A stretch of 64,000 nt of DNA. Origin: a virus. This document shows positions 1 to 64,000 of this stretch, in pieces. The notes beneath the pieces are model-generated. The model saw only the letters and a program-made list of their open reading frames with translations, was not told where the DNA came from and did not search any database. Every line of letters starts with the position of its first letter. Positions within the stretch are counted from its first letter, which is position 1. The position numbers and the translations under genes are program-made. The stretch lies in the IMG/VR virus record IMGVR_UViG_3300030620_000001; one strand, 5' to 3'.

Positions 1-795
1 AAGGAGGCAGAAATCACGGGCGAGCAGTGGAGGCGCATCAGCTTCCCGGCGCTTGGTGACGACGGAGCCGCGTTGTGGCCGGAGATGTTCAGTGCGGAAT
101 GGCTGCAGGCCAAGCGCGCCTCCTACTACGCTTCAGGCTACGCTTGGATGTGGGAGGCGCTTTATCAGCAGCAGCCGCCGACGGTGCTGGACAGCGAATT
201 TGATGCGGCATACTTCGACGGCGACGATATCTGGTTCGGTGACTGGCCACCGGAAGACGAGATTCTGTGGCGTGTGCTGGTGCTGGACCCGTCGCTTGGC
301 AAGACCGACAAGAGCGACTATTCCGCGTTCGTGATGCTTGCGCTGCATCAGTCGGGGCGCATGTTCGTGGATGCGGACCTGCAGCGGCGGGATTCTGTGC
401 GGATCGTCCAGGACGGCATCGGGCACTGCCGCACGTTCTTCCCACACGTCTTCGGTTGCGAGTTCAATGGGTTCCAGGAGTTGTTGGGCGTGTTGTGGTG
501 GCCAGAGGCGACGCGGAATGGCGTGCTGCTGCCCGTCAAGGGCATCCACAACCACGACAATAAGCGTGTTCGCATTCGCCGCCTGACCGAATATCTGGCG
601 CAGCGCCGGATAGTATTCCGGTCGCATTCTCCCGGTGTGTCGCTGCTACTGGAGCAACTCAAGTGCTTTCCGTCGCACAAGTACGACGACGGACCCGACG
701 CGCTGGAGATGGGCGTTCGGCTGCTGGAGGATTTGGGCATCCACGGCATGGGCGGATACGACGAGGGTCCGGTTTACGAACAGGTCTACAGCTAA
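1..795 (+). CDS. terL: Terminase large subunit, C-terminal nuclease part (5' end outside window)
   Basis: Frame 1 is open from base 1 (KEAEITGEQW..) into the ORF ending at 795. Motifs LVLDPSLGKTDKSDYSAFVML, DADLQRRD and YDDGPDALEMG resemble the RNaseH-like TerL nuclease domain. A portal-sized gene follows. Confidence 0.8.
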   Translation, partial: KEAEITGEQWRRISFPALGDDGAALWPEMFSAEWLQAKRASYYASGYAWMWEALYQQQPPTVLDSEFDAAYFDGDDIWFGDWPPEDEILWRVLVLDPSLGKTDKSDYSAFVMLALHQSGRMFVDADLQRRDSVRIVQDGIGHCRTFFPHVFGCEFNGFQELLGVLWWPEATRNGVLLPVKGIHNHDNKRVRIRRLTEYLAQRRIVFRSHSPGVSLLLEQLKCFPSHKYDDGPDALEMGVRLLEDLGIHGMGGYDEGPVYEQVYS

Positions 796-1166
796 TGTCC
801 ACCCTCGAATACCAAAACGACACCGTCCAAATCGAGATTCAATCGGACGGTCACATCAATATGATGGACAGTCACTTCGTCGAGTTCATTAAGAAGCTCT
901 ATCGTTTCGACGAACTGGCGAACCTGGCGAGTGTCACGCTGGAGCGGACGGCACCGAATCAATATTTGTATCGCACGACAACAGCGAACGCCGACGAACT
1001 GGAGTACACCATCTACCGCAACGGCGACGCCTTTACTTATTCGCTGACCAGCAACGGCACGATTTGGCAGCCGCATTTGATCGTGCAGAACATTGATCTG
1101 CGGCAGTCCGTGTTTCAACTAATTGTCTACTACGAAGTACATACGCTTGAGGTCACGTATCCATGA
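795..1166 (+). CDS. Hypothetical protein (123 aa) between terminase and portal
   Basis: ATG at 795 overlaps the terL stop (TAATG). Its stop overlaps the next start (ATGA at 1163). The longer track ORF 663..1166 would overlap terL. Confidence 0.5.
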   Translation: MSTLEYQNDTVQIEIQSDGHINMMDSHFVEFIKKLYRFDELANLASVTLERTAPNQYLYRTTTANADELEYTIYRNGDAFTYSLTSNGTIWQPHLIVQNIDLRQSVFQLIVYYEVHTLEVTYP

Positions 1167-2971
1167 CCACCGCCCCCCAAGACCTGGACGCCCTGCGCAA
1201 CGAACTGGCGACCATCGAAACGCGGTTGGCGATCGAGGACGCCAAGGTAAACCTGCACGAGCTCGAGCGCATGGCGGAGTACGGGCGCGTCGTGCTCTGG
1301 GAAACCGGCTGGGGTGAGCGACTGGACCCGTTGGAGTATCTGCAAGACGATCCCACGTTCGGACGCTTCACCTCGCCCATCAGCCGCGCCGACGATCGCA
1401 CCGAGGGTCGCTATCGCCCGGTCTTCGAGACGGAATCCGACCTGCAAATGATTCGCGGGGCGGCACACGTGATGACCACCGGCTTCGACGCCGCCATCAA
1501 CATCCTGACGAACTTGACCAATTACACGATTGCATCCGGGTTCACACACGAGGTCAAGCCCGCGGAGGATGCGCCCGACGAGTTGCCAACTGGCTTGGTC
1601 ACGACCGCGCAAAAGGTGCTCGACACGTTTTTCGACGACAACGACTGGCAAGCGGATTTGGAAGCCGAGATCCATTGGCGCAGCCGCGAGGATGGGGAGT
1701 CGCCGCTAGTGCTCATCCCGCGCGGGTGGCAGACCGAGGTTCAGTTACTGGAACCCGATTGGATTGTGCAGCCCTACGACAGCCGCGACCTGGAAGAGTG
1801 GCTCGACTACATGGGCGCGGATATCGCCGGCGAGCAGGTCTGGCACCTGGGCGTACACGCGACCAGTCGCCGCACGTCTCGGCCGCTGGGCTATCACTGC
1901 GTCTTCGACGGTGCCGGCAGCGACTGGAGCTACTACCCGGCAGAGGATGTGCCGCTGGCAATTCGTCTGCGTACCGGAGTTTTGGAACTGGTCAAGCGCA
2001 ACGTGCCGCGCAATGTCGTGCGTGGGCTGTCGGATTTCTACCCGGTGCTGCAGCGACTGGAGCGGATGCACAAGCTCAGCATCAACGTCGAGACCACCGC
2101 CGCGATTCAAGCCGCCATCGCATTTATCCGCGAGCACTTGCCAACGAAGACCAGTGGTCAGATTTCGGACCTGCGCTCTGCCAACAAGACCGAGACGTAC
2201 CAGAAGCGATTGCCTGACGGCACACAGCGCACGACGTATCGGCAGAAGTACACGCCCGGCACGGTGATTGACACCAACGGCACTAAGTACACGCACGGGC
2301 CGATGGGGCAATCGTCCGCGCCGCAATACCTGGACGTTATTCAATCGGCGCTGCGACTGACCGGTTCGCGGTGGTCGATGCCGGAGTACATGATTAGTGC
2401 CGATGCCTCAAATTCAAATTATTCCAGCACCCTCATTGCCGGCTCGCCATTCGTGCAATGCCGCGAAGCAGACCAGCGTTTCTACGCAAGCCGCTTTCAC
2501 CGCATCGACTGGAAGGTCTTGCGCATCGCCTACGAAGGCGGGCGGTTCTCCGGGTTCGCCGTGTCGTGGGAGCAACTGGAAGCCATGCTCGACGTCGATG
2601 TCACTCCACCTGATATCACGATTGCCAACAAGAGGGAAGATGCGGACATCAAGGCGATCGAGCACGCGGCCGGTGTGCTGTCGGTGCGCACTTGGATCAA
2701 GGAATCGGGCCGCGACGTGGACGAGGAACTCAAGAACATCGCGTCCGAACCAAAGCCTTCATTGTCGCCGCTACCGGTCTCGCCTGCCGGTAGCACTCCT
2801 GCCCTAGCCCCTGGCGCTGCCTACCCGGCGCGTCCAGGGGCGACGGGTGGGGTTGCCACACGAGAGACGCTAATTTCAAACGTTCTGGAAACCATGCTCC
2901 AATCCGCCGACACCCCGGAAGATGTGCGGTCGCTGGTGTCGGACGCTTTGGTGACCGGAGGGGAGTGCTAA
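1163..2971 (+). CDS. Portal protein (inferred from size and position)
   Basis: 602-aa ORF directly after terminase and translationally coupled to it. It is followed by a MuF/gp7-like head morphogenesis gene. No motif was verified by eye. Confidence 0.7.
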   Translation: MTTAPQDLDALRNELATIETRLAIEDAKVNLHELERMAEYGRVVLWETGWGERLDPLEYLQDDPTFGRFTSPISRADDRTEGRYRPVFETESDLQMIRGAAHVMTTGFDAAINILTNLTNYTIASGFTHEVKPAEDAPDELPTGLVTTAQKVLDTFFDDNDWQADLEAEIHWRSREDGESPLVLIPRGWQTEVQLLEPDWIVQPYDSRDLEEWLDYMGADIAGEQVWHLGVHATSRRTSRPLGYHCVFDGAGSDWSYYPAEDVPLAIRLRTGVLELVKRNVPRNVVRGLSDFYPVLQRLERMHKLSINVETTAAIQAAIAFIREHLPTKTSGQISDLRSANKTETYQKRLPDGTQRTTYRQKYTPGTVIDTNGTKYTHGPMGQSSAPQYLDVIQSALRLTGSRWSMPEYMISADASNSNYSSTLIAGSPFVQCREADQRFYASRFHRIDWKVLRIAYEGGRFSGFAVSWEQLEAMLDVDVTPPDITIANKREDADIKAIEHAAGVLSVRTWIKESGRDVDEELKNIASEPKPSLSPLPVSPAGSTPALAPGAAYPARPGATGGVATRETLISNVLETMLQSADTPEDVRSLVSDALVTGGEC

Positions 2972-2977
2972 TAGACA

Positions 2978-3763
2978 ATGGCTGAACTCGCCAACCGCAT
3001 CGACCTGGAAAACGAATTCGCCCGCAAGCTGGCACGGCTCAACGCGCGCCACCGCAAGCAACTGCTGGCGTACTTGGGCAACCCGCCCAACACGGCGAAC
3101 GTGCCCGATTCATTCTGGCAGCAGGTCAAGCAGGACGTGTCCGCTGAGATCGCCGCATTACTGCTGCTGGTGATTGGCGCGTCATCCCGACAACATGGCG
3201 CGTTCCAGTCAGACGCGATTGCACAGCGGCTATCAGGCGGCATGGCGGCGGAATCTGCCGAGTCGATCGTCTCGACCGGCCGCGGTCGCTTACAGACCGC
3301 TTCCACGCGCTGGAGCCAGACGCAACAAGAGGGCGGCATCGTCACGCCCCAGGACGTGGCGGACACGGCGACCAGCATCTTCGGACCCTCCAGGGTCGAA
3401 CAAATCAGCATCTCGGAGGTTTCTCGCGGACAGGAAGCGGGAGCCGCGGCAGGCATCGAAGCGAGCCTGGGCGGCGACGGCGACGCCTTGGGTGGTATTA
3501 CAGGCGATGGGAAGCTGCCTCCGGGCGCAGTGATTGTGCGGGTGTGGTCGCACTCGCAGGTCCGTCCGGCGTTTCATGCGGGGGCTAACTACCAGCCGTG
3601 CCCGATTTGCACGCCGCTACTTGACCAACCTGAAGAAGTGTGGAAGGCGAGGTATCCTGCGGGACCGCCTGGGCACCCGCGCTGCGACTGTTACCTCCGG
3701 TATAGACTGGTGCTACCAGACGGCAAGACGCATGAACTTGGCACTGGAGGCGGGACGCAGTGA
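2978..3763 (+). CDS. Head morphogenesis protein (SPP1 gp7 / Mu F-like)
   Basis: Lies after the portal gene. The C-terminal YQPCPICTPL...GHPRCDCYL Cys/His signature resembles the conserved end of the gp7/MuF family. Confidence 0.7.
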   Translation: MAELANRIDLENEFARKLARLNARHRKQLLAYLGNPPNTANVPDSFWQQVKQDVSAEIAALLLLVIGASSRQHGAFQSDAIAQRLSGGMAAESAESIVSTGRGRLQTASTRWSQTQQEGGIVTPQDVADTATSIFGPSRVEQISISEVSRGQEAGAAAGIEASLGGDGDALGGITGDGKLPPGAVIVRVWSHSQVRPAFHAGANYQPCPICTPLLDQPEEVWKARYPAGPPGHPRCDCYLRYRLVLPDGKTHELGTGGGTQ

Positions 3764-4014
3764 GTGTTTACCACTGGCTAGTTTGCGAGGCGTGCAAAGA
3801 GAAATGCCACTTTACGGCAAGCCATTCTGGCGATAGGTGGTATGGCGACGGCAAGTCTCAGTCGCCGAGGTTCCTTCATCGTCATTCCGCGTGCCTGTCG
3901 CTCGGTGCGGTGAGAATCGTCAGTGAGCATGACCCGATAACAGATGACCACGACGAAAATGGCTTGTGTTCGTTTGACCGCAACTATGAATGGTTTCGCG
4001 AAGTTGACGGTTAA
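3760..4014 (+). CDS. Hypothetical Cys-rich protein (84 aa)
   Basis: GTG start overlaps the upstream stop (GTGA). CxxCxxxC lies near the N-terminus. An antisense ORF 3778..4128 overlaps it. Confidence 0.4.
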   Translation: MSVYHWLVCEACKEKCHFTASHSGDRWYGDGKSQSPRFLHRHSACLSLGAVRIVSEHDPITDDHDENGLCSFDRNYEWFREVDG

Positions 4015-4169
4015 TTCGCACAAAGCAGCCGCGATAAAGTCAGACAATTGAGACTGAGCGAACTCGTATTTGGAGATGTGTTTGCCGTGTGCCGAAGCCG
4101 AAGCGGTAAGACTCCAGAAACATGGCAAGATAAAGATTTAGAATGGCATCTCATGGGGCATGATGGCGA

Positions 4170-4499
4170 GTGGTGCCCACTCTGGACCTATTGACACATT
4201 CCGCGAAACAGAAATGGACAGACCATGAAACTAACAAGACGTCAAGCAATCCTCGGCCTGCAGGCAGTTCGACCGAGAATCTTAGGAGCCCCTGTTTGTT
4301 GACCGCCGAAGACACACCACTCAGCAAGCAAGAGGAAGAATTTCTCTTCAGGCACCGCACGGGTCCGGCGTGCCCGGTGCATGGCCTGCGCATGGTCCAG
4401 AATGGCGGCAAGAAGGGCGACCGGATTACCTACCTGTACTGCCCGGTCGATGGATGCGAGCACTCGCGGAAGCTGGTACGTCCGGCTGTGGCGAGGTAG
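4170..4499 (+). CDS. Hypothetical zinc-ribbon protein
   Basis: CPVHG...(17 aa)...CPVDGCEH motif. It sits in a non-structural island inside the head module and converges on, and overlaps, the 3' end of 4426..4785(-). Confidence 0.35.
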   Translation: MVPTLDLLTHSAKQKWTDHETNKTSSNPRPAGSSTENLRSPCLLTAEDTPLSKQEEEFLFRHRTGPACPVHGLRMVQNGGKKGDRITYLYCPVDGCEHSRKLVRPAVAR

Positions 4500-4785
4500 T
4501 GGTCACATTTGACCGAATTTCAACACTGCCACCGCCGAGTTCCAAATACGCCAGCGGACCATCGATACAGATTGTTAGTGTGCCTCCGTTCACAATTATC
4601 GCCTGACCTTCGACGGCCTTCTTCAGCGTGGCCAACCGCTCGCGAAGCGCATTTACTTCCTCGCACCATTGGCAATACGAATCATCCTCGTCGTACTTGT
4701 CAACAGCCATGCACTCTTGTGGGTGACCGCAATCTAGTAGAGCCATGCACAATTCTCCAGGGCGATGGGCATCTTGAATATTCAT
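4426..4785 (-). CDS. Hypothetical Cys-rich protein (119 aa), reverse-oriented insert in head module
   Basis: Track ORF on the minus strand with a GGAAGGCAGGACGGGCA-ATG leader. Cys pairs (CGHPQEC, CQWC) followed by a coiled-coil-like segment. Confidence 0.4.
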   Translation of the reverse strand: MNIQDAHRPGELCMALLDCGHPQECMAVDKYDEDDSYCQWCEEVNALRERLATLKKAVEGQAIIVNGGTLTICIDGPLAYLELGGGSVEIRSNVTTTSPQPDVPASASARIHRPGSTGR

Positions 4786-4950
4786 TGCCCGTCCTGCCTT
4801 CCGGCAACACGGCGGGTTGCGACGTCGCTCGCGTATGGTCGGAGCCTTTCCATTTCAGCCACACCTCCAGCAAAGATAATCCTACCACATTCCCCGTTCG
4901 CTGTGAAACAACAGTTCCCGCGACCCAAGGTCATGCCGAACAATTAGGGC

Positions 4951-6285
4951 ATGACGACTGCGACTCTGCCCAAAGCGACCGCCCGCAAAAACACGCGCTC
5001 CAATCGCGGACAATCGCCACCGGTGGCGCACTTACTTGAAGTCGCCCGCGGGCACGAGCGCGTCGATCGAGACCAGGGCGTCATCTACGGCGCGAAAATC
5101 GTCGGTCTCACCTCAAAGAACACGGGCAAGGTCATCGGCCTCGACCCGCGCGAATTCAACGGCGCAGTAGACCAGACCTACACCTACTCGCGACAAGCTC
5201 TGGAATCCGCTCGCCCGATGTACGAAGGCGCGCAGATTCGCATCAAGCACCAGCCCACGAAGATCGACAAGACCGGTCGGCGAGTAATGCTGGACCACGA
5301 ATCGCAAGCCTTGCGCGTGGCCGGCGAACTTCGCAACGTCGTGATGCGGGAGGACGGGCTGTACGGCGACATTCATCTACTGAAGTCCCGCGAAGGCGTA
5401 GACATCATCTTGGAGGTTGCCGAGCGGTTCCCGCGCCAAATCGCCCTCTCGCACAACGCCCACGGCAAGCCGGTGCTGCGCAGCGGCCGCGCCGTTATCG
5501 AGGAAATCACCAAGGTCGTGTCGGTCGATATCGTCGATGACGAGCCCGGCACTACCAACGGATTGTTTGAAACCCACGAGGAGCCCGATACCGTGTCGAT
5601 CACGCTCAAAGAAATCATCGAGTCCGCTGCCGCCAAGCACAAGACCCAGGGTGTCGCCGCAACGCTGCTGGAAATGCTCGACGAGATGCCGCCCAAAAAG
5701 ATGGAAGACGAAGAGGTGGAAATGGCGGAAATGGATATCGACGTTCCCGCCGAAGCCAGCACCGACGACCAGGTTGAAGCCGCATTCAAAACGATGGCAA
5801 TGGCCGCGGTTGATGATCCGAATCTTGACGCCTCGGCCACTGGCAAGAAGGTGACTGAAATCCTGAAGGCAAAGGACAAGCTGATGGGCAAAGAAACGAC
5901 CGAAGAGTCGCCCGACGACAAGGGCAAGAAAGCCGAGGCGATCGAGTCCGCCGTCAAAACTCGCAGCGACAACAAAGCCATCAAGGAACTTCAAGAAACT
6001 GTCGCCGCCTTGGAGGCTCGCAACCAGGATTTGGAAGACACCGCCCACGCCCGCCAGTTGATCGAGTCCCTGGACCGCGAACCTACGGACCTGCGCGTTA
6101 ATGCGGTGAAGCGCTGCGAAAGCGATTCCGAGCGCCGCCAGTTGATCGAGGATTGGAGCAAGCGCGAATCAGAACTCGTTCGCGTCGTTCCCCGCCCGCA
6201 CCGCTCCGCACCGCTCATGGAATCCGCCGCGCCCGACAGCAAATTACTTCAGGGCGACGCATTCATTGCCGCCATCAAGGGCTAA
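4951..6285 (+). CDS. Putative prohead protease / scaffolding protein
   Basis: 444 aa, directly upstream of the decoration-like and capsid genes. Globular N-terminal half and an acidic Glu/Asp/Lys-rich coiled-coil-like C-terminal half typical of scaffolds. Family not verified. Confidence 0.55.
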   Translation: MTTATLPKATARKNTRSNRGQSPPVAHLLEVARGHERVDRDQGVIYGAKIVGLTSKNTGKVIGLDPREFNGAVDQTYTYSRQALESARPMYEGAQIRIKHQPTKIDKTGRRVMLDHESQALRVAGELRNVVMREDGLYGDIHLLKSREGVDIILEVAERFPRQIALSHNAHGKPVLRSGRAVIEEITKVVSVDIVDDEPGTTNGLFETHEEPDTVSITLKEIIESAAAKHKTQGVAATLLEMLDEMPPKKMEDEEVEMAEMDIDVPAEASTDDQVEAAFKTMAMAAVDDPNLDASATGKKVTEILKAKDKLMGKETTEESPDDKGKKAEAIESAVKTRSDNKAIKELQETVAALEARNQDLEDTAHARQLIESLDREPTDLRVNAVKRCESDSERRQLIEDWSKRESELVRVVPRPHRSAPLMESAAPDSKLLQGDAFIAAIKG

Positions 6286-6312
6286 CCAGCCGCAACGCAA
6301 GGACTTTGACCC

Positions 6313-7029
6313 ATGCTGCTCCTAGACCGCTTCAACGAGTACGACCTCCGCCGCCAGACCTTCGGAGTCTGGAGCGACTTCGACGAGTTCGTCAGCGCAG
6401 ATAAATTCACCGACACGTCCAGCGACTCGGGCGCAGCCGTTGCCAACATCGACGGCGCTGGCGGTCTGGTCACGCTCACGACCGGAGCCACCGACAACAA
6501 CGAAGTGTATCTGCTTTCGACGAAGGAAATCTTCCTCTTCGCCGACGGCAAGCCTCTGGAAGGCGCGTGCCGGTTGAGCTACACGGAAGCCGCGACCGAT
6601 GACGCCAACGTGGCGTTCGGCTTTATGAACGCGGTCGGTGCGGACTCGATTTTGGACAACGGCGCGGGACTGAAATCGTCCTACTCCGGCGCGACATTCC
6701 ACAAGCGCGACGGAGCCACGGTCTGGCGCGTTGAAACGTCGATCGGCACGACTCGCACGGGCGCCACTGAACTGACCGCATTGACTTCGCTGGACAAGAT
6801 CGCCAAGACGCCCGGCGGAGGAAGTTACCAGTGGCTGGAAATCTCCGTCGTACCGTTTTCGTCCACGCAGGCGCGGGCGGACTTTTTCATCGACAACATT
6901 CACGTTCAGTCCATCATCTTCACGTACACGAGTGCGACCGAAATGAACCTGTTCGTCGCCGCGAAGGCCGGCGACAGCAACAGCGAAGTGATTACCGTCG
7001 ATTACCTCGGCGGCCTGCAGAAACGATAG
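6313..7029 (+). CDS. Putative head decoration / accessory capsid protein
   Basis: 238-aa beta-rich ORF between the scaffold-like gene and the capsid gene, the position lambda gpD occupies. No motif verified. Confidence 0.45.
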   Translation: MLLLDRFNEYDLRRQTFGVWSDFDEFVSADKFTDTSSDSGAAVANIDGAGGLVTLTTGATDNNEVYLLSTKEIFLFADGKPLEGACRLSYTEAATDDANVAFGFMNAVGADSILDNGAGLKSSYSGATFHKRDGATVWRVETSIGTTRTGATELTALTSLDKIAKTPGGGSYQWLEISVVPFSSTQARADFFIDNIHVQSIIFTYTSATEMNLFVAAKAGDSNSEVITVDYLGGLQKR

Positions 7030-7044
7030 ACCACAACGAAAAAA

Positions 7045-7074
7045 CCACCGCCCCGGTTGCCGCCGGGACGGTGG
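7045..7074 (+). terminator. GC-rich hairpin after decoration-like gene (no downstream U-tract)
   Basis: CCACCGCCCCGG-ttgccg-CCGGGACGGTGG gives a 12-bp stem with one mismatch. It is preceded by AAAAAA and not followed by a T-run. Confidence 0.3.
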
Positions 7075-7085
7075 CGTGACAATCC

Positions 7086-7133
7086 GGCGATTCGCCCGAC
7101 CGTCTCAGACGACCGTCAGCATAGCGAATCGCC
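7086..7133 (+). promoter_or_regulatory. Structured leader of the capsid gene (10-bp perfect inverted repeat)
   Basis: GGCGATTCGC (7086-7095) pairs with GCGAATCGCC (7124-7133). A third copy, GATTCGC at 7147-7153, abuts the start codon and could pair alternatively. Confidence 0.3.
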
Positions 7134-7154
7134 CCAACACGGGAAAGATTCGCA

Positions 7155-8342
7155 ATGGATTATTCCGCCATTGGCCGTCAGTATCGGGCCGCTCTCCGGG
7201 ACCGCAATCCGAAGGCATTTGAGAACGGCATCAGGGACGGATTTGCGGCCGGTCACTTGAAGCCGTCAATGTTTTCCATTCGGCGGCTGTTCGAGTCTCT
7301 GGTCGAGAACGCCAGCGAAATCCTCTCGACCTGGGCGCCTGGTAACACGAACCCCGTGTTGCTGAGCGAGGCGGACAACCACTCCCCGCACCACCTGTTG
7401 GAAGCCGGAGCTACGGTCTCGTCCGCGTTCAGTAACATCACTGGCCAGATTGTGTACAACGCCGTGCTGGAAGCCTACCAGGACGAGGCGTTCGTCTTTA
7501 CGCCACTGGTGGCGAATGTACCGACGCAGTTCAACGGCGAGCGCATCCCCGGCGTGACCCGCGCTGGCGACGACTTTGAATCCATCGGTGAAAACCAACC
7601 GTACCCGTATGCCGGCGTCGGCGAGGATTGGATCGACACGCCGCAGACCGTCAAGCGCGGTGAAATCGTGGCGGTCAGTCGCGAAGCTGTCTTCTTTGAC
7701 CGCACTGGATTGGTGTTGGAGCGCTGCAAAGACGCGGGCAACTTCTACGGCTTCAACAAAGAGAAACGCATCATCGACGCCGTGGTCGACGAGAACGTCA
7801 CCACGCATAGATACAACTGGAAGGGCACCAGCTACGCCACTTTCCAATCGACCACGCCTTGGGTGAACGTCCTCACCAACAATTCCCTGGTCGACTGGTC
7901 CGACATCGACGAAGCCGAACGCGTCTTGTCGGAGATTGTCGACCCGCACACCGGCGAGCCGGTTCTCATCACGCCCAAGCACCTGGTTGTCACGCGGCAA
8001 CTCAAGGCAACCGCCCGGCAGATTGTCACGGCGACCCAGGTTCGCAAGGGCGACGGCTCCAGTGCGTCTCAAATCACGATCGGCCTGACGCCGCTGGATA
8101 CCGACTACTCGATCGTCAGTAGCGCGCTGCTTGCCACGCGCATGGCGACGGACACGGATTGGTATATCGGCGACATCGGCAAAGCCGTGAAGTACATGGA
8201 AAACTGGCCGATGCAGTTGACCGAAGCTCCGCCCTCCAGCGAGGTCGAATTCACGCACGACATCGTGAAGCGCTGGAAGGTCAGCGAACGCGGCGCGGCC
8301 GTGGTGGTTGACCCGCGCGGGCTGGTCAAATCGTCCGCGTAA
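7155..8342 (+). CDS. Major capsid protein (inferred)
   Basis: 395 aa, after the scaffold and decoration genes and before the connector genes. Structured leader upstream. Fold not verified. Confidence 0.7.
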   Translation: MDYSAIGRQYRAALRDRNPKAFENGIRDGFAAGHLKPSMFSIRRLFESLVENASEILSTWAPGNTNPVLLSEADNHSPHHLLEAGATVSSAFSNITGQIVYNAVLEAYQDEAFVFTPLVANVPTQFNGERIPGVTRAGDDFESIGENQPYPYAGVGEDWIDTPQTVKRGEIVAVSREAVFFDRTGLVLERCKDAGNFYGFNKEKRIIDAVVDENVTTHRYNWKGTSYATFQSTTPWVNVLTNNSLVDWSDIDEAERVLSEIVDPHTGEPVLITPKHLVVTRQLKATARQIVTATQVRKGDGSSASQITIGLTPLDTDYSIVSSALLATRMATDTDWYIGDIGKAVKYMENWPMQLTEAPPSSEVEFTHDIVKRWKVSERGAAVVVDPRGLVKSSA

Positions 8343-8359
8343 ACCTGACAGAGGAAGCC

Positions 8360-8665
8360 ATGAGCAAAGACAGAGTATCGCCGGTTGCCGACGCACCGCC
8401 TCTTCAAAATCCAGCATCGACCACCGTCAATCTTCCACACGTGGTGCCTGCGCCCGCGGTCAAAGCAGAGTCCGCGCCGGTTGCCGACGCACCCGCGAAA
8501 AAGCCGGGCCTCTGGCAATACCGCGGACCGGGCGGCGTGGTCGAACTCAACACGCTGGAGGCGGTCAAGGATGCGATTCGGGAGCACAACGCGCGGCTCG
8601 AAAAGGGACGCACGAAAACTTACAAGCAACTCGTCACTGACGGGATCATCATCGAGCCAAGGTAA
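8360..8665 (+). CDS. Hypothetical protein (101 aa)
   Basis: GAGGAAG Shine-Dalgarno sequence before the ATG. Pro/Ala-rich N-terminal half. Lies between the capsid gene and the repeat-containing structural gene. Confidence 0.5.
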   Translation: MSKDRVSPVADAPPLQNPASTTVNLPHVVPAPAVKAESAPVADAPAKKPGLWQYRGPGGVVELNTLEAVKDAIREHNARLEKGRTKTYKQLVTDGIIIEPR

Positions 8666-8670
8666 CGACC

Positions 8671-10182
8671 ATGCGGATTAACCTGAAGCAAGGCGACAGC
8701 CTGACCGCCGTACTTGGTTCTGCGGCCACCACCACCAACCCGGTCGCACACGTCGAGTGGGAAGAGGCGGGCAGCAACCGCAAGTACACCACGCCCGTCA
8801 ATCTGACCGACGACACCGCCGTGGACCTGCTCGCCGCACCCTCCGGCAGAACCCCGGAAGGATACATCGTCACGGGCTTCACCGTCTACAATGGCGACAC
8901 CGCTGCCGCTGACGTGACTGTGGCGCATGTGGTCAGCGGCACAAGCTACACGCTGTTCACCGTATCATTGGCGGTTGGCGATACCCTGCAGGTCGATGAG
9001 AGCGGATTCCGCGCCATCAACAGTTCCGGACGCAGTCAGACCGTTGCGGAAATCGGACTCGGCGACGACGTAGACCTGCTGTTCGGTACGGGCAACGACG
9101 CCGCGATGCTGTGGAGTACCGGCGACGCCAGCAATCATTCGACCGTAGTTGGTCTCGGCGATTCCAACCAGTCGCTGCATATCACCGACAAGGCAGCGCG
9201 TGCGACCGATTGGAACATCTCCGCCGACACGCACCCGACCGTTTACGTTCACAGCAACACGACGCCTTCCACTGACTACCTGAAAATCGGCGCCCACACC
9301 GGCACGGTTGCGGAAGTGGACGTAGTGGGCGGAACGACGCTCTACGTCAAAGCCGCCGGCAACGAGATTGCGGACTTCGTGCAGACCGCTTCCGCCGTCA
9401 ACGGGCTCAAGTTCCTGTCGAACTCGACGGGCGCGGCTCCGGCTATCGGATCCAACGGCAACGGGGCGGAATCCGACATCGGCTTGGAAATCCTGGACTC
9501 CAACGGCAACGAGCTAATCGAGTTCGTCGCGACCGCCTCGGCAGTGAACGGCATTCGCGTTGTCAACGCCGCGACCGGCAACATGCCGATTATCACCAAC
9601 GAAGGTGAAGTCGATACAGGCATCATCCTGGCGAACTACGACGGGACAAACACCGAACAGATTTTGATTCTTGACGGCATTGCCTCGGCGGTCAACGAAC
9701 TCACGGTCAAGAACGCCGCCACCGGCAACTCCCCGTCTGTTTCGGCGACCGGCGACGATTCGGATATCAACATCACGGTCACGCCCAAGGGTGCGGGCTA
9801 TGCGATCATCAGTTCCGGCGGACTTCAAGTTCGCGCGGATAACGCCGTCACGGCGACCACGGACGGCACCGGTACGGGCTTGATTCCCGCGGGTGCGTCG
9901 TTTTGCACCGTAACCTCCGACGACGCCAATAAGCAAATCGCCCTGCCTGTGGCAAGTGTGGGCGATGAGATTTGGATTCAAGTTGGTGCGACCGGCTGCG
10001 AATTGATTTCCAGCGTGGCGGCGCACAAGGTCAACAACGTCGTCGTGGGTGCGACCAACGAACTGGCGCTCGTAGCCACGTCCAGCTACCGATGCAAATA
10101 CGTCGCTACGAATACCTGGATCGTGCGCGGCTTCACGAATCAGGGCGCTGACGAAGCGGCACTTACCCCAGACGCTTTGTAA
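8671..10182 (+). CDS. Virion structural protein with three tandem ~45-aa ASAVN repeats (head fibre / decoration candidate)
   Basis: Repeats EIADFVQTASAVNGLKF.., ELIEFVATASAVNGIRV.. and QILILDGIASAVNELTV.. each continue as NAATGN.P...GD.D. The gene is followed by the strongest terminator in the window. Confidence 0.55.
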   Translation: MRINLKQGDSLTAVLGSAATTTNPVAHVEWEEAGSNRKYTTPVNLTDDTAVDLLAAPSGRTPEGYIVTGFTVYNGDTAAADVTVAHVVSGTSYTLFTVSLAVGDTLQVDESGFRAINSSGRSQTVAEIGLGDDVDLLFGTGNDAAMLWSTGDASNHSTVVGLGDSNQSLHITDKAARATDWNISADTHPTVYVHSNTTPSTDYLKIGAHTGTVAEVDVVGGTTLYVKAAGNEIADFVQTASAVNGLKFLSNSTGAAPAIGSNGNGAESDIGLEILDSNGNELIEFVATASAVNGIRVVNAATGNMPIITNEGEVDTGIILANYDGTNTEQILILDGIASAVNELTVKNAATGNSPSVSATGDDSDINITVTPKGAGYAIISSGGLQVRADNAVTATTDGTGTGLIPAGASFCTVTSDDANKQIALPVASVGDEIWIQVGATGCELISSVAAHKVNNVVVGATNELALVATSSYRCKYVATNTWIVRGFTNQGADEAALTPDAL

Positions 10183-10211
10183 TAGCACGCGAGTGTGGCA
10201 ACTTACCGCAG

Positions 10212-10250
10212 CCGTCGCAGTTCTGTCCTAGGCTGCGACGGTTGTTTTTT
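10212..10250 (+). terminator. Rho-independent terminator after the capsid block
   Basis: CCGTCGCAG (10212-10220) pairs with CTGCGACGG (10233-10241), followed by TTGTTTTTT. Confidence 0.8.
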
Positions 10251-10259
10251 AGGTGAACG

Positions 10260-10466
10260 ATGGCAACCGACGCTGAAAACATCGCGACGATTCGCAGCAA
10301 CATCCTGACGGCGCTGGCGACAGAATCCGCCAACCCGAAGCCGTCGTACAGCATCAACGGTCAGCAAGTGGACTGGAACGGCTACCGAGCCGCGCTCTTG
10401 AAGCAACTACAAGACCTGCCGTCTCTCGAAGGTCCGGTCGAACTCATCACCGAAGGTCACGTATGA
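10260..10466 (+). CDS. Hypothetical small virion protein (68 aa), connector region
   Basis: AGGTGA Shine-Dalgarno sequence. Its stop overlaps the next start. Confidence 0.5.
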   Translation: MATDAENIATIRSNILTALATESANPKPSYSINGQQVDWNGYRAALLKQLQDLPSLEGPVELITEGHV

Positions 10467-10792
10467 CGCTCGCCGCAGATATTGCAGACGACTACACGTT
10501 TATGGACGGCGTGGAAACCGTGACGGTCACGTTTCGCCCGGCGGGAACGCAAGTAACGACGGTCAAGGCGCTGCGGCGGACCACGAATTGGCGCGAACTG
10601 AACGCCGGACTGCAGGGCAACTTTGAGATTGGCACCGAAGTGTTCCAGTTATTCAACGCCACCTTGAGCAGCAACATTCCCAAGAACGGCGACTTAATTA
10701 CCGACTCCGACAGCAAGAAGTACACGATTAAGTCCGTCATCAAAGCCACCCTTGGCACGCGCTGGGATTGCATCTGTAACCAGTATTCGTAA
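10463..10792 (+). CDS. Putative head-tail adaptor / head closure protein
   Basis: 109 aa in the connector position. The GDLITDSDSKKYTIKSV segment resembles the conserved core of head-closure proteins, judged by eye only. Confidence 0.45.
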   Translation: MTLAADIADDYTFMDGVETVTVTFRPAGTQVTTVKALRRTTNWRELNAGLQGNFEIGTEVFQLFNATLSSNIPKNGDLITDSDSKKYTIKSVIKATLGTRWDCICNQYS

Positions 10793-10804
10793 GCGACCCC
10801 GACC

Positions 10805-11344
10805 ATGATGCTTCGCAAACAGCCCGGCGGACCAATCCCCGCAGAAGACTTCGGTGAGTATCTGTACGGCATGGTTTCCGCGCTGGACGAGGGTTCGTTT
10901 GAAACACCGCTGCGCGACTGCGCCGTCATTGCCCGCGACCAGATGCGCGAGGAGTTTGCGGGCGAGCACGACGCGGAGGGTCAGCCGTGGGAGCCGTGGC
11001 ATTTCTCGCCAATCAAGGATGCATCGGCGCTGGGGAAGAAGACCATGCAGCACGAGGGGAACTTACTGGCGTCGTACACGCAGGAAGGCGCGCCCGGCAA
11101 CGTGACTCGCATCGACCAACGCAGCTTGGAACTTGGCAGCAGCGTTGTCTATGCGGGCATTCACGACAAGGGTGCGACGATTTCGACGGGCGTCGGTTTA
11201 TGGAGCCGCGGCGGCGGATTCTTTCTGCCGGCCGGTTCACAGATCAACATTCCGGCGCGTCCGGTCGCCGGCTGGAGCGAAGAGACGTTGGAGCGTTGCG
11301 AGGACGTGATTGTGTCTTGGGTGCTGGACGAAGTTTTTGTTTAG
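10805..11344 (+). CDS. Virion morphogenesis / tail completion protein (Mu gpG-like)
   Basis: VYAGIHDKGATI ... INIPARPVAGWSEE matches the (Y)A..H..G ... IPARPF(L/I)G signature of the phage virion morphogenesis family. Confidence 0.6.
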   Translation: MMLRKQPGGPIPAEDFGEYLYGMVSALDEGSFETPLRDCAVIARDQMREEFAGEHDAEGQPWEPWHFSPIKDASALGKKTMQHEGNLLASYTQEGAPGNVTRIDQRSLELGSSVVYAGIHDKGATISTGVGLWSRGGGFFLPAGSQINIPARPVAGWSEETLERCEDVIVSWVLDEVFV

Positions 11345-11356
11345 GGGGCGCGACTG

Positions 11357-11665
11357 ATGGCAACCGCACAACTCTCATCCGTGCAACTCGATTTCGCCAA
11401 CGGCAAGGCGTACATCTTTTGGGCGGACGGAGAGATTTGGGAACTCAATGCGAGCAGCTACGCGGAGGCGCGGCAGAACTTGTTGAACGCGATTGCGGAA
11501 CAGATTGACGGAGCGGAGCAGCTTTTGAAGGCGCTTGTAGTCGGGCACATCGCGTTGAACGCGCCGACGCAAGGCGAAGCGGGTGCGTATGTGACGGCGT
11601 GGACAGGATTGAATTTGACCAATGCCAACGTGTTGGCCTTCCTTGATACACATGCTGGGACCTAG
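11357..11665 (+). CDS. Hypothetical protein (102 aa)
   Basis: Track ORF on the same strand, tightly spaced within the connector/neck region. Confidence 0.5.
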   Translation: MATAQLSSVQLDFANGKAYIFWADGEIWELNASSYAEARQNLLNAIAEQIDGAEQLLKALVVGHIALNAPTQGEAGAYVTAWTGLNLTNANVLAFLDTHAGT

Positions 11666-11667
11666 GA

Positions 11668-12723
11668 ATGAGAAACCATTTTATCCCCGGAGTTGGCGAA
11701 TTAGGCGTCTTGCCTGCCGGTTCGCTGACAAGCCTGGCGCTCGATGGTTCCGGCGATAAGATCGGCACCACTTTTCATGTCGAGACAGCCGATGCCATTA
11801 CGCACGTCGGCTACCGGCAAGCATCCAGCGCTGGAACTCCGCCCACCTACAAAATCAGCCTGCAAAGCGTATCAAGCGGAGATCCTAGCGGAACAGTGCT
11901 AGGCGGCGGCTCGCCTGCCAGCGCGACCTTCACGCCCACATCCGCCACAGACGGCGAGTGGGTATGGATTGCCCTCGATAACTCCTACACGCCGTCAAAC
12001 ATCGGTGAACTCATAGCCGTCGTGCTGGAGTATTCGACTGGCACGATTGACGGGTCGAACAATATCACTGCGACCTACGCAACAAACAACACATCGACCT
12101 CGCTGATTTTCCCGCCAGCCATGATTAACACGGCGGTGTGGGCCAAATACGCGGCCGGGCTCCCCATCTTTGGTTATCGAACCGCGAGCAGTCGATACGG
12201 CAGGCCGATCCAAAATTTCTCGATGGAGGCAGTCGCGACCAGCGGACATCGACTGGCCACAGGATTTACGTTTTCTGCAAATGGCGTGACATCGTTCACA
12301 CTTTCCGGATTTTGGATTGTCGTAGATATGCCGGCAGCCGGAACGGTCACGTTTGGGATTTGGAATACTGCGGGTACGGCACTGGCAACCGGCACACTAA
12401 CCCCATCGGACGTGCAAAGCGCGGTCGTCGATAAGTTTGTGTACGTCGGCATGACCAGTACACCAAGCCTAACACCAGGCACCAAATACTACATCGGCGC
12501 GCAGGCAGACGGCAACACGTTTGAGATTGCGCACGTCACAGTTCAAGAGGCAAGTGACTTTCTGGCCTGGACCCCGCACGCGGTTGTGCAGGGCTCTTGG
12601 GACACTGCCAGTTGGACCGACACGGCCACGATTTGCCCGGTGGTCTTTCCAGTTATCAACAGCGTCACCCCCGAAGTCGGCGGCACGCCCGGCGCTTTAA
12701 TGCTGCTGGGAGTCGGCGGCTAG
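11668..12723 (+). CDS. Hypothetical virion protein (351 aa, Ser/Thr/Gly-rich beta-type)
   Basis: Large ORF between the connector genes and the tail tube gene. Composition is typical of fibre or Ig-like structural proteins. Confidence 0.5.
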   Translation: MRNHFIPGVGELGVLPAGSLTSLALDGSGDKIGTTFHVETADAITHVGYRQASSAGTPPTYKISLQSVSSGDPSGTVLGGGSPASATFTPTSATDGEWVWIALDNSYTPSNIGELIAVVLEYSTGTIDGSNNITATYATNNTSTSLIFPPAMINTAVWAKYAAGLPIFGYRTASSRYGRPIQNFSMEAVATSGHRLATGFTFSANGVTSFTLSGFWIVVDMPAAGTVTFGIWNTAGTALATGTLTPSDVQSAVVDKFVYVGMTSTPSLTPGTKYYIGAQADGNTFEIAHVTVQEASDFLAWTPHAVVQGSWDTASWTDTATICPVVFPVINSVTPEVGGTPGALMLLGVGG

Positions 12724-12733
12724 GAGATCCCAG

Positions 12734-13927
12734 ATGAGCGGTACACAAAAAGAAGACACGCAACATTCCAGCGGCGACCTGGGTCAATTGCTGTTGACGG
12801 TCCGCCAGGATTCGGCGGCGGCGCTTGGCGGAACAGACGGCGATTACCAGGCTGCGATTACCGACGCCAATGGACGCCTGCACGTCAACGCCACGATTTC
12901 GTCAGGTGGAGGCACTGAATATACAACCGACGTCGCCGCGCCAGCCGCTCCCGTAGGCGGAGTGTCGCTCGCAATTCGCGACGACGCGCTGGGCGGTGTG
13001 ACGCCGGTCGAAGGCGATTGGGTGCCGGAATACTGCGATGCCAACGGTGCGCGCTGGGTCTCCGTCAGCAACACAGTCACCGTCGCCAGCCATGCCGTCA
13101 CCAATGCTGGAACCTTTGCAGTTCAGATTGACGGGTCCGCGCTGACGGCCCTCCAGTTGCTTGACGACACGGTCGTCACGCTTGGCACCGACACCTATTC
13201 CGAAGCCAGCACCAGCGGCATGGTCGTCGGCGCTGTCCGCAACGATACCTTGGCGACACTTGCGGACACAGATAACGAACTTGCCCCGCTCCAGGTGAAT
13301 GCAAGCGGCGCCTTGTACATCCAGGAAGGTTCAGCGCTCGACGTTTCCGCGGCTACGGTCACCGTCGATGGCTCTGGAGTGACACAGCCGATTTCTCATG
13401 CCGCGCTCACGGAACTGGCGGCCGCCATCGATACGGAAGTCCAGTGCGACATTGTTGGCTCTTTGCCCGCAGGAACGAACGCCATTGGCAAACTGGCGGC
13501 GAATAGCGGCGTTGATATCGGCGACGTGGATGTGACGAGCCAGCCCGCCCGCGCCGCAACAACGGACAACGTGGGTGCTGCGCTGATGACCAACGTCATC
13601 CACGACGGCACCACGGCGCTAACCCCGAAATTCGCAGTCATCGACGCGGCTACCAGCGGAGATAACACGCTGGTTGCGGCGGTCGTTGGCAAGAAGCTGC
13701 GCGTGCTGGCGGCATTCATCGTCGCCGCTGGCTCTGTCAACGCTCGATTCGAGGACGGTGCCGCCGGGACTGCGCTAACCGGACAAATGAATCTCACCAC
13801 GAATAGCGGTTTTGTGCTGCCCTTCAATCCTGTCGGCTGGTTCGAGACGAGTGCGAACACGCTGCTAAACCTGGAACTGTCCGACGCAATTTCGGCAGAC
13901 GGTTCCTTGGTCTACGTGGAGGTCTAA
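12734..13927 (+). CDS. Hypothetical virion protein (397 aa)
   Basis: AGGAG Shine-Dalgarno sequence. Ala/Thr/Gly/Val-rich. Sits in the neck/collar position upstream of the tail tube. Confidence 0.5.
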   Translation: MSGTQKEDTQHSSGDLGQLLLTVRQDSAAALGGTDGDYQAAITDANGRLHVNATISSGGGTEYTTDVAAPAAPVGGVSLAIRDDALGGVTPVEGDWVPEYCDANGARWVSVSNTVTVASHAVTNAGTFAVQIDGSALTALQLLDDTVVTLGTDTYSEASTSGMVVGAVRNDTLATLADTDNELAPLQVNASGALYIQEGSALDVSAATVTVDGSGVTQPISHAALTELAAAIDTEVQCDIVGSLPAGTNAIGKLAANSGVDIGDVDVTSQPARAATTDNVGAALMTNVIHDGTTALTPKFAVIDAATSGDNTLVAAVVGKKLRVLAAFIVAAGSVNARFEDGAAGTALTGQMNLTTNSGFVLPFNPVGWFETSANTLLNLELSDAISADGSLVYVEV

Positions 13928-13931
13928 CGAC

Positions 13932-14429
13932 TTGGCTGACGCAGTCCATCACCAAATCCTGGACCTCGCACACACGGCAACCGTCGCCATTGGGCTGACG
14001 GGGATTGAGGACGCGCGGATTATCAAGCGGAACATTCCCAGCATCCGCGGCTATCGCGGCACGGAGAACGGCGACGCGGACACGATCGACAGTACGGCCG
14101 CAACCAACCACCTGATTATTCTGTCGAGCTACCTGCCGGAAACGATTACAGCGGCCACCAACCTGCGGGACGACATCGGCTACCCAATCCAGTTCAACCT
14201 CATCAAGCGCGACAACCAGGACGAGACAACGGACCCGGAACCGGTGCAGAAATGGCGCGAGCAGATTATCAGCACATTTCGCAATCAGCATCTCAGCGGA
14301 GTAACGGGAGCGCACGTGTTTGACTGCCGGCTCGAGCCCGGCTCGTCAATCGTTCCGGAAAGCTGGAAGCAGAATTTCTTGGAGTCGGTCTTTGTCCTGC
14401 GATTCATCACCCGCCAAGCGCGGGGCTAG
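13932..14429 (+). CDS. Hypothetical protein (tail terminator position)
   Basis: TTG start 4 nt after the upstream stop. 165 aa, directly before the major tail gene. Confidence 0.45.
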   Translation: MADAVHHQILDLAHTATVAIGLTGIEDARIIKRNIPSIRGYRGTENGDADTIDSTAATNHLIILSSYLPETITAATNLRDDIGYPIQFNLIKRDNQDETTDPEPVQKWREQIISTFRNQHLSGVTGAHVFDCRLEPGSSIVPESWKQNFLESVFVLRFITRQARG

Positions 14430-14438
14430 GAGCTACGA

Positions 14439-15362
14439 ATGGGCACGCCTTCCATGCAGCACCAAATCAGCGGCTTCGCCATCGACGCCGACGCCGCTGT
14501 AATCGGCGGTTTCGACGCCAGCAGCGTGCGACTGGAGTTCATTAGCGAGGACGTGAAGCTGCGCCAGACCTACCGCGAACTGCAGGGCATGCGCGGGACT
14601 CGCTCGCTGAACTCCGACCGCGCCCGCATCACGACCGAGCAGGTCAGTGGTACGATTCTTGCGGAGCCGACCGCCATCGAGCTTGATACGCTGCTGCCGT
14701 GGATTCTTGGGGCGAATGAAAGCGCAGACACGTTCGCACTTGCGGAGACGCTACAAACCCGCTCGTTGCTTTTCGACCGCGTTGCTAATCGGCACATCTA
14801 CACACTGTGCTCGATCAACCGCGCCACCTTCTCGGCTCGCGCGGGTGGCGTGGTGCAACTGCTCTTGGAAGTCGAGGGTTCCGACGAAGTGCAGACCAAC
14901 ACCGCGGTTCCCGGCACCGTGCCCGCCGTGGACCTCGCCGGCGCTCCCTACGTGATGGGTGACGTGACTTTCGCTTTGGGTGCAGACGCATCGATTGACG
15001 AAATCTCTTCGTTTAGCATCACCATCGACAACCAACTGGTCGTGGACCGCTACATGAATAGTGTCACGCGGCTGCAGATTCCCAGCGGCGGGCGCGTCAT
15101 CACGGTGAACATGACACTTCCATATAACGCCGACTCGGTAGACCTCCACGACCAAGCGGTGGCGGGCTCGACCGGCTCCCTGACCCTGACCAACGGCGGG
15201 GTAAGCACCATATTCACGTTCGCAAACCTCAAGAGCCCGGCCATGACGCCCAGCGCGGGCGCACGCAACTCGGAACTACCAATCGAACTCAACATGACCG
15301 CCTACCGTGTCGAGAGCACTGATACGGACGAACTGGTCGTGACGCACGACTCGGTCGCGTAA
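14439..15362 (+). CDS. Major tail tube protein
   Basis: AGGAG Shine-Dalgarno sequence. 307 aa, immediately upstream of the chaperone pair and tape measure. Beta-rich sequence with FSITIDNQLVVDRY-type strands. Confidence 0.65.
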   Translation: MGTPSMQHQISGFAIDADAAVIGGFDASSVRLEFISEDVKLRQTYRELQGMRGTRSLNSDRARITTEQVSGTILAEPTAIELDTLLPWILGANESADTFALAETLQTRSLLFDRVANRHIYTLCSINRATFSARAGGVVQLLLEVEGSDEVQTNTAVPGTVPAVDLAGAPYVMGDVTFALGADASIDEISSFSITIDNQLVVDRYMNSVTRLQIPSGGRVITVNMTLPYNADSVDLHDQAVAGSTGSLTLTNGGVSTIFTFANLKSPAMTPSAGARNSELPIELNMTAYRVESTDTDELVVTHDSVA

Positions 15363-15370
15363 GGAACGCC

Positions 15371-15610
15371 ATGCCAGACAAAATCACACTCACCGGACCA
15401 GATGACCGCCCACGACTTCAGGCGGTCGTCAATACGCTGCTGCAGTTTCTCAACGACGGGAATCACGAATACGAAGCGGTGTACGAGAAGGGCGACGAGC
15501 GGACGCTGACAATTCGGGTGTACCCGAAGCCGCCACCAGAGACGGAAGTAACGCCAGCGACACCAGACGAACCACCGCACACCGAAATGAGAGGCGATCA
15601 AGATGCTTGA
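15371..15610 (+). CDS. Hypothetical protein (79 aa)
   Basis: AAGGA Shine-Dalgarno sequence. Overlaps the next start by 8 nt. Confidence 0.5.
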   Translation: MPDKITLTGPDDRPRLQAVVNTLLQFLNDGNHEYEAVYEKGDERTLTIRVYPKPPPETEVTPATPDEPPHTEMRGDQDA

Positions 15611-16025
15611 TTTCATCGAAGACGGCTACACCGAAGACGGCTACCTGGAAGCCATTGAAGGGCTGCGCAACGCCGTGCGGTTCAAGTACCGGCCCGCCGG
15701 ACACCTACGGCGTGAAGCGGTCATGGATTCGCTCAAGAACAAGCCCGCCAAAGACTACTGCCGCATCATTCACCAGTTGCTCCTCGACACCGTGTTGGAG
15801 TGGGACATTGCAGACGGCAACGGCGGGACGCTGCCGCTGAACATGGCGTGGATCACCAAGCTGCGCCCGGTGATTATCGAAGGCATGTACGGCATCGTCC
15901 TGGGTCTCCGCGCCAGCGACCCCGACCCGCAGAACCCCGGCAACGACGCGGAAGAGTTGGCGTCGTCGGCTGAAGATGGCGCCAGTGTCGGCGCACACCG
16001 CGAGGAGGCGTCGGCAAAAAACTAA
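15603..16025 (+). CDS. Tail assembly chaperone (gpG-like)
   Basis: Sits between the tail tube and tape measure genes. Acidic C-terminus. Ends ...GCA AAA AAC TAA at a canonical slippery heptamer. Confidence 0.65.
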   Translation: MLDFIEDGYTEDGYLEAIEGLRNAVRFKYRPAGHLRREAVMDSLKNKPAKDYCRIIHQLLLDTVLEWDIADGNGGTLPLNMAWITKLRPVIIEGMYGIVLGLRASDPDPQNPGNDAEELASSAEDGASVGAHREEASAKN

Positions 16026-16468
16026 GGCAGGGTCTCAAGCTGTTGCTTGAGCACCCGAACATCGCAACCCGCAACTGTCAGCACTGCTTGACGTGGCAAT
16101 ACATCGAAGACGGAGAAAAAGCCGGCACGATCCTCAAGAACAGAGCCGGAGAAAATCAAAAGCGGTCGCACGCTCCGTTGTGCGCAACCGGGAAATGTCC
16201 AAAAGGCAGCCCGCAAACCGCGAAAGAGCACGAACTGTCCGAACAGAATTGGAAAGCGTACCTCGCCTACAAGACGAGCTGCTCGATGAGCTTCACGAAC
16301 TTGAATGAACGCGAGCGACGGGACCCGATGCTCCAGAAAAACATGCAAGTCATTCACGCAATTGTACATCCACATGAACAACTTTCCATCATGCAAGCGG
16401 CGCTCATGCCGCTGTTAATGGCACCCGCAGAATCGGGACGGAACCAACATGGTCGCACAAGGCGGTAA
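15603..16468 (+). CDS. Tail assembly chaperone -1 frameshift fusion (gpGT-like)
   Basis: The -1 frame is open from 15974 to 16468 and overlaps the tape measure start. The frame shifts from 0 to 2 (mod 3), which is -1. Confidence 0.55.
16016..16051 (+). promoter_or_regulatory. -1 programmed frameshift signal (A_AAA_AAC plus downstream hairpin)
   Basis: Heptamer A AAA AAC at 16016-16022 is in the zero frame, directly before the stop. A perfect 7-bp hairpin CTCAAGC-tgtt-GCTTGAG at 16034-16051 lies 11 nt downstream. Confidence 0.6.
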
Positions 16469-18215
16469 CAACCGTGACGTTACTTTCGGCTTGAAGCTGG
16501 TTGGCGACACCGGCAACAAGTCTGTCGTCGATCGCACGATTCAGGACGTAGAGCGGCTGCGCGATGCAATCGAACGTGTGAACAAGCAGTCGCTTTCGCC
16601 GTTTGGTGGTGGCGCTGGAGCGGGCGGAGGGGCGGGCGGTCGTCCTTCGGCTGGAGGCCGACAAGAAGCTACGCAATCCATGCGGGAGCAATCTCGTGAA
16701 GTAGAGCGGCTGTCTGTTCGTTACGAGGGCCTGGGGCAGAAAATACGATCTTCAAACGAGCAGATTGTGAACAGCAGCCGCCAGGCACTGGAGGGAACAG
16801 TTTCTTTGGGGCGCGGCTTTGTGGCGCTCGGTCTGGCGGGCGAAAAGGACCTTGAAAAGGCGGTGCGTGCCTTTGCGAGATTCCAGGGCGCGGCCGATAT
16901 CATCAAGGGCACAACTGATATCGTCATGGGCGGAGTTCGCGCCTATCGCGCTTATCGGGAATCTATCCTTGCCGCCGCTGCCGCCCAGCAAGTCCTTGGC
17001 GCATCCCAAGCAACGCGAGTCGGCCGTTCTGCAGCCGCTGGAGTATCTGGCGGTGCTGCTGTTGGTCTAGGAGCTGCTGGTGCCACTCCGTTTTTGGCTG
17101 GCGCAGGCCCGGCCGCCGCTGGTATCGCCATAGCGGGAACCGCACTTGCCGCGGTAGCGGTTACGTTCAGCTACTTTGATGAGCGATTCAAGGCCCACAC
17201 AATCAGTCTACTGGACAGTCTCAAGCGGTGGGCGTTCGGAATGGACCAGGCAGCCGAGGCACAACAACAAGCAATTATCGACCTGCGCCGCGGCGGTCAA
17301 ATCCAGCGCAATCAACTGCAACTTGCGTTTGAGCGGCGCGGTGAAGACCTTGCGGATCGACGCGCTGGTTTCACTATCGGCACTCGCCTCGGCGACTCCC
17401 CACAAGCTGCGCTCCAGCAGGCTCGCATGGCGTCAGTACGGGCAATGACCGGCGTCCAGGCGATACGCGCGGAAGCGTCGGGGTTGTTTGCCGCCAGCGA
17501 TCGACGCATAGCTGCTGCTTCTCCCGACCAATACGCAGGCGTGTTCGCCGAGGAATCTGAAAAGCAGACGCAGATTCAACAGCGGCTGAATGTCGCCCAG
17601 GAGCGGTTCCTGAACTCTAAGGAACGAGAGCTAGACGCGCAGCGCGCCATAAATCGCGAAACCCTCTCGTCGCTTGACAGGCAAATCGCTGGTCAGCGCT
17701 CTGTTTTGGAGTCTGTGCGACAGCAACACGAACAGATTATTGCCGCGAATCAGTCCATTGCCGAACGGTTCGGACAACTGTCGCCAATGCGGCAGCAAGC
17801 ACAACTGCGAGCTGTTAACGCCGTCATTGGAGACGCGAGAACGGCGAGCCGCCGACAACTGGAACAGGCTATTCAATTCGGCGGTGAAGCTGCGGACATT
17901 GCACGGTCGGAGCGTGGAAGGCGAGGTGATGAAGTAATCGGCCGCGACCCGTTCATCTCGGCAATGCTTCGCAATCGCGAACGAGAGGCGTCTGTGCGTG
18001 TTCGCGAAGAAGGAGGAGCACTAGACGCGCTGCAAAATATCCGCGGACGAGCAGAGCAGGCAGGCCAAGAGTTGGTGAAGAATATGGCTGCCGAGTTGGG
18101 CGCGGTACTAGACAAATTACGCGACGGACTGCGCAAGGAATTCAAAAACCAAATGCTGGAATTGGAGCAACGTCAAGCGTCGAAGGAGGAGGCGCTTCGG
18201 GCGCAGGGTGGGTAG
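16449..18215 (+). CDS. Tape measure protein
   Basis: 588 aa after the chaperone pair. Gly/Ala-rich hydrophobic segment and long Ala/Gln/Arg/Glu coiled-coil stretches. Confidence 0.8.
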   Translation: MVAQGGNNRDVTFGLKLVGDTGNKSVVDRTIQDVERLRDAIERVNKQSLSPFGGGAGAGGGAGGRPSAGGRQEATQSMREQSREVERLSVRYEGLGQKIRSSNEQIVNSSRQALEGTVSLGRGFVALGLAGEKDLEKAVRAFARFQGAADIIKGTTDIVMGGVRAYRAYRESILAAAAAQQVLGASQATRVGRSAAAGVSGGAAVGLGAAGATPFLAGAGPAAAGIAIAGTALAAVAVTFSYFDERFKAHTISLLDSLKRWAFGMDQAAEAQQQAIIDLRRGGQIQRNQLQLAFERRGEDLADRRAGFTIGTRLGDSPQAALQQARMASVRAMTGVQAIRAEASGLFAASDRRIAAASPDQYAGVFAEESEKQTQIQQRLNVAQERFLNSKERELDAQRAINRETLSSLDRQIAGQRSVLESVRQQHEQIIAANQSIAERFGQLSPMRQQAQLRAVNAVIGDARTASRRQLEQAIQFGGEAADIARSERGRRGDEVIGRDPFISAMLRNREREASVRVREEGGALDALQNIRGRAEQAGQELVKNMAAELGAVLDKLRDGLRKEFKNQMLELEQRQASKEEALRAQGG

Positions 18216-18227
18216 CGACGTGGAGAC

Positions 18228-18497
18228 CTACGCGACTTTTGCAGTCGGTTGACCGCAATGGCTGCACCTGGAAGCACCCGCCATGAGTAAGCCGCGACAT
18301 TGCTCACAGCGACGCCGATTATCAGGCAGGGCGAAGACTAGCACCCAACCAAAAAGACCGCACAGCAAGCCACAGAGAGCACCCAGAAGCGGTTGGGCGC
18401 GAAACTGAGTTCCCAGGATGGCTCCTACGCCAGAGGTCATCGCAATCCCAAAAATCGCAACAACAACGATCAGTTCCACCTGCTGAAATTCGTCCAT
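18228..18497 (-). CDS. Small membrane protein with C-terminal zinc ribbon (moron)
   Basis: Reverse-oriented between the tape measure and distal tail genes. GGAGG Shine-Dalgarno sequence 7 nt before the ATG. Two hydrophobic helices, then CEQC..(11)..CSHC. Confidence 0.6.
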   Translation of the reverse strand: MDEFQQVELIVVVAIFGIAMTSGVGAILGTQFRAQPLLGALCGLLCGLFGWVLVFALPDNRRRCEQCRGLLMAGASRCSHCGQPTAKVA

Positions 18498-18535
18498 CGC
18501 ACAACCTCCAAAAGTAATTTCCGGGAACCAAATTA

Positions 18536-19270
18536 TTGTACGTCAAACTCGGCAGTTACACCCACCAGCTTAACGAAGTGGGCCTGAGAATCGAGCGGCA
18601 AACGCTGCTGAACGACGCCCAGGTGCCGTGGGGAGTGCTCCACCGCTGGACCCTGGAGGGACTGCTGACCGCCGATTCATTGTCCGCGATTGATGCCGCA
18701 ATTGCAAGCCTGGAAAGCAGTTATGCATCGGACGGAAATGATATTTACCTACTGGACAATAGCCAGAACCAGACCAACACGAAGATCCTCAACAGCAACA
18801 CCATCGGCGGCGTGCGGGTGGTTCAGCCGCCCTCGTATCGGGAATATCTGGGCAGCGAGTACGTGACGCAGCGGGCTTACACGATTGTCGTCGAAGCGAT
18901 TGTCCGCACGTCGATTACCGAGGCAATCATCCTGGCGTGGAGCGAGACACTGAGTTTCCAAGGCGGCGGACCGCGCGAGGTACTCATCGAGACCCGCAAC
19001 GGACCTCCGCAGCGACAAACCGTCAGCCAGCAGACCCCTTACTTTATGACACAAACCGGTCAGGCAGTCGGACTGAACCAGACGATTTATGCCCTGCCGC
19101 TGTTGCCGACGATCGAAGACCGGCCGGCAAGGCGGCTCGATATTGGCGAACCAAAGACCTACGGCTACGGCAGCAGCCGGACACGTCGCGAGTTCCCAGC
19201 AAGCTGGTCGTACCGATTCCAAGATGCAACTGAGATTTCCGCACTCCCAACAGCGCGCCCCGTCGCGTAA
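18536..19270 (+). CDS. Distal tail protein candidate
   Basis: 244 aa, the first gene after the tape measure on the + strand. TTG start, so the start is uncertain. Confidence 0.45.
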   Translation: MYVKLGSYTHQLNEVGLRIERQTLLNDAQVPWGVLHRWTLEGLLTADSLSAIDAAIASLESSYASDGNDIYLLDNSQNQTNTKILNSNTIGGVRVVQPPSYREYLGSEYVTQRAYTIVVEAIVRTSITEAIILAWSETLSFQGGGPREVLIETRNGPPQRQTVSQQTPYFMTQTGQAVGLNQTIYALPLLPTIEDRPARRLDIGEPKTYGYGSSRTRREFPASWSYRFQDATEISALPTARPVA

Positions 19271-19276
19271 TGAAAT

Positions 19277-20893
19277 ATGAGCACACGAACCTGGCGTGGC
19301 TACGCCGTCGCACAAGCCGAAGTCCAGACCTTGACTCCCGCGAATCCGCAAGAGGGCGTGGTCTATACGGCGACCATCAACGGCAAGGACGTGACGTACA
19401 CGGTCACGGCGGCCGATATGGCGGACGGCGCAAGCGACGAGGCAGCGGCTGTCGCCAAAGCGGTGGACGGTCTGGTAGCCGCCTGGAACGCTTCGACCAT
19501 TCCAGAATTCGCGGAGATCACAGCAAGCGACTCGACCACTGCCATGACGCTGACGCACGATACGTCCGGCGTGCCGTTTACGGTCAGCGGCGCTGGAACG
19601 AACGGCATCAGCGCACAAAATGAAGTCCAGACTCTCACAATCACCGGCACACCGACTGGCGGCACATTCACCTTGACCTATGACGGGCAGACGACCAGCA
19701 CGATTGCATACAACGCGGATGCGGCAACTGTCGATGCGGCATTGGAGGCGCTGTCAAACATCGGTGCCGGAGACGTTACTTGTGCCGGCGGCGCGCTGCC
19801 AGGAACTCCGGTGACGATTCAATTCACCAGCGCTCTCGCCCAACTGAATGTGGCGCTCATCACCGCGGACGGGTCCGGGCTAACCGGTGGCTCGTCACCT
19901 GACGCCGCTGTGGCGACCACCACACCCGGTTCTGCGGGCGACCCCACATTAGCCAACGCGACCACGACTTCTGCCACCGGACCCAACCACTTCGACAACG
20001 CGGACAACTGGAGCGGCGGCGCAGTGCCGGTCGACTCCGACGATATCGTGTTTGAGAATTCCGACGTGGATTGCAAGTACGGTCTATCACAAACGAGCGT
20101 TAGCCCGGCGTCGACGACAGTCAAGATGTCCTACACCGGCAAGATTGGTTTGCCGCGGAAAAATTCCAACGGCTATATCGAGTACCGCACGACGTACCTA
20201 ACGATTGGCGACTCCGGCGACGGCGTGACCAACACGGTCGAGATTGGCGAAGGCACGGGGGCCGGCAGCGGGCGCCTCAAGATTTCTACGAACGATTCGC
20301 AAACGATCTTGAACGTACTCAACACCGGTCAAGGCGCAGAGAGCGGGATTCCAGCGCTGCTATGGAAAGGTACGCACGCCTCCAACGTTGCGAACCTGCA
20401 GAAAGGCAGTGTCGGCATCGCGTTCTTTGACGGCGAATCAGCAACCCTGTCGGACCTGAACGTCAACTATGTGACCAACGTCACAGGAGACGTGCAACTC
20501 CGCTGCGGTGATGGCTTGACGTTAACAACCGTCGATATGGCTGGCGGTCAAGTCACATTGGAAAGTGCCGCGACGACCATCAACCAGTACAACGGCGAAT
20601 TGACGCACCGCAGCGGCAACATCACCACGTTGACCATCGACGGCGGCACGTACTTTGAAGAAGCAGCCAACACGACGACAACCTTACTGGTTGGCAGCGA
20701 CGGCGTCTACGATTGCCGCCGGAATCTCAAGTCGCGGACGATTACGAATATCTCGCTGCACGAGCGGTCCGCGTTCCATGACCCGTTCGGCACGGTCACG
20801 GCATCCAACGGCTATGACTTCGTGCGCTGCACGCCCGGAGACGTGACATTCAACGTCAAGCCGCACCAGACCTGGACGCCCACTTCAATTTAA
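19277..20893 (+). CDS. Tail fibre / receptor-binding protein candidate with duplicated EVQTLT modules and beta-helix-like C-terminal part
   Basis: Two ~85-aa modules each start with EVQTLT. A NWSGGAVPVDSDDIVF motif follows, then Gly/Thr/Asn-rich repetitive strands. Confidence 0.55.
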   Translation: MSTRTWRGYAVAQAEVQTLTPANPQEGVVYTATINGKDVTYTVTAADMADGASDEAAAVAKAVDGLVAAWNASTIPEFAEITASDSTTAMTLTHDTSGVPFTVSGAGTNGISAQNEVQTLTITGTPTGGTFTLTYDGQTTSTIAYNADAATVDAALEALSNIGAGDVTCAGGALPGTPVTIQFTSALAQLNVALITADGSGLTGGSSPDAAVATTTPGSAGDPTLANATTTSATGPNHFDNADNWSGGAVPVDSDDIVFENSDVDCKYGLSQTSVSPASTTVKMSYTGKIGLPRKNSNGYIEYRTTYLTIGDSGDGVTNTVEIGEGTGAGSGRLKISTNDSQTILNVLNTGQGAESGIPALLWKGTHASNVANLQKGSVGIAFFDGESATLSDLNVNYVTNVTGDVQLRCGDGLTLTTVDMAGGQVTLESAATTINQYNGELTHRSGNITTLTIDGGTYFEEAANTTTTLLVGSDGVYDCRRNLKSRTITNISLHERSAFHDPFGTVTASNGYDFVRCTPGDVTFNVKPHQTWTPTSI

Positions 20894-20905
20894 CGGAGGT
20901 GAGGC

Positions 20906-22594
20906 GTGGCGGCTCCGCAAGGATTGGTCAGCTTTCCAGGCATCCAGCAGCTCATTGATTGCAGCTACACGCTCGCGCTGGGTATCACTCCGGGCATGGC
21001 GTCAATGACGATTGCTCCCCAAGCGGGACTTATTTCCGACGTCGGTCCACTCGTGTTCAGCTTCGGCGGGGTGATTGTTGCAACGCTGCCGGACTGCAAG
21101 GTCGATTCCGGTTCGCTCCGCTACGACTCCTCCGGCAACCTGGTCCAGCTTCATATTCTCGATCGCCGCTGGAAGTGGGCGTTTCCAACCGTCAATGGCA
21201 AATACAACTTGCGCGACGGCAAGGGCAAGCTGGTTTCCGACCTGGCGAACCCCAACGACGCCGTAAAGCACACGGAGCGCACGCCGCAGGAATTGGCCAC
21301 GTTGCTGCTGGAAGCAATGGGCGAGCAAGGCTTCGACGTGGCGGACTTGCCGAACGACGCTCGACCGATGGTCGATTGGGACGTTGCCAATGCAGCCCAG
21401 GAACTCGACCGCCTCTGCAGCGACCTCGGCTGCCGAGTGGCGCTGCAAATCAACAACAAGGTCAAGCTCGTCAAACTTGGTCAAGGTCAGCCGTTACCAG
21501 CAGGTGGTGTGATTTCGATTGCCGAACAAGTGGACCCGCCGGAAAAGCCCGACCGACTGGAGGTTGGCACTGGGCGCGTTCGCTTCCAACACCATTTCGA
21601 GATTGAAGCTGTGGGCGTCGAGGCGGATGGAACCGTCAAACTGCTGGCGGACCTCTCATACACGCCGCCTGCCGGCTGGGGCGTTGACGTGGACGATATC
21701 GACTTCTGGTTTGTGCCCGACGACGACGACCGCCGCGCCGCCAAGCAGTCTGTTTGGAAGTGGTATCGAATCAAGCTGCCCGTCGATATTCCCGGCTGGG
21801 GGCAGGTCACGGACCCGCGCCAATTAGCGCCGCTGCTGACCGAGCAGGTCGATACCTTCGAGGATGCCAGCGGTGCGCACCCGCACGAAGCCGTCGTCTA
21901 TGGAAAATGGTTCGACACCACTTCGCTGGCTGCCGAGGCGGATAACGTGGTTACGCTCACACCGATGAACAACTTTAGCGCCGACGACAGCCGCATTGTC
22001 AAGCGCGGCTTCTCGATCGACCGCGAGAATCTCATTGTAAAATTCGGTGAACCGGTGGTGTCGGTTGACGCGAACTTTCAGGCGCAGGCGCCGACGCTGC
22101 GGCTACTGACCGCAGTCAACGTCCGCGACCCGCAGCCGGAAGCGAACGGGCAATACGTCCGCTACAAAGCCGGCGTGCAGTTCGGCAACGCACTCGGCAC
22201 GAAACCGCGCATTGAGCGGCGCGACGAAATCCGGCCGTGGTACAAAGGTATTTATGACAACGCCTTCAACGCGCTCAACGTCGAGAACAACATCGTGGAC
22301 GTGGAAGCAGAGATCCAACACAACCTGATTGCCATTGCCCAGGAGTACGAGCAGCATCAGCCGAGCGAGGCGGAATACGCTGGACTCGAAGGCGTGAATC
22401 CGGACGGCGCGCTGCAGTCCATTACGTGGTCAATCACAGCCGCCGGCGCGACCACGCGCGTCCAGCGCAACCAGGACCGCGGCACACCCTACACGCTCAG
22501 TTTCAAGCGACGCAACGAGATTGAGGACCAGAAGAAAGCCAAAGACCTGTTTCGTAAAATTGCCGCCGCGGCGGGATTGGATTTCCTGTTATGA
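20906..22594 (+). CDS. Tail tip / hub protein candidate
   Basis: GTG start with a GGAGG Shine-Dalgarno sequence. 562 aa in the distal tail block. Confidence 0.5.
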   Translation: MAAPQGLVSFPGIQQLIDCSYTLALGITPGMASMTIAPQAGLISDVGPLVFSFGGVIVATLPDCKVDSGSLRYDSSGNLVQLHILDRRWKWAFPTVNGKYNLRDGKGKLVSDLANPNDAVKHTERTPQELATLLLEAMGEQGFDVADLPNDARPMVDWDVANAAQELDRLCSDLGCRVALQINNKVKLVKLGQGQPLPAGGVISIAEQVDPPEKPDRLEVGTGRVRFQHHFEIEAVGVEADGTVKLLADLSYTPPAGWGVDVDDIDFWFVPDDDDRRAAKQSVWKWYRIKLPVDIPGWGQVTDPRQLAPLLTEQVDTFEDASGAHPHEAVVYGKWFDTTSLAAEADNVVTLTPMNNFSADDSRIVKRGFSIDRENLIVKFGEPVVSVDANFQAQAPTLRLLTAVNVRDPQPEANGQYVRYKAGVQFGNALGTKPRIERRDEIRPWYKGIYDNAFNALNVENNIVDVEAEIQHNLIAIAQEYEQHQPSEAEYAGLEGVNPDGALQSITWSITAAGATTRVQRNQDRGTPYTLSFKRRNEIEDQKKAKDLFRKIAAAAGLDFLL

Positions 22595-23796
22595 ACCGAG
22601 ATTCACACACGCACTCGTCACAAATCACCAGCGGACAGGCGGATTCTGCGCAGAATCGTTTGCGATGGATGTCAGTCTACAACAACACGTCGTCTGACAT
22701 TCCACCGTTCGGAGTCTGCCCGGTTTCTAGCGTCGACAACAACGGCGTGTTTCAGATCCAAAGCCCCTCGAATTCGGAGCTGCCGATTCTGCTCCTCAAT
22801 GGACCACTGACCATTGCGGCGAACGCCTACGGCAAGGCAACACGAGAAGGTCCGTGGTGGGCGGCCTACGACGACACTTACACTCCGAGCATTGGTGAGA
22901 TGTGGGGGCCGGGAACCACCGCTGCGCCGTTTCGCGCCCGACCAATGCACTCCGAACAAGGCGCACAGGTTGGCTTGGAAATCGTCGGCGGCACGCTGGG
23001 GAGTGGCAACACGGCGCGCGTCATGGCGATCCCGTGCCGCGTCCCAGACATCATGTTCGGCTATGTATCGAGCACGGATTATGACACCGCCGGCGCACAG
23101 AATTTTGTCAGTGGCATTACAAACGCCAGTGGCGTTATGAACCCGGGCGACGACACCAACTCTGGATGGGTGCGGGGCTACAGTCGCCGCCTGGACGGCG
23201 AGGCGTTTGGACGCTACACGTTCGACACAAGCAACGCCTCCGGTGGCTTGGGCGTGAAAGCGGAAATCATTGCGCCTCTTTCTGTCCGACGAAAGCAGCT
23301 CGGAATTATTGGTCGCAACGGGACGAAGTTCAACTTTTTTCCGCTGGATGGAACCTACGAGAACGTCATCTGCGCTTCCGGAACGAGCATTGACGGCAGT
23401 GGTAACGTCGTGCTCACGACGGATGAGCTTGGCATCAACAACTACTGCGACTGGGCGCAGGTAGAAACTACCGGAACCGGTGGTGTGACGCTGGAAATTG
23501 CAGGTAAATACTTTGTGTCGGCTTTTTTGCAGGCGCAGTTTGCTCCCAGCATGAGCGGCGCGATAAGTTACGCCCTTACGCTCGTAACTGGACAGTCCGC
23601 CACCATGACGATTCCGTATGCAGCCGGCGCGGGCGTATCGACATGGGACGTGGCGGGAAGTCGTTCGATCGACATTAACCGATGGACCAGCGTAGGCAGC
23701 GGAACTACCTTGGGGCTGTCGCTTACGCCATTTTCAGGAGTTACCGGAATCGCGTCTCAACTTTCGATCAATCGTTATCTGTCCGGCAGCCTGTAG
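22591..23796 (+). CDS. Distal tail / host-recognition protein candidate
   Basis: ATGA overlap with the upstream gene. 401 aa, Gly/Ser/Thr-rich. Last gene of the structural block. Confidence 0.5.
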   Translation: MNRDSHTHSSQITSGQADSAQNRLRWMSVYNNTSSDIPPFGVCPVSSVDNNGVFQIQSPSNSELPILLLNGPLTIAANAYGKATREGPWWAAYDDTYTPSIGEMWGPGTTAAPFRARPMHSEQGAQVGLEIVGGTLGSGNTARVMAIPCRVPDIMFGYVSSTDYDTAGAQNFVSGITNASGVMNPGDDTNSGWVRGYSRRLDGEAFGRYTFDTSNASGGLGVKAEIIAPLSVRRKQLGIIGRNGTKFNFFPLDGTYENVICASGTSIDGSGNVVLTTDELGINNYCDWAQVETTGTGGVTLEIAGKYFVSAFLQAQFAPSMSGAISYALTLVTGQSATMTIPYAAGAGVSTWDVAGSRSIDINRWTSVGSGTTLGLSLTPFSGVTGIASQLSINRYLSGSL

Positions 23797-23846
23797 TAGC
23801 TGCGCGCCAGTTGATTCGCACGCGCGGACCCCAATCATATCAGCCG

Positions 23847-23861
23847 TTGACAGTCTGTCAA
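23847..23861. promoter_or_regulatory. Operator-like palindrome TTGACAGTCTGTCAA with promoter-like hexamers on both strands
   Basis: Perfect 7-1-7 palindrome. Plus strand reads TTGACA-16-TACAAT (23869-23874). Minus strand reads TTGACA-16-TATGAT (23839-23834). Confidence 0.5.
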
Positions 23862-23931
23862 TGGCTGTTACAATCCGGTAGTGTCGTCACAGTGAGGGGC
23901 TATTTTTTGACGGCCGCGGGTTGCGGCTGAC

Positions 23932-24174
23932 CTAGACCTTAATCCGACGAATCCGCCGGATGTTCACCTTCGGGATGTGTTCAATATACCGCCACGTCCC
24001 ATCATTGGTGTAGCTGTCCAGCGCAATAGAAACGGTCTCCTCATTCTCGCGAACGAGGAGACCGGCGCTTTGTAGCTCGACTTGTGGCACCAGTTCATCG
24101 CTGGTGCATTCGCCACGCTGGTAAGAGGCATCAAACCATGTTACATAGGCCAGCGTGACTTTACCGTGTCGCAT
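23932..24174 (-). CDS. Hypothetical protein (80 aa)
   Basis: ATG overlaps the stop of the upstream small gene (TAATG). Confidence 0.5.
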   Translation of the reverse strand: MRHGKVTLAYVTWFDASYQRGECTSDELVPQVELQSAGLLVRENEETVSIALDSYTNDGTWRYIEHIPKVNIRRIRRIKV

Positions 24175-24320
24175 TACCGCTTCTGCCCCTTCCCTTTTTC
24201 ACGTTGCGACAATGCCGATCCGGCGGCACTCTTGGAATCCTTGCTGGTCCTGCCGTCCTTGAGGACCTTGGAGGAAGTAGACGCGACTTTCTTACTCGTG
24301 ACTTTCTTTCCGCTTGCCAT
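24174..24320 (-). CDS. Small Lys/Ser-rich protein (48 aa; SAAGSALSQ-type)
   Basis: Internal ATG at 24320 is preceded by AAGGAG (24333-24328) with a 7-nt spacer. The longer track ORF start has no Shine-Dalgarno sequence. Confidence 0.5.
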   Translation of the reverse strand: MASGKKVTSKKVASTSSKVLKDGRTSKDSKSAAGSALSQREKGKGQKR

Positions 24321-24565
24321 GTCATGGCTCCTTAAAAATGAGAAACTAGCTGACATGGACACCATCCGTTGGCTCGGCGGTTGCGATACACACCGAAAAA
24401 CTGATAGCATCCGTACATCACTCGATTGTCGGTACGCGGTCCAAAATGTCAATACGAATTGGCGATTCCTGGATTGCGACGCACTTGCTTTTTGTGATAG
24501 GCTCACCACCGCGATACACACCGTTGGCCGTCGAGTCACTTGCGGACTCGGCGGCCTGTTTTGTT

Positions 24566-24940
24566 CTATGATGCCGCTTGCCCTGTGACCGCCTCAAACA
24601 GGTCGTCGAAACTCCACAGATTGTCGGTTATTTTCGCCATCATGGCAGCCGTAGGACGACGCTGCCCAGACTTACCGGGTTTCCGGGTTCGCCAACAGAA
24701 GTTGTAGTAGGCCGCGAACATGGCGAAAGCCGCTTCCAGGTTCGCCAGCTTCTTGCTGAAGCAGTAGGTCAACCGGTTCAGCCGCTTCATAAAGAGCCGC
24801 TGCGTACCATTCAGCCGCTCGACGTGCGACGTGCATATCGTCCGCCGCTGCTTGCCCTCTATCCCCCGTATGCCCGTCCGCTTCGTTCCGACCATTTCGC
24901 TGGGCGTGTAGATCATGCTGGCGTTGCGGTAGTCCTTCAC
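24566..24940 (-). pseudogene. DDE transposase C-terminal fragment (IS1-like)
   Basis: HVERLNGTQRLFMKRLNRLTYCFSKKLANLEAAFAMFAAYYNFCWRTR...TAAMMAKITDNLWSFDDL matches the ER.N.T.R...FSK...YNF...H tail of IS1-type transposases. The N-terminal catalytic part is absent. Confidence 0.6.
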
Positions 24941-24953
24941 GATGGTGCCAATG

Positions 24954-24981
24954 TTGACAGACTGTCAACCTCTGCTAAAAT
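24954..24981 (+). promoter_or_regulatory. Promoter with operator palindrome TTGACAGACTGTCAA (leaderless-type)
   Basis: TTGACA (24954-24959)-16 nt-TAAAAT (24976-24981). The ATG at 24988 lies 6 nt after the -10 hexamer and has no Shine-Dalgarno sequence. Confidence 0.6.
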
Positions 24982-24987
24982 CCAACC

Positions 24988-25224
24988 ATGCCCCGCAAGC
25001 GAAAACCCGCGACAATCCGCGAGCAATTGGAGCCGCACATTCGCGCCCTCGGCATCCGCGAAACCTCCCGCCGTTCGGGCGTGGCGGTCAGTCACCTCTC
25101 CGCGTGGCTGACCCGCACGGTTCCAACCGTATCGACCCGCCCCCGCAGGCTCTCCGACGCCCAAATTGAAGCGGTTTGCGCTGCCGTCGATATGCTTATC
25201 TCTATACGCGGTAACGGTTTATAA
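24988..25224 (+). CDS. Small HTH DNA-binding regulator (Cro/CI-like role inferred)
   Basis: 78 aa. The segment GIRETSRRSGVAVSHLSAWL is helix-turn-helix-like. It is a paralogue of the C-terminus of 28436..29125. Confidence 0.6.
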   Translation: MPRKRKPATIREQLEPHIRALGIRETSRRSGVAVSHLSAWLTRTVPTVSTRPRRLSDAQIEAVCAAVDMLISIRGNGL

Positions 25225-25233
25225 AAATCTTGA

Positions 25234-25258
25234 AAATCCGTCGAATCTGGGCGGATTT
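25234..25258 (+). terminator. Weak hairpin after regulator gene
   Basis: AAATCCG (25234-25240) pairs with CGGATTT (25252-25258). Only a short T-run follows. Confidence 0.25.
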
Positions 25259-25271
25259 GTGCCGATAATCG

Positions 25272-25300
25272 TTGACAGCCTGCGAACAACTGTGTAGAAT
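25272..25300 (+). promoter_or_regulatory. Early promoter (leaderless-type)
   Basis: TTGACA (25272-25277)-17 nt-TAGAAT (25295-25300). The ATG at 25307 is again 6 nt after the -10 hexamer. It shares the TTGACAG half-site. Confidence 0.6.
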
Positions 25301-25306
25301 CAGGTC

Positions 25307-25879
25307 ATGGCAAGCAACTCAACACGAAAGGATGGGGCGATGACGACCACAGACACGATGCACCCCTTTGAATCAGCCGGACTAGGTAAGGCGCCGTTCC
25401 GGTTCGCGGGACACGAACACCGCGTTGGTCCCATCCTGGCAGACGACGGCGTGACCCAGGTTGGTGCGCCGGGGCAGCCGATGGGAACGTGCGACCACTG
25501 CGGCATGAGCATTGCCGACTGCTACAGCGTGCGATCGGCTGAAGGCAAGCAGTTCATTGTCGGCTCAACATGTGTCGAGAAGCTGTACCGCCACACGAAC
25601 AAGCGATCCAGCGTACTCGCCCGCGACCCGGTATACCGCGAATTCAAGCGCGAGAAAAACCGCATCGCCACAGAGCGGCGGCACGCTCGCGAAGCAGCGC
25701 GCATCGCAGAAGGTCGCGAGTGGGTGGAGTCACACGAAGCCGCGTTGCGTTCCCTGCCGAATCCGCACCGCGAAGGCGAAACCCGCTGGGACCAGTATCA
25801 GTGGTACATGCTCAATGCAGGCAGCAGCGGAAAACTGCACGTCCTGAAGGTGCTCCGCAGATTGCTTGAAACCCCTTAA
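25307..25879 (+). CDS. Hypothetical protein (190 aa)
   Basis: Track ORF. CDHCG ... STC Cys cluster and a basic C-terminal half. Confidence 0.55.
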   Translation: MASNSTRKDGAMTTTDTMHPFESAGLGKAPFRFAGHEHRVGPILADDGVTQVGAPGQPMGTCDHCGMSIADCYSVRSAEGKQFIVGSTCVEKLYRHTNKRSSVLARDPVYREFKREKNRIATERRHAREAARIAEGREWVESHEAALRSLPNPHREGETRWDQYQWYMLNAGSSGKLHVLKVLRRLLETP

Positions 25880-25912
25880 CGCGGCCCAGCCGCCGGACCC
25901 GGACGTGCCGGG
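25877..25912 (+). repeat. 36-nt intergenic double-hairpin element, copy A
   Basis: TAACGCGGCCCAGCCGCCGGACCCGGACGTGCCGGG. Its TAA is the stop codon of 25307..25879. Confidence 0.8.
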
Positions 25913-25943
25913 GAAACTTCATTTCAGACCGAAAGGCAAAACG

Positions 25944-26309
25944 ATGAAACGCAAAGAACTCGAAGCACTGATTGCCCCGCACGCCAACCGAATTGAGACC
26001 ATCATTACCAAGTGCGGCGCGCCGTTTGGCCGCCTGCTCGTGGACGGCTCGCTGAACACGAGCCAGCGGCGAAAAGGATTCGTCGGCCGACTCTATGTGG
26101 TCCTGGGCGACACCGCCCCGGGCTGGCGAGTCAAGGACGACTCCATCGGCCGCAAGAAAATGAAAACGGAAATTCGTGCTTATCTGCAACGGCAAGGCGT
26201 TCCGCTCGCTGTACACGCCCAGGCGTCGTACAGCTCGCTAGAGCAGCAAGGCAGCATGATGGTTCGGCGCGATAACGACGGCAAAGCGATTGGCGTGTAC
26301 GAGGTGTGA
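25944..26309 (+). CDS. Hypothetical protein (121 aa)
   Basis: ATG at 25944 with a GAAAGG Shine-Dalgarno sequence. The track start at 25866 (TTG) would translate the repeat element. Confidence 0.55.
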   Translation: MKRKELEALIAPHANRIETIITKCGAPFGRLLVDGSLNTSQRRKGFVGRLYVVLGDTAPGWRVKDDSIGRKKMKTEIRAYLQRQGVPLAVHAQASYSSLEQQGSMMVRRDNDGKAIGVYEV

Positions 26310-26454
26310 TCCACAATGCGGTGACGTCGTTTACCTGTCGCGGATTGCAGCAGACTTTCCGTGACAACGAGGAACCAGCGGACCACCCCCCGACGCTGGA
26401 CCCAACAAATTCGCAGGCAATGCTCCACGGAGCAACCCAGCGGGGGCTTTTGTC

Positions 26455-26490
26455 TAACGCGGCCCCGCCGCCGGACCCGGACGTACCGGG
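26455..26490 (+). repeat. 36-nt intergenic double-hairpin element, copy B
   Basis: TAACGCGGCCCCGCCGCCGGACCCGGACGTACCGGG. It differs from copy A at two bases, and both fall in predicted loops. Confidence 0.8.
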
Positions 26491-26554
26491 ACAGCGACCA
26501 GCAGCGCTAGACTGCTGGCGGCCCCCACCGAAACCTGGGCACAGGAGAAATGAA

Positions 26555-27367
26555 ATGATGACAATGCACCAACAAAAGTTAGGCGGCAATCGCGAGGACA
26601 GGTACGACTTCGCGGTCTCGCTCGGCTGCCCTGTGGCCGAGCGGAAGGGCAAAGAGTGGGAGGTCCGCTCGACGACCGAGGCGTCGCACACCGTGATGGA
26701 GGCGTCGTACCACACTTTTCGCGGCGGCAAAGGTCGTGAGGGCGGCGTGTGCCAATATCCTGGCTCAGCTAGACGGGCTGGGTACAAGACGGACTACCAT
26801 CGAGCCGTCCGAGACACCTACGTCCGATCGGTCGCCTGGATCGACGATGCAGGTCGCGCCTGGTACGTCGCGCACAATCACCTCTACCTGCTGCCGCGCG
26901 GCGAGTGGACTCAGCACGATGACTCGCTCTACCTCGACGGTGAGCGCGTGCTGGGGATCGAGTTGGCTAGACTGTCCGCAGAGCGCGGCGAGGTCTTCCC
27001 CTACCTGGCGTCGCTGCTGCCGCGCGACCAGCGTCTCGTGCGAGACGTCGTCGCGAGCCGGCCGGTGTCGGTCAAGCGACTGCTGTCGATCCCAGACACG
27101 CATCTGCGAGGCTACGTCGCCCAGCGATGCGGCGGACTTGCGAAAGTCGCGGCCCAGCTGCCGCTGGTCGAGCGGACCAAGGACGGTGAGCTGCGCGACG
27201 CGACGCGGATCGGCATGACCACCGACCTGTTGATCGTGCGCGACTCGACCAGTGGCGAGCGGTTCGCGCTGGGTGTGCCGAGGCGATCTGGCAAGTCGCG
27301 TAGCGTCAAGCGAGCTCTGCGCGACTTAAACGGAATCCCGCAGAGCAAGATCGTCGCCGCCTCGTAG
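26555..27367 (+). CDS. Hypothetical protein (270 aa)
   Basis: ATG at 26555 lies 6 nt after ACAGGAGA. The upstream part of track ORF 26306.. covers repeat copy B and is probably non-coding. Confidence 0.5.
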   Translation: MMTMHQQKLGGNREDRYDFAVSLGCPVAERKGKEWEVRSTTEASHTVMEASYHTFRGGKGREGGVCQYPGSARRAGYKTDYHRAVRDTYVRSVAWIDDAGRAWYVAHNHLYLLPRGEWTQHDDSLYLDGERVLGIELARLSAERGEVFPYLASLLPRDQRLVRDVVASRPVSVKRLLSIPDTHLRGYVAQRCGGLAKVAAQLPLVERTKDGELRDATRIGMTTDLLIVRDSTSGERFALGVPRRSGKSRSVKRALRDLNGIPQSKIVAAS

Positions 27368-27487
27368 TCCACTGATGAGACGGTGTGATCCCGGCGAAAC
27401 GCCCTCCGGGGCGTCTGGACATACGCGACCAGCGGCGCGAAGTTCCGCTGGCGGCGCCCTCCGAACCAGGGTGACAGGAGACAAGAC

Positions 27488-27895
27488 ATGCACACCACCA
27501 CACACGTCGGACAGCACGTCGTCGCCCGGCAGCGGACGACTGAGCCGGCTGCGCCGCCCATCGAGATCGCTGAGCTGCGAATCGGCCAAGCAATCCGGCA
27601 GGGCGACGTGATATTACAGCGCGTCGCGGCGCTGCCCGACTCCGCCACACCTCGCCGCCGGCGAGACCTGGCGGTCGGTTCGCGGGCGTCGCATCTCGCG
27701 GCTGATCCGGCGCAGACCTACGAGGTAGACGGATCGGACGACATCTACATCCGCGCCGAGCAGCGGTGGGCGCTGGAGCACGACGAACACGCCTGGTTCG
27801 TGTTGCCGCCTGGCGTCTATCGATCATGGCGTCAGATCGAGACGATCGGACTCAGCACGTCGCAAGCAGTCGTCCGTCGTGTCGTCGTCGACTAG
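27488..27895 (+). CDS. Conserved phage protein of unknown function (RQGDV ... H.EH ... PPGVY type)
   Basis: ACAGGAGA leader. The pattern IRQGDVIL..LP...H....EHDEHAWFVLPPGVYRSWRQIE is recalled from many phage hypothetical proteins. Confidence 0.5.
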   Translation: MHTTTHVGQHVVARQRTTEPAAPPIEIAELRIGQAIRQGDVILQRVAALPDSATPRRRRDLAVGSRASHLAADPAQTYEVDGSDDIYIRAEQRWALEHDEHAWFVLPPGVYRSWRQIETIGLSTSQAVVRRVVVD

Positions 27896-27908
27896 CGAGG
27901 ATTTTCGC

Positions 27909-27924
27909 GGGGCCGCGCGGCCCC
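27909..27924. other. 16-bp perfect GC palindrome GGGGCCGCGCGGCCCC
   Basis: Lies in the 109-nt gap after 27895. The 12-mer CCGCGCGGCCCC recurs at 27973-27984, followed by GTTATTTT. Confidence 0.4.
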
Positions 27925-28004
27925 ATTGAAGCGAACGCGTAGGCGCAAGCAAAGCCGCAACCGCGGCGACTTCCGCGCGGCCCCGTTATTTTGAAAGCAG
28001 AAAA

Positions 28005-28439
28005 ATGAGCCTCATCCAAATCACCAATCACGGCCCGCTCATCACGTCCACAGACTATTGGCAGAGCGAGTACGCAGCAGCCGGCAAGCTGATCGTCTCG
28101 CCCAACGCCGGCGCGATCCGTTGCCTGATGCCGCCGGCGCTGTGGTCGGTGGTCGGCGAGTTGCGCTCGTGCGAGTACGCAATCGCCAGCCGCGGCCCGT
28201 GGCAAGGCGCGGACGCGCTGGAAATCCTGTGGGAGGATCACACCGACAGTCCGCACGCCTGGCACGTCACGGCCGAATCGTGCTTGCTGCTGCCGGGCGA
28301 CCCGTCGCCCAGCGAGTGGGTCATTACCTGTTGGGTCGAGCGTCGCGGCGAGCCGCACAAGGCGCTCGAGCGACCCTGCCATTGGCGGCGCGTCGATGCG
28401 CTGCCGTGCCTCCAGCAGTGGAGGGTCAAGGAAAAATGA
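28005..28439 (+). CDS. Hypothetical protein (144 aa)
   Basis: Track ORF. Its stop overlaps the next start (ATGA). Confidence 0.55.
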   Translation: MSLIQITNHGPLITSTDYWQSEYAAAGKLIVSPNAGAIRCLMPPALWSVVGELRSCEYAIASRGPWQGADALEILWEDHTDSPHAWHVTAESCLLLPGDPSPSEWVITCWVERRGEPHKALERPCHWRRVDALPCLQQWRVKEK

Positions 28440-29125
28440 AATCCAAACGCAAAGACCGTCGCGGCCACTGGCCCAAAGGCAAGCCGCGGAACGCCACCGC
28501 GATCAACTGGGAGTCGCAGCGAGAGCTGCTTGAGAAACTAACGGACGTTGAAGTGGCGCGTCGCTTGAGATGCACCAGAGAGCGTGTGCGGCAGGTGCGT
28601 AAGCGGTTTGGAATCCCGCCATCGCCACGAGGCAGAAAGGCACGCCGTTGGACCGAGAGCGAGATCGGATTGCTTGGCAAATTTGCAGACAAGGAAGTTG
28701 CGAAGCAACTGGCCATTGCGGCCGCGACTGTCGCCGAGAAACGACAGGCTTTGGGAATTCTTCCGTGGAAGGGGTCTGTTTCTAAAAATCCGATAATTCG
28801 ACTGCCGGCAGATTTGATTGCCATGATCGACGACCTGCGGAACGTTAAGGAATCGCGATCAGAGTGCCTCGGTCGAATTTTGGCGGACCTAAAATCAGGC
28901 AACAGCCTGCGCGAGATGTTGTCGCCAATCATCAAACGTCGCGGCATTCGCACAGCCGCCACAACGGCTGGCATTCGCCCAAACACACTTGCCGATTGGA
29001 TTGCGGGGCGGGGACGTGACGGCCGCAAATATCCACAGCGACTTTCGGACGAGCAGGTAGACTCTCTCTGCAGCGCTGTGGGCGTGCAATTGCTGCTGAT
29101 CCACGAAGAAGGCAAAGGAGATTGA
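28436..29125 (+). CDS. Multi-HTH DNA-binding protein (229 aa)
   Basis: Two sigma-r4/Myb-like HTH repeats (VARRLRCTRERVRQVRKRFGI and VAKQLAIAAATVAEKRQALGI). The C-terminal domain is paralogous to the 78-aa regulator (RLSDEQVDSLCSAVGV versus RLSDAQIEAVCAAVDM). Confidence 0.55.
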   Translation: MKSKRKDRRGHWPKGKPRNATAINWESQRELLEKLTDVEVARRLRCTRERVRQVRKRFGIPPSPRGRKARRWTESEIGLLGKFADKEVAKQLAIAAATVAEKRQALGILPWKGSVSKNPIIRLPADLIAMIDDLRNVKESRSECLGRILADLKSGNSLREMLSPIIKRRGIRTAATTAGIRPNTLADWIAGRGRDGRKYPQRLSDEQVDSLCSAVGVQLLLIHEEGKGD

Positions 29126-29128
29126 ACA

Positions 29129-29287
29129 ATGACATGCGTGATCGAAACAAAATTCAACGGCGAGTGGACCACGGACGGGATTGGTAACAACGAACCTCGC
29201 AGTCGCGGCGAGTGCGAGGACGACATCCAGGCCCTGAAGAAGCTTGGTGGTACGTGGGCCACCGCTTGCTACCGAATCGTAGACTAG
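29129..29287 (+). CDS. Hypothetical small protein (52 aa)
   Basis: AAAGGAG 8 nt upstream of the ATG. Below the ORF-track size cutoff. Confidence 0.35.
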   Translation: MTCVIETKFNGEWTTDGIGNNEPRSRGECEDDIQALKKLGGTWATACYRIVD

Positions 29288-29302
29288 GAGTTGCCGGGCA
29301 AC

Positions 29303-29338
29303 TAACGCGGCCCAGCCGCCGGACCCGGACGTGCCGGG
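29303..29338 (+). repeat. 36-nt intergenic double-hairpin element, copy C
   Basis: Identical to copy A. It is preceded by the palindrome AGTTGCCGGGCAACT and followed by ACAGGAGA and the ATG at 29366. Confidence 0.8.
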
Positions 29339-29365
29339 AAGGTTCCTTTCACACAGGAGATAGCA

Positions 29366-29584
29366 ATGATGCTCGACACCGGACAGAAGCGAATAATCTA
29401 CGAAGACCCTGTGACTTGCGAAAAGTCAGAAGGTGAGGCGATCCTGAGAGAGTTGTATAGCACGAACGGATTGTCGTCTCACTGGCGCGTTGAGTTCGTG
29501 GACGAACCGGGAGTGTTCTATGAACGGACGATTGTATCCGACGAGGAAATCGCGGCCGAAGCCACGGAGGAGAGATGTGGCTGA
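29366..29584 (+). CDS. Hypothetical protein (72 aa)
   Basis: ACACAGGAGA-tagca-ATG leader. Confidence 0.5.
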   Translation: MMLDTGQKRIIYEDPVTCEKSEGEAILRELYSTNGLSSHWRVEFVDEPGVFYERTIVSDEEIAAEATEERCG

Positions 29585-29783
29585 AACCATAACACGACAA
29601 GAAGTCATCGGTGCGATCCGAGTGATTTACTTCGCAGGTCGCGATGCCTACATAGCAACGAATTCCGTGCGTGGTTTTTCTGCCGCGGCGGAGCGTCGGG
29701 AGAGGAAAGAACTGAACGACGCCCTGATCCTCCTGGGGTTTGAACCGCTGTCGGTTGAAGAGCACCGAGAATTATTCAGTTGA
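29577..29783 (+). CDS. Hypothetical protein (68 aa)
   Basis: GTG start with a GGAGGAG Shine-Dalgarno sequence, overlapping the upstream gene by 8 nt. The track ORF begins earlier at 29490. Confidence 0.4.
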   Translation: MAETITRQEVIGAIRVIYFAGRDAYIATNSVRGFSAAAERRERKELNDALILLGFEPLSVEEHRELFS

Positions 29784-29798
29784 CCAAAAGGGATTGTC

Positions 29799-30227
29799 AT
29801 GCCCACCATCAAAATCGAACTAGTTGGCGACCAGCTCAACGTCGGATTACCCACGCGCCCGATTGTCCGCGTGCGGCTTTCTAAGTCCGACTTGACGCTC
29901 TTGCGCCGCACCCGCGACTTGCTCAACAAGGTCATCGACTCCCTGCCCTTCGGCGACGACGAGATGTATGACCGTGATGACCACTGGCATCGAGCCGCGA
30001 ACAGTCTGAGCGAGATTATCGAGCGCAATCACCCGGCATCAATGAAACATCACACCATACAGGGGACAAATCTTGTTGCTTCGGGGAAAATCTACCCAAA
30101 CACCAACAAGCTTGATGTGCAGCAGCCACGGAAATTCTCAAAAGAGGACACGGAAAGACCACTCAAACGCGATGGGCGAGACGGTGAAGAAACGACAGGG
30201 GCGAGCGCATCGGGATTGCGCTCGTAG
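29799..30227 (+). CDS. Hypothetical protein (142 aa)
   Basis: Track ORF. It ends 11 nt before the IS insertion site. Confidence 0.5.
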   Translation: MPTIKIELVGDQLNVGLPTRPIVRVRLSKSDLTLLRRTRDLLNKVIDSLPFGDDEMYDRDDHWHRAANSLSEIIERNHPASMKHHTIQGTNLVASGKIYPNTNKLDVQQPRKFSKEDTERPLKRDGRDGEETTGASASGLRS

Positions 30228-30238
30228 TATTTTCCAAG

Positions 30239-30264
30239 GGTACTTATATACTTGACTCACACGA
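30239..30264 (+). repeat. IS left inverted repeat
   Basis: Perfect reverse complement of 32504-32529. Confidence 0.9.
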
Positions 30265-30279
30265 TTGACCTGCTATAAT
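30252..30279 (+). promoter_or_regulatory. IS-internal promoter
   Basis: TTGACT (inside the left inverted repeat)-16 nt-TATAAT (30274-30279). AAGGAG and the ATG at 30304 follow. Confidence 0.55.
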
Positions 30280-30303
30280 TGTGTTAGACAAGGAGAATGA
30301 ACA

Positions 30304-30519
30304 ATGAGAGGACCGAATACGTGGAAGCCTCGCAAGCCGGCACTGACGAGGCAGATATTAGAAACCATTGAACTGAGTCTGCTTGACATGCGCGAACAGC
30401 TTGACGATGTAGTGGGCGGGTGCTCTGGCGAGATGGCTGACTGCGATGCCGCGATTGCATGGGTGGAAAAGATGAAGTCCCACCAGCGCGCCATGAGGAA
30501 GGATACGAAAAGCAAATGA
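30304..30519 (+). CDS. IS-encoded small protein (71 aa)
   Basis: AAGGAG Shine-Dalgarno sequence. Its stop overlaps the transposase start (ATGA). Confidence 0.45.
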   Translation: MRGPNTWKPRKPALTRQILETIELSLLDMREQLDDVVGGCSGEMADCDAAIAWVEKMKSHQRAMRKDTKSK

Positions 30520-31484
30520 ACACACCAAAGACACTGATCGAAGCCGTGACTTACTACTCTGACGAGCAGCTTTGCCGGGACGTGATGGTCCAAGTCAAAT
30601 GGCCTAGCGGAAAGATCGTTTGCCCGGTCTGCGGTTGTGACCAATGCAAACAAATGCCGACACGACCGCACTATCTGCGATGCTCGGAAGCTGGTTGCCG
30701 CAAGCAGTTCAGTTACAAAGTGGGGACGATCTTTGAAGACTCGCCGTTGTCGTTGTCCGTTTGGTTCGTGGCCGTCTGGTGTATCGCCAACGCCAAGAAC
30801 GGAATCAGCAGTTGTGAGTTGGCCCGCGCCGTTGGCGTCACTCAGAAATCCGCTTGGTTCATGCTCCACCGTATCAGAACAGCGATGGAAACCGGGACGT
30901 TCCAAAAGCTGAGCGGTACTTGCGAGACTGACGAAACCTACATCGGTGGAAAAGCGGCCAACATGCACGCCCACAAACGCGAGAAGGCCATTAAGGGACG
31001 CGGGGCGGTTGGCAAGGCGATCGTTCACGGCGTTCTGGAACGCGGGAACGGTAAGCAAGACAGCCGCGTTAGAGCGAGCGTTGTAGGCCACGACGATGGG
31101 CCTACCGTTCTCGGTCGCGTTCGTCGGCACGTCCGCTACGGGGCGACGGTGTTCAGCGATGCCGCTGGGGCATACGCCGAACTTTGCTTGACTCACCTTC
31201 ACCAAGCCATCGACCATTCTCGTGAGTACGTTCGCGGTCACATCCACACGAACGGAATCGAGAACTTTTGGATGCTTCTCAAGCGGACGATAGGCGGAAC
31301 GTATACCGCTGTCGCTCCCTTCCATCTTGATCGGTACGTTGCCGAGCAAGTCTTTCGCTTCAACCTTCGCAAGACAACGGACGCGGGCCGGTTCGCTCAG
31401 GTCATGTTGCAAGTCGTTGGGAAGAGATTGACCTACCGAACTTTGACGGCGAAAGATGATGCCGGTTTCATGGGGATCAAGTAA
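30516..31484 (+). CDS. IS1595-family transposase (N-terminal zinc ribbon plus ISXO2-like DDE domain)
   Basis: VKWPSGKIVCPVCG...CSEAGCRKQFS, then ETDETYIGGK, then HTNGIENFWMLLKRTIGGTY...HLDRYVAEQVFRFN. Confidence 0.85.
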   Translation: MNTPKTLIEAVTYYSDEQLCRDVMVQVKWPSGKIVCPVCGCDQCKQMPTRPHYLRCSEAGCRKQFSYKVGTIFEDSPLSLSVWFVAVWCIANAKNGISSCELARAVGVTQKSAWFMLHRIRTAMETGTFQKLSGTCETDETYIGGKAANMHAHKREKAIKGRGAVGKAIVHGVLERGNGKQDSRVRASVVGHDDGPTVLGRVRRHVRYGATVFSDAAGAYAELCLTHLHQAIDHSREYVRGHIHTNGIENFWMLLKRTIGGTYTAVAPFHLDRYVAEQVFRFNLRKTTDAGRFAQVMLQVVGKRLTYRTLTAKDDAGFMGIK

Positions 31485-32346
31485 CGTGCGGCACATCATC
31501 CCAATCAGCGGCAAAGATTCGATGGCAACTGCGATCGTGATGCTGGCCAATGAACCGGGGTTGCCGTATGAATTCGTCCACCATGTTACGGGCTGGGATC
31601 TGCCGGAAGTAACTGAATGGTTTGAGCGAGTCGAGGCGAGAATCGGGACAATCGTGAAGTGCGGAGATGATCTCACCGAAATCGTTACTGAGCAAGGAAT
31701 GTTACCGTCTCGCCACAGGCGATTTTGTACGAAGTACGCGAAGATATTTCCTATGCGGGATTGGCTTGGCAAGTCGGAAGCGACGCTGTATCTGGGGTTG
31801 CGAGCCGACGAGTCAGACCGTATCAGCGGAATGACCCCAAGTCGCCGCGAGACGTACAGATTTCCCCTGCAAGAGCAATCACTGTCAATTCGTGACGTAT
31901 GGGCATTGGTTGCCTCGGAGGGATTGCTTCCACCGCAATTCATTTGGCCTTGGATGGTCGATCGCGTTCGGCAGCTTGGCGGGACAAAGCCTGTTGATAT
32001 GCCGGAATGGGAATGGAACACGTTGTTTTCCGGGCGGAGTCGTCCAAACTGTGACATTTGTTTTAACCAGCGGCAATATGAGTGGATCTGGCTACACGAA
32101 ACGCACCCGGAGGCATTCCAAAGGGGCGTTGATCTGGAGCTGTCCACACAGCACGCCAGTTCGTTCAAGCTGATTGGTAAAGACAAGCCGCTTGATTCGC
32201 TTCTTGCGAAGGCCGAAGCGATCAAGGAACGGCGAGCACGATGGATCGCAGGATTCCTAGAACGTCGCAGGCAAGGTGAATTATTCAACATCATCCAACC
32301 GGACGACTTGGTTGGCACTTCATGCGGTCTTTTTTGTGGAAAGTGA
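31456..32346 (+). CDS. PAPS reductase / adenine-nucleotide alpha-hydrolase family protein (IS passenger)
   Basis: PP-loop IPISGKDSMATA plus RRFCTKYAKIFP. The alternative GTG start at 31486 avoids overlap with the transposase. Confidence 0.75.
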   Translation: MMPVSWGSSNVRHIIPISGKDSMATAIVMLANEPGLPYEFVHHVTGWDLPEVTEWFERVEARIGTIVKCGDDLTEIVTEQGMLPSRHRRFCTKYAKIFPMRDWLGKSEATLYLGLRADESDRISGMTPSRRETYRFPLQEQSLSIRDVWALVASEGLLPPQFIWPWMVDRVRQLGGTKPVDMPEWEWNTLFSGRSRPNCDICFNQRQYEWIWLHETHPEAFQRGVDLELSTQHASSFKLIGKDKPLDSLLAKAEAIKERRARWIAGFLERRRQGELFNIIQPDDLVGTSCGLFCGK

Positions 32347-32349
32347 ATC

Positions 32350-32472
32350 ATGGCAACGAGGAAGCCGAAAGGCGTCAAGGAAACGACAGAGCTACTCAAA
32401 AAGCTAGTTAAGGTTCCCAAGGCCGAAGTAGAAGCCCTGGAAGCTAAGAAAGCGAAGCGGAAGAAAAAGTAG
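32350..32472 (+). CDS. Possible tiny basic ORF (40 aa) inside the IS
   Basis: ATG 4 nt after the passenger gene stop. The product is Lys-rich. Weak evidence. Confidence 0.2.
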   Translation: MATRKPKGVKETTELLKKLVKVPKAEVEALEAKKAKRKKK

Positions 32473-32503
32473 GCTGGTGATGGCATCGGTCGGATTATCC
32501 TAG

Positions 32504-32529
32504 TCGTGTGAGTCAAGTATATAAGTACC
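32504..32529 (-). repeat. IS right inverted repeat
   Basis: Perfect reverse complement of 30239-30264. Confidence 0.9.
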
Positions 32530-32568
32530 TTTCCAAGGAGGATACGCCGTGAAACGGACTCGCTAATT

Positions 32569-32844
32569 TCATTCCACCAGTGGTTCTACTTCTAGTAGCA
32601 TCCACGACTCGGACACATCTCCCTCCAGCCATGCGGTGGTAAAACTGCGTTCCGCGTCTCTGCAGCTAGATTCGATTCTAGCGCGATTGTCCGCATGAAC
32701 CGGTTGCCGAATCGGCTTTCCGGTCGTGAGCATATGGTCGATTTGAGCTAACTCGTAGCCGAGCACGAAGCAGTCTTTCGGGCGCAGGCCGTCGAGTTCT
32801 CCGTTATCGATCCCGAATGATTTAATCAATCCAAATTCTGACAT
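32569..32844 (-). CDS. Hypothetical protein (91 aa)
   Basis: Track ORF downstream of the integrase on the same strand. Confidence 0.5.
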   Translation of the reverse strand: MSEFGLIKSFGIDNGELDGLRPKDCFVLGYELAQIDHMLTTGKPIRQPVHADNRARIESSCRDAERSFTTAWLEGDVSESWMLLEVEPLVE

Positions 32845-32926
32845 ACGGAGCCTTCCAATAGGGTGTCTTTCTGGGGCAACGGTTCAACGCTTTTCTCGTA
32901 CCGCCGAATCGCGCGCGACTAACATG

Positions 32927-33817
32927 CTAGACCTCCGGCAACTTCGATGAGTGTCGGTCATTGGTCAAAATCCTCGGTGAAAGATACCGCTCCGTCACCG
33001 CCCGGCTGCTGTGGCCCAGAGACCGTTGGGCGTCGCCGCCATGCAGTTCCAGATAGCTCGCGTGTGATTTTCTGATGGCATGGCAGCACCATTCGCGGCC
33101 CATCGGTAGGTCGGCGCGCTTCTTGATTCGCTTCAGGTGGTCGTAAAAAGTGGCTCGATGCATCGCCCAAGGGAAGATCAGCGGAGAATCGGACTCCAGT
33201 CGCAGGACAGCCTCCAGGGCCACTTGTCGCAGTCGGTACGTCTTGGGCTGCTTTTGACCCTTGCGTGCATTGGCGGGGCAGAATACGTCGCCCGTAGCCG
33301 CGCCCAGCCAATCCCACTGCCAGGACAAGACCGCCGAGATTCGTTCGCCAGAATCGAAAATCGCATGGAACAGGGCTGGCCACCAATCGGCAGCCAGCAC
33401 GCCCGGATAGACGTGGCCGGTTTCCAGGGCGCTGGAACCGAACAAGCGCCGTAGCTCGTCCAAGGTGAACGCGAGCGGAATTGCTTCCGGGAGCCGTATT
33501 CGCGGCACATCCGGCCCAATCGGAACCAGCCCCTTGCGGTTGCAGAACCGCCACAGCGACAGCAGTTTGTCGCGAACCTGCGAAACGGTGTACGGAGCCA
33601 GTCCGCTCGCCAATAGCGATTGCAGACACGCCCACACGGCATCGTCTTGAAGATCGTCGAGTTGAGCCGGCTGCTGCAGATAGGCGTCGTACTTGGAAAT
33701 TGCCCATTCGTAGTGGCCGGGTGTGGTGCTTCCCTCCACGAGCGAGAGCCGCGGAAGGAGTTGCCCCCGAAACACCGCGCGCAGGGTACGATCCGGGCCT
33801 GAGCGCGAGGTAATCAT
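32927..33817 (-). CDS. int: Tyrosine recombinase / phage integrase
   Basis: GERISAVLSWQW (Arg box), HAIRKSHASYL (H-x-x-R) and LGHSSRAVTERYL (His...Tyr). Confidence 0.8.
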   Translation of the reverse strand: MITSRSGPDRTLRAVFRGQLLPRLSLVEGSTTPGHYEWAISKYDAYLQQPAQLDDLQDDAVWACLQSLLASGLAPYTVSQVRDKLLSLWRFCNRKGLVPIGPDVPRIRLPEAIPLAFTLDELRRLFGSSALETGHVYPGVLAADWWPALFHAIFDSGERISAVLSWQWDWLGAATGDVFCPANARKGQKQPKTYRLRQVALEAVLRLESDSPLIFPWAMHRATFYDHLKRIKKRADLPMGREWCCHAIRKSHASYLELHGGDAQRSLGHSSRAVTERYLSPRILTNDRHSSKLPEV

Positions 33818-33919
33818 CGAAGCTCGTCACGTTGCTATTATGCGCCATCATCCGTGTGCCCTCGCCTCCGCGGTCCTATTTCCTTCGTTTTGTGACAGTA
33901 AATGGTCTGGTTGATTCGG

Positions 33920-35113
33920 TCAGGCAAAAGAGTCTATGATTCGTTTGCTAATCCACTCGGCAACCGGAACGGCCACTGCATTGCCTAGCATCCGATAACG
34001 GGCCGAGTCGCTGATTTCCTTGCCGTCGTCTGCGTAGCGTGTCCAGTCGTCGGGGAAGCCTTGGAGTCGCTCGCATTCGCGCGGCGTAAGGCGACGGACT
34101 GCCATCTGGTTTCCTGCAAAGGTTCCGTCTTCGCTGGCGTCGTGGCCTTCGGCGCTTATGGTGTGAGTAATTAACTGACCGCATTCAGCGGCTTGCTGCG
34201 TCGTCATCGCGTGACCGTGTTCGCTGCTATGCGCCGCCAGGGGGCCGACGATGAACGTGTCTTGATCGCACCCCATCCGCTGTCCCTCTCGCGTCGTGAC
34301 GCTTCGTGCGAGAGCCGGAACCAACTCTCCGCAACGGTCGGGTGTTCCCATGCCGCCGTCGCTCGCCTGCAATGTTCCCGCTACGATATTCACGTCGTCC
34401 TCTCTTCGCCTTCCAGGTTCGTTGACTCCGCTACCATTTGCAGAGCCGCGTGTAAGGCTGGCGGCAACTCTCTGCCCCGCTTCTCGGCTCGGCGGAGAAT
34501 CCCACGGCAGGCTTTCGCGCTCAAAAAGTATTTCGGCGGCACGTCGCCAGTCTCCAAGACATCCGACAATGAACACACGCTTGCGGCGCTGGGCGACTCC
34601 GAACCACTGAGCGTCAAAAACGCGGTACGCGGTCCCATACCCCAATTCCGAAAGGGCAGCCAGGACGGTTGAGAAATCACTTGTTTCTTCCAGTACCAAT
34701 TCCCGTCCGGGTCCCGGTCGCATGTCCAGCGAACTCGGCGTGTCGCCACTCCAACTTGACAAAAGGCCGGGGACGTTCTCAATACAAACCCCGTCGGGAG
34801 CGAATTCACGGACGATGCGCATGAACTCGAAGAACAGTCCGCTTCTCTCGCCAGCCAATCCAGTACGTCGTCCAGCCACCGATAGGTCCTGGCAGGGGAA
34901 TCCTCCGCAGATCCAATCGGGTCGAACAAGGTCTGCTGTTGTAACGCGTCGGACATCGGTTCCTCGCTTCAAATCGAGACGGTCGAAGTGCCGCCGCAAA
35001 ACAGACGTGCATGTGTCGTCAATTTCAACCTGCCATTCGCAACGCATTCCAGATCGCTCAAAGCCGAGGTCAAATCCGCCGATGCCGGTGAATAAACTGC
35101 CAAACTTCAACAT
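33920..35113 (-). CDS. dcm: DNA (cytosine-5) methyltransferase
   Basis: FGSLFTGIGGFDLG (motif I), GGFPCQDLS (IV), ENVPGL (VI), QRRKRVFIVG (VIII), TPRECERLQGFPDDWT and GNAVAVPV (X). Confidence 0.9.
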   Translation of the reverse strand: MLKFGSLFTGIGGFDLGFERSGMRCEWQVEIDDTCTSVLRRHFDRLDLKRGTDVRRVTTADLVRPDWICGGFPCQDLSVAGRRTGLAGERSGLFFEFMRIVREFAPDGVCIENVPGLLSSWSGDTPSSLDMRPGPGRELVLEETSDFSTVLAALSELGYGTAYRVFDAQWFGVAQRRKRVFIVGCLGDWRRAAEILFERESLPWDSPPSREAGQRVAASLTRGSANGSGVNEPGRRREDDVNIVAGTLQASDGGMGTPDRCGELVPALARSVTTREGQRMGCDQDTFIVGPLAAHSSEHGHAMTTQQAAECGQLITHTISAEGHDASEDGTFAGNQMAVRRLTPRECERLQGFPDDWTRYADDGKEISDSARYRMLGNAVAVPVAEWISKRIIDSFA

Positions 35114-35186
35114 GCCGCATTACGCCTTTCGATCCGATCAACCGCAGCCATCAGCGTCCAGCGGCTGCTTTCAAGCGTCGGGGTGG

Positions 35187-35327
35187 TCATTCGCTGTTCT
35201 TTCTCACGAAATCAGCCAGCTCACGGAAGTGCAGCGAGTCCAGGCGGTCGGATGCCTCAAGTTCCTCAACCAACTGCAGCCCTTCCGAGACTCGCCGCTG
35301 GCGTTCGGGGATTGGGACTCGTTTCAA
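35187..35327 (-). CDS. Possible small ORF (46 aa) upstream of methyltransferase
   Basis: TTG start 1 nt after the upstream stop. Its stop overlaps a further 27-aa ORF (35190..35107), which overlaps the dcm start. Weak evidence. Confidence 0.2.
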   Translation of the reverse strand: MKRVPIPERQRRVSEGLQLVEELEASDRLDSLHFRELADFVRKNSE

Positions 35328-35328
35328 C

Positions 35329-35592
35329 CTAATCTAGCCCGGTCCCTGCCGGTGCCGTGCGGAAAATCGCTGCAAGCTGCTCAAATGCTCTTGCGATTGC
35401 CTCCCGCCGCTCTTGCGACTTCGGCAACCAGAACGTAACCGCACTGCGGTCATCGTCGGCCGGCGGGTGGTGAAGCAGCGGCGATGAATGCAAGATCAAC
35501 TGTGCCGCATGGTACACAATGCCGGTGTTGCTTTCTTTTTCAACCTGAATGACTTCGCTTGTCAATTCCTGACTGTAAACATTGATTCGCAT
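35329..35592 (-). CDS. Hypothetical protein (87 aa)
   Basis: ATG at 35592 is preceded by AGGAG (35605-35601). The track ORF extends to 35634. Confidence 0.45.
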   Translation of the reverse strand: MRINVYSQELTSEVIQVEKESNTGIVYHAAQLILHSSPLLHHPPADDDRSAVTFWLPKSQERREAIARAFEQLAAIFRTAPAGTGLD

Positions 35593-35637
35593 GGCCGTCG
35601 CTCCTGCTTTCGTTCGGGTATGGGGACTCTTCATTCG

Positions 35638-35967
35638 TCACTCTACATCCAACAGGTCTAGCGTTTGCCCAGCGAACTCGTGGGTGCAATCACCGAGGAA
35701 CTGCACGCGACCATCATTGATGAACGAATGGCAAATATGCTCGCCGTGTTCATCGCCGCCTCGCGTCAACACGGACGGTTTTACGGTTGGTCTGTCGATG
35801 CTGCCATTCCATGTCCAGTTCGGCGTGCCGCGTCGCGTGCCGCCGATCATCACGGGAAGAATGCGGTTCGGCAACGGACCTGGTAAATGGAGCAAAATGT
35901 GTGTTGCATCCGACGAGTTGCAAGGCTCGTAACCGCTAGGTGTTGCCCGTAAAGGTTTCGCTTTCAT
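35638..35967 (-). CDS. DUF6527-like small phage protein
   Basis: NWTWNGSIDRPTVKPSVL ... CHSFINDGRVQFLGDCTHEFAGQTLDL matches the W.FNG....PT..PS ... CH.F...G...FL.DC.H..AGQ signature recalled for this family. Confidence 0.55.
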   Translation of the reverse strand: MKAKPLRATPSGYEPCNSSDATHILLHLPGPLPNRILPVMIGGTRRGTPNWTWNGSIDRPTVKPSVLTRGGDEHGEHICHSFINDGRVQFLGDCTHEFAGQTLDLLDVE

Positions 35968-36004
35968 TGCTGACTCGGCTGGCGTTCACGGATTGGGGCT
36001 CGTT

Positions 36005-36214
36005 TCATATGTCGTATTCTCGGCCGACACCAATCAACACCTTGTCGGCTTTGCCATCGAGAATTTGTTGGACCATTTGAAACACGCCTGGGTTCTGGCG
36101 CAACTTCATGGCCAAGTTGTCAAACACGTCCGATTCCGTATCACCCGGCTTGCGAATCCCCGCCTCCATGCAGTTCCGAGTGATTTCAAAATGAACAAAG
36201 TATCTTCGTTTCAT
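36005..36214 (-). CDS. Hypothetical protein (69 aa)
   Basis: Track ORF in the minus-strand operon. Confidence 0.4.
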   Translation of the reverse strand: MKRRYFVHFEITRNCMEAGIRKPGDTESDVFDNLAMKLRQNPGVFQMVQQILDGKADKVLIGVGREYDI

Positions 36215-36355
36215 GGCTTCTCCTGCAAAAATAGGTCCGCGTCGCGAAATTAACCAGCAGTAGCTTTTAGTCGCAGTCTGGACGGCTCTCGTTTGGCCAC
36301 GGCACGCTCCTATCGCACCGCATTGCGATGCCGTGCCGCACGCAGACCTAGTTCG

Positions 36356-36652
36356 TTAATCCGGTGCCCGTTTGTCAAGAGGCTCTAGTTCGTAGTCTTC
36401 CAGTTCCTCCGCCGACAACCGCCGGCGATATCTCACGCCGAACGGCTTGTTCCCGCACGGCAAGTCGGGTCCGCCTGGACAACTCATGTTGCGACCGGTC
36501 TCGATCAACTCCCAACCGGGAGCGTCGCGAATTTCGGTGGGCGGCGCGTCGGGGCATAGTCGTAGCAATTCATGCGTGTTTGCTCCTAAATTCTTCAACG
36601 TGATCCCTGACTTGCGAATCCTGGCTGCCCCGAAGCAATCCGCGGTCCCCAA
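36356..36652 (-). CDS. Hypothetical protein (start uncertain)
   Basis: The track ORF overlaps the 3' end of 36570..37079 by 83 nt. The true start may be internal. Confidence 0.3.
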   Translation of the reverse strand: MGTADCFGAARIRKSGITLKNLGANTHELLRLCPDAPPTEIRDAPGWELIETGRNMSCPGGPDLPCGNKPFGVRYRRRLSAEELEDYELEPLDKRAPD

Positions 36653-37079
36653 TCACCAGCGATGAAATCTCTTTGCACGCCTGTTTGAGAATGCGTTCCA
36701 TCGTGACAAACAACTTCTCCCCTCCCAGGTAGTTCGCGTTGCTGGAATTACAGGTGCAGCGTGCAACAAAAAGCAGGCTGGCGATAAGTTTATCCGCATC
36801 GTCCACCCTCAGTTCGGCAAACGCTTTTTTGTTCCGAACCAGGGCGACGTAGGAGTCGTGATTTTGGACTAGCGCCTCGATCAAGTCTCCCAAGTCGCTA
36901 CCGTCCGGCCATAGCTTCCAGCAGATCGAGCCCAGCCGGTTCACGATCGCATCGTTGATCGAGTTCGACTTGCGAAGTTCGGTAATGGTCTCGTGCAGCT
37001 CTTTCAGTTCGTCGCGGTAGGCTCCGATTTCACTTCGGAGCCAGTCGATTTCCTGCTGCTTCGTTTTGAATTTTGCCAT
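36570..37079 (-). CDS. Hypothetical coiled-coil protein (169 aa)
   Basis: Track ORF with the N-terminal heptad-like segment EIDWLRSEIGAYRDELKELHETITELRK. Confidence 0.55.
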   Translation of the reverse strand: MAKFKTKQQEIDWLRSEIGAYRDELKELHETITELRKSNSINDAIVNRLGSICWKLWPDGSDLGDLIEALVQNHDSYVALVRNKKAFAELRVDDADKLIASLLFVARCTCNSSNANYLGGEKLFVTMERILKQACKEISSLVIGDRGLLRGSQDSQVRDHVEEFRSKHA

Positions 37080-37109
37080 GTTAAACCCTCCCGGTTTTCG
37101 ATTGTCACA

Positions 37110-37550
37110 CTAATCATTTAGCAACTCCTGCGTTGCTATCTCGCACGCCACATCCTCATTCCACGCCAACTTCTCCGCAGGAAGTTCGTCCATGTACTCC
37201 TGCATGTATAGTGCGTTGAACCGAACGATGTTGTTTGGCGACTTGTGACCACAGACCCATCCCTTCGGACCCCAGTGATGGCCGAGTAGTCTTTGCCGTG
37301 AACTGCCAGGATCGCCATTCATCGTTAGGTAGATCCAGTCCCGGCCCTTTGCGATCGTTTCGCTGATGTGCGATTCGAGCTCCTCTCGATTCATGTCGTC
37401 CTCCGGTCCTGTCTCGTCAGTCGGCCTGACCAGCGTGGGCCTCGGCGTTTCAGGGCGTTTGTAGCGGTCATCGAATCCTTTTTTCACCATTCGGTTGCGG
37501 CTGTGCCGGTCAGCGTGAGTTTGCCGGTTTTCCAATTCTTCATCGCCCAC
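37110..37550 (-). CDS. Hypothetical protein (146 aa)
   Basis: Track ORF in the minus-strand operon. Confidence 0.5.
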   Translation of the reverse strand: MGDEELENRQTHADRHSRNRMVKKGFDDRYKRPETPRPTLVRPTDETGPEDDMNREELESHISETIAKGRDWIYLTMNGDPGSSRQRLLGHHWGPKGWVCGHKSPNNIVRFNALYMQEYMDELPAEKLAWNEDVACEIATQELLND

Positions 37551-37584
37551 TGGATAATTGAACCCGCTTTACAGGACTTTATTT

Positions 37585-37788
37585 ATGTCTGAACAACAAT
37601 CTGTGCGATGGCGACTTTTCGTCAAAGACAATGAGCCGTTCACGGTGTCAGCCGCCGGGTCGGCCTCCGTTGTCAACGGTGCGGCTGTTTTTTGTAACGA
37701 ACATGCCGAACCGGTGTGCATCGTTCCGCTGGCGGAACTACGCGATGCCATCCGCATCGACGCCCTTGTCTTGGAAGTAATTGATTAA
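37585..37788 (+). CDS. Possible small ORF (67 aa) in gap of minus-strand operon
   Basis: ATG without a clear Shine-Dalgarno sequence. Overlaps the 3' end of 37738..37953(-). Confidence 0.2.
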   Translation: MSEQQSVRWRLFVKDNEPFTVSAAGSASVVNGAAVFCNEHAEPVCIVPLAELRDAIRIDALVLEVID

Positions 37789-37953
37789 TTCTTTTGCCAC
37801 TGCGCTGTCGACCGCAAGGCGGCTGCCGTCAGTCAGTACGACCGTGGGTTGTGGCACTGCGCATGCCGACACGCACACGATTTCGCGGGGGTCGATTACC
37901 AATGATCCAAACCGCTTCAGCTTTCGACCGTGTATGGAGTTAAACATGACCAA
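37738..37953 (-). CDS. Hypothetical protein (71 aa), first gene of leftward operon
   Basis: Track ORF. It diverges from the Xis-like gene across a 230-nt control region. Confidence 0.45.
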   Translation of the reverse strand: MVMFNSIHGRKLKRFGSLVIDPREIVCVSACAVPQPTVVLTDGSRLAVDSAVAKELINYFQDKGVDADGIA

Positions 37954-38145
37954 ATCCTTTCTGTGAAGTAAACGGCGGAGGTTTTTTGGCTGCTGGCCGG
38001 TGCCCGGTTCGCCGGCGTTTGTTCTCGCAAAACCGCCGGTCAGCAGCCTATTGAAACAACGTAAATCGAAAATCCCCGGCTGCGGGTACCGGTAACGGCC
38101 CGGCGGTCAGCATTTGAACCGTGGAACAGCCGGGGCATTTTCCGC

Positions 38146-38173
38146 TTGCAATTCTCCAAATGTTTTGTACGAT
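38146..38173 (+). promoter_or_regulatory. Candidate rightward promoter
   Basis: TTGCAA-16 nt-TACGAT, ending 9 nt before the ATG at 38183. Confidence 0.3.
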
Positions 38174-38182
38174 AGCGGAGTT

Positions 38183-38401
38183 ATGTCTACGATGTCAAGT
38201 CTCAAAGGCTATCTGACGGCCGCTGAAGTCGCGGAAATGAAGGATCTGGACCATAGCCAGATTTGCCGCTACTGCCAGCGCGGTGACCTGCCGGCAATTA
38301 AGGTCGGCAATCAGTGGTTTATCCGCGAATCTGACGCCCGCAACTTCGATCCGCCACCTCGCGGAAACCCCAATTTTCGCACCGCCAGTAGCACTTCCTA
38401 G
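38183..38401 (+). CDS. Excisionase / MerR-type HTH DNA-binding protein
   Basis: YLTAAEVAEMKDLDHSQICRYCQRGDLPAIKVGNQWFIRESD fits the Xis/HTH_17 pattern (LT..E.A....S...I.R....G.LPA.K.G..W.I...D). Confidence 0.65.
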   Translation: MSTMSSLKGYLTAAEVAEMKDLDHSQICRYCQRGDLPAIKVGNQWFIRESDARNFDPPPRGNPNFRTASSTS

Positions 38402-38429
38402 GCGGGCTGGAAATTTTTCTTTTTTGGGG

Positions 38430-38457
38430 TTGCAATTATCAATACACTTGGTAAATT
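38430..38457 (+). promoter_or_regulatory. Candidate promoter upstream of the pentanucleotide arrays
   Basis: TTGCAA (38430-38435)-16 nt-TAAATT (38452-38457), flanked by the inverted GCAATT/AATTGC pair. Confidence 0.35.
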
Positions 38458-38575
38458 GCTGGGCGTTGGCTACGAATAAGCAGTCAAAGCGTTTCCTAAA
38501 TCGAATGCACTTCTAGCCGCCTCTTGCGGCGCGGGGTGCCCCAAACTTTCGGACAGACATTCGCCGTCTTGCATT

Positions 38576-38757
38576 GAGGCCAGGCCCGGCAAGGCCCGGT
38601 CCGGTCGGGCGGGGCTTGGCTGGGCAAGACACGGCAAGGGGACCAATGGTCCAGGAGGAGAGACAAAGCAAAGCGGCAGGGCTAGGCCGGGCAAGGCTGG
38701 GCCAGGCAAGGCCGGGCGTGGCATGACAAGGTTCGGCAAGGGAGCCAATGGCTCATC
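38576..38757 (+). repeat. Left block of two NNGGC pentanucleotide arrays (units 38576-38655 and 38678-38757)
   Basis: Each unit has 13 in-phase 5-nt registers (for example gaggc caggc ccggc aaggc ...). They end GGGGACCAATGGTCC and GGGAGCCAATGGCTCAT respectively. The linker is AGACAAAGCAAAGCGGC. Confidence 0.9.
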
Positions 38758-38778
38758 ACTTTTTCAAGGAGAGACCCA

Positions 38779-39450
38779 ATGCGAAGTTATCAGTTTGAAC
38801 TCGTCGGACGGACACCGCTGCTGGTACACGCCGACGACATCGAGGGCGCAGACCGCTTGACAGAGTGGCGGAAAGACCCGGCCAACAAGAACTTCAGCAA
38901 GCCCGGAGACGATCGTTCGCCTCCGTGGACCTGGGCGACCTACCTCTACACCGACGGCATTTTGCTGGTCATCCCCAGCGACAACTTGATGGTCGCACTG
39001 CGATCGGCCGGCGCGCAGTTCATTTTGAAAAAGCAGAAGACGTTCAAGTCGCTGACACAAACCGGGCTGTTCATCCCCGAAGACATGCCGCTGTTGGTGG
39101 GCGGCAATCAGATCAAAAACGCGGACATTGAGGCGATTACGAAACTCGACACGTTCGTCCAGCAAGCCGAGGCGGCCAAGAAGCTCGGATTCAGCTTGTT
39201 TATGAAGCGGGCCAAGGTCAGCACGTCCAAGCACATCCGCGTGCGGGCGCGCATCGAAGACTGGTCGCTCAAGGGCGTGGTGCGCGTCATCAAAGATGAA
39301 ATCACCGAGGACATCCTGAGCAACATCTTCAAGATCGCAGGCGAGGATTACGGGCTGTGCGACTGGCGGCCAGGTTCGCCAAAAAGCCCTGGACCGTTCG
39401 GGACTTTCGAGACGCGACTGAATTTGATGAAGGAATCGAAGGCGGCGTGA
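38779..39450 (+). CDS. Hypothetical protein (223 aa) flanked by the repeat arrays; possible RAMP/Cas7-like features
   Basis: AGGAG Shine-Dalgarno sequence 7 nt upstream. FELVGRTPLLVH, VIPSDNLMVALRSAG and the Gly-rich C-terminus GLCDWRPGSPKSPGPFGTFE recall RAMP beta1, IPGSSLKGALR and the G-rich loop. Judged by eye only. Confidence 0.6.
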   Translation: MRSYQFELVGRTPLLVHADDIEGADRLTEWRKDPANKNFSKPGDDRSPPWTWATYLYTDGILLVIPSDNLMVALRSAGAQFILKKQKTFKSLTQTGLFIPEDMPLLVGGNQIKNADIEAITKLDTFVQQAEAAKKLGFSLFMKRAKVSTSKHIRVRARIEDWSLKGVVRVIKDEITEDILSNIFKIAGEDYGLCDWRPGSPKSPGPFGTFETRLNLMKESKAA

Positions 39451-39457
39451 AGATTAC

Positions 39458-39645
39458 TCGGCTTGGCCCGGCCTGGCTTGGCCCGGCCAGGCGCGGCTCG
39501 GCGTGGCCGGGTAAGGCATGGGAGCCAATGGCTCATGTGTGGACAACAAAACAAAGCGGCTAGGTAGGGCTCGGCATGGCCAGGCTTGGCTCGGCCGGGC
39601 AAGGCGCGGCTGGGCAAGGTTCGGCAAGGGAGCCAATGGCTCATG
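39458..39645 (+). repeat. Right block of two NNGGC pentanucleotide arrays (units 39458-39537 and 39561-39645)
   Basis: 13 and 14 in-phase registers. Both end GGGAGCCAATGGCTCATG. The linker GACAACAAAACAAAGCGGC is similar to the left-block linker. Confidence 0.9.
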
Positions 39646-39673
39646 GATACGAATTTCACGAAAGGAGTGAAAC

Positions 39674-40174
39674 ATGGCATTTCCAATTGCACAGAAAATT
39701 TTCATCGACGAGGAACTGAAAAAGCTACGGGAGGCGACGGCGGAACTGCCGCGCGACTCGATCGTGACATATCACGAAATTGAATCGCTGGTGAAGCTCA
39801 ACCGCAATGTCGAGGGCGACAAGGCAGCCTGGTCGAAGCTCATCCGCCACTGGAAGAGGCTCATGCTGGGCGAGCGACAAATCCACGTCAATGTGGAGAG
39901 GAACGTCGGCTACCGACTCTGTGACTACGCCGAACACATGGAGTGCGCCAAGAACATCGCGGCCCTGGGGCTGAAAAAGATTCGGCAGGCGAAGTTGGTT
40001 TCCGGCATCGTCGATCCAGCGGCGCTGAACGAATTAGGCCAAAAGTTTCAAGCGAGCCTGAACGCCGTGTGCGAATCGACCGAGACCGCGTATCGCGTCG
40101 AGTTCGCCAAGCACAAGTCGGTGCTGTCGAAAACAAACGCGCTGCCGAAGTTGGGCGTCAACGGAAGCAAATGA
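39674..40174 (+). CDS. Hypothetical protein (166 aa)
   Basis: AAAGGAG Shine-Dalgarno sequence. First gene after the right repeat block. Confidence 0.55.
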   Translation: MAFPIAQKIFIDEELKKLREATAELPRDSIVTYHEIESLVKLNRNVEGDKAAWSKLIRHWKRLMLGERQIHVNVERNVGYRLCDYAEHMECAKNIAALGLKKIRQAKLVSGIVDPAALNELGQKFQASLNAVCESTETAYRVEFAKHKSVLSKTNALPKLGVNGSK

Positions 40175-40189
40175 ACAACGAGATTCATC

Positions 40190-40417
40190 ATGCACCAGCA
40201 ACACCTAACCTACAGCCCGCAGCGCCGCCTCAACAAGCAGTGCCAGGCAATCCTGTCGCGGCTCAGAGAAGGTCCGGCAACGAACCGGGAGTTGGCAAAC
40301 ATCGCGCTGAAGTATACCAGTCGCGTATCAGATTTGCGCGACGCCGGCCACACGATCCGTTGCACGCGGAAGCGCGGCGGACTGACGGTTTACACGTTGG
40401 AAGGTGAATCGGACTGA
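40190..40417 (+). CDS. Winged-helix DNA-binding protein (75 aa)
   Basis: ILSRLREGPATNRELANIALKYTSRVSDLRDAGHTI is a typical wHTH segment. Confidence 0.5.
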   Translation: MHQQHLTYSPQRRLNKQCQAILSRLREGPATNRELANIALKYTSRVSDLRDAGHTIRCTRKRGGLTVYTLEGESD

Positions 40418-40434
40418 CCACGAAAGGCGACGCA

Positions 40435-40626
40435 ATGCATACTTACGAACCACTACGCGGCGAGAGCATTAGGAATGCCTGCGACCAGATGTATCACCTC
40501 GTCCTGGATCACGGCGAGACGGCGCAGATGGAATTCAACGGGGTGAAGGTTCTGATGACGAGAACAACGACCGAACCCGAAGAGGCAGGAAACCCCAGCA
40601 CGGACGCCGCGACGCACGGAAGCTGA
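40435..40626 (+). CDS. Hypothetical protein (63 aa)
   Basis: Track ORF. Confidence 0.45.
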   Translation: MHTYEPLRGESIRNACDQMYHLVLDHGETAQMEFNGVKVLMTRTTTEPEEAGNPSTDAATHGS

Positions 40627-40692
40627 CCGGATTATTATCGCGCCGCTGGGTCGGACCGACGCGGCGCTGGTTTTCACGACGGGAGAAATGGC

Positions 40693-41073
40693 ATGAAGCG
40701 CGAACAACTCAATCACTTCTGCCGCCTACTCGACAAGATCGCGGACCTTGTAGGGTGCGAGGCGATTAAGATGGTGTATTTCGGAATCGGCGGGCGCATC
40801 GAGCTGACCGAAGAGGCTTGGGAAATCGTCTGCGCGGGCAAGGATGTCGTGCCACGCAGAATCGCAGGGTCGATCGAGTATGGCGTCACGATTGGCGAGT
40901 GCTTGGTGTATTGGGAACAGTCGCAAAAGCGTGAGACGCTGCCGCCGCTGCCGCCCTCCTACACCGTTCCAGGCACTCCCCACGACTTCAGCTTCGACGA
41001 CCCCAGCGAACGAATCGGGGACGTACTGGGCGAGCAGACCTGTCAGGCGGCGACGGAGGCTGAACATGCCTGA
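40693..41073 (+). CDS. Hypothetical protein (126 aa)
   Basis: Track ORF. Confidence 0.5.
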   Translation: MKREQLNHFCRLLDKIADLVGCEAIKMVYFGIGGRIELTEEAWEIVCAGKDVVPRRIAGSIEYGVTIGECLVYWEQSQKRETLPPLPPSYTVPGTPHDFSFDDPSERIGDVLGEQTCQAATEAEHA

Positions 41074-41287
41074 GCGCCGCTACTGCGTCACGACTTACGA
41101 CATAGAGACGGAAGCGTACACGCCGCACGAAGGCTTGTCCGTTCCGAGTCAGAACGTGACTCTTGCTGGTTTGCTACGTGCGTTACGAGCGTTGCGTGAA
41201 TGGGGCTACGAGTGTACGCGACACGATTCGTCCGTGCTGGTTGAGCGAGTGGATTTTGCCGGGGCGGAAAGCGAGGTGCGCGCGTGA
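41066..41287 (+). CDS. Hypothetical protein (73 aa)
   Basis: ATG at 41066 with a GGAGG Shine-Dalgarno sequence, overlapping the upstream gene by 8 nt. Confidence 0.45.
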   Translation: MPERRYCVTTYDIETEAYTPHEGLSVPSQNVTLAGLLRALRALREWGYECTRHDSSVLVERVDFAGAESEVRA

Positions 41288-41616
41288 AGATCGCAGAACT
41301 GCCGTGGCTCACGAAGCGAAAAAATTCTCTCGGTCAATGGACAGTGCCCTGCAGGGCGTTCAATTTGGGCGTCGCGCGCATCGAGAAATACTTCCAGCTA
41401 CCCAAGACGTTCCATCGGCTGAGGTTCGGTGTCTACGATTCCGACGCCGCCAGCCGCTATCCATTCGTCGTCAGCCGCTGCCTCGAGAAATGCTGCTTGG
41501 CACTCCGGGATCAAGACGGCGAGGTGGCGTTAATCATCGAGAGGGAAGCTGTGCCGCCGAGGGTCTGGAAGCTGGAAATCGGTGCCACGATCTACGTCGA
41601 GTGCGAATACAAATGA
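41284..41616 (+). CDS. Hypothetical protein (110 aa)
   Basis: GTG start overlapping the upstream stop (GTGA). Confidence 0.45.
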   Translation: MKIAELPWLTKRKNSLGQWTVPCRAFNLGVARIEKYFQLPKTFHRLRFGVYDSDAASRYPFVVSRCLEKCCLALRDQDGEVALIIEREAVPPRVWKLEIGATIYVECEYK

Positions 41617-41816
41617 CCAAAACCTACCAGGACTGGATAACTGAAGAAGCGCGAGAGCACGATAGCGAGTTGCAAACCCTGCGCGCGGCGCGGTTCCGTG
41701 AGCCGACCGACGAGGAGGTTGCGCTGGAAATGTGGCGGCGGCAAAACGACCCGACACATCCGGTTTGCCGGCACAACCGGGAGCGGCGGTTTTGTCAGGA
41801 ATGCAAGGGGATCTGA
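41613..41816 (+). CDS. Hypothetical protein (67 aa)
   Basis: ATGA overlap with the upstream gene. C-terminal CRH...CQEC. Confidence 0.45.
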   Translation: MTKTYQDWITEEAREHDSELQTLRAARFREPTDEEVALEMWRRQNDPTHPVCRHNRERRFCQECKGI

Positions 41817-41909
41817 ATGGTCGATTTTAGCCCGGACTGAGCAACCGTCCTTCTACTGTTTCTACTCGCCGCCGCGTTCGTGCTGGCGGGGGTGTTTGAG
41901 AGGTGAACG

Positions 41910-42053
41910 ATGATTGTGATGACAGAACGAATCTTCAAGCGCAAGACGCACGCGCTTGGTCGTGAAACCGTCAAAGTCGTCACGTACTGGCTGTTCTGGA
42001 TTTTGCCGGTGTTTCGCACAGAGAGAATTCTGTCGTCAACGGAGGTGGAGTAA
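41910..42053 (+). CDS. Possible small membrane ORF (47 aa)
   Basis: GAGGTGA Shine-Dalgarno sequence. Hydrophobic VVTYWLFWILPVF segment. Its stop overlaps the exonuclease start (TAATG). Confidence 0.3.
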   Translation: MIVMTERIFKRKTHALGRETVKVVTYWLFWILPVFRTERILSSTEVE

Positions 42054-42934
42054 TGGGCGAAACAACACGCGAACAGTGGCTGGCCGAGCGGCAGAACAGC
42101 ATCGGCGCGAGTGAGTCTCCGGCGGCTTTGGGGCAGTCTCCCTACAGGTCGCCCTACCAACTCTGGGCCGAGAAAACCGGATTGATCGAACCCGCGGACC
42201 TCAGCAACTTTGAACCTGCCGAGTGGGGTTTGCGATGCGAGCCGATCATCGCGGACTCGTTTTCTGATCGAACCGGGCGGCGCGTGACGATGTGGCTACA
42301 ACACAAAAGCGTGCGGCATCCGTTGTTCAATTGGATATCCTGCACGCCGGACGCGATTCAAGTCTGTCCGATGCGCGGCGAGGGATTGCTGCAAATCAAG
42401 ATCACACACGAATTCAACGCCGCGAACTGGAAGGACGGCCCGCCGCTCTACTATCAGATCCAGTTACAGCACGAAATGGCAGTGATGGGCATGGAGTGGG
42501 GAACGCTCGTCGTCCTCATCGGCGGGCAACGGCTCAGATACTTCGACTGCTGGAAAAACACGCGGTTCATTGACACTGCCCTGCTCCCAAAGTTGGAAGA
42601 ATTCTGGCGCTGTGTCTGCACCCGCACGCCGCCGATGGTTGACGGCTCTATCGGCACGGCGAAAGTGCTGGCCGCGCTGCATCCAGACGACAGCGGCGAG
42701 ACTGTGGCGCTGACGATTGAGGCAGACACTTGGGCGGGCCAGCTTGCGTCTGCTAAGGAAGCCCGGGCGAAAGCGGAGGCGGCGGTAACAGAAGCGGCGA
42801 ACCACATCAAAGCTGCGATGGGCGCCGCGACCTACGGCGTTGCGCCCAATGGCACGATTTTTTCCTGGAAGACCCAAGATGGCGCACACGGGCCGATGCG
42901 CGTGCTGCGGATTATTAACTCGATTCCGAATTAG
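42053..42934 (+). CDS. YqaJ-type viral recombinase exonuclease
   Basis: IGASESPAALGQSPYRSPYQLWAEKTG, GLRCEPIIADSF and PDA...LLQIK (PD-(D/E)xK) form the typical lambda-Exo/YqaJ pattern. A RecT gene lies two genes downstream. Confidence 0.8.
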   Translation: MGETTREQWLAERQNSIGASESPAALGQSPYRSPYQLWAEKTGLIEPADLSNFEPAEWGLRCEPIIADSFSDRTGRRVTMWLQHKSVRHPLFNWISCTPDAIQVCPMRGEGLLQIKITHEFNAANWKDGPPLYYQIQLQHEMAVMGMEWGTLVVLIGGQRLRYFDCWKNTRFIDTALLPKLEEFWRCVCTRTPPMVDGSIGTAKVLAALHPDDSGETVALTIEADTWAGQLASAKEARAKAEAAVTEAANHIKAAMGAATYGVAPNGTIFSWKTQDGAHGPMRVLRIINSIPN

Positions 42935-42957
42935 AGCCAAGCGAGAAAGGCGAACCA

Positions 42958-44001
42958 ATGGCAACTGACACCAAAAACGTACCGGCGATCATCACGGTCG
43001 ATCCCAAGGAGATCGTCAAGTACCCGGTTGACTTGGCCGAAATTGACGAGATGGCGGAAATCTATCTGCCAATGACTATCGACGGCATCGACGACAAGGA
43101 AGGCTACGACGCCGTCCACGCCGCTAGAATCCGGGTCCGCGAATGCCGACTCGCTGTCGAAGAGCACCGCATGGAATTCAAGCGGCAAGTGATCGATGCT
43201 GGCAAGATCGTTGATGGCGAGGCAAAGAAGCGTTTTGAAAAACTGGAACCCATCGAGAACCACCTGAAAGCCCAGTTAGCCGCAATCAAGGCCGAGCGGG
43301 ACCGTATCAAGGCCGAATCGGAAGTTACCAAACAGCGCGTCACCGACGAACGCATCGCGGCCCTGCAGGCTGTTGAGGCGATTGCGAACCCGGCCTATGT
43401 CGCGGCCATGACGGACGAACAGTTTGCGGAACTCCTGAAGGACAAGACCGCACTATTCACAGCCAAGCGCGAAGAGGAGCGTAAGCGCGAAGAGGAGCGG
43501 CAGCGGCTACTCGCCGAAGAGAAAAAACGTGAAGCCGAAGCCGCCGAGCGTCGCGCCGCCGAGGAAAAAGCACTGGCCGAGGAACGCGCCAAAATCGAAG
43601 CCGAGCAACGGAAGCTGCGCGAGGAGCAAGAGAAGGTCGAAGCCGAGAAGCGGCGGCTGGCAGAAGAGGAATTGGCCCGCCAGCGGAAGCTGGAAGAGGA
43701 GGCGGCTGAAAAACGCCGCGCCGAGGAACTGGAACAGGCCCGCAAGGAAGCGGCTGAGCGGGCGCGAAAGGAAGAGTCCGAACGCCTGGAGCGCGAGGCG
43801 AAGGCGAAGGCCGAACGTGAAGCCGCTGAAAAAGCCGAACGCGAGCGGCAGGAGGCGTTGCGGCCGGACCGGGGGAAGATCGAGGCGCTCGCAAGCGCGA
43901 TCGGTAGACTCCGGCACAGCATCAATGACGAAGACCTGAGTGATGCCGTCGAACGAATCCTCAGTAACGTCGTCAGCGAACTGCTGGCGTTGGCGAAGTA
44001 G
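42958..44001 (+). CDS. Coiled-coil protein (347 aa, E/R/K/A-rich) between exonuclease and RecT
   Basis: Globular N-terminus followed by ~170 aa of charged repeats (EEERKREEERQRLLAEEKKREAEAAERR...). Confidence 0.55.
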   Translation: MATDTKNVPAIITVDPKEIVKYPVDLAEIDEMAEIYLPMTIDGIDDKEGYDAVHAARIRVRECRLAVEEHRMEFKRQVIDAGKIVDGEAKKRFEKLEPIENHLKAQLAAIKAERDRIKAESEVTKQRVTDERIAALQAVEAIANPAYVAAMTDEQFAELLKDKTALFTAKREEERKREEERQRLLAEEKKREAEAAERRAAEEKALAEERAKIEAEQRKLREEQEKVEAEKRRLAEEELARQRKLEEEAAEKRRAEELEQARKEAAERARKEESERLEREAKAKAEREAAEKAERERQEALRPDRGKIEALASAIGRLRHSINDEDLSDAVERILSNVVSELLALAK

Positions 44002-44067
44002 CTGGAGAAAACTCGTCGCACTTTTGGAGCACAAGCAACTTTCACTAACCGGAGGAGAACAATCGTA

Positions 44068-45048
44068 ATGTCCACAAGCCTGTTAAAACCAGACGCTATC
44101 GACAAAAGCCTGGACCGCGCAACGGCAAATGCCGTGGTGGTCAGCCGTAAAGGCGGCGGCATCGTCTTTGTGAACATGGGCGAAACGATGGAATTCGCAA
44201 AGCTCATGTCGCTAAGTCAACAGGCGGTCCCGCCGCACTGCCGGAATGCTCCGGGAGTCTGCCTGGCGATTACACTACAGGCCGTCGAATGGGGCATGTC
44301 GCCCTACGCAGTGGCGAACAAGAGCTACGTCGTAAACGACCGCGTGTGTTATGAGTCGCAGTTGATCCACGCAGTTATCGAGCAGCGGGCGCCGATCACT
44401 TCAAGACTCCGCTGCAAGTATACCGGCGAAGGCGACACTCGCCGTTGTATCGTGTGGGCGACTCCGAAAGGCGAGCCGTCTCCGCTGGAATACACGTCGC
44501 CTCCAATCAAGCGGTTGATCCCACCAAAGAACGACAGGGGACAGTTGAAGGGTTCGCCGCTTTGGCTCACCAAGCCGGACTTGCAGCTTTTTTACAACGC
44601 TTCGCGCGACTGGGCGCGGATGTATTTCCCCGACGTCATCATGGGTGTCTACGCGACCGACGAATTGGAAGACACGATCATCAATTCGCCGCACGTCGCG
44701 CCGGTGAAGTCCCTGGACGACCTGACCGACCGCATGACTGGCACACAGGAAAGGGAACCACAGGCGGAAGAATCGACGGACAAGGAGCCGGACACAACGC
44801 CCACGCCGGAACCAGAAGCGTCTCCCGAATCCCCGGACTCAACCGAAGCGATGCCGCCGGTTATCGCGGAGTTTCGCGGGCTGCTCGAAATGGCGCAGAC
44901 GCCGGCCGACGCAACCGCGGCATACGAATCGGCAATCGTACCGGCCGGTCTGTGCGGTGCGCCGCTGCGAGTCGCTAAGGGCATGCTCGACGACAAGATC
45001 GCGGAACTGAAGAGCGCGAAGCAGACGCAGCAGGAGTTGGTGAAGTAA
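44068..45048 (+). CDS. recT: RecT-family single-strand annealing protein
   Basis: FAKLMSLSQQAVPPHCRNAPGVCLAITLQAVEWGMSPYAVANKSYVV fits the RecT core, with a YqaJ exonuclease partner upstream. Confidence 0.7.
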   Translation: MSTSLLKPDAIDKSLDRATANAVVVSRKGGGIVFVNMGETMEFAKLMSLSQQAVPPHCRNAPGVCLAITLQAVEWGMSPYAVANKSYVVNDRVCYESQLIHAVIEQRAPITSRLRCKYTGEGDTRRCIVWATPKGEPSPLEYTSPPIKRLIPPKNDRGQLKGSPLWLTKPDLQLFYNASRDWARMYFPDVIMGVYATDELEDTIINSPHVAPVKSLDDLTDRMTGTQEREPQAEESTDKEPDTTPTPEPEASPESPDSTEAMPPVIAEFRGLLEMAQTPADATAAYESAIVPAGLCGAPLRVAKGMLDDKIAELKSAKQTQQELVK

Positions 45049-45098
45049 CAGGCCGGACCACCTTAATTCCCACAACGATTTTAGGAGGGTAGCAAACC

Positions 45099-45557
45099 AT
45101 GCACATCGGCACCAACGGAAAGGTCCGCTTCAACATATCGGATATCGAAAACGTGCGGAATATGACCCGCTTCTGTATGAGGGTCGCAACGCAGTTCAAG
45201 GGCGCACCGCTCAAGGCAACATCGGAGGACGTAATCGCGAAGCTGGAATGTCTTGAAGTTGCGATGGTCAAGCACAATGAGAGCGGGAAGGCCGACAAGC
45301 CCAAGCTGCGCCAGCGAATCGTTCGCCGCCTGAAAAAGCTGCGAGCCAAAATTCAGGGCATCCTCGACGACAAGGAAGATTGGAATGCCCTGCACACCGA
45401 GGAAGTGCCGTTCGATACGGCGTGGGATCGCGTAATGCTGCAGTACATCGACGGGAAATTGGATGCGTGGGAGCGGAACGATCTTGACGCAATGAACTAC
45501 TGGCATCGACAGATGCTGAAGGCGTGCGACAAACTGGAACGTAACACAGGAACCTGA
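45099..45557 (+). CDS. Hypothetical protein (152 aa)
   Basis: Track ORF with a GGAGGG Shine-Dalgarno sequence. Confidence 0.55.
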
Positions 45558-45573
45558 AGCACGGAGGTACACG

Positions 45574-45768
45574 ATGCTCATACTCTCGCGCAAACGGAAC
45601 GAACAGATTAGGATTGGTGACAACATCACAATCACAGTCGCTGACCTGATTGGGGGCAGGGTCAAGATCGGCATCGAGGCGCCGCGTGAGATCCCGGTTT
45701 TTCGGCAGGAGGTTTGGGATCGGATTCATGGGCAAGACAAACCAGACGCAGGAGGTAGCCAAACATGA
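45574..45768 (+). CDS. csrA: CsrA/RsmA-family RNA-binding translational regulator
   Basis: [51 protein letters not shown] aligns by eye along the full length of E. coli CsrA ([51 protein letters not shown]). Confidence 0.85.
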
Positions 45769-46007
45769 CCGCGGACAGAACGTATCGATGTGATCTTTGT
45801 CGCGATTCGATCTACGACTACACAGCCGTCCACGATTCCACAAAGAAGCCTGGCATTGGAATTCGGTGGGCCGAGTGTGGCATAGAGAAAACATCCGTCG
45901 CCAGTAGCGAGCACCATTTGTGCCTGAAGTGCCTTGTCGGCGTCCACCGGATTCAAGGGGCGATACTTGCCGAACAGGGCAAGCAAGAGGCGGAGAAAGG
46001 TGAATAA
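45765..46007 (+). CDS. Hypothetical Cys-rich protein (80 aa)
   Basis: ATGA overlap with csrA. CDLC ... CLKC. Confidence 0.5.
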
Positions 46008-46092
46008 TGAGCCTGCCATTACTTCCGCAGGCGTCGCGACCACAGATTGAAGACCGCAGCACATAACTCGGCCAAGGAACGGACATGGCCCT

Positions 46093-46914
46093 ATGAAGCG
46101 AGAAGCGATCAGGCACCCCAAGATATACGATCTGGCGTCTCGGCTGGGGGTTTGTCGAGAGCGCGCCATCGGCATTGTGACGGTCCTGTTAGACTGGTGC
46201 GCGGACATTACGCCGCAAGGCAATATAGGTCGTTGGCCGAACAGTTCGATTGCCGGCATCTGCGGCTGGACGGGTGACCCAGATGAATTTGTCGCGGCGC
46301 TCGTCGAGTCAAAATGGGTAGACGAGTGCGCTGTCAATCGGCTGGTGATTCACGACCTTGCGGACCACGCCGAGCAGTGGTGGAAGTTGAAGCTGCGTAA
46401 GCTGGGGCTTGAATTTGTTTCTGCAGTGCCTTCTGCAGAGCGCTCTACAGTGCCTTCTGCAGAGCGTACAGCAGAGCCTAGCGCCTCGCGTGACCTAACC
46501 GAACCTAACCTAACCAAACCAAATAAAGGTTCTTTTTCAAAATCGAAGGCTGCAACAGGTGGCTACTCGGCTGCCTTTGAAAGCTTCTGGAAATCTTTCC
46601 CGACTGGAAGGCGATCCAAGAAGCCTGATGCTTGGGTTTCGTACCAGGGCGCCATCCAGGCGTTAATTGCCGAACACGGATCCCAGGATGCCGCTGAGGC
46701 GTACTTGGAGCGTCGTGCCGCTGAATATGCAACCACCGAGCAAGGACGTGGAAAGTACGTGCGCGGCCCCTGTCCGTGGCTCAATCAGCAGGCGTGGGAA
46801 GACCCGCCCGAAGCTTGGGGAGACGTGGGTTCCCGAACGTCCGTAGATCGAGTGGCAAGCGACGAAGACTTGGCGAATTGGAATCCTTTGGATGGGGGTG
46901 TGCCTGATGGCTGA
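46093..46914 (+). CDS. Replication organiser / initiator candidate with internal ori-like repeats
   Basis: The C-terminal FESFWKSFPTGRRSKKPDAWVSY motif is common in phage and plasmid replication-associated proteins. The central linker carries DNA iterons and an A/T-rich tract. Confidence 0.5.
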   Translation: MKREAIRHPKIYDLASRLGVCRERAIGIVTVLLDWCADITPQGNIGRWPNSSIAGICGWTGDPDEFVAALVESKWVDECAVNRLVIHDLADHAEQWWKLKLRKLGLEFVSAVPSAERSTVPSAERTAEPSASRDLTEPNLTKPNKGSFSKSKAATGGYSAAFESFWKSFPTGRRSKKPDAWVSYQGAIQALIAEHGSQDAAEAYLERRAAEYATTEQGRGKYVRGPCPWLNQQAWEDPPEAWGDVGSRTSVDRVASDEDLANWNPLDGGVPDG

Positions 46915-47350
46915 GATTCCAGAGCGTCTTAAATCGTGCCGATTCTGCGGGTACTCCGGCGAAATGGCGCTCGAATTAACGCCACACCTGCCACACTACG
47001 GCCGAATCTCGTGCCCGTCTTGCGACCGATTCACGGGCTGGTGCCCGAAGCCGGAAACAGACAAGGCTCGGAGGCCGTCGTCACACCGCGAATTGGCGAT
47101 CAAGCACGGCAAAGGATTCTGCGAAATGTGTTTGATTAAGGAAGTTGATCTTCCGCCTCGGGAGACTCTTGAGGGGCATCACGTCGTCGAATATGCAAAC
47201 GGCGGAACCGATGACGCAGACAATGTGTGGGTCGTTTGCACGGCCTGTCACAAGCTGATTCATTGGCGAAGAACCTATCTGGAACACCTGCTGCTGAAAG
47301 TTGCCGAGTCACTGACGCGGCACCAGTCCAACGGAGATCCACCGTGGTAA
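46907..47350 (+). CDS. HNH endonuclease
   Basis: CxxC pairs, then LEGHHVVEYANGGTDDADNVWVVCTACHKLIH (the H-N-H core). Confidence 0.75.
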   Translation: MAEIPERLKSCRFCGYSGEMALELTPHLPHYGRISCPSCDRFTGWCPKPETDKARRPSSHRELAIKHGKGFCEMCLIKEVDLPPRETLEGHHVVEYANGGTDDADNVWVVCTACHKLIHWRRTYLEHLLLKVAESLTRHQSNGDPPW

Positions 47351-49176
47351 ACCGCGATAAAATCCCGCTCGCACTGCGCGACCTGCCTCACTGGATCGTG
47401 TGGAAGCAAGTTACCCGTGACAACAAGCCGACGAAGTTGCCCTACCAGTGCAACGACCAACTGGCCAAGTCCGACGACCGAAGAACCTGGACAACCTTCG
47501 ACGCCGCATGGTCCCGCTACAAACTCGGTGGCTACGACGGTCCAGGATTTGTTTTTAGCGACGAAGACCCGTACTGCGGCATCGACCTGGACGGCTGCCG
47601 GGATCCGAAGACCGGCAAGGTATCGCCCTGGGCGCGGGATATCATGCTGCGCATGGATAGCTACTGCGAAGTCTCTCCGTCACAAACGGGCGTGAAGATT
47701 TTCATCCGTGGCCGCAAGCCGGACTTTGCCGGCGCAAAAAAGGAGCTTCACGACGTCGAGCAGGTTTGCGGCAAGAAGCCGGCCGTTGAAATCTACGACA
47801 CGAAGCGTTATTTCGCAGTCACTGGACAGCGCGTGAGGGGATTCGAGCAGATCGAGCCGCGCCAACCCAAGCTGGAGGAACTCTGCAAACAACTTTGGCC
47901 GCAAACACTGCCGCGCTCACACAAGTTGCCGAGCGATCCGGATGTGGCGGAGCGTGCCCGGAAGTACATCGCCACCATGCCGCCCGCGGTCAGCGGCAGC
48001 AACGGTCACGGCGCCACGTTCCACGTTGCCTGCGTGCTCGTCCTGGGATTCGGCTTGTCGGAGGGCGACGCCTTCTCGGTGCTGGCGGAGTACAACGCCC
48101 GCTGTGAACCGCCCTGGTCCGAGAAGGATTTGTGGCACAAAATCCGCAGTGCTGCAAAACAGCCTGGGGAGCGGAACTATCTGCGCGACAAACGCCCGGA
48201 TGAGTGGGACTCAATATCGGTCCCTAGTTACGCGGAGTCTTTGCGCAAGCCGGACGCAAAGGCTCCGCTCCGCGTGCTGACCATCGAAGAGACGGCGAGA
48301 AATTACCTCGACGCCGTGAAGTCCGGCAAAGAGACGCTGATCGAATTGGGGATCCCCAGGCTTGACTACGCATTGGCCGGCGGCGTTGCACCAGGCGAGG
48401 TAGTGATTCTTGCGGCGCGGCCCAGTCACGGTAAGTCGGCGCTGGCGTTGCAGGTGCTGCAGAACGTCACAGGGGATCTGCGGCCGTCGCTGATGGTGAG
48501 TGAGGAAATGTCGGCCATGTCATTGGGAAAACGAACGCTCCAGTTCGTTAGCGACGTGCCGGAAGAACACTGGAAAACATCGACGCCACAAGTCGCCGAA
48601 CAGTTGGACTATCACTTCGAGCGACGCGCCCAGTGTTTTGTTATTGAGAACTGCCGTAGTGCCGAACGTGTCGCTGATGAAATCCGAAAGGCGGTTGTGA
48701 AACACAAGGTCGAAGTGGTCGCCGTAGACTACGCACAACTGCTGCAGAGTCCCGGTCGCGGCCGCTACGAGCAGATCACGAACACCAGCGTTACGCTCCG
48801 ACAAGTGACCAACGAAACAAAGGTTGTGCTGCTTCTGCTCTGCCAGTTGAACCGTGAAATCGAGAACCGAAACAAGTTCATGCCGAAGCTCAGCGACTTG
48901 CGCGACACCGGACAGTTGGAGCAAGACGCGGACGTGATTGTATTTCAAGTGTGGCCGGTCAAGGTCAACCCATCGCACAAGCCGCACGACGAATACCAGG
49001 TTTTCATCGCCAAGAATCGCAACCGCGCAATCAATGAAGTTGCGGTCCTTGTCCGTTTCGATCCGACCCGGCAGACGATACACGACCGGATGCGACCAGT
49101 GCGCGAACATCCCAACTACAACCCCGACCTCGCCGCCTGGAACAAGGGCAGCGAACCCGACAACAAACTTTTTTGA
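47344..49176 (+). CDS. Primase-polymerase / DnaB-like helicase fusion
   Basis: N-terminus has HWIVWK...KPTKLPY...GFVFSDEDPYCGIDLDGC...EVSPSQTGVKIF (prim-pol). C-terminus has LAARPSHGKSALALQ (Walker A) and a RecA-like core. GTG start overlaps the HNH stop. Confidence 0.8.
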   Translation: MVNRDKIPLALRDLPHWIVWKQVTRDNKPTKLPYQCNDQLAKSDDRRTWTTFDAAWSRYKLGGYDGPGFVFSDEDPYCGIDLDGCRDPKTGKVSPWARDIMLRMDSYCEVSPSQTGVKIFIRGRKPDFAGAKKELHDVEQVCGKKPAVEIYDTKRYFAVTGQRVRGFEQIEPRQPKLEELCKQLWPQTLPRSHKLPSDPDVAERARKYIATMPPAVSGSNGHGATFHVACVLVLGFGLSEGDAFSVLAEYNARCEPPWSEKDLWHKIRSAAKQPGERNYLRDKRPDEWDSISVPSYAESLRKPDAKAPLRVLTIEETARNYLDAVKSGKETLIELGIPRLDYALAGGVAPGEVVILAARPSHGKSALALQVLQNVTGDLRPSLMVSEEMSAMSLGKRTLQFVSDVPEEHWKTSTPQVAEQLDYHFERRAQCFVIENCRSAERVADEIRKAVVKHKVEVVAVDYAQLLQSPGRGRYEQITNTSVTLRQVTNETKVVLLLLCQLNREIENRNKFMPKLSDLRDTGQLEQDADVIVFQVWPVKVNPSHKPHDEYQVFIAKNRNRAINEVAVLVRFDPTRQTIHDRMRPVREHPNYNPDLAAWNKGSEPDNKLF

Positions 49177-49189
49177 AAGGAACCTGATT

Positions 49190-49834
49190 ATGGACGCACC
49201 AAAGGCGCTTCTGGAACTCGCGCGGTTTTGTGACGGCGAGGGGTCGCGATACACGCTGGATGGCGTGAAGATCGAACGCAGTGCGGACGGCATGGCGCTT
49301 GCCGCCGCTACTGATGGCCGCATTTTAGCCGTGCTGGAATGGAGCGACGATGACAAGTCGTGCGATGGCTGCATTATCCCGGCCGAGGCGCTGACGTTGG
49401 CAAAGCACATCGCCAGAAAGACAAACGCCAGAGGCATCCGCATCAGTAAAGACGCGGTCGTTGTGCTCGGCAAATTTAGCACCAGCGAGGAAGTGGCAAG
49501 CGTGCCGTTCGAGACGCTCGAAGGTCGGTGGCCAAAATGGCTGGGGTGCTTGCATTTGCAAAAGAATCCACGCACCTGCCTTTTCGACCCTCGCCGACTG
49601 ATAGCAGCTCTCGAACTGGCGTGCAGTGTGCTGGATGCCGACAGGGGTGTCTCAATCACGCTTGACCACGACGACCCGGACTCGCCGATCACTATCTCCG
49701 CAAAATCAGAGTCGCATCGGGCTGTTGTGGTCGTCATGCCGAAGCGGCGCGAAGACGACAAACAAAATCGCGAGCCGGATTGGACCGGCCCGACAGCGTT
49801 AGCCAAACCCGAAAGCCAAGGCGAAGAAGTATGA
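49190..49834 (+). CDS. Sliding-clamp (DnaN)-like protein
   Basis: LAAATDGRILAV resembles the DnaN ATDGHRLA motif, and EGRWPKW resembles the FP.Y motif. 214 aa. Confidence 0.45.
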   Translation: MDAPKALLELARFCDGEGSRYTLDGVKIERSADGMALAAATDGRILAVLEWSDDDKSCDGCIIPAEALTLAKHIARKTNARGIRISKDAVVVLGKFSTSEEVASVPFETLEGRWPKWLGCLHLQKNPRTCLFDPRRLIAALELACSVLDADRGVSITLDHDDPDSPITISAKSESHRAVVVVMPKRREDDKQNREPDWTGPTALAKPESQGEEV

Positions 49835-49956
49835 CCACACCCTACGGATCCTGCCTCAACTGTCGCCAACAATTCGACGCCGAGCATCACCGCGATTGCC
49901 CGGCGTGTGTGACGGAGTGGCGCGAAGAAAGCGAGGAAGAAACAGATGAAAACTAA
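49831..49956 (+). CDS. Possible zinc-ribbon mini-protein (41 aa)
   Basis: ATGA overlap with the upstream gene. CLNC...CPAC. Confidence 0.35.
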   Translation: MTTPYGSCLNCRQQFDAEHHRDCPACVTEWREESEEETDEN

Positions 49957-50197
49957 ATACCGCTTCATCCACTTTGTGATGATTTACAGCACCGACAAGA
50001 CGCAGGTTTGGGATTGCCGAAACAACAGAAACGGTGGCAGTCTCGGCACCGTTCGTCGGTATTATCCGTGGGACCAAGACTGCTTCGTACCGGAAGGCAA
50101 CACGGTCTTTTCCGCGGGCTGTCTCGCGGATATCCAGACGTTCATCGAGCAGTTGCATCGCGAACTCGGTCAGAAAAAGCGAGGGAAAAATGAGTGA
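49946..50197 (+). CDS. Hypothetical protein (83 aa)
   Basis: Track ORF. Confidence 0.45.
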   Translation: MKTKYRFIHFVMIYSTDKTQVWDCRNNRNGGSLGTVRRYYPWDQDCFVPEGNTVFSAGCLADIQTFIEQLHRELGQKKRGKNE

Positions 50198-50489
50198 AGA
50201 CTTGAAGACGTTGACGGACGCGGAGTTTATTCAGCACGGCGCGAAGGTCGTGGCGCATTTGTGCGAACAAGTACGGACGGTCGTTTCCAAGGTTGCGAAA
50301 TTGTACGACCGCCCCGAAATGACTCACGACGAAACGGCGGCAGCAGTGTTGTTCGGCACTGTCGGGCAGGCGATGGACTACCTGGGCGACTTATTGGAGT
50401 GTCTGGACGCCGCAACGGAAGACGACGAATGGACCGACCCAATCTTCGAGGAACTGCACCGCCGGTGCAACAGAGGAAAACAGCCATGA
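50190..50489 (+). CDS. Hypothetical protein (99 aa)
   Basis: ATG at 50190 overlaps the upstream gene by 8 nt. The longer track ORF starts at 50034. Confidence 0.5.
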   Translation: MSEDLKTLTDAEFIQHGAKVVAHLCEQVRTVVSKVAKLYDRPEMTHDETAAAVLFGTVGQAMDYLGDLLECLDAATEDDEWTDPIFEELHRRCNRGKQP

Positions 50490-50848
50490 CCACTTTCAAG
50501 TACACGCCCAAGCAAGCCCGCAAACTGTGGTGTGAGTCGCTGCGCAGCGGAAAGTATCAGCAATGCCGCGGCAAGATGACCGACGGCGTTAGACATTGCT
50601 GCCTCGACATAGCCAGGGTCGCGTTTATCGAGGCGGAGGGGCGGGAACCAGAACGGGTCAGGTACGCGACAAACAAAAACTTAACAAAATTTCCAGAAGT
50701 CCGAATCTGGCTTGGCTTGAAAACGAACATCGGTAGGTACAACGCCTATTCGCTGGCGCGAGACAACGACGAAGGCAAAACCTTCGACGAAATTGCAGCA
50801 ATCATCGAGTCCGAACCGCCGGGACTTTTTAAGGAGGTACGCGCATGA
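50486..50848 (+). CDS. Hypothetical protein (120 aa)
   Basis: ATGA overlap with the upstream gene. Confidence 0.5.
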   Translation: MTTFKYTPKQARKLWCESLRSGKYQQCRGKMTDGVRHCCLDIARVAFIEAEGREPERVRYATNKNLTKFPEVRIWLGLKTNIGRYNAYSLARDNDEGKTFDEIAAIIESEPPGLFKEVRA

Positions 50849-51624
50849 ATTGGACAACGCAAGATTTGACACAACTGCTGCGGTCGAAATACAGCGGTCC
50901 CGTCTGGGCGTTTGCAGCCGAAGTCCCAAACGGGACCGGGTCTGATAAGTCGCGCAGTTGCGACGGTCTGGCAATGTCGCTGTGGCCCAGCAAGGGGCTG
51001 CATCTACACGGCTTTGAAGTCAAGGTGTCGCGGTCGGATTGGCTCAAGGAAATTCAAGACGTGTCAAAGGCTGCTGCGTTCTCGCGATATTGCCACTACT
51101 GGTGGATTGTCGCGCCGAAGGGCGTGCTGAAGATCGAGGAACTACCTGCCGACTGGGGTTGGATGCAGCCCACAGACGCCAGCAATCTGCGCACCAAGCG
51201 ACCGGCGACGCTGACGCAGCCGGAGTTGCCGGACCACGTACTGCTTGCCGGCATCTTTCGCGCGTGCCTGAAGCAATCGGCGAGTGAATCCGCAATTTAT
51301 GCAGCGAATAGAACGGGATTTGCAGCCGGACAAGCTTACACCAAGACGTGTCAGAAGCATGAGCAGACTGTGGAAGTGCAGCGAGCGCAACAGGAGCTGG
51401 GCGCGCTGAAAAAAGCAATTGAAGAATTCGAGCAGGCCAGCGGCATCAAGATTTGCGGGTACGGCGGAAAACAATTGGGGCAACTAGTGGCCGCGGTGCA
51501 GGACGTGGACATCAACCGACTTCGGCAGATACTTGGCCGCGCCGGCAACGAACTGCGCCGCCACGGCGATGCACTCAATGCGACAGTGGCAGCACTTGGG
51601 GAGGCGCAAGACGAAGGGCTTTAG
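50845..51624 (+). CDS. MmcB-like PD-(D/E)xK nuclease family protein
   Basis: CDGLAM...LHGFEVKVSRSDWLKE...YCHYWWIVAP...ELPADWG matches the D...E.K.SR.DF...F....P pattern of the MmcB family. Confidence 0.55.
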   Translation: MNWTTQDLTQLLRSKYSGPVWAFAAEVPNGTGSDKSRSCDGLAMSLWPSKGLHLHGFEVKVSRSDWLKEIQDVSKAAAFSRYCHYWWIVAPKGVLKIEELPADWGWMQPTDASNLRTKRPATLTQPELPDHVLLAGIFRACLKQSASESAIYAANRTGFAAGQAYTKTCQKHEQTVEVQRAQQELGALKKAIEEFEQASGIKICGYGGKQLGQLVAAVQDVDINRLRQILGRAGNELRRHGDALNATVAALGEAQDEGL

Positions 51625-51627
51625 CCA

Positions 51628-52203
51628 ATGACCGAACCAACCGTAATCGAGTTTCTGATCCCAGCCCGGCCCGTGCCCCAGCCACGGCAGCGACACCGAA
51701 TCATCTGGCCGGCTGCGGACCAGATCGGTCGCTTAATGCGGGCTGCGGGCGGGAGGCCGTCTGAATTGCGGCGCCTGCTACAAAAGACGATCCGCACGCA
51801 AAGCTACCAGCCGTCCAAGCATCCAATCAGCGGGTTCAAGGAAGCGTCGAAACTCTCGGCGATCAGCGCGCACACCGGGCCGCCGCTGTCGGGGCCACTC
51901 CATCTGACCGTGGTGTTTCTGTTGCCGCGCCCGCAGTCGATCACATGGAAGACCAAACCCATGCCGGCGATCTGGCACGAGAAGGAAAACGCTGACGCCG
52001 ACAATCTGGTCAAGGGGATCAAGGACGCACTGACCGGGGTTCTGTGGGGCGGCGACGGTCAGGTTTGTATCGAGCGGACGGCCAAGGTCGTCTGTAGCGG
52101 GGACTGGTCGCCCTGTGCGCTGGTGCGCGTCGAGGTGATTCGCCAGCTGCCGCGACTGCCTCTGTGGGCCGCTTCATTGATTGAGCGGGAGGTGGCGGTT
52201 TGA
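51628..52203 (+). CDS. rusA: RusA-family Holliday junction resolvase
   Basis: PARPVPQPRQR ... LLPRP ... DADNLVKGIKDALTGVLWGGDGQV. Confidence 0.75.
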   Translation: MTEPTVIEFLIPARPVPQPRQRHRIIWPAADQIGRLMRAAGGRPSELRRLLQKTIRTQSYQPSKHPISGFKEASKLSAISAHTGPPLSGPLHLTVVFLLPRPQSITWKTKPMPAIWHEKENADADNLVKGIKDALTGVLWGGDGQVCIERTAKVVCSGDWSPCALVRVEVIRQLPRLPLWAASLIEREVAV

Positions 52204-52240
52204 CCATCCAGCAAGTTCTCAATAACGAAAGGAATGAAGC

Positions 52241-53122
52241 ATGACGAAGGTATCGGCTCCCTTGAAATGGCATGGCGGTAAGTCCTATCTCGCTAAATGG
52301 ATTGTTTCTCTTATGCCAGAACGCTGCCGAACGCCGAACAGCCCGTCGAAAGGCGACAAAGGGTGGGTTGCATACGTCGAACCGTTTTTCGGCGGCGGCG
52401 CGGTGTTGTTCGCAAATGACCCCGAAGGAATTTCCGAAGTGGTCAATGATTTGAGTGGAACGTTAATCAACTTCTGGAGAGTGCTGTGTGGCGACAGCAC
52501 CAGGGAGGAGCTGATTCGCATCTTGCACTTTACGCCGGTCGCATTCGATGAGTGGCGTTATTCGGTCGAGTATTTTGAATCGTTTTGTCAGGATGAACTC
52601 AACGCGCCCTTTCAGAACATACCGTTGGCAGCAGAGTTCTTCACCCGCTACCGCCAATCCCGACAAGGTCTCGGAAAAGACTTCGCCACCCTGTCAAGAA
52701 ACCGTACACGTCGCGGCATGAACGAACAAGTATCCGCGTGGCTCAGCGCGATTGACGGACTGCCGGAAATTCACGAGCGGCTGAAGCGAGTGGTGATCCT
52801 CAACAACGATGCCATGAAGGTTATCAGGCAGCAAGACGGGCCTCGCACTCACTTCTACTGCGACCCGCCGTACTTACACGAGACACGCACAACGACCAGC
52901 GAGTACGGCGACCACGAAATGACGATCGAACAGCACGTGGCACTATTGGAAACGCTGAAGTTAGTCAAGGGCACGTTTCAATTAAGTGGATATTCAAGCG
53001 ACTTGTACGCGGACTTCGCAAAGCGTGCTGGCTGGTCCTGCGTCACGAAGGAAATTGACAACAAAGCCAGCAGTAAAAAGACCAAGGATAAAGAACTGGA
53101 ATGCTTGTGGATGAATTACTAG
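52241..53122 (+). CDS. dam: DNA N6-adenine methyltransferase (Dam/D12 class)
   Basis: PLKWHGGKSYLAKWI, YVEPFFGGGAV, NDLSGTLINFW and FYCDPPYLH. Confidence 0.85.
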   Translation: MTKVSAPLKWHGGKSYLAKWIVSLMPERCRTPNSPSKGDKGWVAYVEPFFGGGAVLFANDPEGISEVVNDLSGTLINFWRVLCGDSTREELIRILHFTPVAFDEWRYSVEYFESFCQDELNAPFQNIPLAAEFFTRYRQSRQGLGKDFATLSRNRTRRGMNEQVSAWLSAIDGLPEIHERLKRVVILNNDAMKVIRQQDGPRTHFYCDPPYLHETRTTTSEYGDHEMTIEQHVALLETLKLVKGTFQLSGYSSDLYADFAKRAGWSCVTKEIDNKASSKKTKDKELECLWMNY

Positions 53123-53229
53123 ACCCCGCACAGCAAACCCTATTTGAATAACCACGATCCAGCCAACTTGGACATCCGACAATCAGACGGAGCTATTTTG
53201 AACCCCCCTTTTTGAAAGCGAGGAAGACG

Positions 53230-53688
53230 ATGGCTAAGAAACGCTACCGAGTAGACTTTGGCAACGTCACGCTGGGCGACGGCACGGCGCGGGTAGGGAT
53301 CAAATTGAGCCGCGCGCTCACCACACTTGAGGAAGCGGACGGCCATTTCTGCAGCCGGCGATTGACCGGCGAAATCATGGTGCTTAAGGAAGGCGAGGAT
53401 CCGACGCAGAAGACGATCGCCAACGACGTGCGGCACACGGTCAAGGGCGTTTTCGATGTGAAATCGTTCCTGGTCAAGACCGAGTACCTGAGCTTCGGGC
53501 TGGCCTTCAGCATCCAGGATATCAACCCCGGCGAACTGTCATTCTTCGCGAAGAAGTCGGGCATGTTGACGATTGGCGCGGTGGAGGACTTGGACGGCGC
53601 CGATCCCGGACCCGATGAGGGCGAAGAGGAAGGCGAAGAGGATACCGAAGAGTACAACCCGCTCAGCCTGGAAGAGGCGGTGTCCTGA
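53230..53688 (+). CDS. Hypothetical protein with acidic tail (152 aa)
   Basis: ATG at 53230 with an AGGAAG Shine-Dalgarno sequence. Confidence 0.55.
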   Translation: MAKKRYRVDFGNVTLGDGTARVGIKLSRALTTLEEADGHFCSRRLTGEIMVLKEGEDPTQKTIANDVRHTVKGVFDVKSFLVKTEYLSFGLAFSIQDINPGELSFFAKKSGMLTIGAVEDLDGADPGPDEGEEEGEEDTEEYNPLSLEEAVS

Positions 53689-53867
53689 TGTCCAGCGCGA
53701 AAGTGCGCTGCCCGAAGTGCAATCGTCAGTATCCGCAACAGCGGCCGGACACGATCTACTGGTGCAACCATTGCCGCTGCCAGTTCGATGACGATCCCGA
53801 CGAGGGTGGTGATTACTCCGACCGCAACCCGTCGGCGCGAATAGAAAGACAAGAACGGAGGCGGTAA
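53688..53867 (+). CDS. Zinc-ribbon protein (59 aa)
   Basis: TGATG overlap with the upstream gene. CPKC...CNHCRC. Confidence 0.45.
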   Translation: MSSAKVRCPKCNRQYPQQRPDTIYWCNHCRCQFDDDPDEGGDYSDRNPSARIERQERRR

Positions 53868-53965
53868 GCGAACCAATCACGTCCACCCCCGGCTCGCTTA
53901 TTTAACGACGGGCTGGCTGGGGGTGGCCTTATGAAATTACCACCCGAACAGCATGGAGATAACCA

Positions 53966-54667
53966 ATGCGACGCACAATCGGAAGTATCATTAACCCGTC
54001 CTGGAGCTACGATCTTGAGGCGAGCCTGCGGGCGCATCGTATGCTCGTCAAACGGTCACTCGATTCCAAGTGGCGATTCAAGAACCAGTGGGTTACGACG
54101 GGGCCGCTTGAAACCCTGATGGGATTTCACAGTTGCGGTTCGTCGTATGGTTCGACGAGTTGGTGCACGCTCGGGCTGTACGTGCGCGACGGTTACGAGT
54201 CCATGACGGCTACGCTCAACAAGAACATTTTGAAGGCGCTTTGCTCCTATCCGGCTTTCGGAAGTTTGGCCGAGTGCATTCCAGATCAAGAACTACTGCA
54301 TTGCGATGAAGCTGTGCAAGCGCTGAACCGCTACGACTGCTCGCGCACGAGGGAACAGATGAACAGATACCACAAGCGCGCTAGGTTGGTCAAAAACGTC
54401 AGACTGGCATGTTGCGATTCATGTGTGTGCCTCAGCGCGGATGTCAGCTTCAATACGAAGCCCACCGAAAGCCGATGGGATTTGTACCAGCTCGCAGACG
54501 AGGAGCCGCCCATTTGGAATGAGCGTCTGCGATTGCGGACGTGGCTTGCGCGTGCGGAGAAGTCGCTTGGAAAATTTGTTCATCCAAAAAACAGCCCGCG
54601 CACGAAACGTGGCAGAGCTTTTGACCCGACCAGCGCCTCGTGCGCTGGCGGGCGAGGAGGAAGATGA
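53966..54667 (+). CDS. Hypothetical Cys-rich protein (233 aa)
   Basis: Track ORF. Confidence 0.5.
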   Translation: MRRTIGSIINPSWSYDLEASLRAHRMLVKRSLDSKWRFKNQWVTTGPLETLMGFHSCGSSYGSTSWCTLGLYVRDGYESMTATLNKNILKALCSYPAFGSLAECIPDQELLHCDEAVQALNRYDCSRTREQMNRYHKRARLVKNVRLACCDSCVCLSADVSFNTKPTESRWDLYQLADEEPPIWNERLRLRTWLARAEKSLGKFVHPKNSPRTKRGRAFDPTSASCAGGRGGR

Positions 54668-55044
54668 TGAGCACAACCACTACCATAACAAACGACGACA
54701 TTGAGCATGGCGAAGGCGGTGAATGCTCGCGGTGTCCAGTGGCACTGGCCCTGGCGAGGTCATTTTCAGACCACATCCCGTGGGTGGTTGTGGATCGTTT
54801 TGAACTTATTCCGCGCTGTGCAGCGACGCACCTCCCGTTTGCAGGCGACCTTCCATTTGAGGTTGGCGATTTTATCACGCGCTTCGACGAGCTTTTCGCT
54901 TGGGACGCCTGCGAGACAGAAGAGGATATCCAAGACTTCTTGGAGAAGCATGATTACGACCTGGACGAACCCTACGAACCAGAATACGTGGAGCCATTCT
55001 CGTTCGAGCTTGAGGTCGAGGTGAACGATTTGGTACGGCGGTAG
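54664..55044 (+). CDS. Hypothetical acidic protein (126 aa)
   Basis: ATGA overlap with the upstream gene. CSRCPVALALAR motif. Confidence 0.5.
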   Translation: MMSTTTTITNDDIEHGEGGECSRCPVALALARSFSDHIPWVVVDRFELIPRCAATHLPFAGDLPFEVGDFITRFDELFAWDACETEEDIQDFLEKHDYDLDEPYEPEYVEPFSFELEVEVNDLVRR

Positions 55045-55068
55045 CGCACGGCACCAGCAACAGGATCC

Positions 55069-56061
55069 ATGAGGTGCATGATGGCTGACAAAACCAAAAT
55101 AGCTTGGACCAACTCTACCTGGAATCCAATCCGCAACCACGAAACCGGCGGCATCGGTCACTACTGTCGCAAGGTCAGTCCCGGCTGCGCGCACTGCTAT
55201 GCAGAACGGATGCAGCCGCGCTTCAAGAACAAAATCAAGTATAACGCGGCGGACTTCGACAAGGGCGAACTGTTCCTGGACGAGAACGTCCTGACGCAAC
55301 CGCTGCGGTGGAAGCGTCCGCGTATGGTGTTTGTCTGTTCGATGACCGACTTGTTCGGCGAGTTCGTGCCGTTTGAGTTCATCGACAAGGTATTTGCCGT
55401 GATGGCTCTTTGTCCGCAGCATCGGTTTCAAGTGCTGACAAAGCGGCCGGAGCGGATGGCTGAGTATTTTCGTGCAACGTGGACTGTTAAGTCTGTCCCG
55501 GCCTTTTTGGGTAGCGAAACAGAAACCTTTGACCGTCGTGGAGCGATCCAGATAAGAGCAAATGGAATGCTGCATCGGGGTCCAGGCGGACGAAAAATCG
55601 AAGGTGCGTATCACGCAACTGATATCTGGCCGCTCCCCAACGCCTGGCTCGGCACTTCCTGCGAAAACCAGGAACAAGCCAACGCCCGTATTCCGTGGCT
55701 GCTGAAATGTCCGGCGGCGGTTCGATTCCTGAGTGCCGAGCCGCTGTTGGAGGGAATTGACTTTCGGATGGAGCCACTGTCAATCGGCTATGTCGAAAAC
55801 ATTCCAACAGGACTGGAAGGCGGTTCTCCACTGGATTGGATAATCATCGGCAACGAATCCCGCGGCTCGCGAGTCGGCCGTCTACCCAACAACAGCGAAC
55901 TCGGCTACTGGAACGCCGCCGAGTCCATCGTTCAGCAATGCGCCCCCGCCGGCGTGGCGTGCTTTGTGAAGCAGGGTCCGCGCGACGGCCGCACTGTCCA
56001 CGACCTCGAATCCTTCCCGCCGAGTTGCCGCGTTCGGGAGTGGCCCCAACCAACGGAGTGA
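55069..56061 (+). CDS. Phage Gp37/Gp68 family protein (DUF5131)
   Basis: KIAWTNSTWNPIRN...CRKVSPGCAHCYAE ... VFVCSMTDLF ... FLSAEPLL ... DWIIIG is the characteristic family signature. The start may be ATG 55078 or 55081. Confidence 0.8.
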   Translation: MRCMMADKTKIAWTNSTWNPIRNHETGGIGHYCRKVSPGCAHCYAERMQPRFKNKIKYNAADFDKGELFLDENVLTQPLRWKRPRMVFVCSMTDLFGEFVPFEFIDKVFAVMALCPQHRFQVLTKRPERMAEYFRATWTVKSVPAFLGSETETFDRRGAIQIRANGMLHRGPGGRKIEGAYHATDIWPLPNAWLGTSCENQEQANARIPWLLKCPAAVRFLSAEPLLEGIDFRMEPLSIGYVENIPTGLEGGSPLDWIIIGNESRGSRVGRLPNNSELGYWNAAESIVQQCAPAGVACFVKQGPRDGRTVHDLESFPPSCRVREWPQPTE

Positions 56062-56065
56062 GCGC

Positions 56066-56284
56066 ATGGGCAAAAACCTGCAATTCAAACATGGCGATAT
56101 CGTTCGCATCGGGCGAGGTCGCCGCGCCATCCGCCTGGAATTCCGCCGCTTCCGCAGCCGCTGGACCGTGGCGATAACCGCGCCGCTAAAGGACCAGATT
56201 CGCTACGCCAAGCGCCGCCGGTTTCGAGGTGCGCTTGACAGGCGGGCGCATCGGCGCATAAAATACCCACGATCAAAGGCTTAG
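56066..56284 (+). CDS. Small basic protein, possibly a divergent CsrA-like fold
   Basis: LQFKHGDIVRIGRGRRAIRLEF...RWTVAITAPLKDQIRY parallels CsrA L.L.R..GE...IG..I.I.V.....V.IGI.AP....I.R. Judged by eye only. Confidence 0.4.
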   Translation: MGKNLQFKHGDIVRIGRGRRAIRLEFRRFRSRWTVAITAPLKDQIRYAKRRRFRGALDRRAHRRIKYPRSKA

Positions 56285-56342
56285 CTTTCGTGGCGACGCC
56301 CCCCCGCAGCGTTTACGTTGGTCCGGGGAACGGCTAGGGAAT

Positions 56343-56450
56343 GAGCCCCTGGCGAACTTCGTGTGCAATTGACTATTGCGCATGAGGAGTGCCAGGGGCT
56401 CGCTTCAGTTCTTGGCACTTCTCATGGGCAACCACCACAGGAGAAGTGCC
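56343..56450 (+). promoter_or_regulatory. Structured leader (two nested-type hairpins; the second sequesters the Shine-Dalgarno sequence)
   Basis: GAGCCCCTGGC (56343-56353) pairs with GCCAGGGGCTC (56391-56401). GGCACTTCTC (56414-56423) pairs with GAGAAGTGCC (56441-56450), overlapping ACAGGAGA and ending 1 nt before the ATG at 56452. Confidence 0.5.
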
Positions 56451-56451
56451 A

Positions 56452-56910
56452 ATGTCCGACGAAACAACCACCCTAGCGTTCGGCGACCGCATCCGCCAAT
56501 TCTTCAACCTCTTCGCGCTGTTGTTCCGCGTCGACCTGTCCAAGCTCAACGACCTTTGGAATGTGCTGAACGCAATCAAGTCTGCGCCGGACACCCGCAC
56601 GCGCATCGATAGAATCTTCGACGCCGCCAAGTTGGCGGCCACGTTCAGCGCCACCGAAGTTGACGACCAACTCGTCTCGAGCATCGACAAATTCGCCAGC
56701 CCGGAACTGCGCGACATACTCGCGGCGCTAGTCGATATGTACCTGGACCCGCAGTCGGCAAGTATCCAAAGTTCGCCCAGCGAAGCGCAGGCGGCCGTCG
56801 TTGAAGCTGCCGGGATATCGTGGCTTGAACTGCTGGAGTGGGCGAAGCTGATTGCCGAGTTGCTGCGGACGTTCTTTGGCGGCGGTCAGCGGCAAGCGGA
56901 GGGCGCGTGA
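56452..56910 (+). CDS. Hypothetical protein (152 aa)
   Basis: ATG at 56452 after the ACAGGAGAAGTGCCA leader. Confidence 0.55.
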   Translation: MSDETTTLAFGDRIRQFFNLFALLFRVDLSKLNDLWNVLNAIKSAPDTRTRIDRIFDAAKLAATFSATEVDDQLVSSIDKFASPELRDILAALVDMYLDPQSASIQSSPSEAQAAVVEAAGISWLELLEWAKLIAELLRTFFGGGQRQAEGA

Positions 56911-57116
56911 TGCAAAAAATCATTTCCATTTTCCAGCGAAACGACGACGGCGCTCCCATCGAACAACCCGAACCAGAAATCGAAGCGGCATGTGGTGAAC
57001 CGGAGACCGTTCAGATACGTGACGCGAAAGACCAGAACAACGGTTACTTGGAAGAATACCAGTGCGGTTGCATCGGCAATCGCGGCTGGCGATGCCCTGT
57101 TCACGGAGCGCCATAA
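56910..57116 (+). CDS. Hypothetical Cys-containing protein (68 aa)
   Basis: TGATG overlap with the upstream gene. Confidence 0.45.
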   Translation: MQKIISIFQRNDDGAPIEQPEPEIEAACGEPETVQIRDAKDQNNGYLEEYQCGCIGNRGWRCPVHGAP

Positions 57117-57368
57117 ATGAAACATTTTGCACTCGCGTTCTGCCTAGCGATGTTCGTTGGCTGCCAAGAGCCGCAAGAGCCGAACTACGGCAGAGTCACA
57201 ATCATCGGGCACACGGACTGGGATCTGATGCACGGTCGAGACGTTATCGGCTCCGGAGTCGATACGATCGTGCAGGCACCGGACGGCAAGCGCTACCGCC
57301 TGAAAACATACTGCGGCGACGTCGGCAGCGAGTTTGTCGTGAACCTCAATAAGGTGCGGGAGCTATGA
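57117..57368 (+). CDS. Lipoprotein (83 aa)
   Basis: Signal peptide MKHFALAFCLAMFVGC with a lipobox Cys. Confidence 0.65.
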   Translation: MKHFALAFCLAMFVGCQEPQEPNYGRVTIIGHTDWDLMHGRDVIGSGVDTIVQAPDGKRYRLKTYCGDVGSEFVVNLNKVREL

Positions 57369-57580
57369 CGGACTCGTTTGCTGTCATACCTCCCGGCGGT
57401 CTGTTTATGTGCGAAGGAAACCTTTACGTGAAACCGCAAAGCGACATTCGCCAGCACCCAGCGCGCCGCAACTTCCGGCACGCATTCCGGCTGTGTCCTG
57501 CGGATGACGTGTTCATCGGAAAAAACAGCAACTGCGAGCAGGTTGGTTTGCAGAACGTGTTGGAGGGACGGAAGACATGA
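57365..57580 (+). CDS. Hypothetical protein (71 aa)
   Basis: ATGA overlap with the upstream gene. Confidence 0.4.
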   Translation: MTDSFAVIPPGGLFMCEGNLYVKPQSDIRQHPARRNFRHAFRLCPADDVFIGKNSNCEQVGLQNVLEGRKT

Positions 57581-57665
57581 GTTGAGGAATGGGTACGCAT
57601 CGAAACTTACCGGAGACCGTGAAGTGACGCAGCACGAATACACCCTCCCGCCGTGGTCCCGATGC

Positions 57666-58667
57666 ATGACGGCCGGTGTCTTTAGCGACGCCGAGCTAGA
57701 TTGGGGTCAGCGGCACTTGAAGATCCCCGACGCCTGGAAAGTCAGTCGCGGTGCTGGTATCAAGGTGGCGGTGCTGGACACTGGTTGCGATGTGAACCAC
57801 CCCGACCTGGTCGGGCAGGTCATCGCCGAGCGCAACTTCACAGACTCGCCCTATCCGGACGTTACGGACAAACATCGGCACGGCACGCACGTCTCCGGCA
57901 TCATCGCTGCCAAAGAGAATGACCGCGGCAACGTCGGCGACGCTCCGGACCTCGGCCAGAACGGCGGCGGATTGCTCATCGGGAAAGTGTTGAGCGACGA
58001 CGGCAGCGGTCGCATGGACTGGATTGCGGATGGTATTCGGTGGGCGGTTGCGCGCGGTGCAGAAATTATCAACATGAGCCTGGGCAGTCCGCAGTACAAC
58101 GCCGGACTGCATAAAGCCATCAAGGAAGCCGACGAAGCGGGCGTGCTGTTGATTGTGGCCGCTGGAAATTCGGGGCAAGATTCGCTCCCGCAGCACCCAG
58201 CCGCGGTGCTGGAAACCATCTCGGTTGCCGCCTACACCGAGCGCGGGACAATCGCAGACTTCTCGTCTTGGGGCTCTTATGTTGACATTGCCGCACCCGG
58301 CGAAAATGTACTTTCGTGCTGGCCCGGTGGTCAGTACATGCGGCTGTCCGGCACAAGCATGGCATCGCCTCAGTTGGCCGGCATTGCCGCGCTGATTCTC
58401 TCCGCGAACAAAGCAGCCGGTCGCCCCAAGCTAACGCGGCGCGGGCTGCGCGACTTGTTGCGAGACACTGCCGACGACTTGGGATCGCCCGGCAAAGACG
58501 ACGCCAGCGGCTGGGGCTTAATCAATCCGTCGAAGGTTGTCCTGCCTCTCGACAAACCAGCGACACCCCAACCAAAACTCTACCTCGGCGGCACGGTCGC
58601 CGTAGGAGCGAATCACCCGCGGCCGTTGCTGTCGATTGGATTGCCGGTGAAGGAGGGGGCCAATTGA
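57666..58667 (+). CDS. Subtilisin-like (S8) serine protease
   Basis: VAVLDTGCDVNHPDL (Asp), HGTHVSGIIAA (His) and SGTSMASPQLAG (Ser). The start is uncertain, with the track ORF open from 57504 and a TTG at 57582. No signal peptide is evident. Confidence 0.85.
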   Translation: MTAGVFSDAELDWGQRHLKIPDAWKVSRGAGIKVAVLDTGCDVNHPDLVGQVIAERNFTDSPYPDVTDKHRHGTHVSGIIAAKENDRGNVGDAPDLGQNGGGLLIGKVLSDDGSGRMDWIADGIRWAVARGAEIINMSLGSPQYNAGLHKAIKEADEAGVLLIVAAGNSGQDSLPQHPAAVLETISVAAYTERGTIADFSSWGSYVDIAAPGENVLSCWPGGQYMRLSGTSMASPQLAGIAALILSANKAAGRPKLTRRGLRDLLRDTADDLGSPGKDDASGWGLINPSKVVLPLDKPATPQPKLYLGGTVAVGANHPRPLLSIGLPVKEGAN

Positions 58668-58690
58668 TCCGTGGATAGTGTGGTGGCAGA

Positions 58691-60199
58691 TTGCGGTGGC
58701 TTTGGCGGCCTTGTTTGTTTTGGACCGGATCATCGCGAACCAGTGGCGTCGAGAAAATCGAAGACGAAAGAGCAGCAGTGACAGACCAATCACCCATGAC
58801 CGCAGCTCAAGCGGCGGAACTGATACGGATCGGAGCGCAGATTCGTAATGCGCTACGACTGCTCGCAATGCTGGTGGGCGTGCTGATTGTGATGTCGATG
58901 GCGAACCTGATGCCCGCCAGCGCGGCAACGCAAGCCGACCGGGAAGCGGCTATCCATGACCGCCGCCACCTGGACCAGGCCGCGTTGCTGCACACCTACT
59001 ACTTCACGGTCTCGGACGCACCTTTGAATCAGCGCGAGGCCATCGCGCGGCAACTCGCGTTCGTCGCGTCGTCCGTCAGTCGGCAGCCGGTCTTGGACTA
59101 CACGATTCCCTACAACTTGCCGGGAACAAACCTGTTCCGCATCGATCTGCGACTATTGAAATGGGACCGCCACGACTTTGCGGGAATCCTGAAACAGCGT
59201 TATCCCTACGACCCTGTAAACGTGAATCCGCTGGTGATTTCCGCCAAGTGGTTTGTCGTCGAAGCGACGGATGCGAATGCGTCGGACACCTATTACCGGT
59301 TGCTGTACGGTGGGCGGAAGATTCCGAAAACACTCGATGACTTCTTGAACTTCTGGGGCGTGGACAGTCGCCAAGTGCAACTCCGGTTCGGACTCATCGA
59401 GGGCAATAGCGGAGTTAGCAAGCAGCGCATCCGCTGGATCGAGAACCGGCCAATCGTGCGCGGTTACGCTTGGGGCACGCGGGACTTCTTTGAGATTAAG
59501 CCCGGCAGCGATCCGTTGGAGCAACCGGCTGGCGACTTCAAGTACGACGCGGGCGAGTGGATTTTAGGAGTTCCGAAGGTCTCGCTGCTGCATCAAGTCC
59601 GCTGCAATGGGCAGGTCTATTTTCTGGAAAACGGTGCTGGCAAGCGCATCGACAAAGCGGACGGCGACCTGGTCGAAGACGCCACGCACTACCGCGGCTA
59701 CTCGCAAATCCGCACGTCGGGCAGTTGCATCCAATGCCACGTCGAAGGACTGAACCCGCCGACCGTCAATGAATTCAAAAGCATCATCGTCCAAGGCGTG
59801 GACGTCTACGCGGACCCGCTCACGCAAGAAGCGCTCGACCGTTTCCACGGCGGCAGTATCGGCAAAGACCTGGCCCGCAACAGCGAGGATTACTCGACCT
59901 TCGTCAAGGCGTGCAACGGACTGGCACCGAAAGACAACGCCACTGAATTCAAGACGGTCGTCGATCGCTACGACAAGGACGTCGATGCAGCTCAGGCCGC
60001 TTTGGAACTGGGCGATATCACTGCCGTGGAGTTCCGGCTTGCGTTGGCGTTCGCATCGGCAAGGGGAATCAGCATCGGCACGCGCTTATCCGGCCTGGAA
60101 AGAGACGTCGCCATCCCGCGCACGTCCTGGGAAGCAAGTTACCCGCTCGCGTTTGCGGCTACCAAACTTTGGAGAGAATCGAAACGAGGTCAAAAATGA
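58691..60199 (+). CDS. Membrane-anchored protein with single CxxCH haem-binding motif
   Basis: Hydrophobic anchor LLAMLVGVLIVMSMANLMPASA, then ~400 aa containing SGSCIQCHVEG. The alternative start is ATG 58796. Confidence 0.55.
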   Translation: MRWLWRPCLFWTGSSRTSGVEKIEDERAAVTDQSPMTAAQAAELIRIGAQIRNALRLLAMLVGVLIVMSMANLMPASAATQADREAAIHDRRHLDQAALLHTYYFTVSDAPLNQREAIARQLAFVASSVSRQPVLDYTIPYNLPGTNLFRIDLRLLKWDRHDFAGILKQRYPYDPVNVNPLVISAKWFVVEATDANASDTYYRLLYGGRKIPKTLDDFLNFWGVDSRQVQLRFGLIEGNSGVSKQRIRWIENRPIVRGYAWGTRDFFEIKPGSDPLEQPAGDFKYDAGEWILGVPKVSLLHQVRCNGQVYFLENGAGKRIDKADGDLVEDATHYRGYSQIRTSGSCIQCHVEGLNPPTVNEFKSIIVQGVDVYADPLTQEALDRFHGGSIGKDLARNSEDYSTFVKACNGLAPKDNATEFKTVVDRYDKDVDAAQAALELGDITAVEFRLALAFASARGISIGTRLSGLERDVAIPRTSWEASYPLAFAATKLWRESKRGQK

Positions 60200-60711
60200 A
60201 GTACGCAACCGTTTTGTCGCTTGTCATGCTGTTGGCAGCGCCGATCGTGACCGCCGCCCAGGCCCGTCATTGTCACGTCGGGACGAGCAAGGTGGTGGTC
60301 GCCAGTTCCGCCCTGGTCGCGTTTCCAAGCGTGCAGACTTTCGTGGGCGCGCCCTATCGTGTCGAAGCATTAGTGGAGCAGCAGAAGCTGGCGGACCCCG
60401 ACTATCAAGAGTTCGTGCAGTTCAAACAGTTCAAGTCGCAGTTTCAGGCGTTCATGCAGTCGAAGGATGGAGTTCAGGCACAAGTCCAAATCGAACAGTC
60501 ACCTGTGCAACAGCACTGTGCGTCTTGTCACGCGACCGGGAAGCCACAGAGCACAAAGTTCAACAGCGACGAACCACCGACGTTGGAGTCTTTGAAGAAG
60601 ATTCTGGGGCGAGTCACGGCGGACGCCGACAGCGGGCAAATGCCGCCGCCGGACAAGCATCCGATTAGCGCCGACCAGCGCGGCGAGTTGTTGCAGTTTT
60701 TGAGCAAGTAA
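60196..60711 (+). CDS. Secreted cytochrome-c-domain protein (planctomycete PSCyt-like)
   Basis: Signal peptide MKYATVLSLVMLLAAPIVTAAQA. CASCH, then GQMPPPDKHPISADQRGELLQFL (CxxCH...MPP pattern). ATGA overlap with the upstream gene. Confidence 0.6.
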   Translation: MKYATVLSLVMLLAAPIVTAAQARHCHVGTSKVVVASSALVAFPSVQTFVGAPYRVEALVEQQKLADPDYQEFVQFKQFKSQFQAFMQSKDGVQAQVQIEQSPVQQHCASCHATGKPQSTKFNSDEPPTLESLKKILGRVTADADSGQMPPPDKHPISADQRGELLQFLSK

Positions 60712-60788
60712 CCCAGGAAGGAGGTGATCCAATCTACCACCTTTTCCCAAGACCATTCCATTTTCACTTTCGGAAAGCGAGGATTCCC

Positions 60789-61127
60789 ATGGAGCGTTTG
60801 CAAGTGTTGTTCGTGTTCGCCGCGCTGTTCGCGGCATTGTTCCTGTTCGTTCCGGCCGCACAAGCCGGGCATTGCGGCGTCGGAGTCGTCCAGGTCCAAG
60901 CCGTTGCGGTTCCGACCGCAGTCGGCGGCTACTCGTCGTCCGTCGTCTTTCAGTCCCATCCCGCCGTCGTCAACTTGGCAACGCCGGTGTTTGTGCATCC
61001 GTTCGCCGTGCATGGGCATGGTGCGGCCGTCCGGGTTTTTAGCAATGGCGCGGTGGTGCAGAAGACCGTTGTGCGTCGCGGCTTTTTTGGCCGGACGCGA
61101 GCCGTCACAGTAACCCGCTTTCGCTAA
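60789..61127 (+). CDS. Secreted small protein (112 aa)
   Basis: Signal peptide ending AAQA. The mature N-terminus GHCGVG parallels RHCHVG of the preceding protein. Confidence 0.55.
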   Translation: MERLQVLFVFAALFAALFLFVPAAQAGHCGVGVVQVQAVAVPTAVGGYSSSVVFQSHPAVVNLATPVFVHPFAVHGHGAAVRVFSNGAVVQKTVVRRGFFGRTRAVTVTRFR

Positions 61128-61200
61128 CCCCTTTGCGGGTGTGCGTCCGCACCAGTCCCGCGCACGGAGGCGCGGTCGCGGTCGCAGGAATTACACATCA

Positions 61201-61368
61201 ATGAGCAAATGGATATACGCCGCTGTCTGCGGGGTCGCTTCTTCCGCCTGGTGCCATTGGGCGACTGTTACGCACTCGGACAGCACGTTGGTATCGGCGA
61301 TCATACTAACAGCGGTCGCTGCTGCGCTTCTTCCGGTATCAATCGGGGAGCATGTGGAGATGAAGTGA
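61201..61368 (+). CDS. Small two-helix membrane protein (55 aa; holin candidate)
   Basis: ATG at 61201 with an AGGAA Shine-Dalgarno sequence. Hydrophobic segments IYAAVCGVASSAW and LVSAIILTAVAAALLPV. Confidence 0.4.
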   Translation: MSKWIYAAVCGVASSAWCHWATVTHSDSTLVSAIILTAVAAALLPVSIGEHVEMK

Positions 61369-61370
61369 CC

Positions 61371-61446
61371 TGCGCCTGTAGCTCAAGAGCAGAGCCCTGG
61401 AGCCGCGGCATCACCAGGAGATTCGGGTGCAAGTCCTGACGGGCGT
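61371..61446 (+). other. tRNA-like element (pseudo-tRNA or att-core candidate)
   Basis: 7-bp acceptor pairing (GCGCCTG/CGGGCGT, two G-T pairs). TA-GCTC-AAGAGCA-GAGC D-arm. TCGGG-TGCAAGT-CCTGA T-arm. The anticodon arm CCTGG/CCAGG has a 13-nt loop and there is no GG in the D-loop. TTTTT follows. Confidence 0.3.
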
Positions 61447-61478
61447 TTTTGAAAGACGGAAACTAGGAGATTCGCACC

Positions 61479-61730
61479 GTGGTCAACACCCGAAGCTGGA
61501 GCCCCCAAACATGGATCGCCGCTATCGCGCTTACCTTAACGCTGCTCGGCATCTTCAGCGGCGCCGTGTGGTGGATGAGCGCGATGTACGAGAAGGTCAA
61601 CACGATCAGCAAAACCCTGGAAAGCATCGCGCCGCTCGTGACGGACCACGAGAAGCGCCTGATACGATTGGAAACCCGCACGGATGGTCGAACTCATAGC
61701 CGCCCTAGCGTTAACGACAGTTCCCTTTGA
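61479..61730 (+). CDS. Type II membrane protein (83 aa; spanin/holin-like)
   Basis: GTG start. N-terminal TM segment WIAAIALTLTLLGIFSGAVWW followed by a helical tail. Confidence 0.5.
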   Translation: MVNTRSWSPQTWIAAIALTLTLLGIFSGAVWWMSAMYEKVNTISKTLESIAPLVTDHEKRLIRLETRTDGRTHSRPSVNDSSL

Positions 61731-62118
61731 ACCAGCGGTCGTCTCGCAATGCGAACGTCAAGAGTTCAACTCGTTTTACAGCCACGAAGGGGAGTTGACA
61801 TTCCATCAGTTGATTCTTTGGGACTGGACGCGAGCGCCGCAAGAAACAGAACCACACTACCACACCCAAGCATGGCGACTTGCGCGGCACAAGGACATGT
61901 ATCCGTTGTGGGACCAGAGGCTAGGGTGCTACGTCGCACGGTTTTTCGATGGCGAGACCTTCAGGGAGGTGCGGTCCCGCCTCAGATTGAGGTCTTGGAC
62001 GCAGCATGACCCGGAACAACTGGACCGCGAGTGTATCCCGGACGAACGGAGGCGCGGGCTTTTGGATCCTGGGCATGGTGCGCTGTCGGATGCGTTGAGG
62101 AGTTGGATTGAACCATGA
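61684..62118 (+). CDS. Hypothetical protein (144 aa)
   Basis: Overlaps the upstream gene by 47 nt. Hydrophobic N-terminus MVELIAALALTTVPF. Confidence 0.4.
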   Translation: MVELIAALALTTVPFEPAVVSQCERQEFNSFYSHEGELTFHQLILWDWTRAPQETEPHYHTQAWRLARHKDMYPLWDQRLGCYVARFFDGETFREVRSRLRLRSWTQHDPEQLDRECIPDERRRGLLDPGHGALSDALRSWIEP

Positions 62119-62429
62119 ACAAAAACAGGACGCTATTTCTGGCGGCGACTCTCTGCGTCGGCATCTTCTGCGGCTGCCCAGCGCAAGACACATCGCAGAA
62201 TTACGTGGTTGTTCACAACGACGGGCGAGTCTGGTTGCTGGAGGCTGAACCCTACGAGGGCGGCAAGCACGGGCTGTCCGGCTGGGGATCACACATGATT
62301 GTATGGCAGGGCGAGTACGGCGTGTGCTTGGTGCTTCCGGAGAATTGTGTTGTGCTGCCGTCGAGGGGGTTTCGATACGATCCATCGCGGCATCGCATGA
62401 CTACGGAAATGGTGCGGGAGCGATGGTAA
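62115..62429 (+). CDS. Lipoprotein (104 aa)
   Basis: Signal peptide MNKNRTLFLAATLCVGIFCGC with a lipobox. ATGA overlap with the upstream gene. Confidence 0.6.
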   Translation: MNKNRTLFLAATLCVGIFCGCPAQDTSQNYVVVHNDGRVWLLEAEPYEGGKHGLSGWGSHMIVWQGEYGVCLVLPENCVVLPSRGFRYDPSRHRMTTEMVRERW

Positions 62430-62530
62430 CCAAACAAAACAAGCCGCCTCTAGTGATGACGAGCTTTCCGCCACAAAAGGGCGTTGAGTGCCATCATTGC
62501 GGTTACCGAGGCTATCGTTTTGTGTGACGC

Positions 62531-62791
62531 ATGCAAATCACCCTACTCGGCAAGCGCTGGAGACTCGCATTTTGCAGCAACCTGAAGGACGACGGCGACT
62601 GCGATGCGCCTGAGACGCCGAACAAGACGATCCGCATCAAGCAGGGCTTAGACCCGAAGGACGAGTTGGAAACGCTCATTCACGAAATGCTGCACGCCAC
62701 CGACTGGCACAAAGACGAGAAGGATTGGATTGAGCCTGTAGCTCGCGACATCGCACGGGTGCTGTGGCGGCTTGGATACCGGAAGCAATGA
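62531..62791 (+). CDS. Small HExxH metallopeptidase-like protein
   Basis: ETLIHEMLHATDW zinc-binding motif in an 86-aa protein. Confidence 0.5.
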   Translation: MQITLLGKRWRLAFCSNLKDDGDCDAPETPNKTIRIKQGLDPKDELETLIHEMLHATDWHKDEKDWIEPVARDIARVLWRLGYRKQ

Positions 62792-62801
62792 GGACGGCCC
62801 A

Positions 62802-63116
62802 ATGAAGCAGCAATCGACAGCAGAAGCAGACGTATTAGACGACCTGGACGGACTGCCGGATTACTGCGGCAACATCGCGGCGTGGAACGCACTTCTGCAG
62901 GTGCGTGACCCAGCGGCAATGGCGAAGGTAGACCTATTCATAGACAGTTTCCAGACCAAGGGCAAGGCAAGACAAAAACTCGGCAGCAAAACGCAACTTT
63001 GGAGGTGGTGTTTGCGGTACATGCCCGAAGGCATTCAGCCAGGGCGTCATGCATTTGAGCGGTACTGTAACCAACGAGACGCCAGTGGACAAAAAACCAC
63101 AAGACCCGCTGAGTGA
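62802..63116 (+). CDS. Hypothetical protein (104 aa)
   Basis: ATG at 62802 with a GAGGA Shine-Dalgarno sequence. The track ORF starts at 62772. Confidence 0.45.
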   Translation: MKQQSTAEADVLDDLDGLPDYCGNIAAWNALLQVRDPAAMAKVDLFIDSFQTKGKARQKLGSKTQLWRWCLRYMPEGIQPGRHAFERYCNQRDASGQKTTRPAE

Positions 63117-64000
63117 TCTGGACGGAGTGCCGGATGCAGATGATGCGAAACGACTCTCGCAACTGGAATCGCATCTAGCGGACGAGCAAAAGAAACGCAA
63201 GGAAACGGAACGACAACTGGCTAGCGCCAGGCGAATCATCGAGGAACAGCAGCAGCGGCTAGAGAACCTTCACAATGCCAAGTTTAAGATCCCCACATCC
63301 CGACCGACGACCGCACAGGGCAGCTTCTGCCGCGTTGCCATTCCCGATACTCACGGCTGTTTCGTGGAGCCCGACGCCATTGCTGCGTTTCTGTCCGACC
63401 TGGAGGCCCTTCGCCCGGCCGAGGTTGTCATGCTGGGCGACCACTTGGATTGCGGCGGATTCCTTGCCGAACACTGGACCTTCGGCTACGTCGCCGAGAT
63501 GGAATACACCTTCGAGGAAGACGTGTCGGCAGCCAACCAACTGCTCGACGCAGTGCAGCGAATCGTTCCCGAAGCCGCGATTCATTACATCGAAGGCAAT
63601 CACGAACGCCGCATTGAAAAGTGGTGCGTTACGCAAGGTCTCAAGCATCGCGCGCCGGTTAACAGGTTCCTATCGATGTTCTCGCCCGCAGCGGTTCTGC
63701 ATCTTGAAAAGCGTAACATCCAGCACTATCAGCAAGGCAAGTTCTACGGCGGTCTGCCAATCCCGGCCACTATCAAACTCGGTCACTGCCACTTCACACA
63801 CGGCAGCAGAACCGGCGTACATGCGGCAAAGATGCACTTACAGGACTTCGGCGGAAACGTGGTATTCGGACATACCCACCGCTCCGACAGCCACACGACG
63901 CGCTCCGTCAACGAAGGAACCATCGGCGGTTGGTCTTCCGGTTGCCTGTGCAAGCTGCAGCCCTATTGGAACCACACACAGATTACAGGTTGGTCTCACG
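63085..64000 (+). CDS. Calcineurin-like metallophosphoesterase (3' end outside window)
   Basis: My translation of the frame open from 62944 to the window end gives IPDTHG, MLGDHLDCGG, IEGNHERR and VFGHTHR motifs after a coiled-coil N-terminus. The start is uncertain (ATG 63049, GTG 63085 or GTG 63127). Confidence 0.7.
   Translation, partial: MDKKPQDPLSDLDGVPDADDAKRLSQLESHLADEQKKRKETERQLASARRIIEEQQQRLENLHNAKFKIPTSRPTTAQGSFCRVAIPDTHGCFVEPDAIAAFLSDLEALRPAEVVMLGDHLDCGGFLAEHWTFGYVAEMEYTFEEDVSAANQLLDAVQRIVPEAAIHYIEGNHERRIEKWCVTQGLKHRAPVNRFLSMFSPAAVLHLEKRNIQHYQQGKFYGGLPIPATIKLGHCHFTHGSRTGVHAAKMHLQDFGGNVVFGHTHRSDSHTTRSVNEGTIGGWSSGCLCKLQPYWNHTQITGWSH

What the first reader, a model, noticed from the sequence alone, without database searches (positions are those of the whole stretch)
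38576..39645. Four arrays of in-phase NNGGC pentanucleotides, each capped by a GAGCCAATGGCTC hairpin, bracket one 223-aa gene
**Seen in sequence.**
- There are four units: 38576-38655, 38678-38757, 39458-39537 and 39561-39645. Each has 13-14 consecutive 5-nt registers.
- Unit 3, for example, reads tcggc ttggc ccggc ctggc ttggc ccggc caggc gcggc tcggc gtggc cgggt aaggc atggg.
- By my hand count, 41 of 53 registers are exactly NNGGC. 51 of 53 keep GG at positions 3-4; the exceptions are aagac and atgac.
- Every unit ends with (A)AGGG-AGCCAATGGCTCAT, or GACCAATGGTCC in unit 1. This forms a 5-bp stem with an AAT loop.
- Units are paired through a conserved linker, ACAAAGCAAAGCGGC on the left and ACAAAACAAAGCGGC on the right.
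- One pair sits in the roughly 320-nt leader of gene 38779..39450. The other sits between that gene and the next gene at 39674. The two blocks are therefore ~190-bp direct repeats flanking one gene.
- A promoter-like TTGCAA-16-TAAATT lies at 38430.

**Why it is unusual.** This is not a CRISPR array, a REP element, an iteron set of normal length, or coding sequence. The 5-nt period cycles through all three reading frames.

**Established parallels.**
- TRAP binds 9-11 (G/U)AG triplets separated by 2-3 nt, which gives the same 5-nt period.
- CsrB/RsmZ sponge RNAs carry many GGA motifs.
- ParG, omega and ParR centromeres are arrays of very short repeats.

**Inference.** The arrays may be a multi-site platform for a ring- or filament-forming nucleic-acid-binding protein. 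Candidates are the flanked 223-aa protein and the phage CsrA-like proteins. Alternatively the direct repeats could act as a recombination cassette.
Basis: partly seen in the sequence, partly recalled or inferred. Interest (0 to 1): 0.85.

Follow-up and report, generated by a model that had tools for sequence, protein, structure and literature searches.

The report
Phage VIPR guide-RNA locus
The four GGC-pentamer arrays and the gene they bracket are a VIPR system, a phage RNA-guided DNA-silencing machine first described in two 2026 preprints, so this is a real example of a kind that is already known.

Summary
The window has four + strand arrays of 13-15 in-phase NNGG(C/T) pentamers. Each array ends in a short hairpin. 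Two arrays lie upstream and two downstream of a 223-aa gene. Nothing comparable occurs elsewhere in the 64 kb.

This is a VIPR locus (Viral Interference Programmable Repeat; bioRxiv 10.64898/2026.04.26.720920 and .720927).
- The 223-aa protein is a Vipr, a minimal Cas7-like RAMP. Its family profile hits the solved SUSP1 Vipr (E 2e-12). The five residues that read GGY in SUSP1 are invariant here. The AlphaFold model matches Csm3/Cas7.
- The arrays have the published vrRNA anatomy: 9-16 YNNGG repeats with fixed GGY and hypervariable NN, plus a conserved 3' tail.
- In related loci, arrays flank the gene on its own strand, the tail stems covary, and a syntenic accessory (vap-like) gene follows.

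By homology, one Vipr protomer binds each pentamer. The NN dinucleotides then pair with double-stranded DNA, skipping every third base, and silence the target, probably a rival phage. I found no natural target and no self-target.

The sponge, centromere and recombination readings were not. Verdict: new member of a known kind, modest interest.

The parts
38576..38655 (+). vrRNA 1. It has 13 NNGGY registers (38576-38640; one degenerate register, AAGAC) and a tail hairpin G-GACC-AAT-GGTC-C at 38640-38652. NN guide: GA CA CC AA CC CC CG GG TT TG AA AC AA.
38673..38757 (+). vrRNA 2. It has 14 registers (38673-38742; one degenerate register, ATGAC) and a tail hairpin GAGCC-AAT-GGCTC at 38742-38754 followed by AT. 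It is preceded by the A/C-rich linker ACAAAGCAAAGC. NN guide: GC AG TA CG AA TG CA AA CG GT AT AA TC AA.
38779..39450 (+). vipr gene, encoding a 223-aa minimal RAMP (Cas7-like) protein. It carries H17, R156 and D195-W196-R197, the counterparts of the GGY-reading residues of SUSP1 Vipr.
39458..39537 (+). vrRNA 3. It has 13 clean registers (39458-39522) and a tail hairpin GAGCC-AAT-GGCTC at 39522-39534. NN guide: TC TT CC CT TT CC CA GC TC GT CG AA AT.
39556..39645 (+). vrRNA 4. It has 15 registers (39556-39630) and a tail hairpin at 39630-39642. It is preceded by the linker ACAAAACAAAGC. NN guide: GC TA AG TC AT CA TT TC CG AA GC TG AA TC AA.
39674..40174 (+). vap-like accessory gene (166 aa). 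Divergent syntenic homologues lie just downstream of vipr in 14 related loci. It has no Pfam family. The N-terminal domain is predicted to be winged-helix-like, on weak evidence.

Best explanation
The locus 38576-40174 is a VIPR (Viral Interference Programmable Repeat) system carried by a tailed phage or prophage. It sits at the head of the early operon, next to the integrase and immunity region.

The four arrays are genes for four different guide RNAs (vrRNAs) of about 85-95 nt. Each has 13-15 YNNGG repeats and a 3' hairpin tail.

By homology with the solved SUSP1 system, the mechanism is as follows:
1. Vipr protomers polymerise along each vrRNA, one protomer per pentamer. They bury every GGY and present the NN dinucleotides.
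2. The filament binds double-stranded DNA whose sequence matches NN-x-NN-x..., skipping one base after each pair. For 13-15 repeats this is a 38-44 bp footprint. An R-loop triplex forms.
3. Transcription of the target is blocked. The target is most probably a competing phage or mobile element.
4. The downstream 166-aa protein is the accessory (Vap) partner, probably a DNA-binding protein.

Shown here: protein homology, conserved GGY-reading residues, array anatomy, tail structure, synteny and the absence of self-targets. Inferred from the papers: RNA expression, filament assembly, the 1-nt skip rule, silencing and the nature of the target.
For: **Protein**
- A profile of 36 family members hits PDB 36pp_D 'SUSP1 Vipr protein' at E 2.1e-12.
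- In that alignment, SUSP1 H17, R138 and D177-W178-R179 fall on H17, R156 and D195-W196-R197 of the window protein. These are the residues the structure paper names as reading G1 and G2 and as bearing on the pocket that holds Y3. All five are invariant in the 36-sequence alignment.
- The AlphaFold2 model has pLDDT 87.4. Its best PDB matches are Csm3 and type VII Cas7 RAMPs, E about 1e-5, probability 1.00.
- Its best viral matches include a phage 'Cas system-associated RAMP superfamily protein', E 2.6e-8.

**RNA**
- The arrays have 13-15 repeats, inside the published range of 9-16.
- Across 88 arrays from the window and 25 related loci, NN carries 0.01-0.07 bits, GG 1.8-2.0 bits and Y 0.8-1.1 bits. 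All 16 dinucleotides are used.
- 88 arrays lie on the gene strand and 1 on the opposite strand.
- The four window units share the scaffold but not the NN positions.

**Tail**
- The 5-bp stem closing an AAU loop covaries: AGCC/GGCU, GACC/GGUC, UGCC/GGCA, CGCC/GGCG, CUCC/GGAG.
- 94% of cells are paired and 19 cells changed on both sides. 0 of 500 shuffles reach this, and slid registers give 26-34% pairing.

**Linkage in both directions**
- 22 of 24 distinct homologue loci carry arrays beside the gene.
- Of 45 metagenome loci found by the cap sequence alone, 34 have a vipr homologue within 900 nt, always on the same strand. Four more have the vap homologue.

**Context**
- The window encodes portal, protease, tail sheath, integrase, RecE/RecT-like proteins, a replication initiator and a primase-helicase.
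- A distant homologue in Pseudomonas phage LESphi2 also has three upstream arrays.
- There is no self-target: the best NN match in the window is 61-65%, no better than shuffled guides. The paper reports the same for its own systems.
Against: - No expression data exist for this locus, so the RNA ends are unknown.
- No natural target was found. Eight pattern scans of IMG/VR and one of JGI metagenomes gave either nothing or seed hits whose extension is at chance level.
- Identity to the characterised Vipr proteins is low: 27% to the LESphi2 homologue, and only a profile-level match to SUSP1. The 1-nt skip rule was shown experimentally only for type II systems, so it is extrapolated here.
- The tail is a plain hairpin, not the pseudoknot of the SUSP1 clade.
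- The Vap assignment rests on synteny and weak fold matches (best E 0.046).
- One homologue locus (L002) has no array within 3 kb.
- The VIPR type (I-VII) could not be assigned, because the paper's supplementary tables are not held.
Confidence: 0.92

Rival explanations
1. It is a genuine VIPR scaffold used for another purpose. The guides would regulate the phage's own lysis-lysogeny programme or host genes, or act on RNA, rather than silencing competing phages. The pairing rule might also differ from the 1-nt skip.
For: - No target was found in two large viral and metagenome collections.
- The locus sits at the start of the early operon, right after an HTH_17 regulator and a c4-like RNA.
- The skip rule is untested in this clade.
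- The structure paper shows that Vipr can also pair with ssRNA.
Against: - No site in the 64-kb window matches any guide better than shuffled guides do.
- The host genome is not available, so host targeting is neither supported nor excluded.
- NN hypervariability between relatives fits an arms race better than fixed self-regulation.
- Only exact-match scans were possible, so a failure to find targets is weak evidence.
Confidence: 0.06
2. It is an RNA sponge or attenuator of the TRAP or CsrB kind. A ring protein would wrap the GGY repeats in the leader to control translation or termination of the flanked gene, or the arrays would titrate the phage CsrA-like protein.
For: - The 5-nt period resembles TRAP sites.
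- Two arrays lie in the leader of the gene.
- A CsrA-like gene exists at about 45574-45768, and another in the relative L004.
- The unit 2 hairpin is followed by a T-run and scores as terminator-like.
Against: - The adjacent protein is a RAMP with conserved GGY-reading residues, not a TRAP or CsrA fold.
- The motif is GGY, not GAG/UAG or GGA.
- Arrays also lie downstream of the gene, and after vap in relatives.
- The NN positions are hypervariable while GGY is fixed. That is pointless for a sponge but expected for a guide.
Confidence: 0.01
3. It is a DNA-level element. The arrays would be iterons or a centromere for a DNA-binding protein, or direct repeats that let the gene be excised as a cassette.
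For: Two blocks flank one gene. Arrays of short repeats are typical of ParR-, omega- or ParG-type centromeres.
Against: - Strand asymmetry is 88 to 1 across the loci.
- C and T interchange at position 5.
- The cap stem shows compensatory changes, which points to a transcribed RNA.
- The blocks share only the scaffold, with NN identity of 27-46%, so there is little homology for recombination.
- The number and placement of units vary freely among relatives.
Confidence: 0.01

Closest known systems
VIPR systems (Vipr protein + vrRNA + vap). Type II examples are Escherichia phage SUSP1 and the Pseudomonas fulva prophage. Source: bioRxiv 10.64898/2026.04.26.720920 and 10.64898/2026.04.26.720927, 2026.
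   Same: - A single small RAMP protein with the same GGY-reading residues.
- Guide RNAs made of 9-16 YNNGG repeats with a fixed GGY, a hypervariable NN and a conserved structured 3' tail.
- Guides in the intergenic regions on both sides of vipr.
- An adjacent small accessory gene.
- A phage or prophage host.
- No self-targets.
   Different: - Only about 27% identity, or a profile-level match, to the characterised proteins.
- The tail is a 5-bp hairpin with an AAU loop rather than the SUSP1 pseudoknot.
- The layout is 2 + 2 guides, against 1 + 3 in SUSP1 and 3 upstream in P. fulva.
- The accessory protein belongs to a family without Pfam or PDB relatives.
- The relatives are mostly Planctomycetota and other environmental bacteria.
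- Targets are unknown and the type is unassigned.
Class 1 CRISPR-Cas backbone proteins (Cas7 family: Csm3, Cmr4, type VII Cas7)
   Same: - The same RAMP fold (best structural matches).
- Oligomerisation along a guide RNA with periodic base flipping by a thumb.
   Different: - No CRISPR repeat-spacer array, no cas1/cas2 and no other cas genes in the window.
- The period is 5 nt with three bases sequestered, not 6 nt with one flipped.
- The guide information is non-contiguous.
TRAP-trp leader RNA and CsrA-CsrB
   Same: Many short G-containing motifs at a regular spacing, bound by multiple copies of one small protein.
   Different: - Different protein folds and different motifs ((G/U)AG and GGA).
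- Those RNAs are regulatory targets or sponges, not guides.
- They have no hypervariable information-bearing positions.

Membership tests
VIPR system | The Vipr protein is a minimal RAMP (RRM core, G-loop, thumb) homologous to the characterised Vipr proteins. | tested here: met
   - The family profile hits PDB 36pp_D, SUSP1 Vipr, at E 2.1e-12.
- The AF2 model (pLDDT 87) matches Csm3 and type VII Cas7 best, E about 1e-5.
- Viral RAMP proteins match at E about 1e-8.
VIPR system | The GGY-reading residues of SUSP1 are present (H17, thumb R138, G-loop D177-W178-R179). | tested here: met
   They align to H17, R156 and D195-W196-R197. All five are invariant in 36 family members. The residue roles are taken from paper .720927.
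VIPR system | The vrRNA has 9-16 tandem YNNGG repeats, with conserved GGY and hypervariable NN. | tested here: met
   - The window has 13, 14, 13 and 15 registers, and 47 of 53 are NNGGY.
- NN carries 0.01-0.07 bits against 1.8-2.0 bits for GG across 88 arrays. The detector selects on GGY, so only the NN result is independent.
VIPR system | An invariant, structured 3' tail caps each repeat tract. | tested here: met
   - The cap is exact in three units and a compensated variant in the fourth.
- The stem covaries across loci: 94% paired, and 0 of 500 shuffles reach the observed covariation.
- It is a simple hairpin, not the pseudoknot of the SUSP1 clade.
VIPR system | The vrRNA genes lie in the intergenic regions flanking vipr, on its strand. 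| tested here: met
   - 22 of 24 homologue loci have arrays on the gene strand.
- 34 of 45 cap-selected loci have vipr within 900 nt, all on the same strand.
VIPR system | An adjacent vipr-accessory (vap) gene is present, predicted to interact with DNA. | tested here: inconclusive
   - A conserved but fast-evolving ORF follows vipr in 14 related loci. It also follows the cap in 4 loci that lack vipr.
- It has no Pfam or PDB sequence match.
- The AF2 model (pLDDT 74) gives only weak matches, all of them to winged-helix DNA-binding domains, best E 0.046.
- Homology to the published vap1-6 could not be tested.
VIPR system | The system is mostly encoded by phages or proviruses. | tested here: met
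   The window encodes portal, head protease, tail sheath, integrase, RecE/RecT-like proteins, a replication initiator and a primase-helicase.
VIPR system | Guides have natural targets that follow the 1-nt skip rule in other mobile elements, and none in their own contig. | tested here: inconclusive
   - No self-target was found, which agrees with the paper.
- No convincing external target was found.
- Only exact-match scans were possible, whereas the paper accepts 80% or more NN match.
VIPR system | The vrRNAs are expressed as ~100-nt RNAs, co-purify with Vipr and silence matching DNA. | not testable with these tools
   This needs sRNA-seq, pull-down and reporter assays.
CRISPR-Cas | A repeat-spacer array is present together with cas1/cas2 or a multi-subunit effector operon. 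| tested here: not met
   - Tandem Repeats Finder reports only the 5/10/15/20-nt periodicity here and nothing CRISPR-like in the window.
- The neighbouring genes are an HTH regulator, vap-like and small ORFs, and RecE/RecT-like genes.
TRAP / CsrA-type RNA-binding regulators | Arrays of (G/U)AG or GGA motifs are bound by a TRAP or CsrA protein encoded with them. | tested here: not met
   - The motif is GGY.
- The flanked protein is a RAMP.
- The only CsrA-like gene lies 6 kb away.

The most novel reading that the evidence does not exclude
This environmental clade is mainly linked to Planctomycetota. It combines an AAU-triloop hairpin tail, a Vap family with no Pfam match and guides on both sides of vipr, at the head of the early operon beside a c4-like RNA. 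It could be a distinct VIPR subtype. Its guides have no detectable match in IMG/VR or JGI metagenomes. They might therefore act on the host chromosome, or in the phage's own superinfection-immunity circuit, rather than in warfare between phages. They might also use a pairing rule other than the 1-nt skip.
Probability: 0.12. Interest if true: 0.5.

Novelty: new member of a known kind. Interest (0 to 1): 0.3.

Why it matters
VIPR is a very recently described way of recognising DNA with RNA, and has been proposed as the ancestor of the CRISPR RAMP effectors. This locus adds an instance from an uncultivated phage.

- It shows that the system can be recognised from raw sequence alone.
- It provides four natural guides and a simple hairpin tail.
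- It provides a compact (223 aa) Vipr that is distant from the characterised ones. That could help in testing how general the GGY/NN code and the 1-nt skip rule are.

It does not change the current picture of these systems.

Tried and rejected
1. **Rfam.** A scan of the window gave no family for the arrays, only a c4-2 RNA upstream.
2. **Pfam.** There is nothing for the 223-aa protein. PHROGs gives only phrog_4652, of unknown function.
3. **Target prediction with the xNN rule.**
   - Four near-full-length patterns in IMG/VR gave 0 hits.
   - Four 9-NN seeds anchored at the 3' end gave 4 loci. Their extension is at chance level (4-5 of 10-12 bases), and the skipped base is not the codon wobble position.
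   - One 11-NN pattern in JGI metagenomes gave 0 hits.
   - All 158 guides searched against all 421 kb of fetched DNA gave 5 hits at 80% or more, against 0-3 for shuffled guides. None of the five involves the window.
4. **Self-targeting in the window.** None.
5. **The window's own contig.** A look-up by exact protein found it not on record.
6. **Homologues of the 166-aa protein.** The indexed search found only itself, or 4 proteins when searched with a profile.
8. **VIPR type.** It could not be assigned, because the paper's supplementary tables are not held.
9. **The - strand run of NNGGT pentamers at 46483-46522.** I rejected this as a fifth guide. It has no tail, and it lies inside the replication-initiator gene beside 24-bp iterons.

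Full report
**1.

- There are four + strand units with 53 registers in all.
- 41 registers are NNGGC, 47 are NNGGY and 51 have GG at positions 3-4. The only exceptions are AAGAC and ATGAC.
- Units 2 and 4 run one register further 5' (GCGGC), giving 13, 14, 13 and 15 registers.
- The cap GAGCCAATGGCTC is exact at 38742, 39522 and 39630. Unit 1 has the compensated variant GGACCAATGGTCC.

The arrays are far beyond chance. In sliding windows of 13 registers, 7 or more in-phase GGC occur only inside the two blocks. The arrays reach 9-11 of 13, while the whole - strand never exceeds 5.

The two blocks are not plain direct repeats. Between units, the GGY scaffold is 87-100% identical but the NN positions are only 27-46% identical.

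**2. The flanked protein is a RAMP of the Vipr family**

- The 223-aa product (38779-39450) has no Pfam family. It falls in PHROG 4652, of unknown function.
- It has at least 591 uncharacterised relatives in metagenomes.
- A profile of 36 of them (A1) has a single match in the PDB sequence set: 36pp_D, 'SUSP1 Vipr protein', E 2.1e-12.
- An AlphaFold2 model (pLDDT 87.4, pTM 0.83) matches Csm3 and type VII Cas7 backbone subunits best among solved structures (E about 1e-5, probability 1.00).
- Among viral models it matches phage proteins that include one named 'Cas system-associated RAMP superfamily protein' (E 2.6e-8).

**3. What Vipr is**

- Components: a ~20 kDa RAMP (Vipr), an accessory gene (vap), and guide RNAs (vrRNAs).
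- Each vrRNA has 9-16 YNNGG repeats, with GGY conserved and NN hypervariable, followed by an invariant structured 3' tail.
- The guides are encoded in the intergenic regions around vipr, mostly in phages and prophages.
- Cryo-EM shows one protomer per repeat in a right-handed filament. GGY is sequestered, and NN pairs with double-stranded DNA while every third target base is skipped, giving an R-loop triplex.
- The outcome is transcriptional silencing of competing phages or satellites.
- The residues named as reading GGY in SUSP1 are H17, R138 and D177-W178-R179.

In the HMM alignment these residues fall on H17, R156 and D195-W196-R197 of the window protein. All five are invariant across the 36-member alignment.

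**4. The arrays match the vrRNA definition and travel with the gene**

*From protein to RNA.*
- 22 of 24 distinct homologue loci carry in-phase NNGGY arrays next to the gene and on its strand.
- Of the two exceptions, L026 is truncated. L002 has no array within 3 kb.
- Over 88 arrays and about 1,080 pentamers, NN carries 0.01-0.07 bits, GG 1.8-2.0 bits and position 5 carries 0.8-1.1 bits (C or T). All 16 dinucleotides occur.
- 88 arrays are on the gene strand and 1 is on the opposite strand. The detector selects for GGY, so only the NN variability and the strand bias are independent results.

*From RNA to protein.*
- Scanning JGI metagenomes for GGYNNGGYNNGGGAGCCAATGGCTCA found 45 loci.
- 34 of them encode a vipr homologue within 900 nt, always on the same strand.
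- 4 more encode the accessory-gene homologue.
- Most of the remainder have the cap at a contig end. Only L061, and perhaps L046, look like orphans.

*Wider reach.* A distant homologue in Pseudomonas phage LESphi2 (27% identity) also has three arrays upstream.

**5. The cap is an RNA hairpin**

The stem starts at the third G of the final GGG and closes an AAU loop. Across 18 distinct tails the stem changes by compensation (AGCC/GGCU, GACC/GGUC, UGCC/GGCA, CGCC/GGCG, CUCC/GGAG, CCGC/GCGG).
- 94% of cells are paired and 19 cells are changed on both sides.
- 0 of 500 shuffles reach the observed covariation.
- Sliding the register gives only 26-34% pairing.
- Single-sequence folding finds the hairpin in units 1-3.

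Other clades use other tails or staggered arrays ending ...GGA|AC. The paper also reports this variety. The tail here is simpler than the SUSP1 pseudoknot.

**6. Accessory gene**

- The 166-aa ORF at 39674-40174 has weak but syntenic relatives immediately after vipr and its downstream guides in 14 loci.
- It has no Pfam or PDB sequence match.
- A shallow-alignment model (pLDDT 74.5) gives only weak fold matches, best E 0.046. Nearly all of the better ones are winged-helix DNA-binding domains such as ToxR, OmpR/PhoB-type, MarR and ArsR.
- This agrees with the paper's statement that several types have predicted DNA-binding Vap proteins. It is not proof, and homology to vap1-6 could not be tested.

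**7. Context**

The window is a tailed phage or prophage. It encodes portal, head protease, tail sheath, integrase, a methyltransferase, RecE/RecT-like proteins, a replication initiator, a primase-helicase and a CsrA-like regulator.

The VIPR locus opens the rightward early operon, just after an HTH_17 regulator and an Rfam c4-2 RNA match.

**8. Targets**

I converted each guide by the published rule (GGY replaced by one wildcard).
- There is no self-target in the 64 kb. The best NN match is 61-65%, the same as for shuffled guides. The paper finds no self-targets either.
- Exact-pattern scans found nothing convincing. Four near-full-length patterns in IMG/VR gave 0 hits.
- Four 9-NN seeds gave 4 loci whose extension was at chance level.
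- One 11-NN pattern in JGI metagenomes gave 0 hits.
- Searching all 158 guides against all fetched DNA gave 5 hits at 80% or more, against 0-3 for controls, and none involves the window.

The targets of this phage's four guides therefore remain unknown. The tools allowed exact matches only, so this is a weak negative.

**9. Verdict**

The finding is real, and the anatomy was described accurately.

The TRAP/CsrB, CsrA, centromere and recombination-cassette alternatives are not supported.

The system was described in April-June 2026, so this locus is a new member of a known kind. Still open are the guides' targets, the VIPR type, and whether the 1-nt skip rule holds in this distant clade.

Noticed in passing
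window 38071-38140 (+): There is an Rfam match to c4-2 RNA (RF02944, 44.1 bits, gathering score 41). It belongs to the clan of the P1/P7 c4 antisense immunity RNAs. It lies just upstream of, or overlaps the annotated TTG start of, the HTH_17 gene that precedes the VIPR locus.
   Followed up: no
window 46419-46522: Tandem 12/24-bp repeats (TTCTGCAGTGCC...) are followed by a run of ACCTA/ACCAA pentamers, which read as NNGGT on the - strand. All of this lies inside the replication-initiator gene 46093-46914 (phrog_9474). It is probably the phage origin with iterons, not a guide, since it has no tail hairpin.
   Followed up: partly
window about 45574-45768 (+); L004 4882-5097: A CsrA-like regulator gene (phrog_9500, E 3.6e-18) lies downstream of the RecT-like gene. 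A Pfam CsrA gene occupies a similar place in the related phage L004. A phage CsrA therefore seems to be a conserved neighbour in this phage group.
   Followed up: partly
L062 (Ga0209085_1000046) 723-2065; L064 and L035 (Ga0114963_10000034): Lake-metagenome phage contigs carry 14, 9 and 6 copies of the same cap within 1-2 kb. These are much longer tandem guide arrays than the 2 + 2 seen here.
   Followed up: no
L041 about 3267 (+); L023 about 2572 (+): The two best cross-locus guide matches both fall inside the vipr genes of other loci: the L069 guide at 19/22 and the L034 guide at 20/24. [quoted passage not shown] Overall the numbers are barely above shuffled controls.
   Followed up: partly
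L002 3058-3759 (GCA_040384425.1, JAWVGW010000237.1): This vipr homologue (57% identity) has no NNGGY array within 3 kb on either side. A terminator-like hairpin follows it, and a vap-like ORF is still present downstream.
   Followed up: partly
L018 1637-2289 (Saccharibacteria MAG); L006 2301-2445 and 3183-3297: Two variant array styles were seen. L018 has eight tandem GGT-rich units separated by an AT-rich ~22-nt spacer (GGATTTTTTAAATTTATATTTTAC) instead of a G+C hairpin. L006 has tracts of 29 and 23 registers, longer than the published 9-16.
   Followed up: no
window 38663-38677 and 39541-39560: A conserved A/C-rich linker (ACAAAGCAAAGC and ACAACAAAACAAAGC) immediately precedes the first GGC of the second guide of each pair. 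It could be a processing site or a 5' handle.
   Followed up: no
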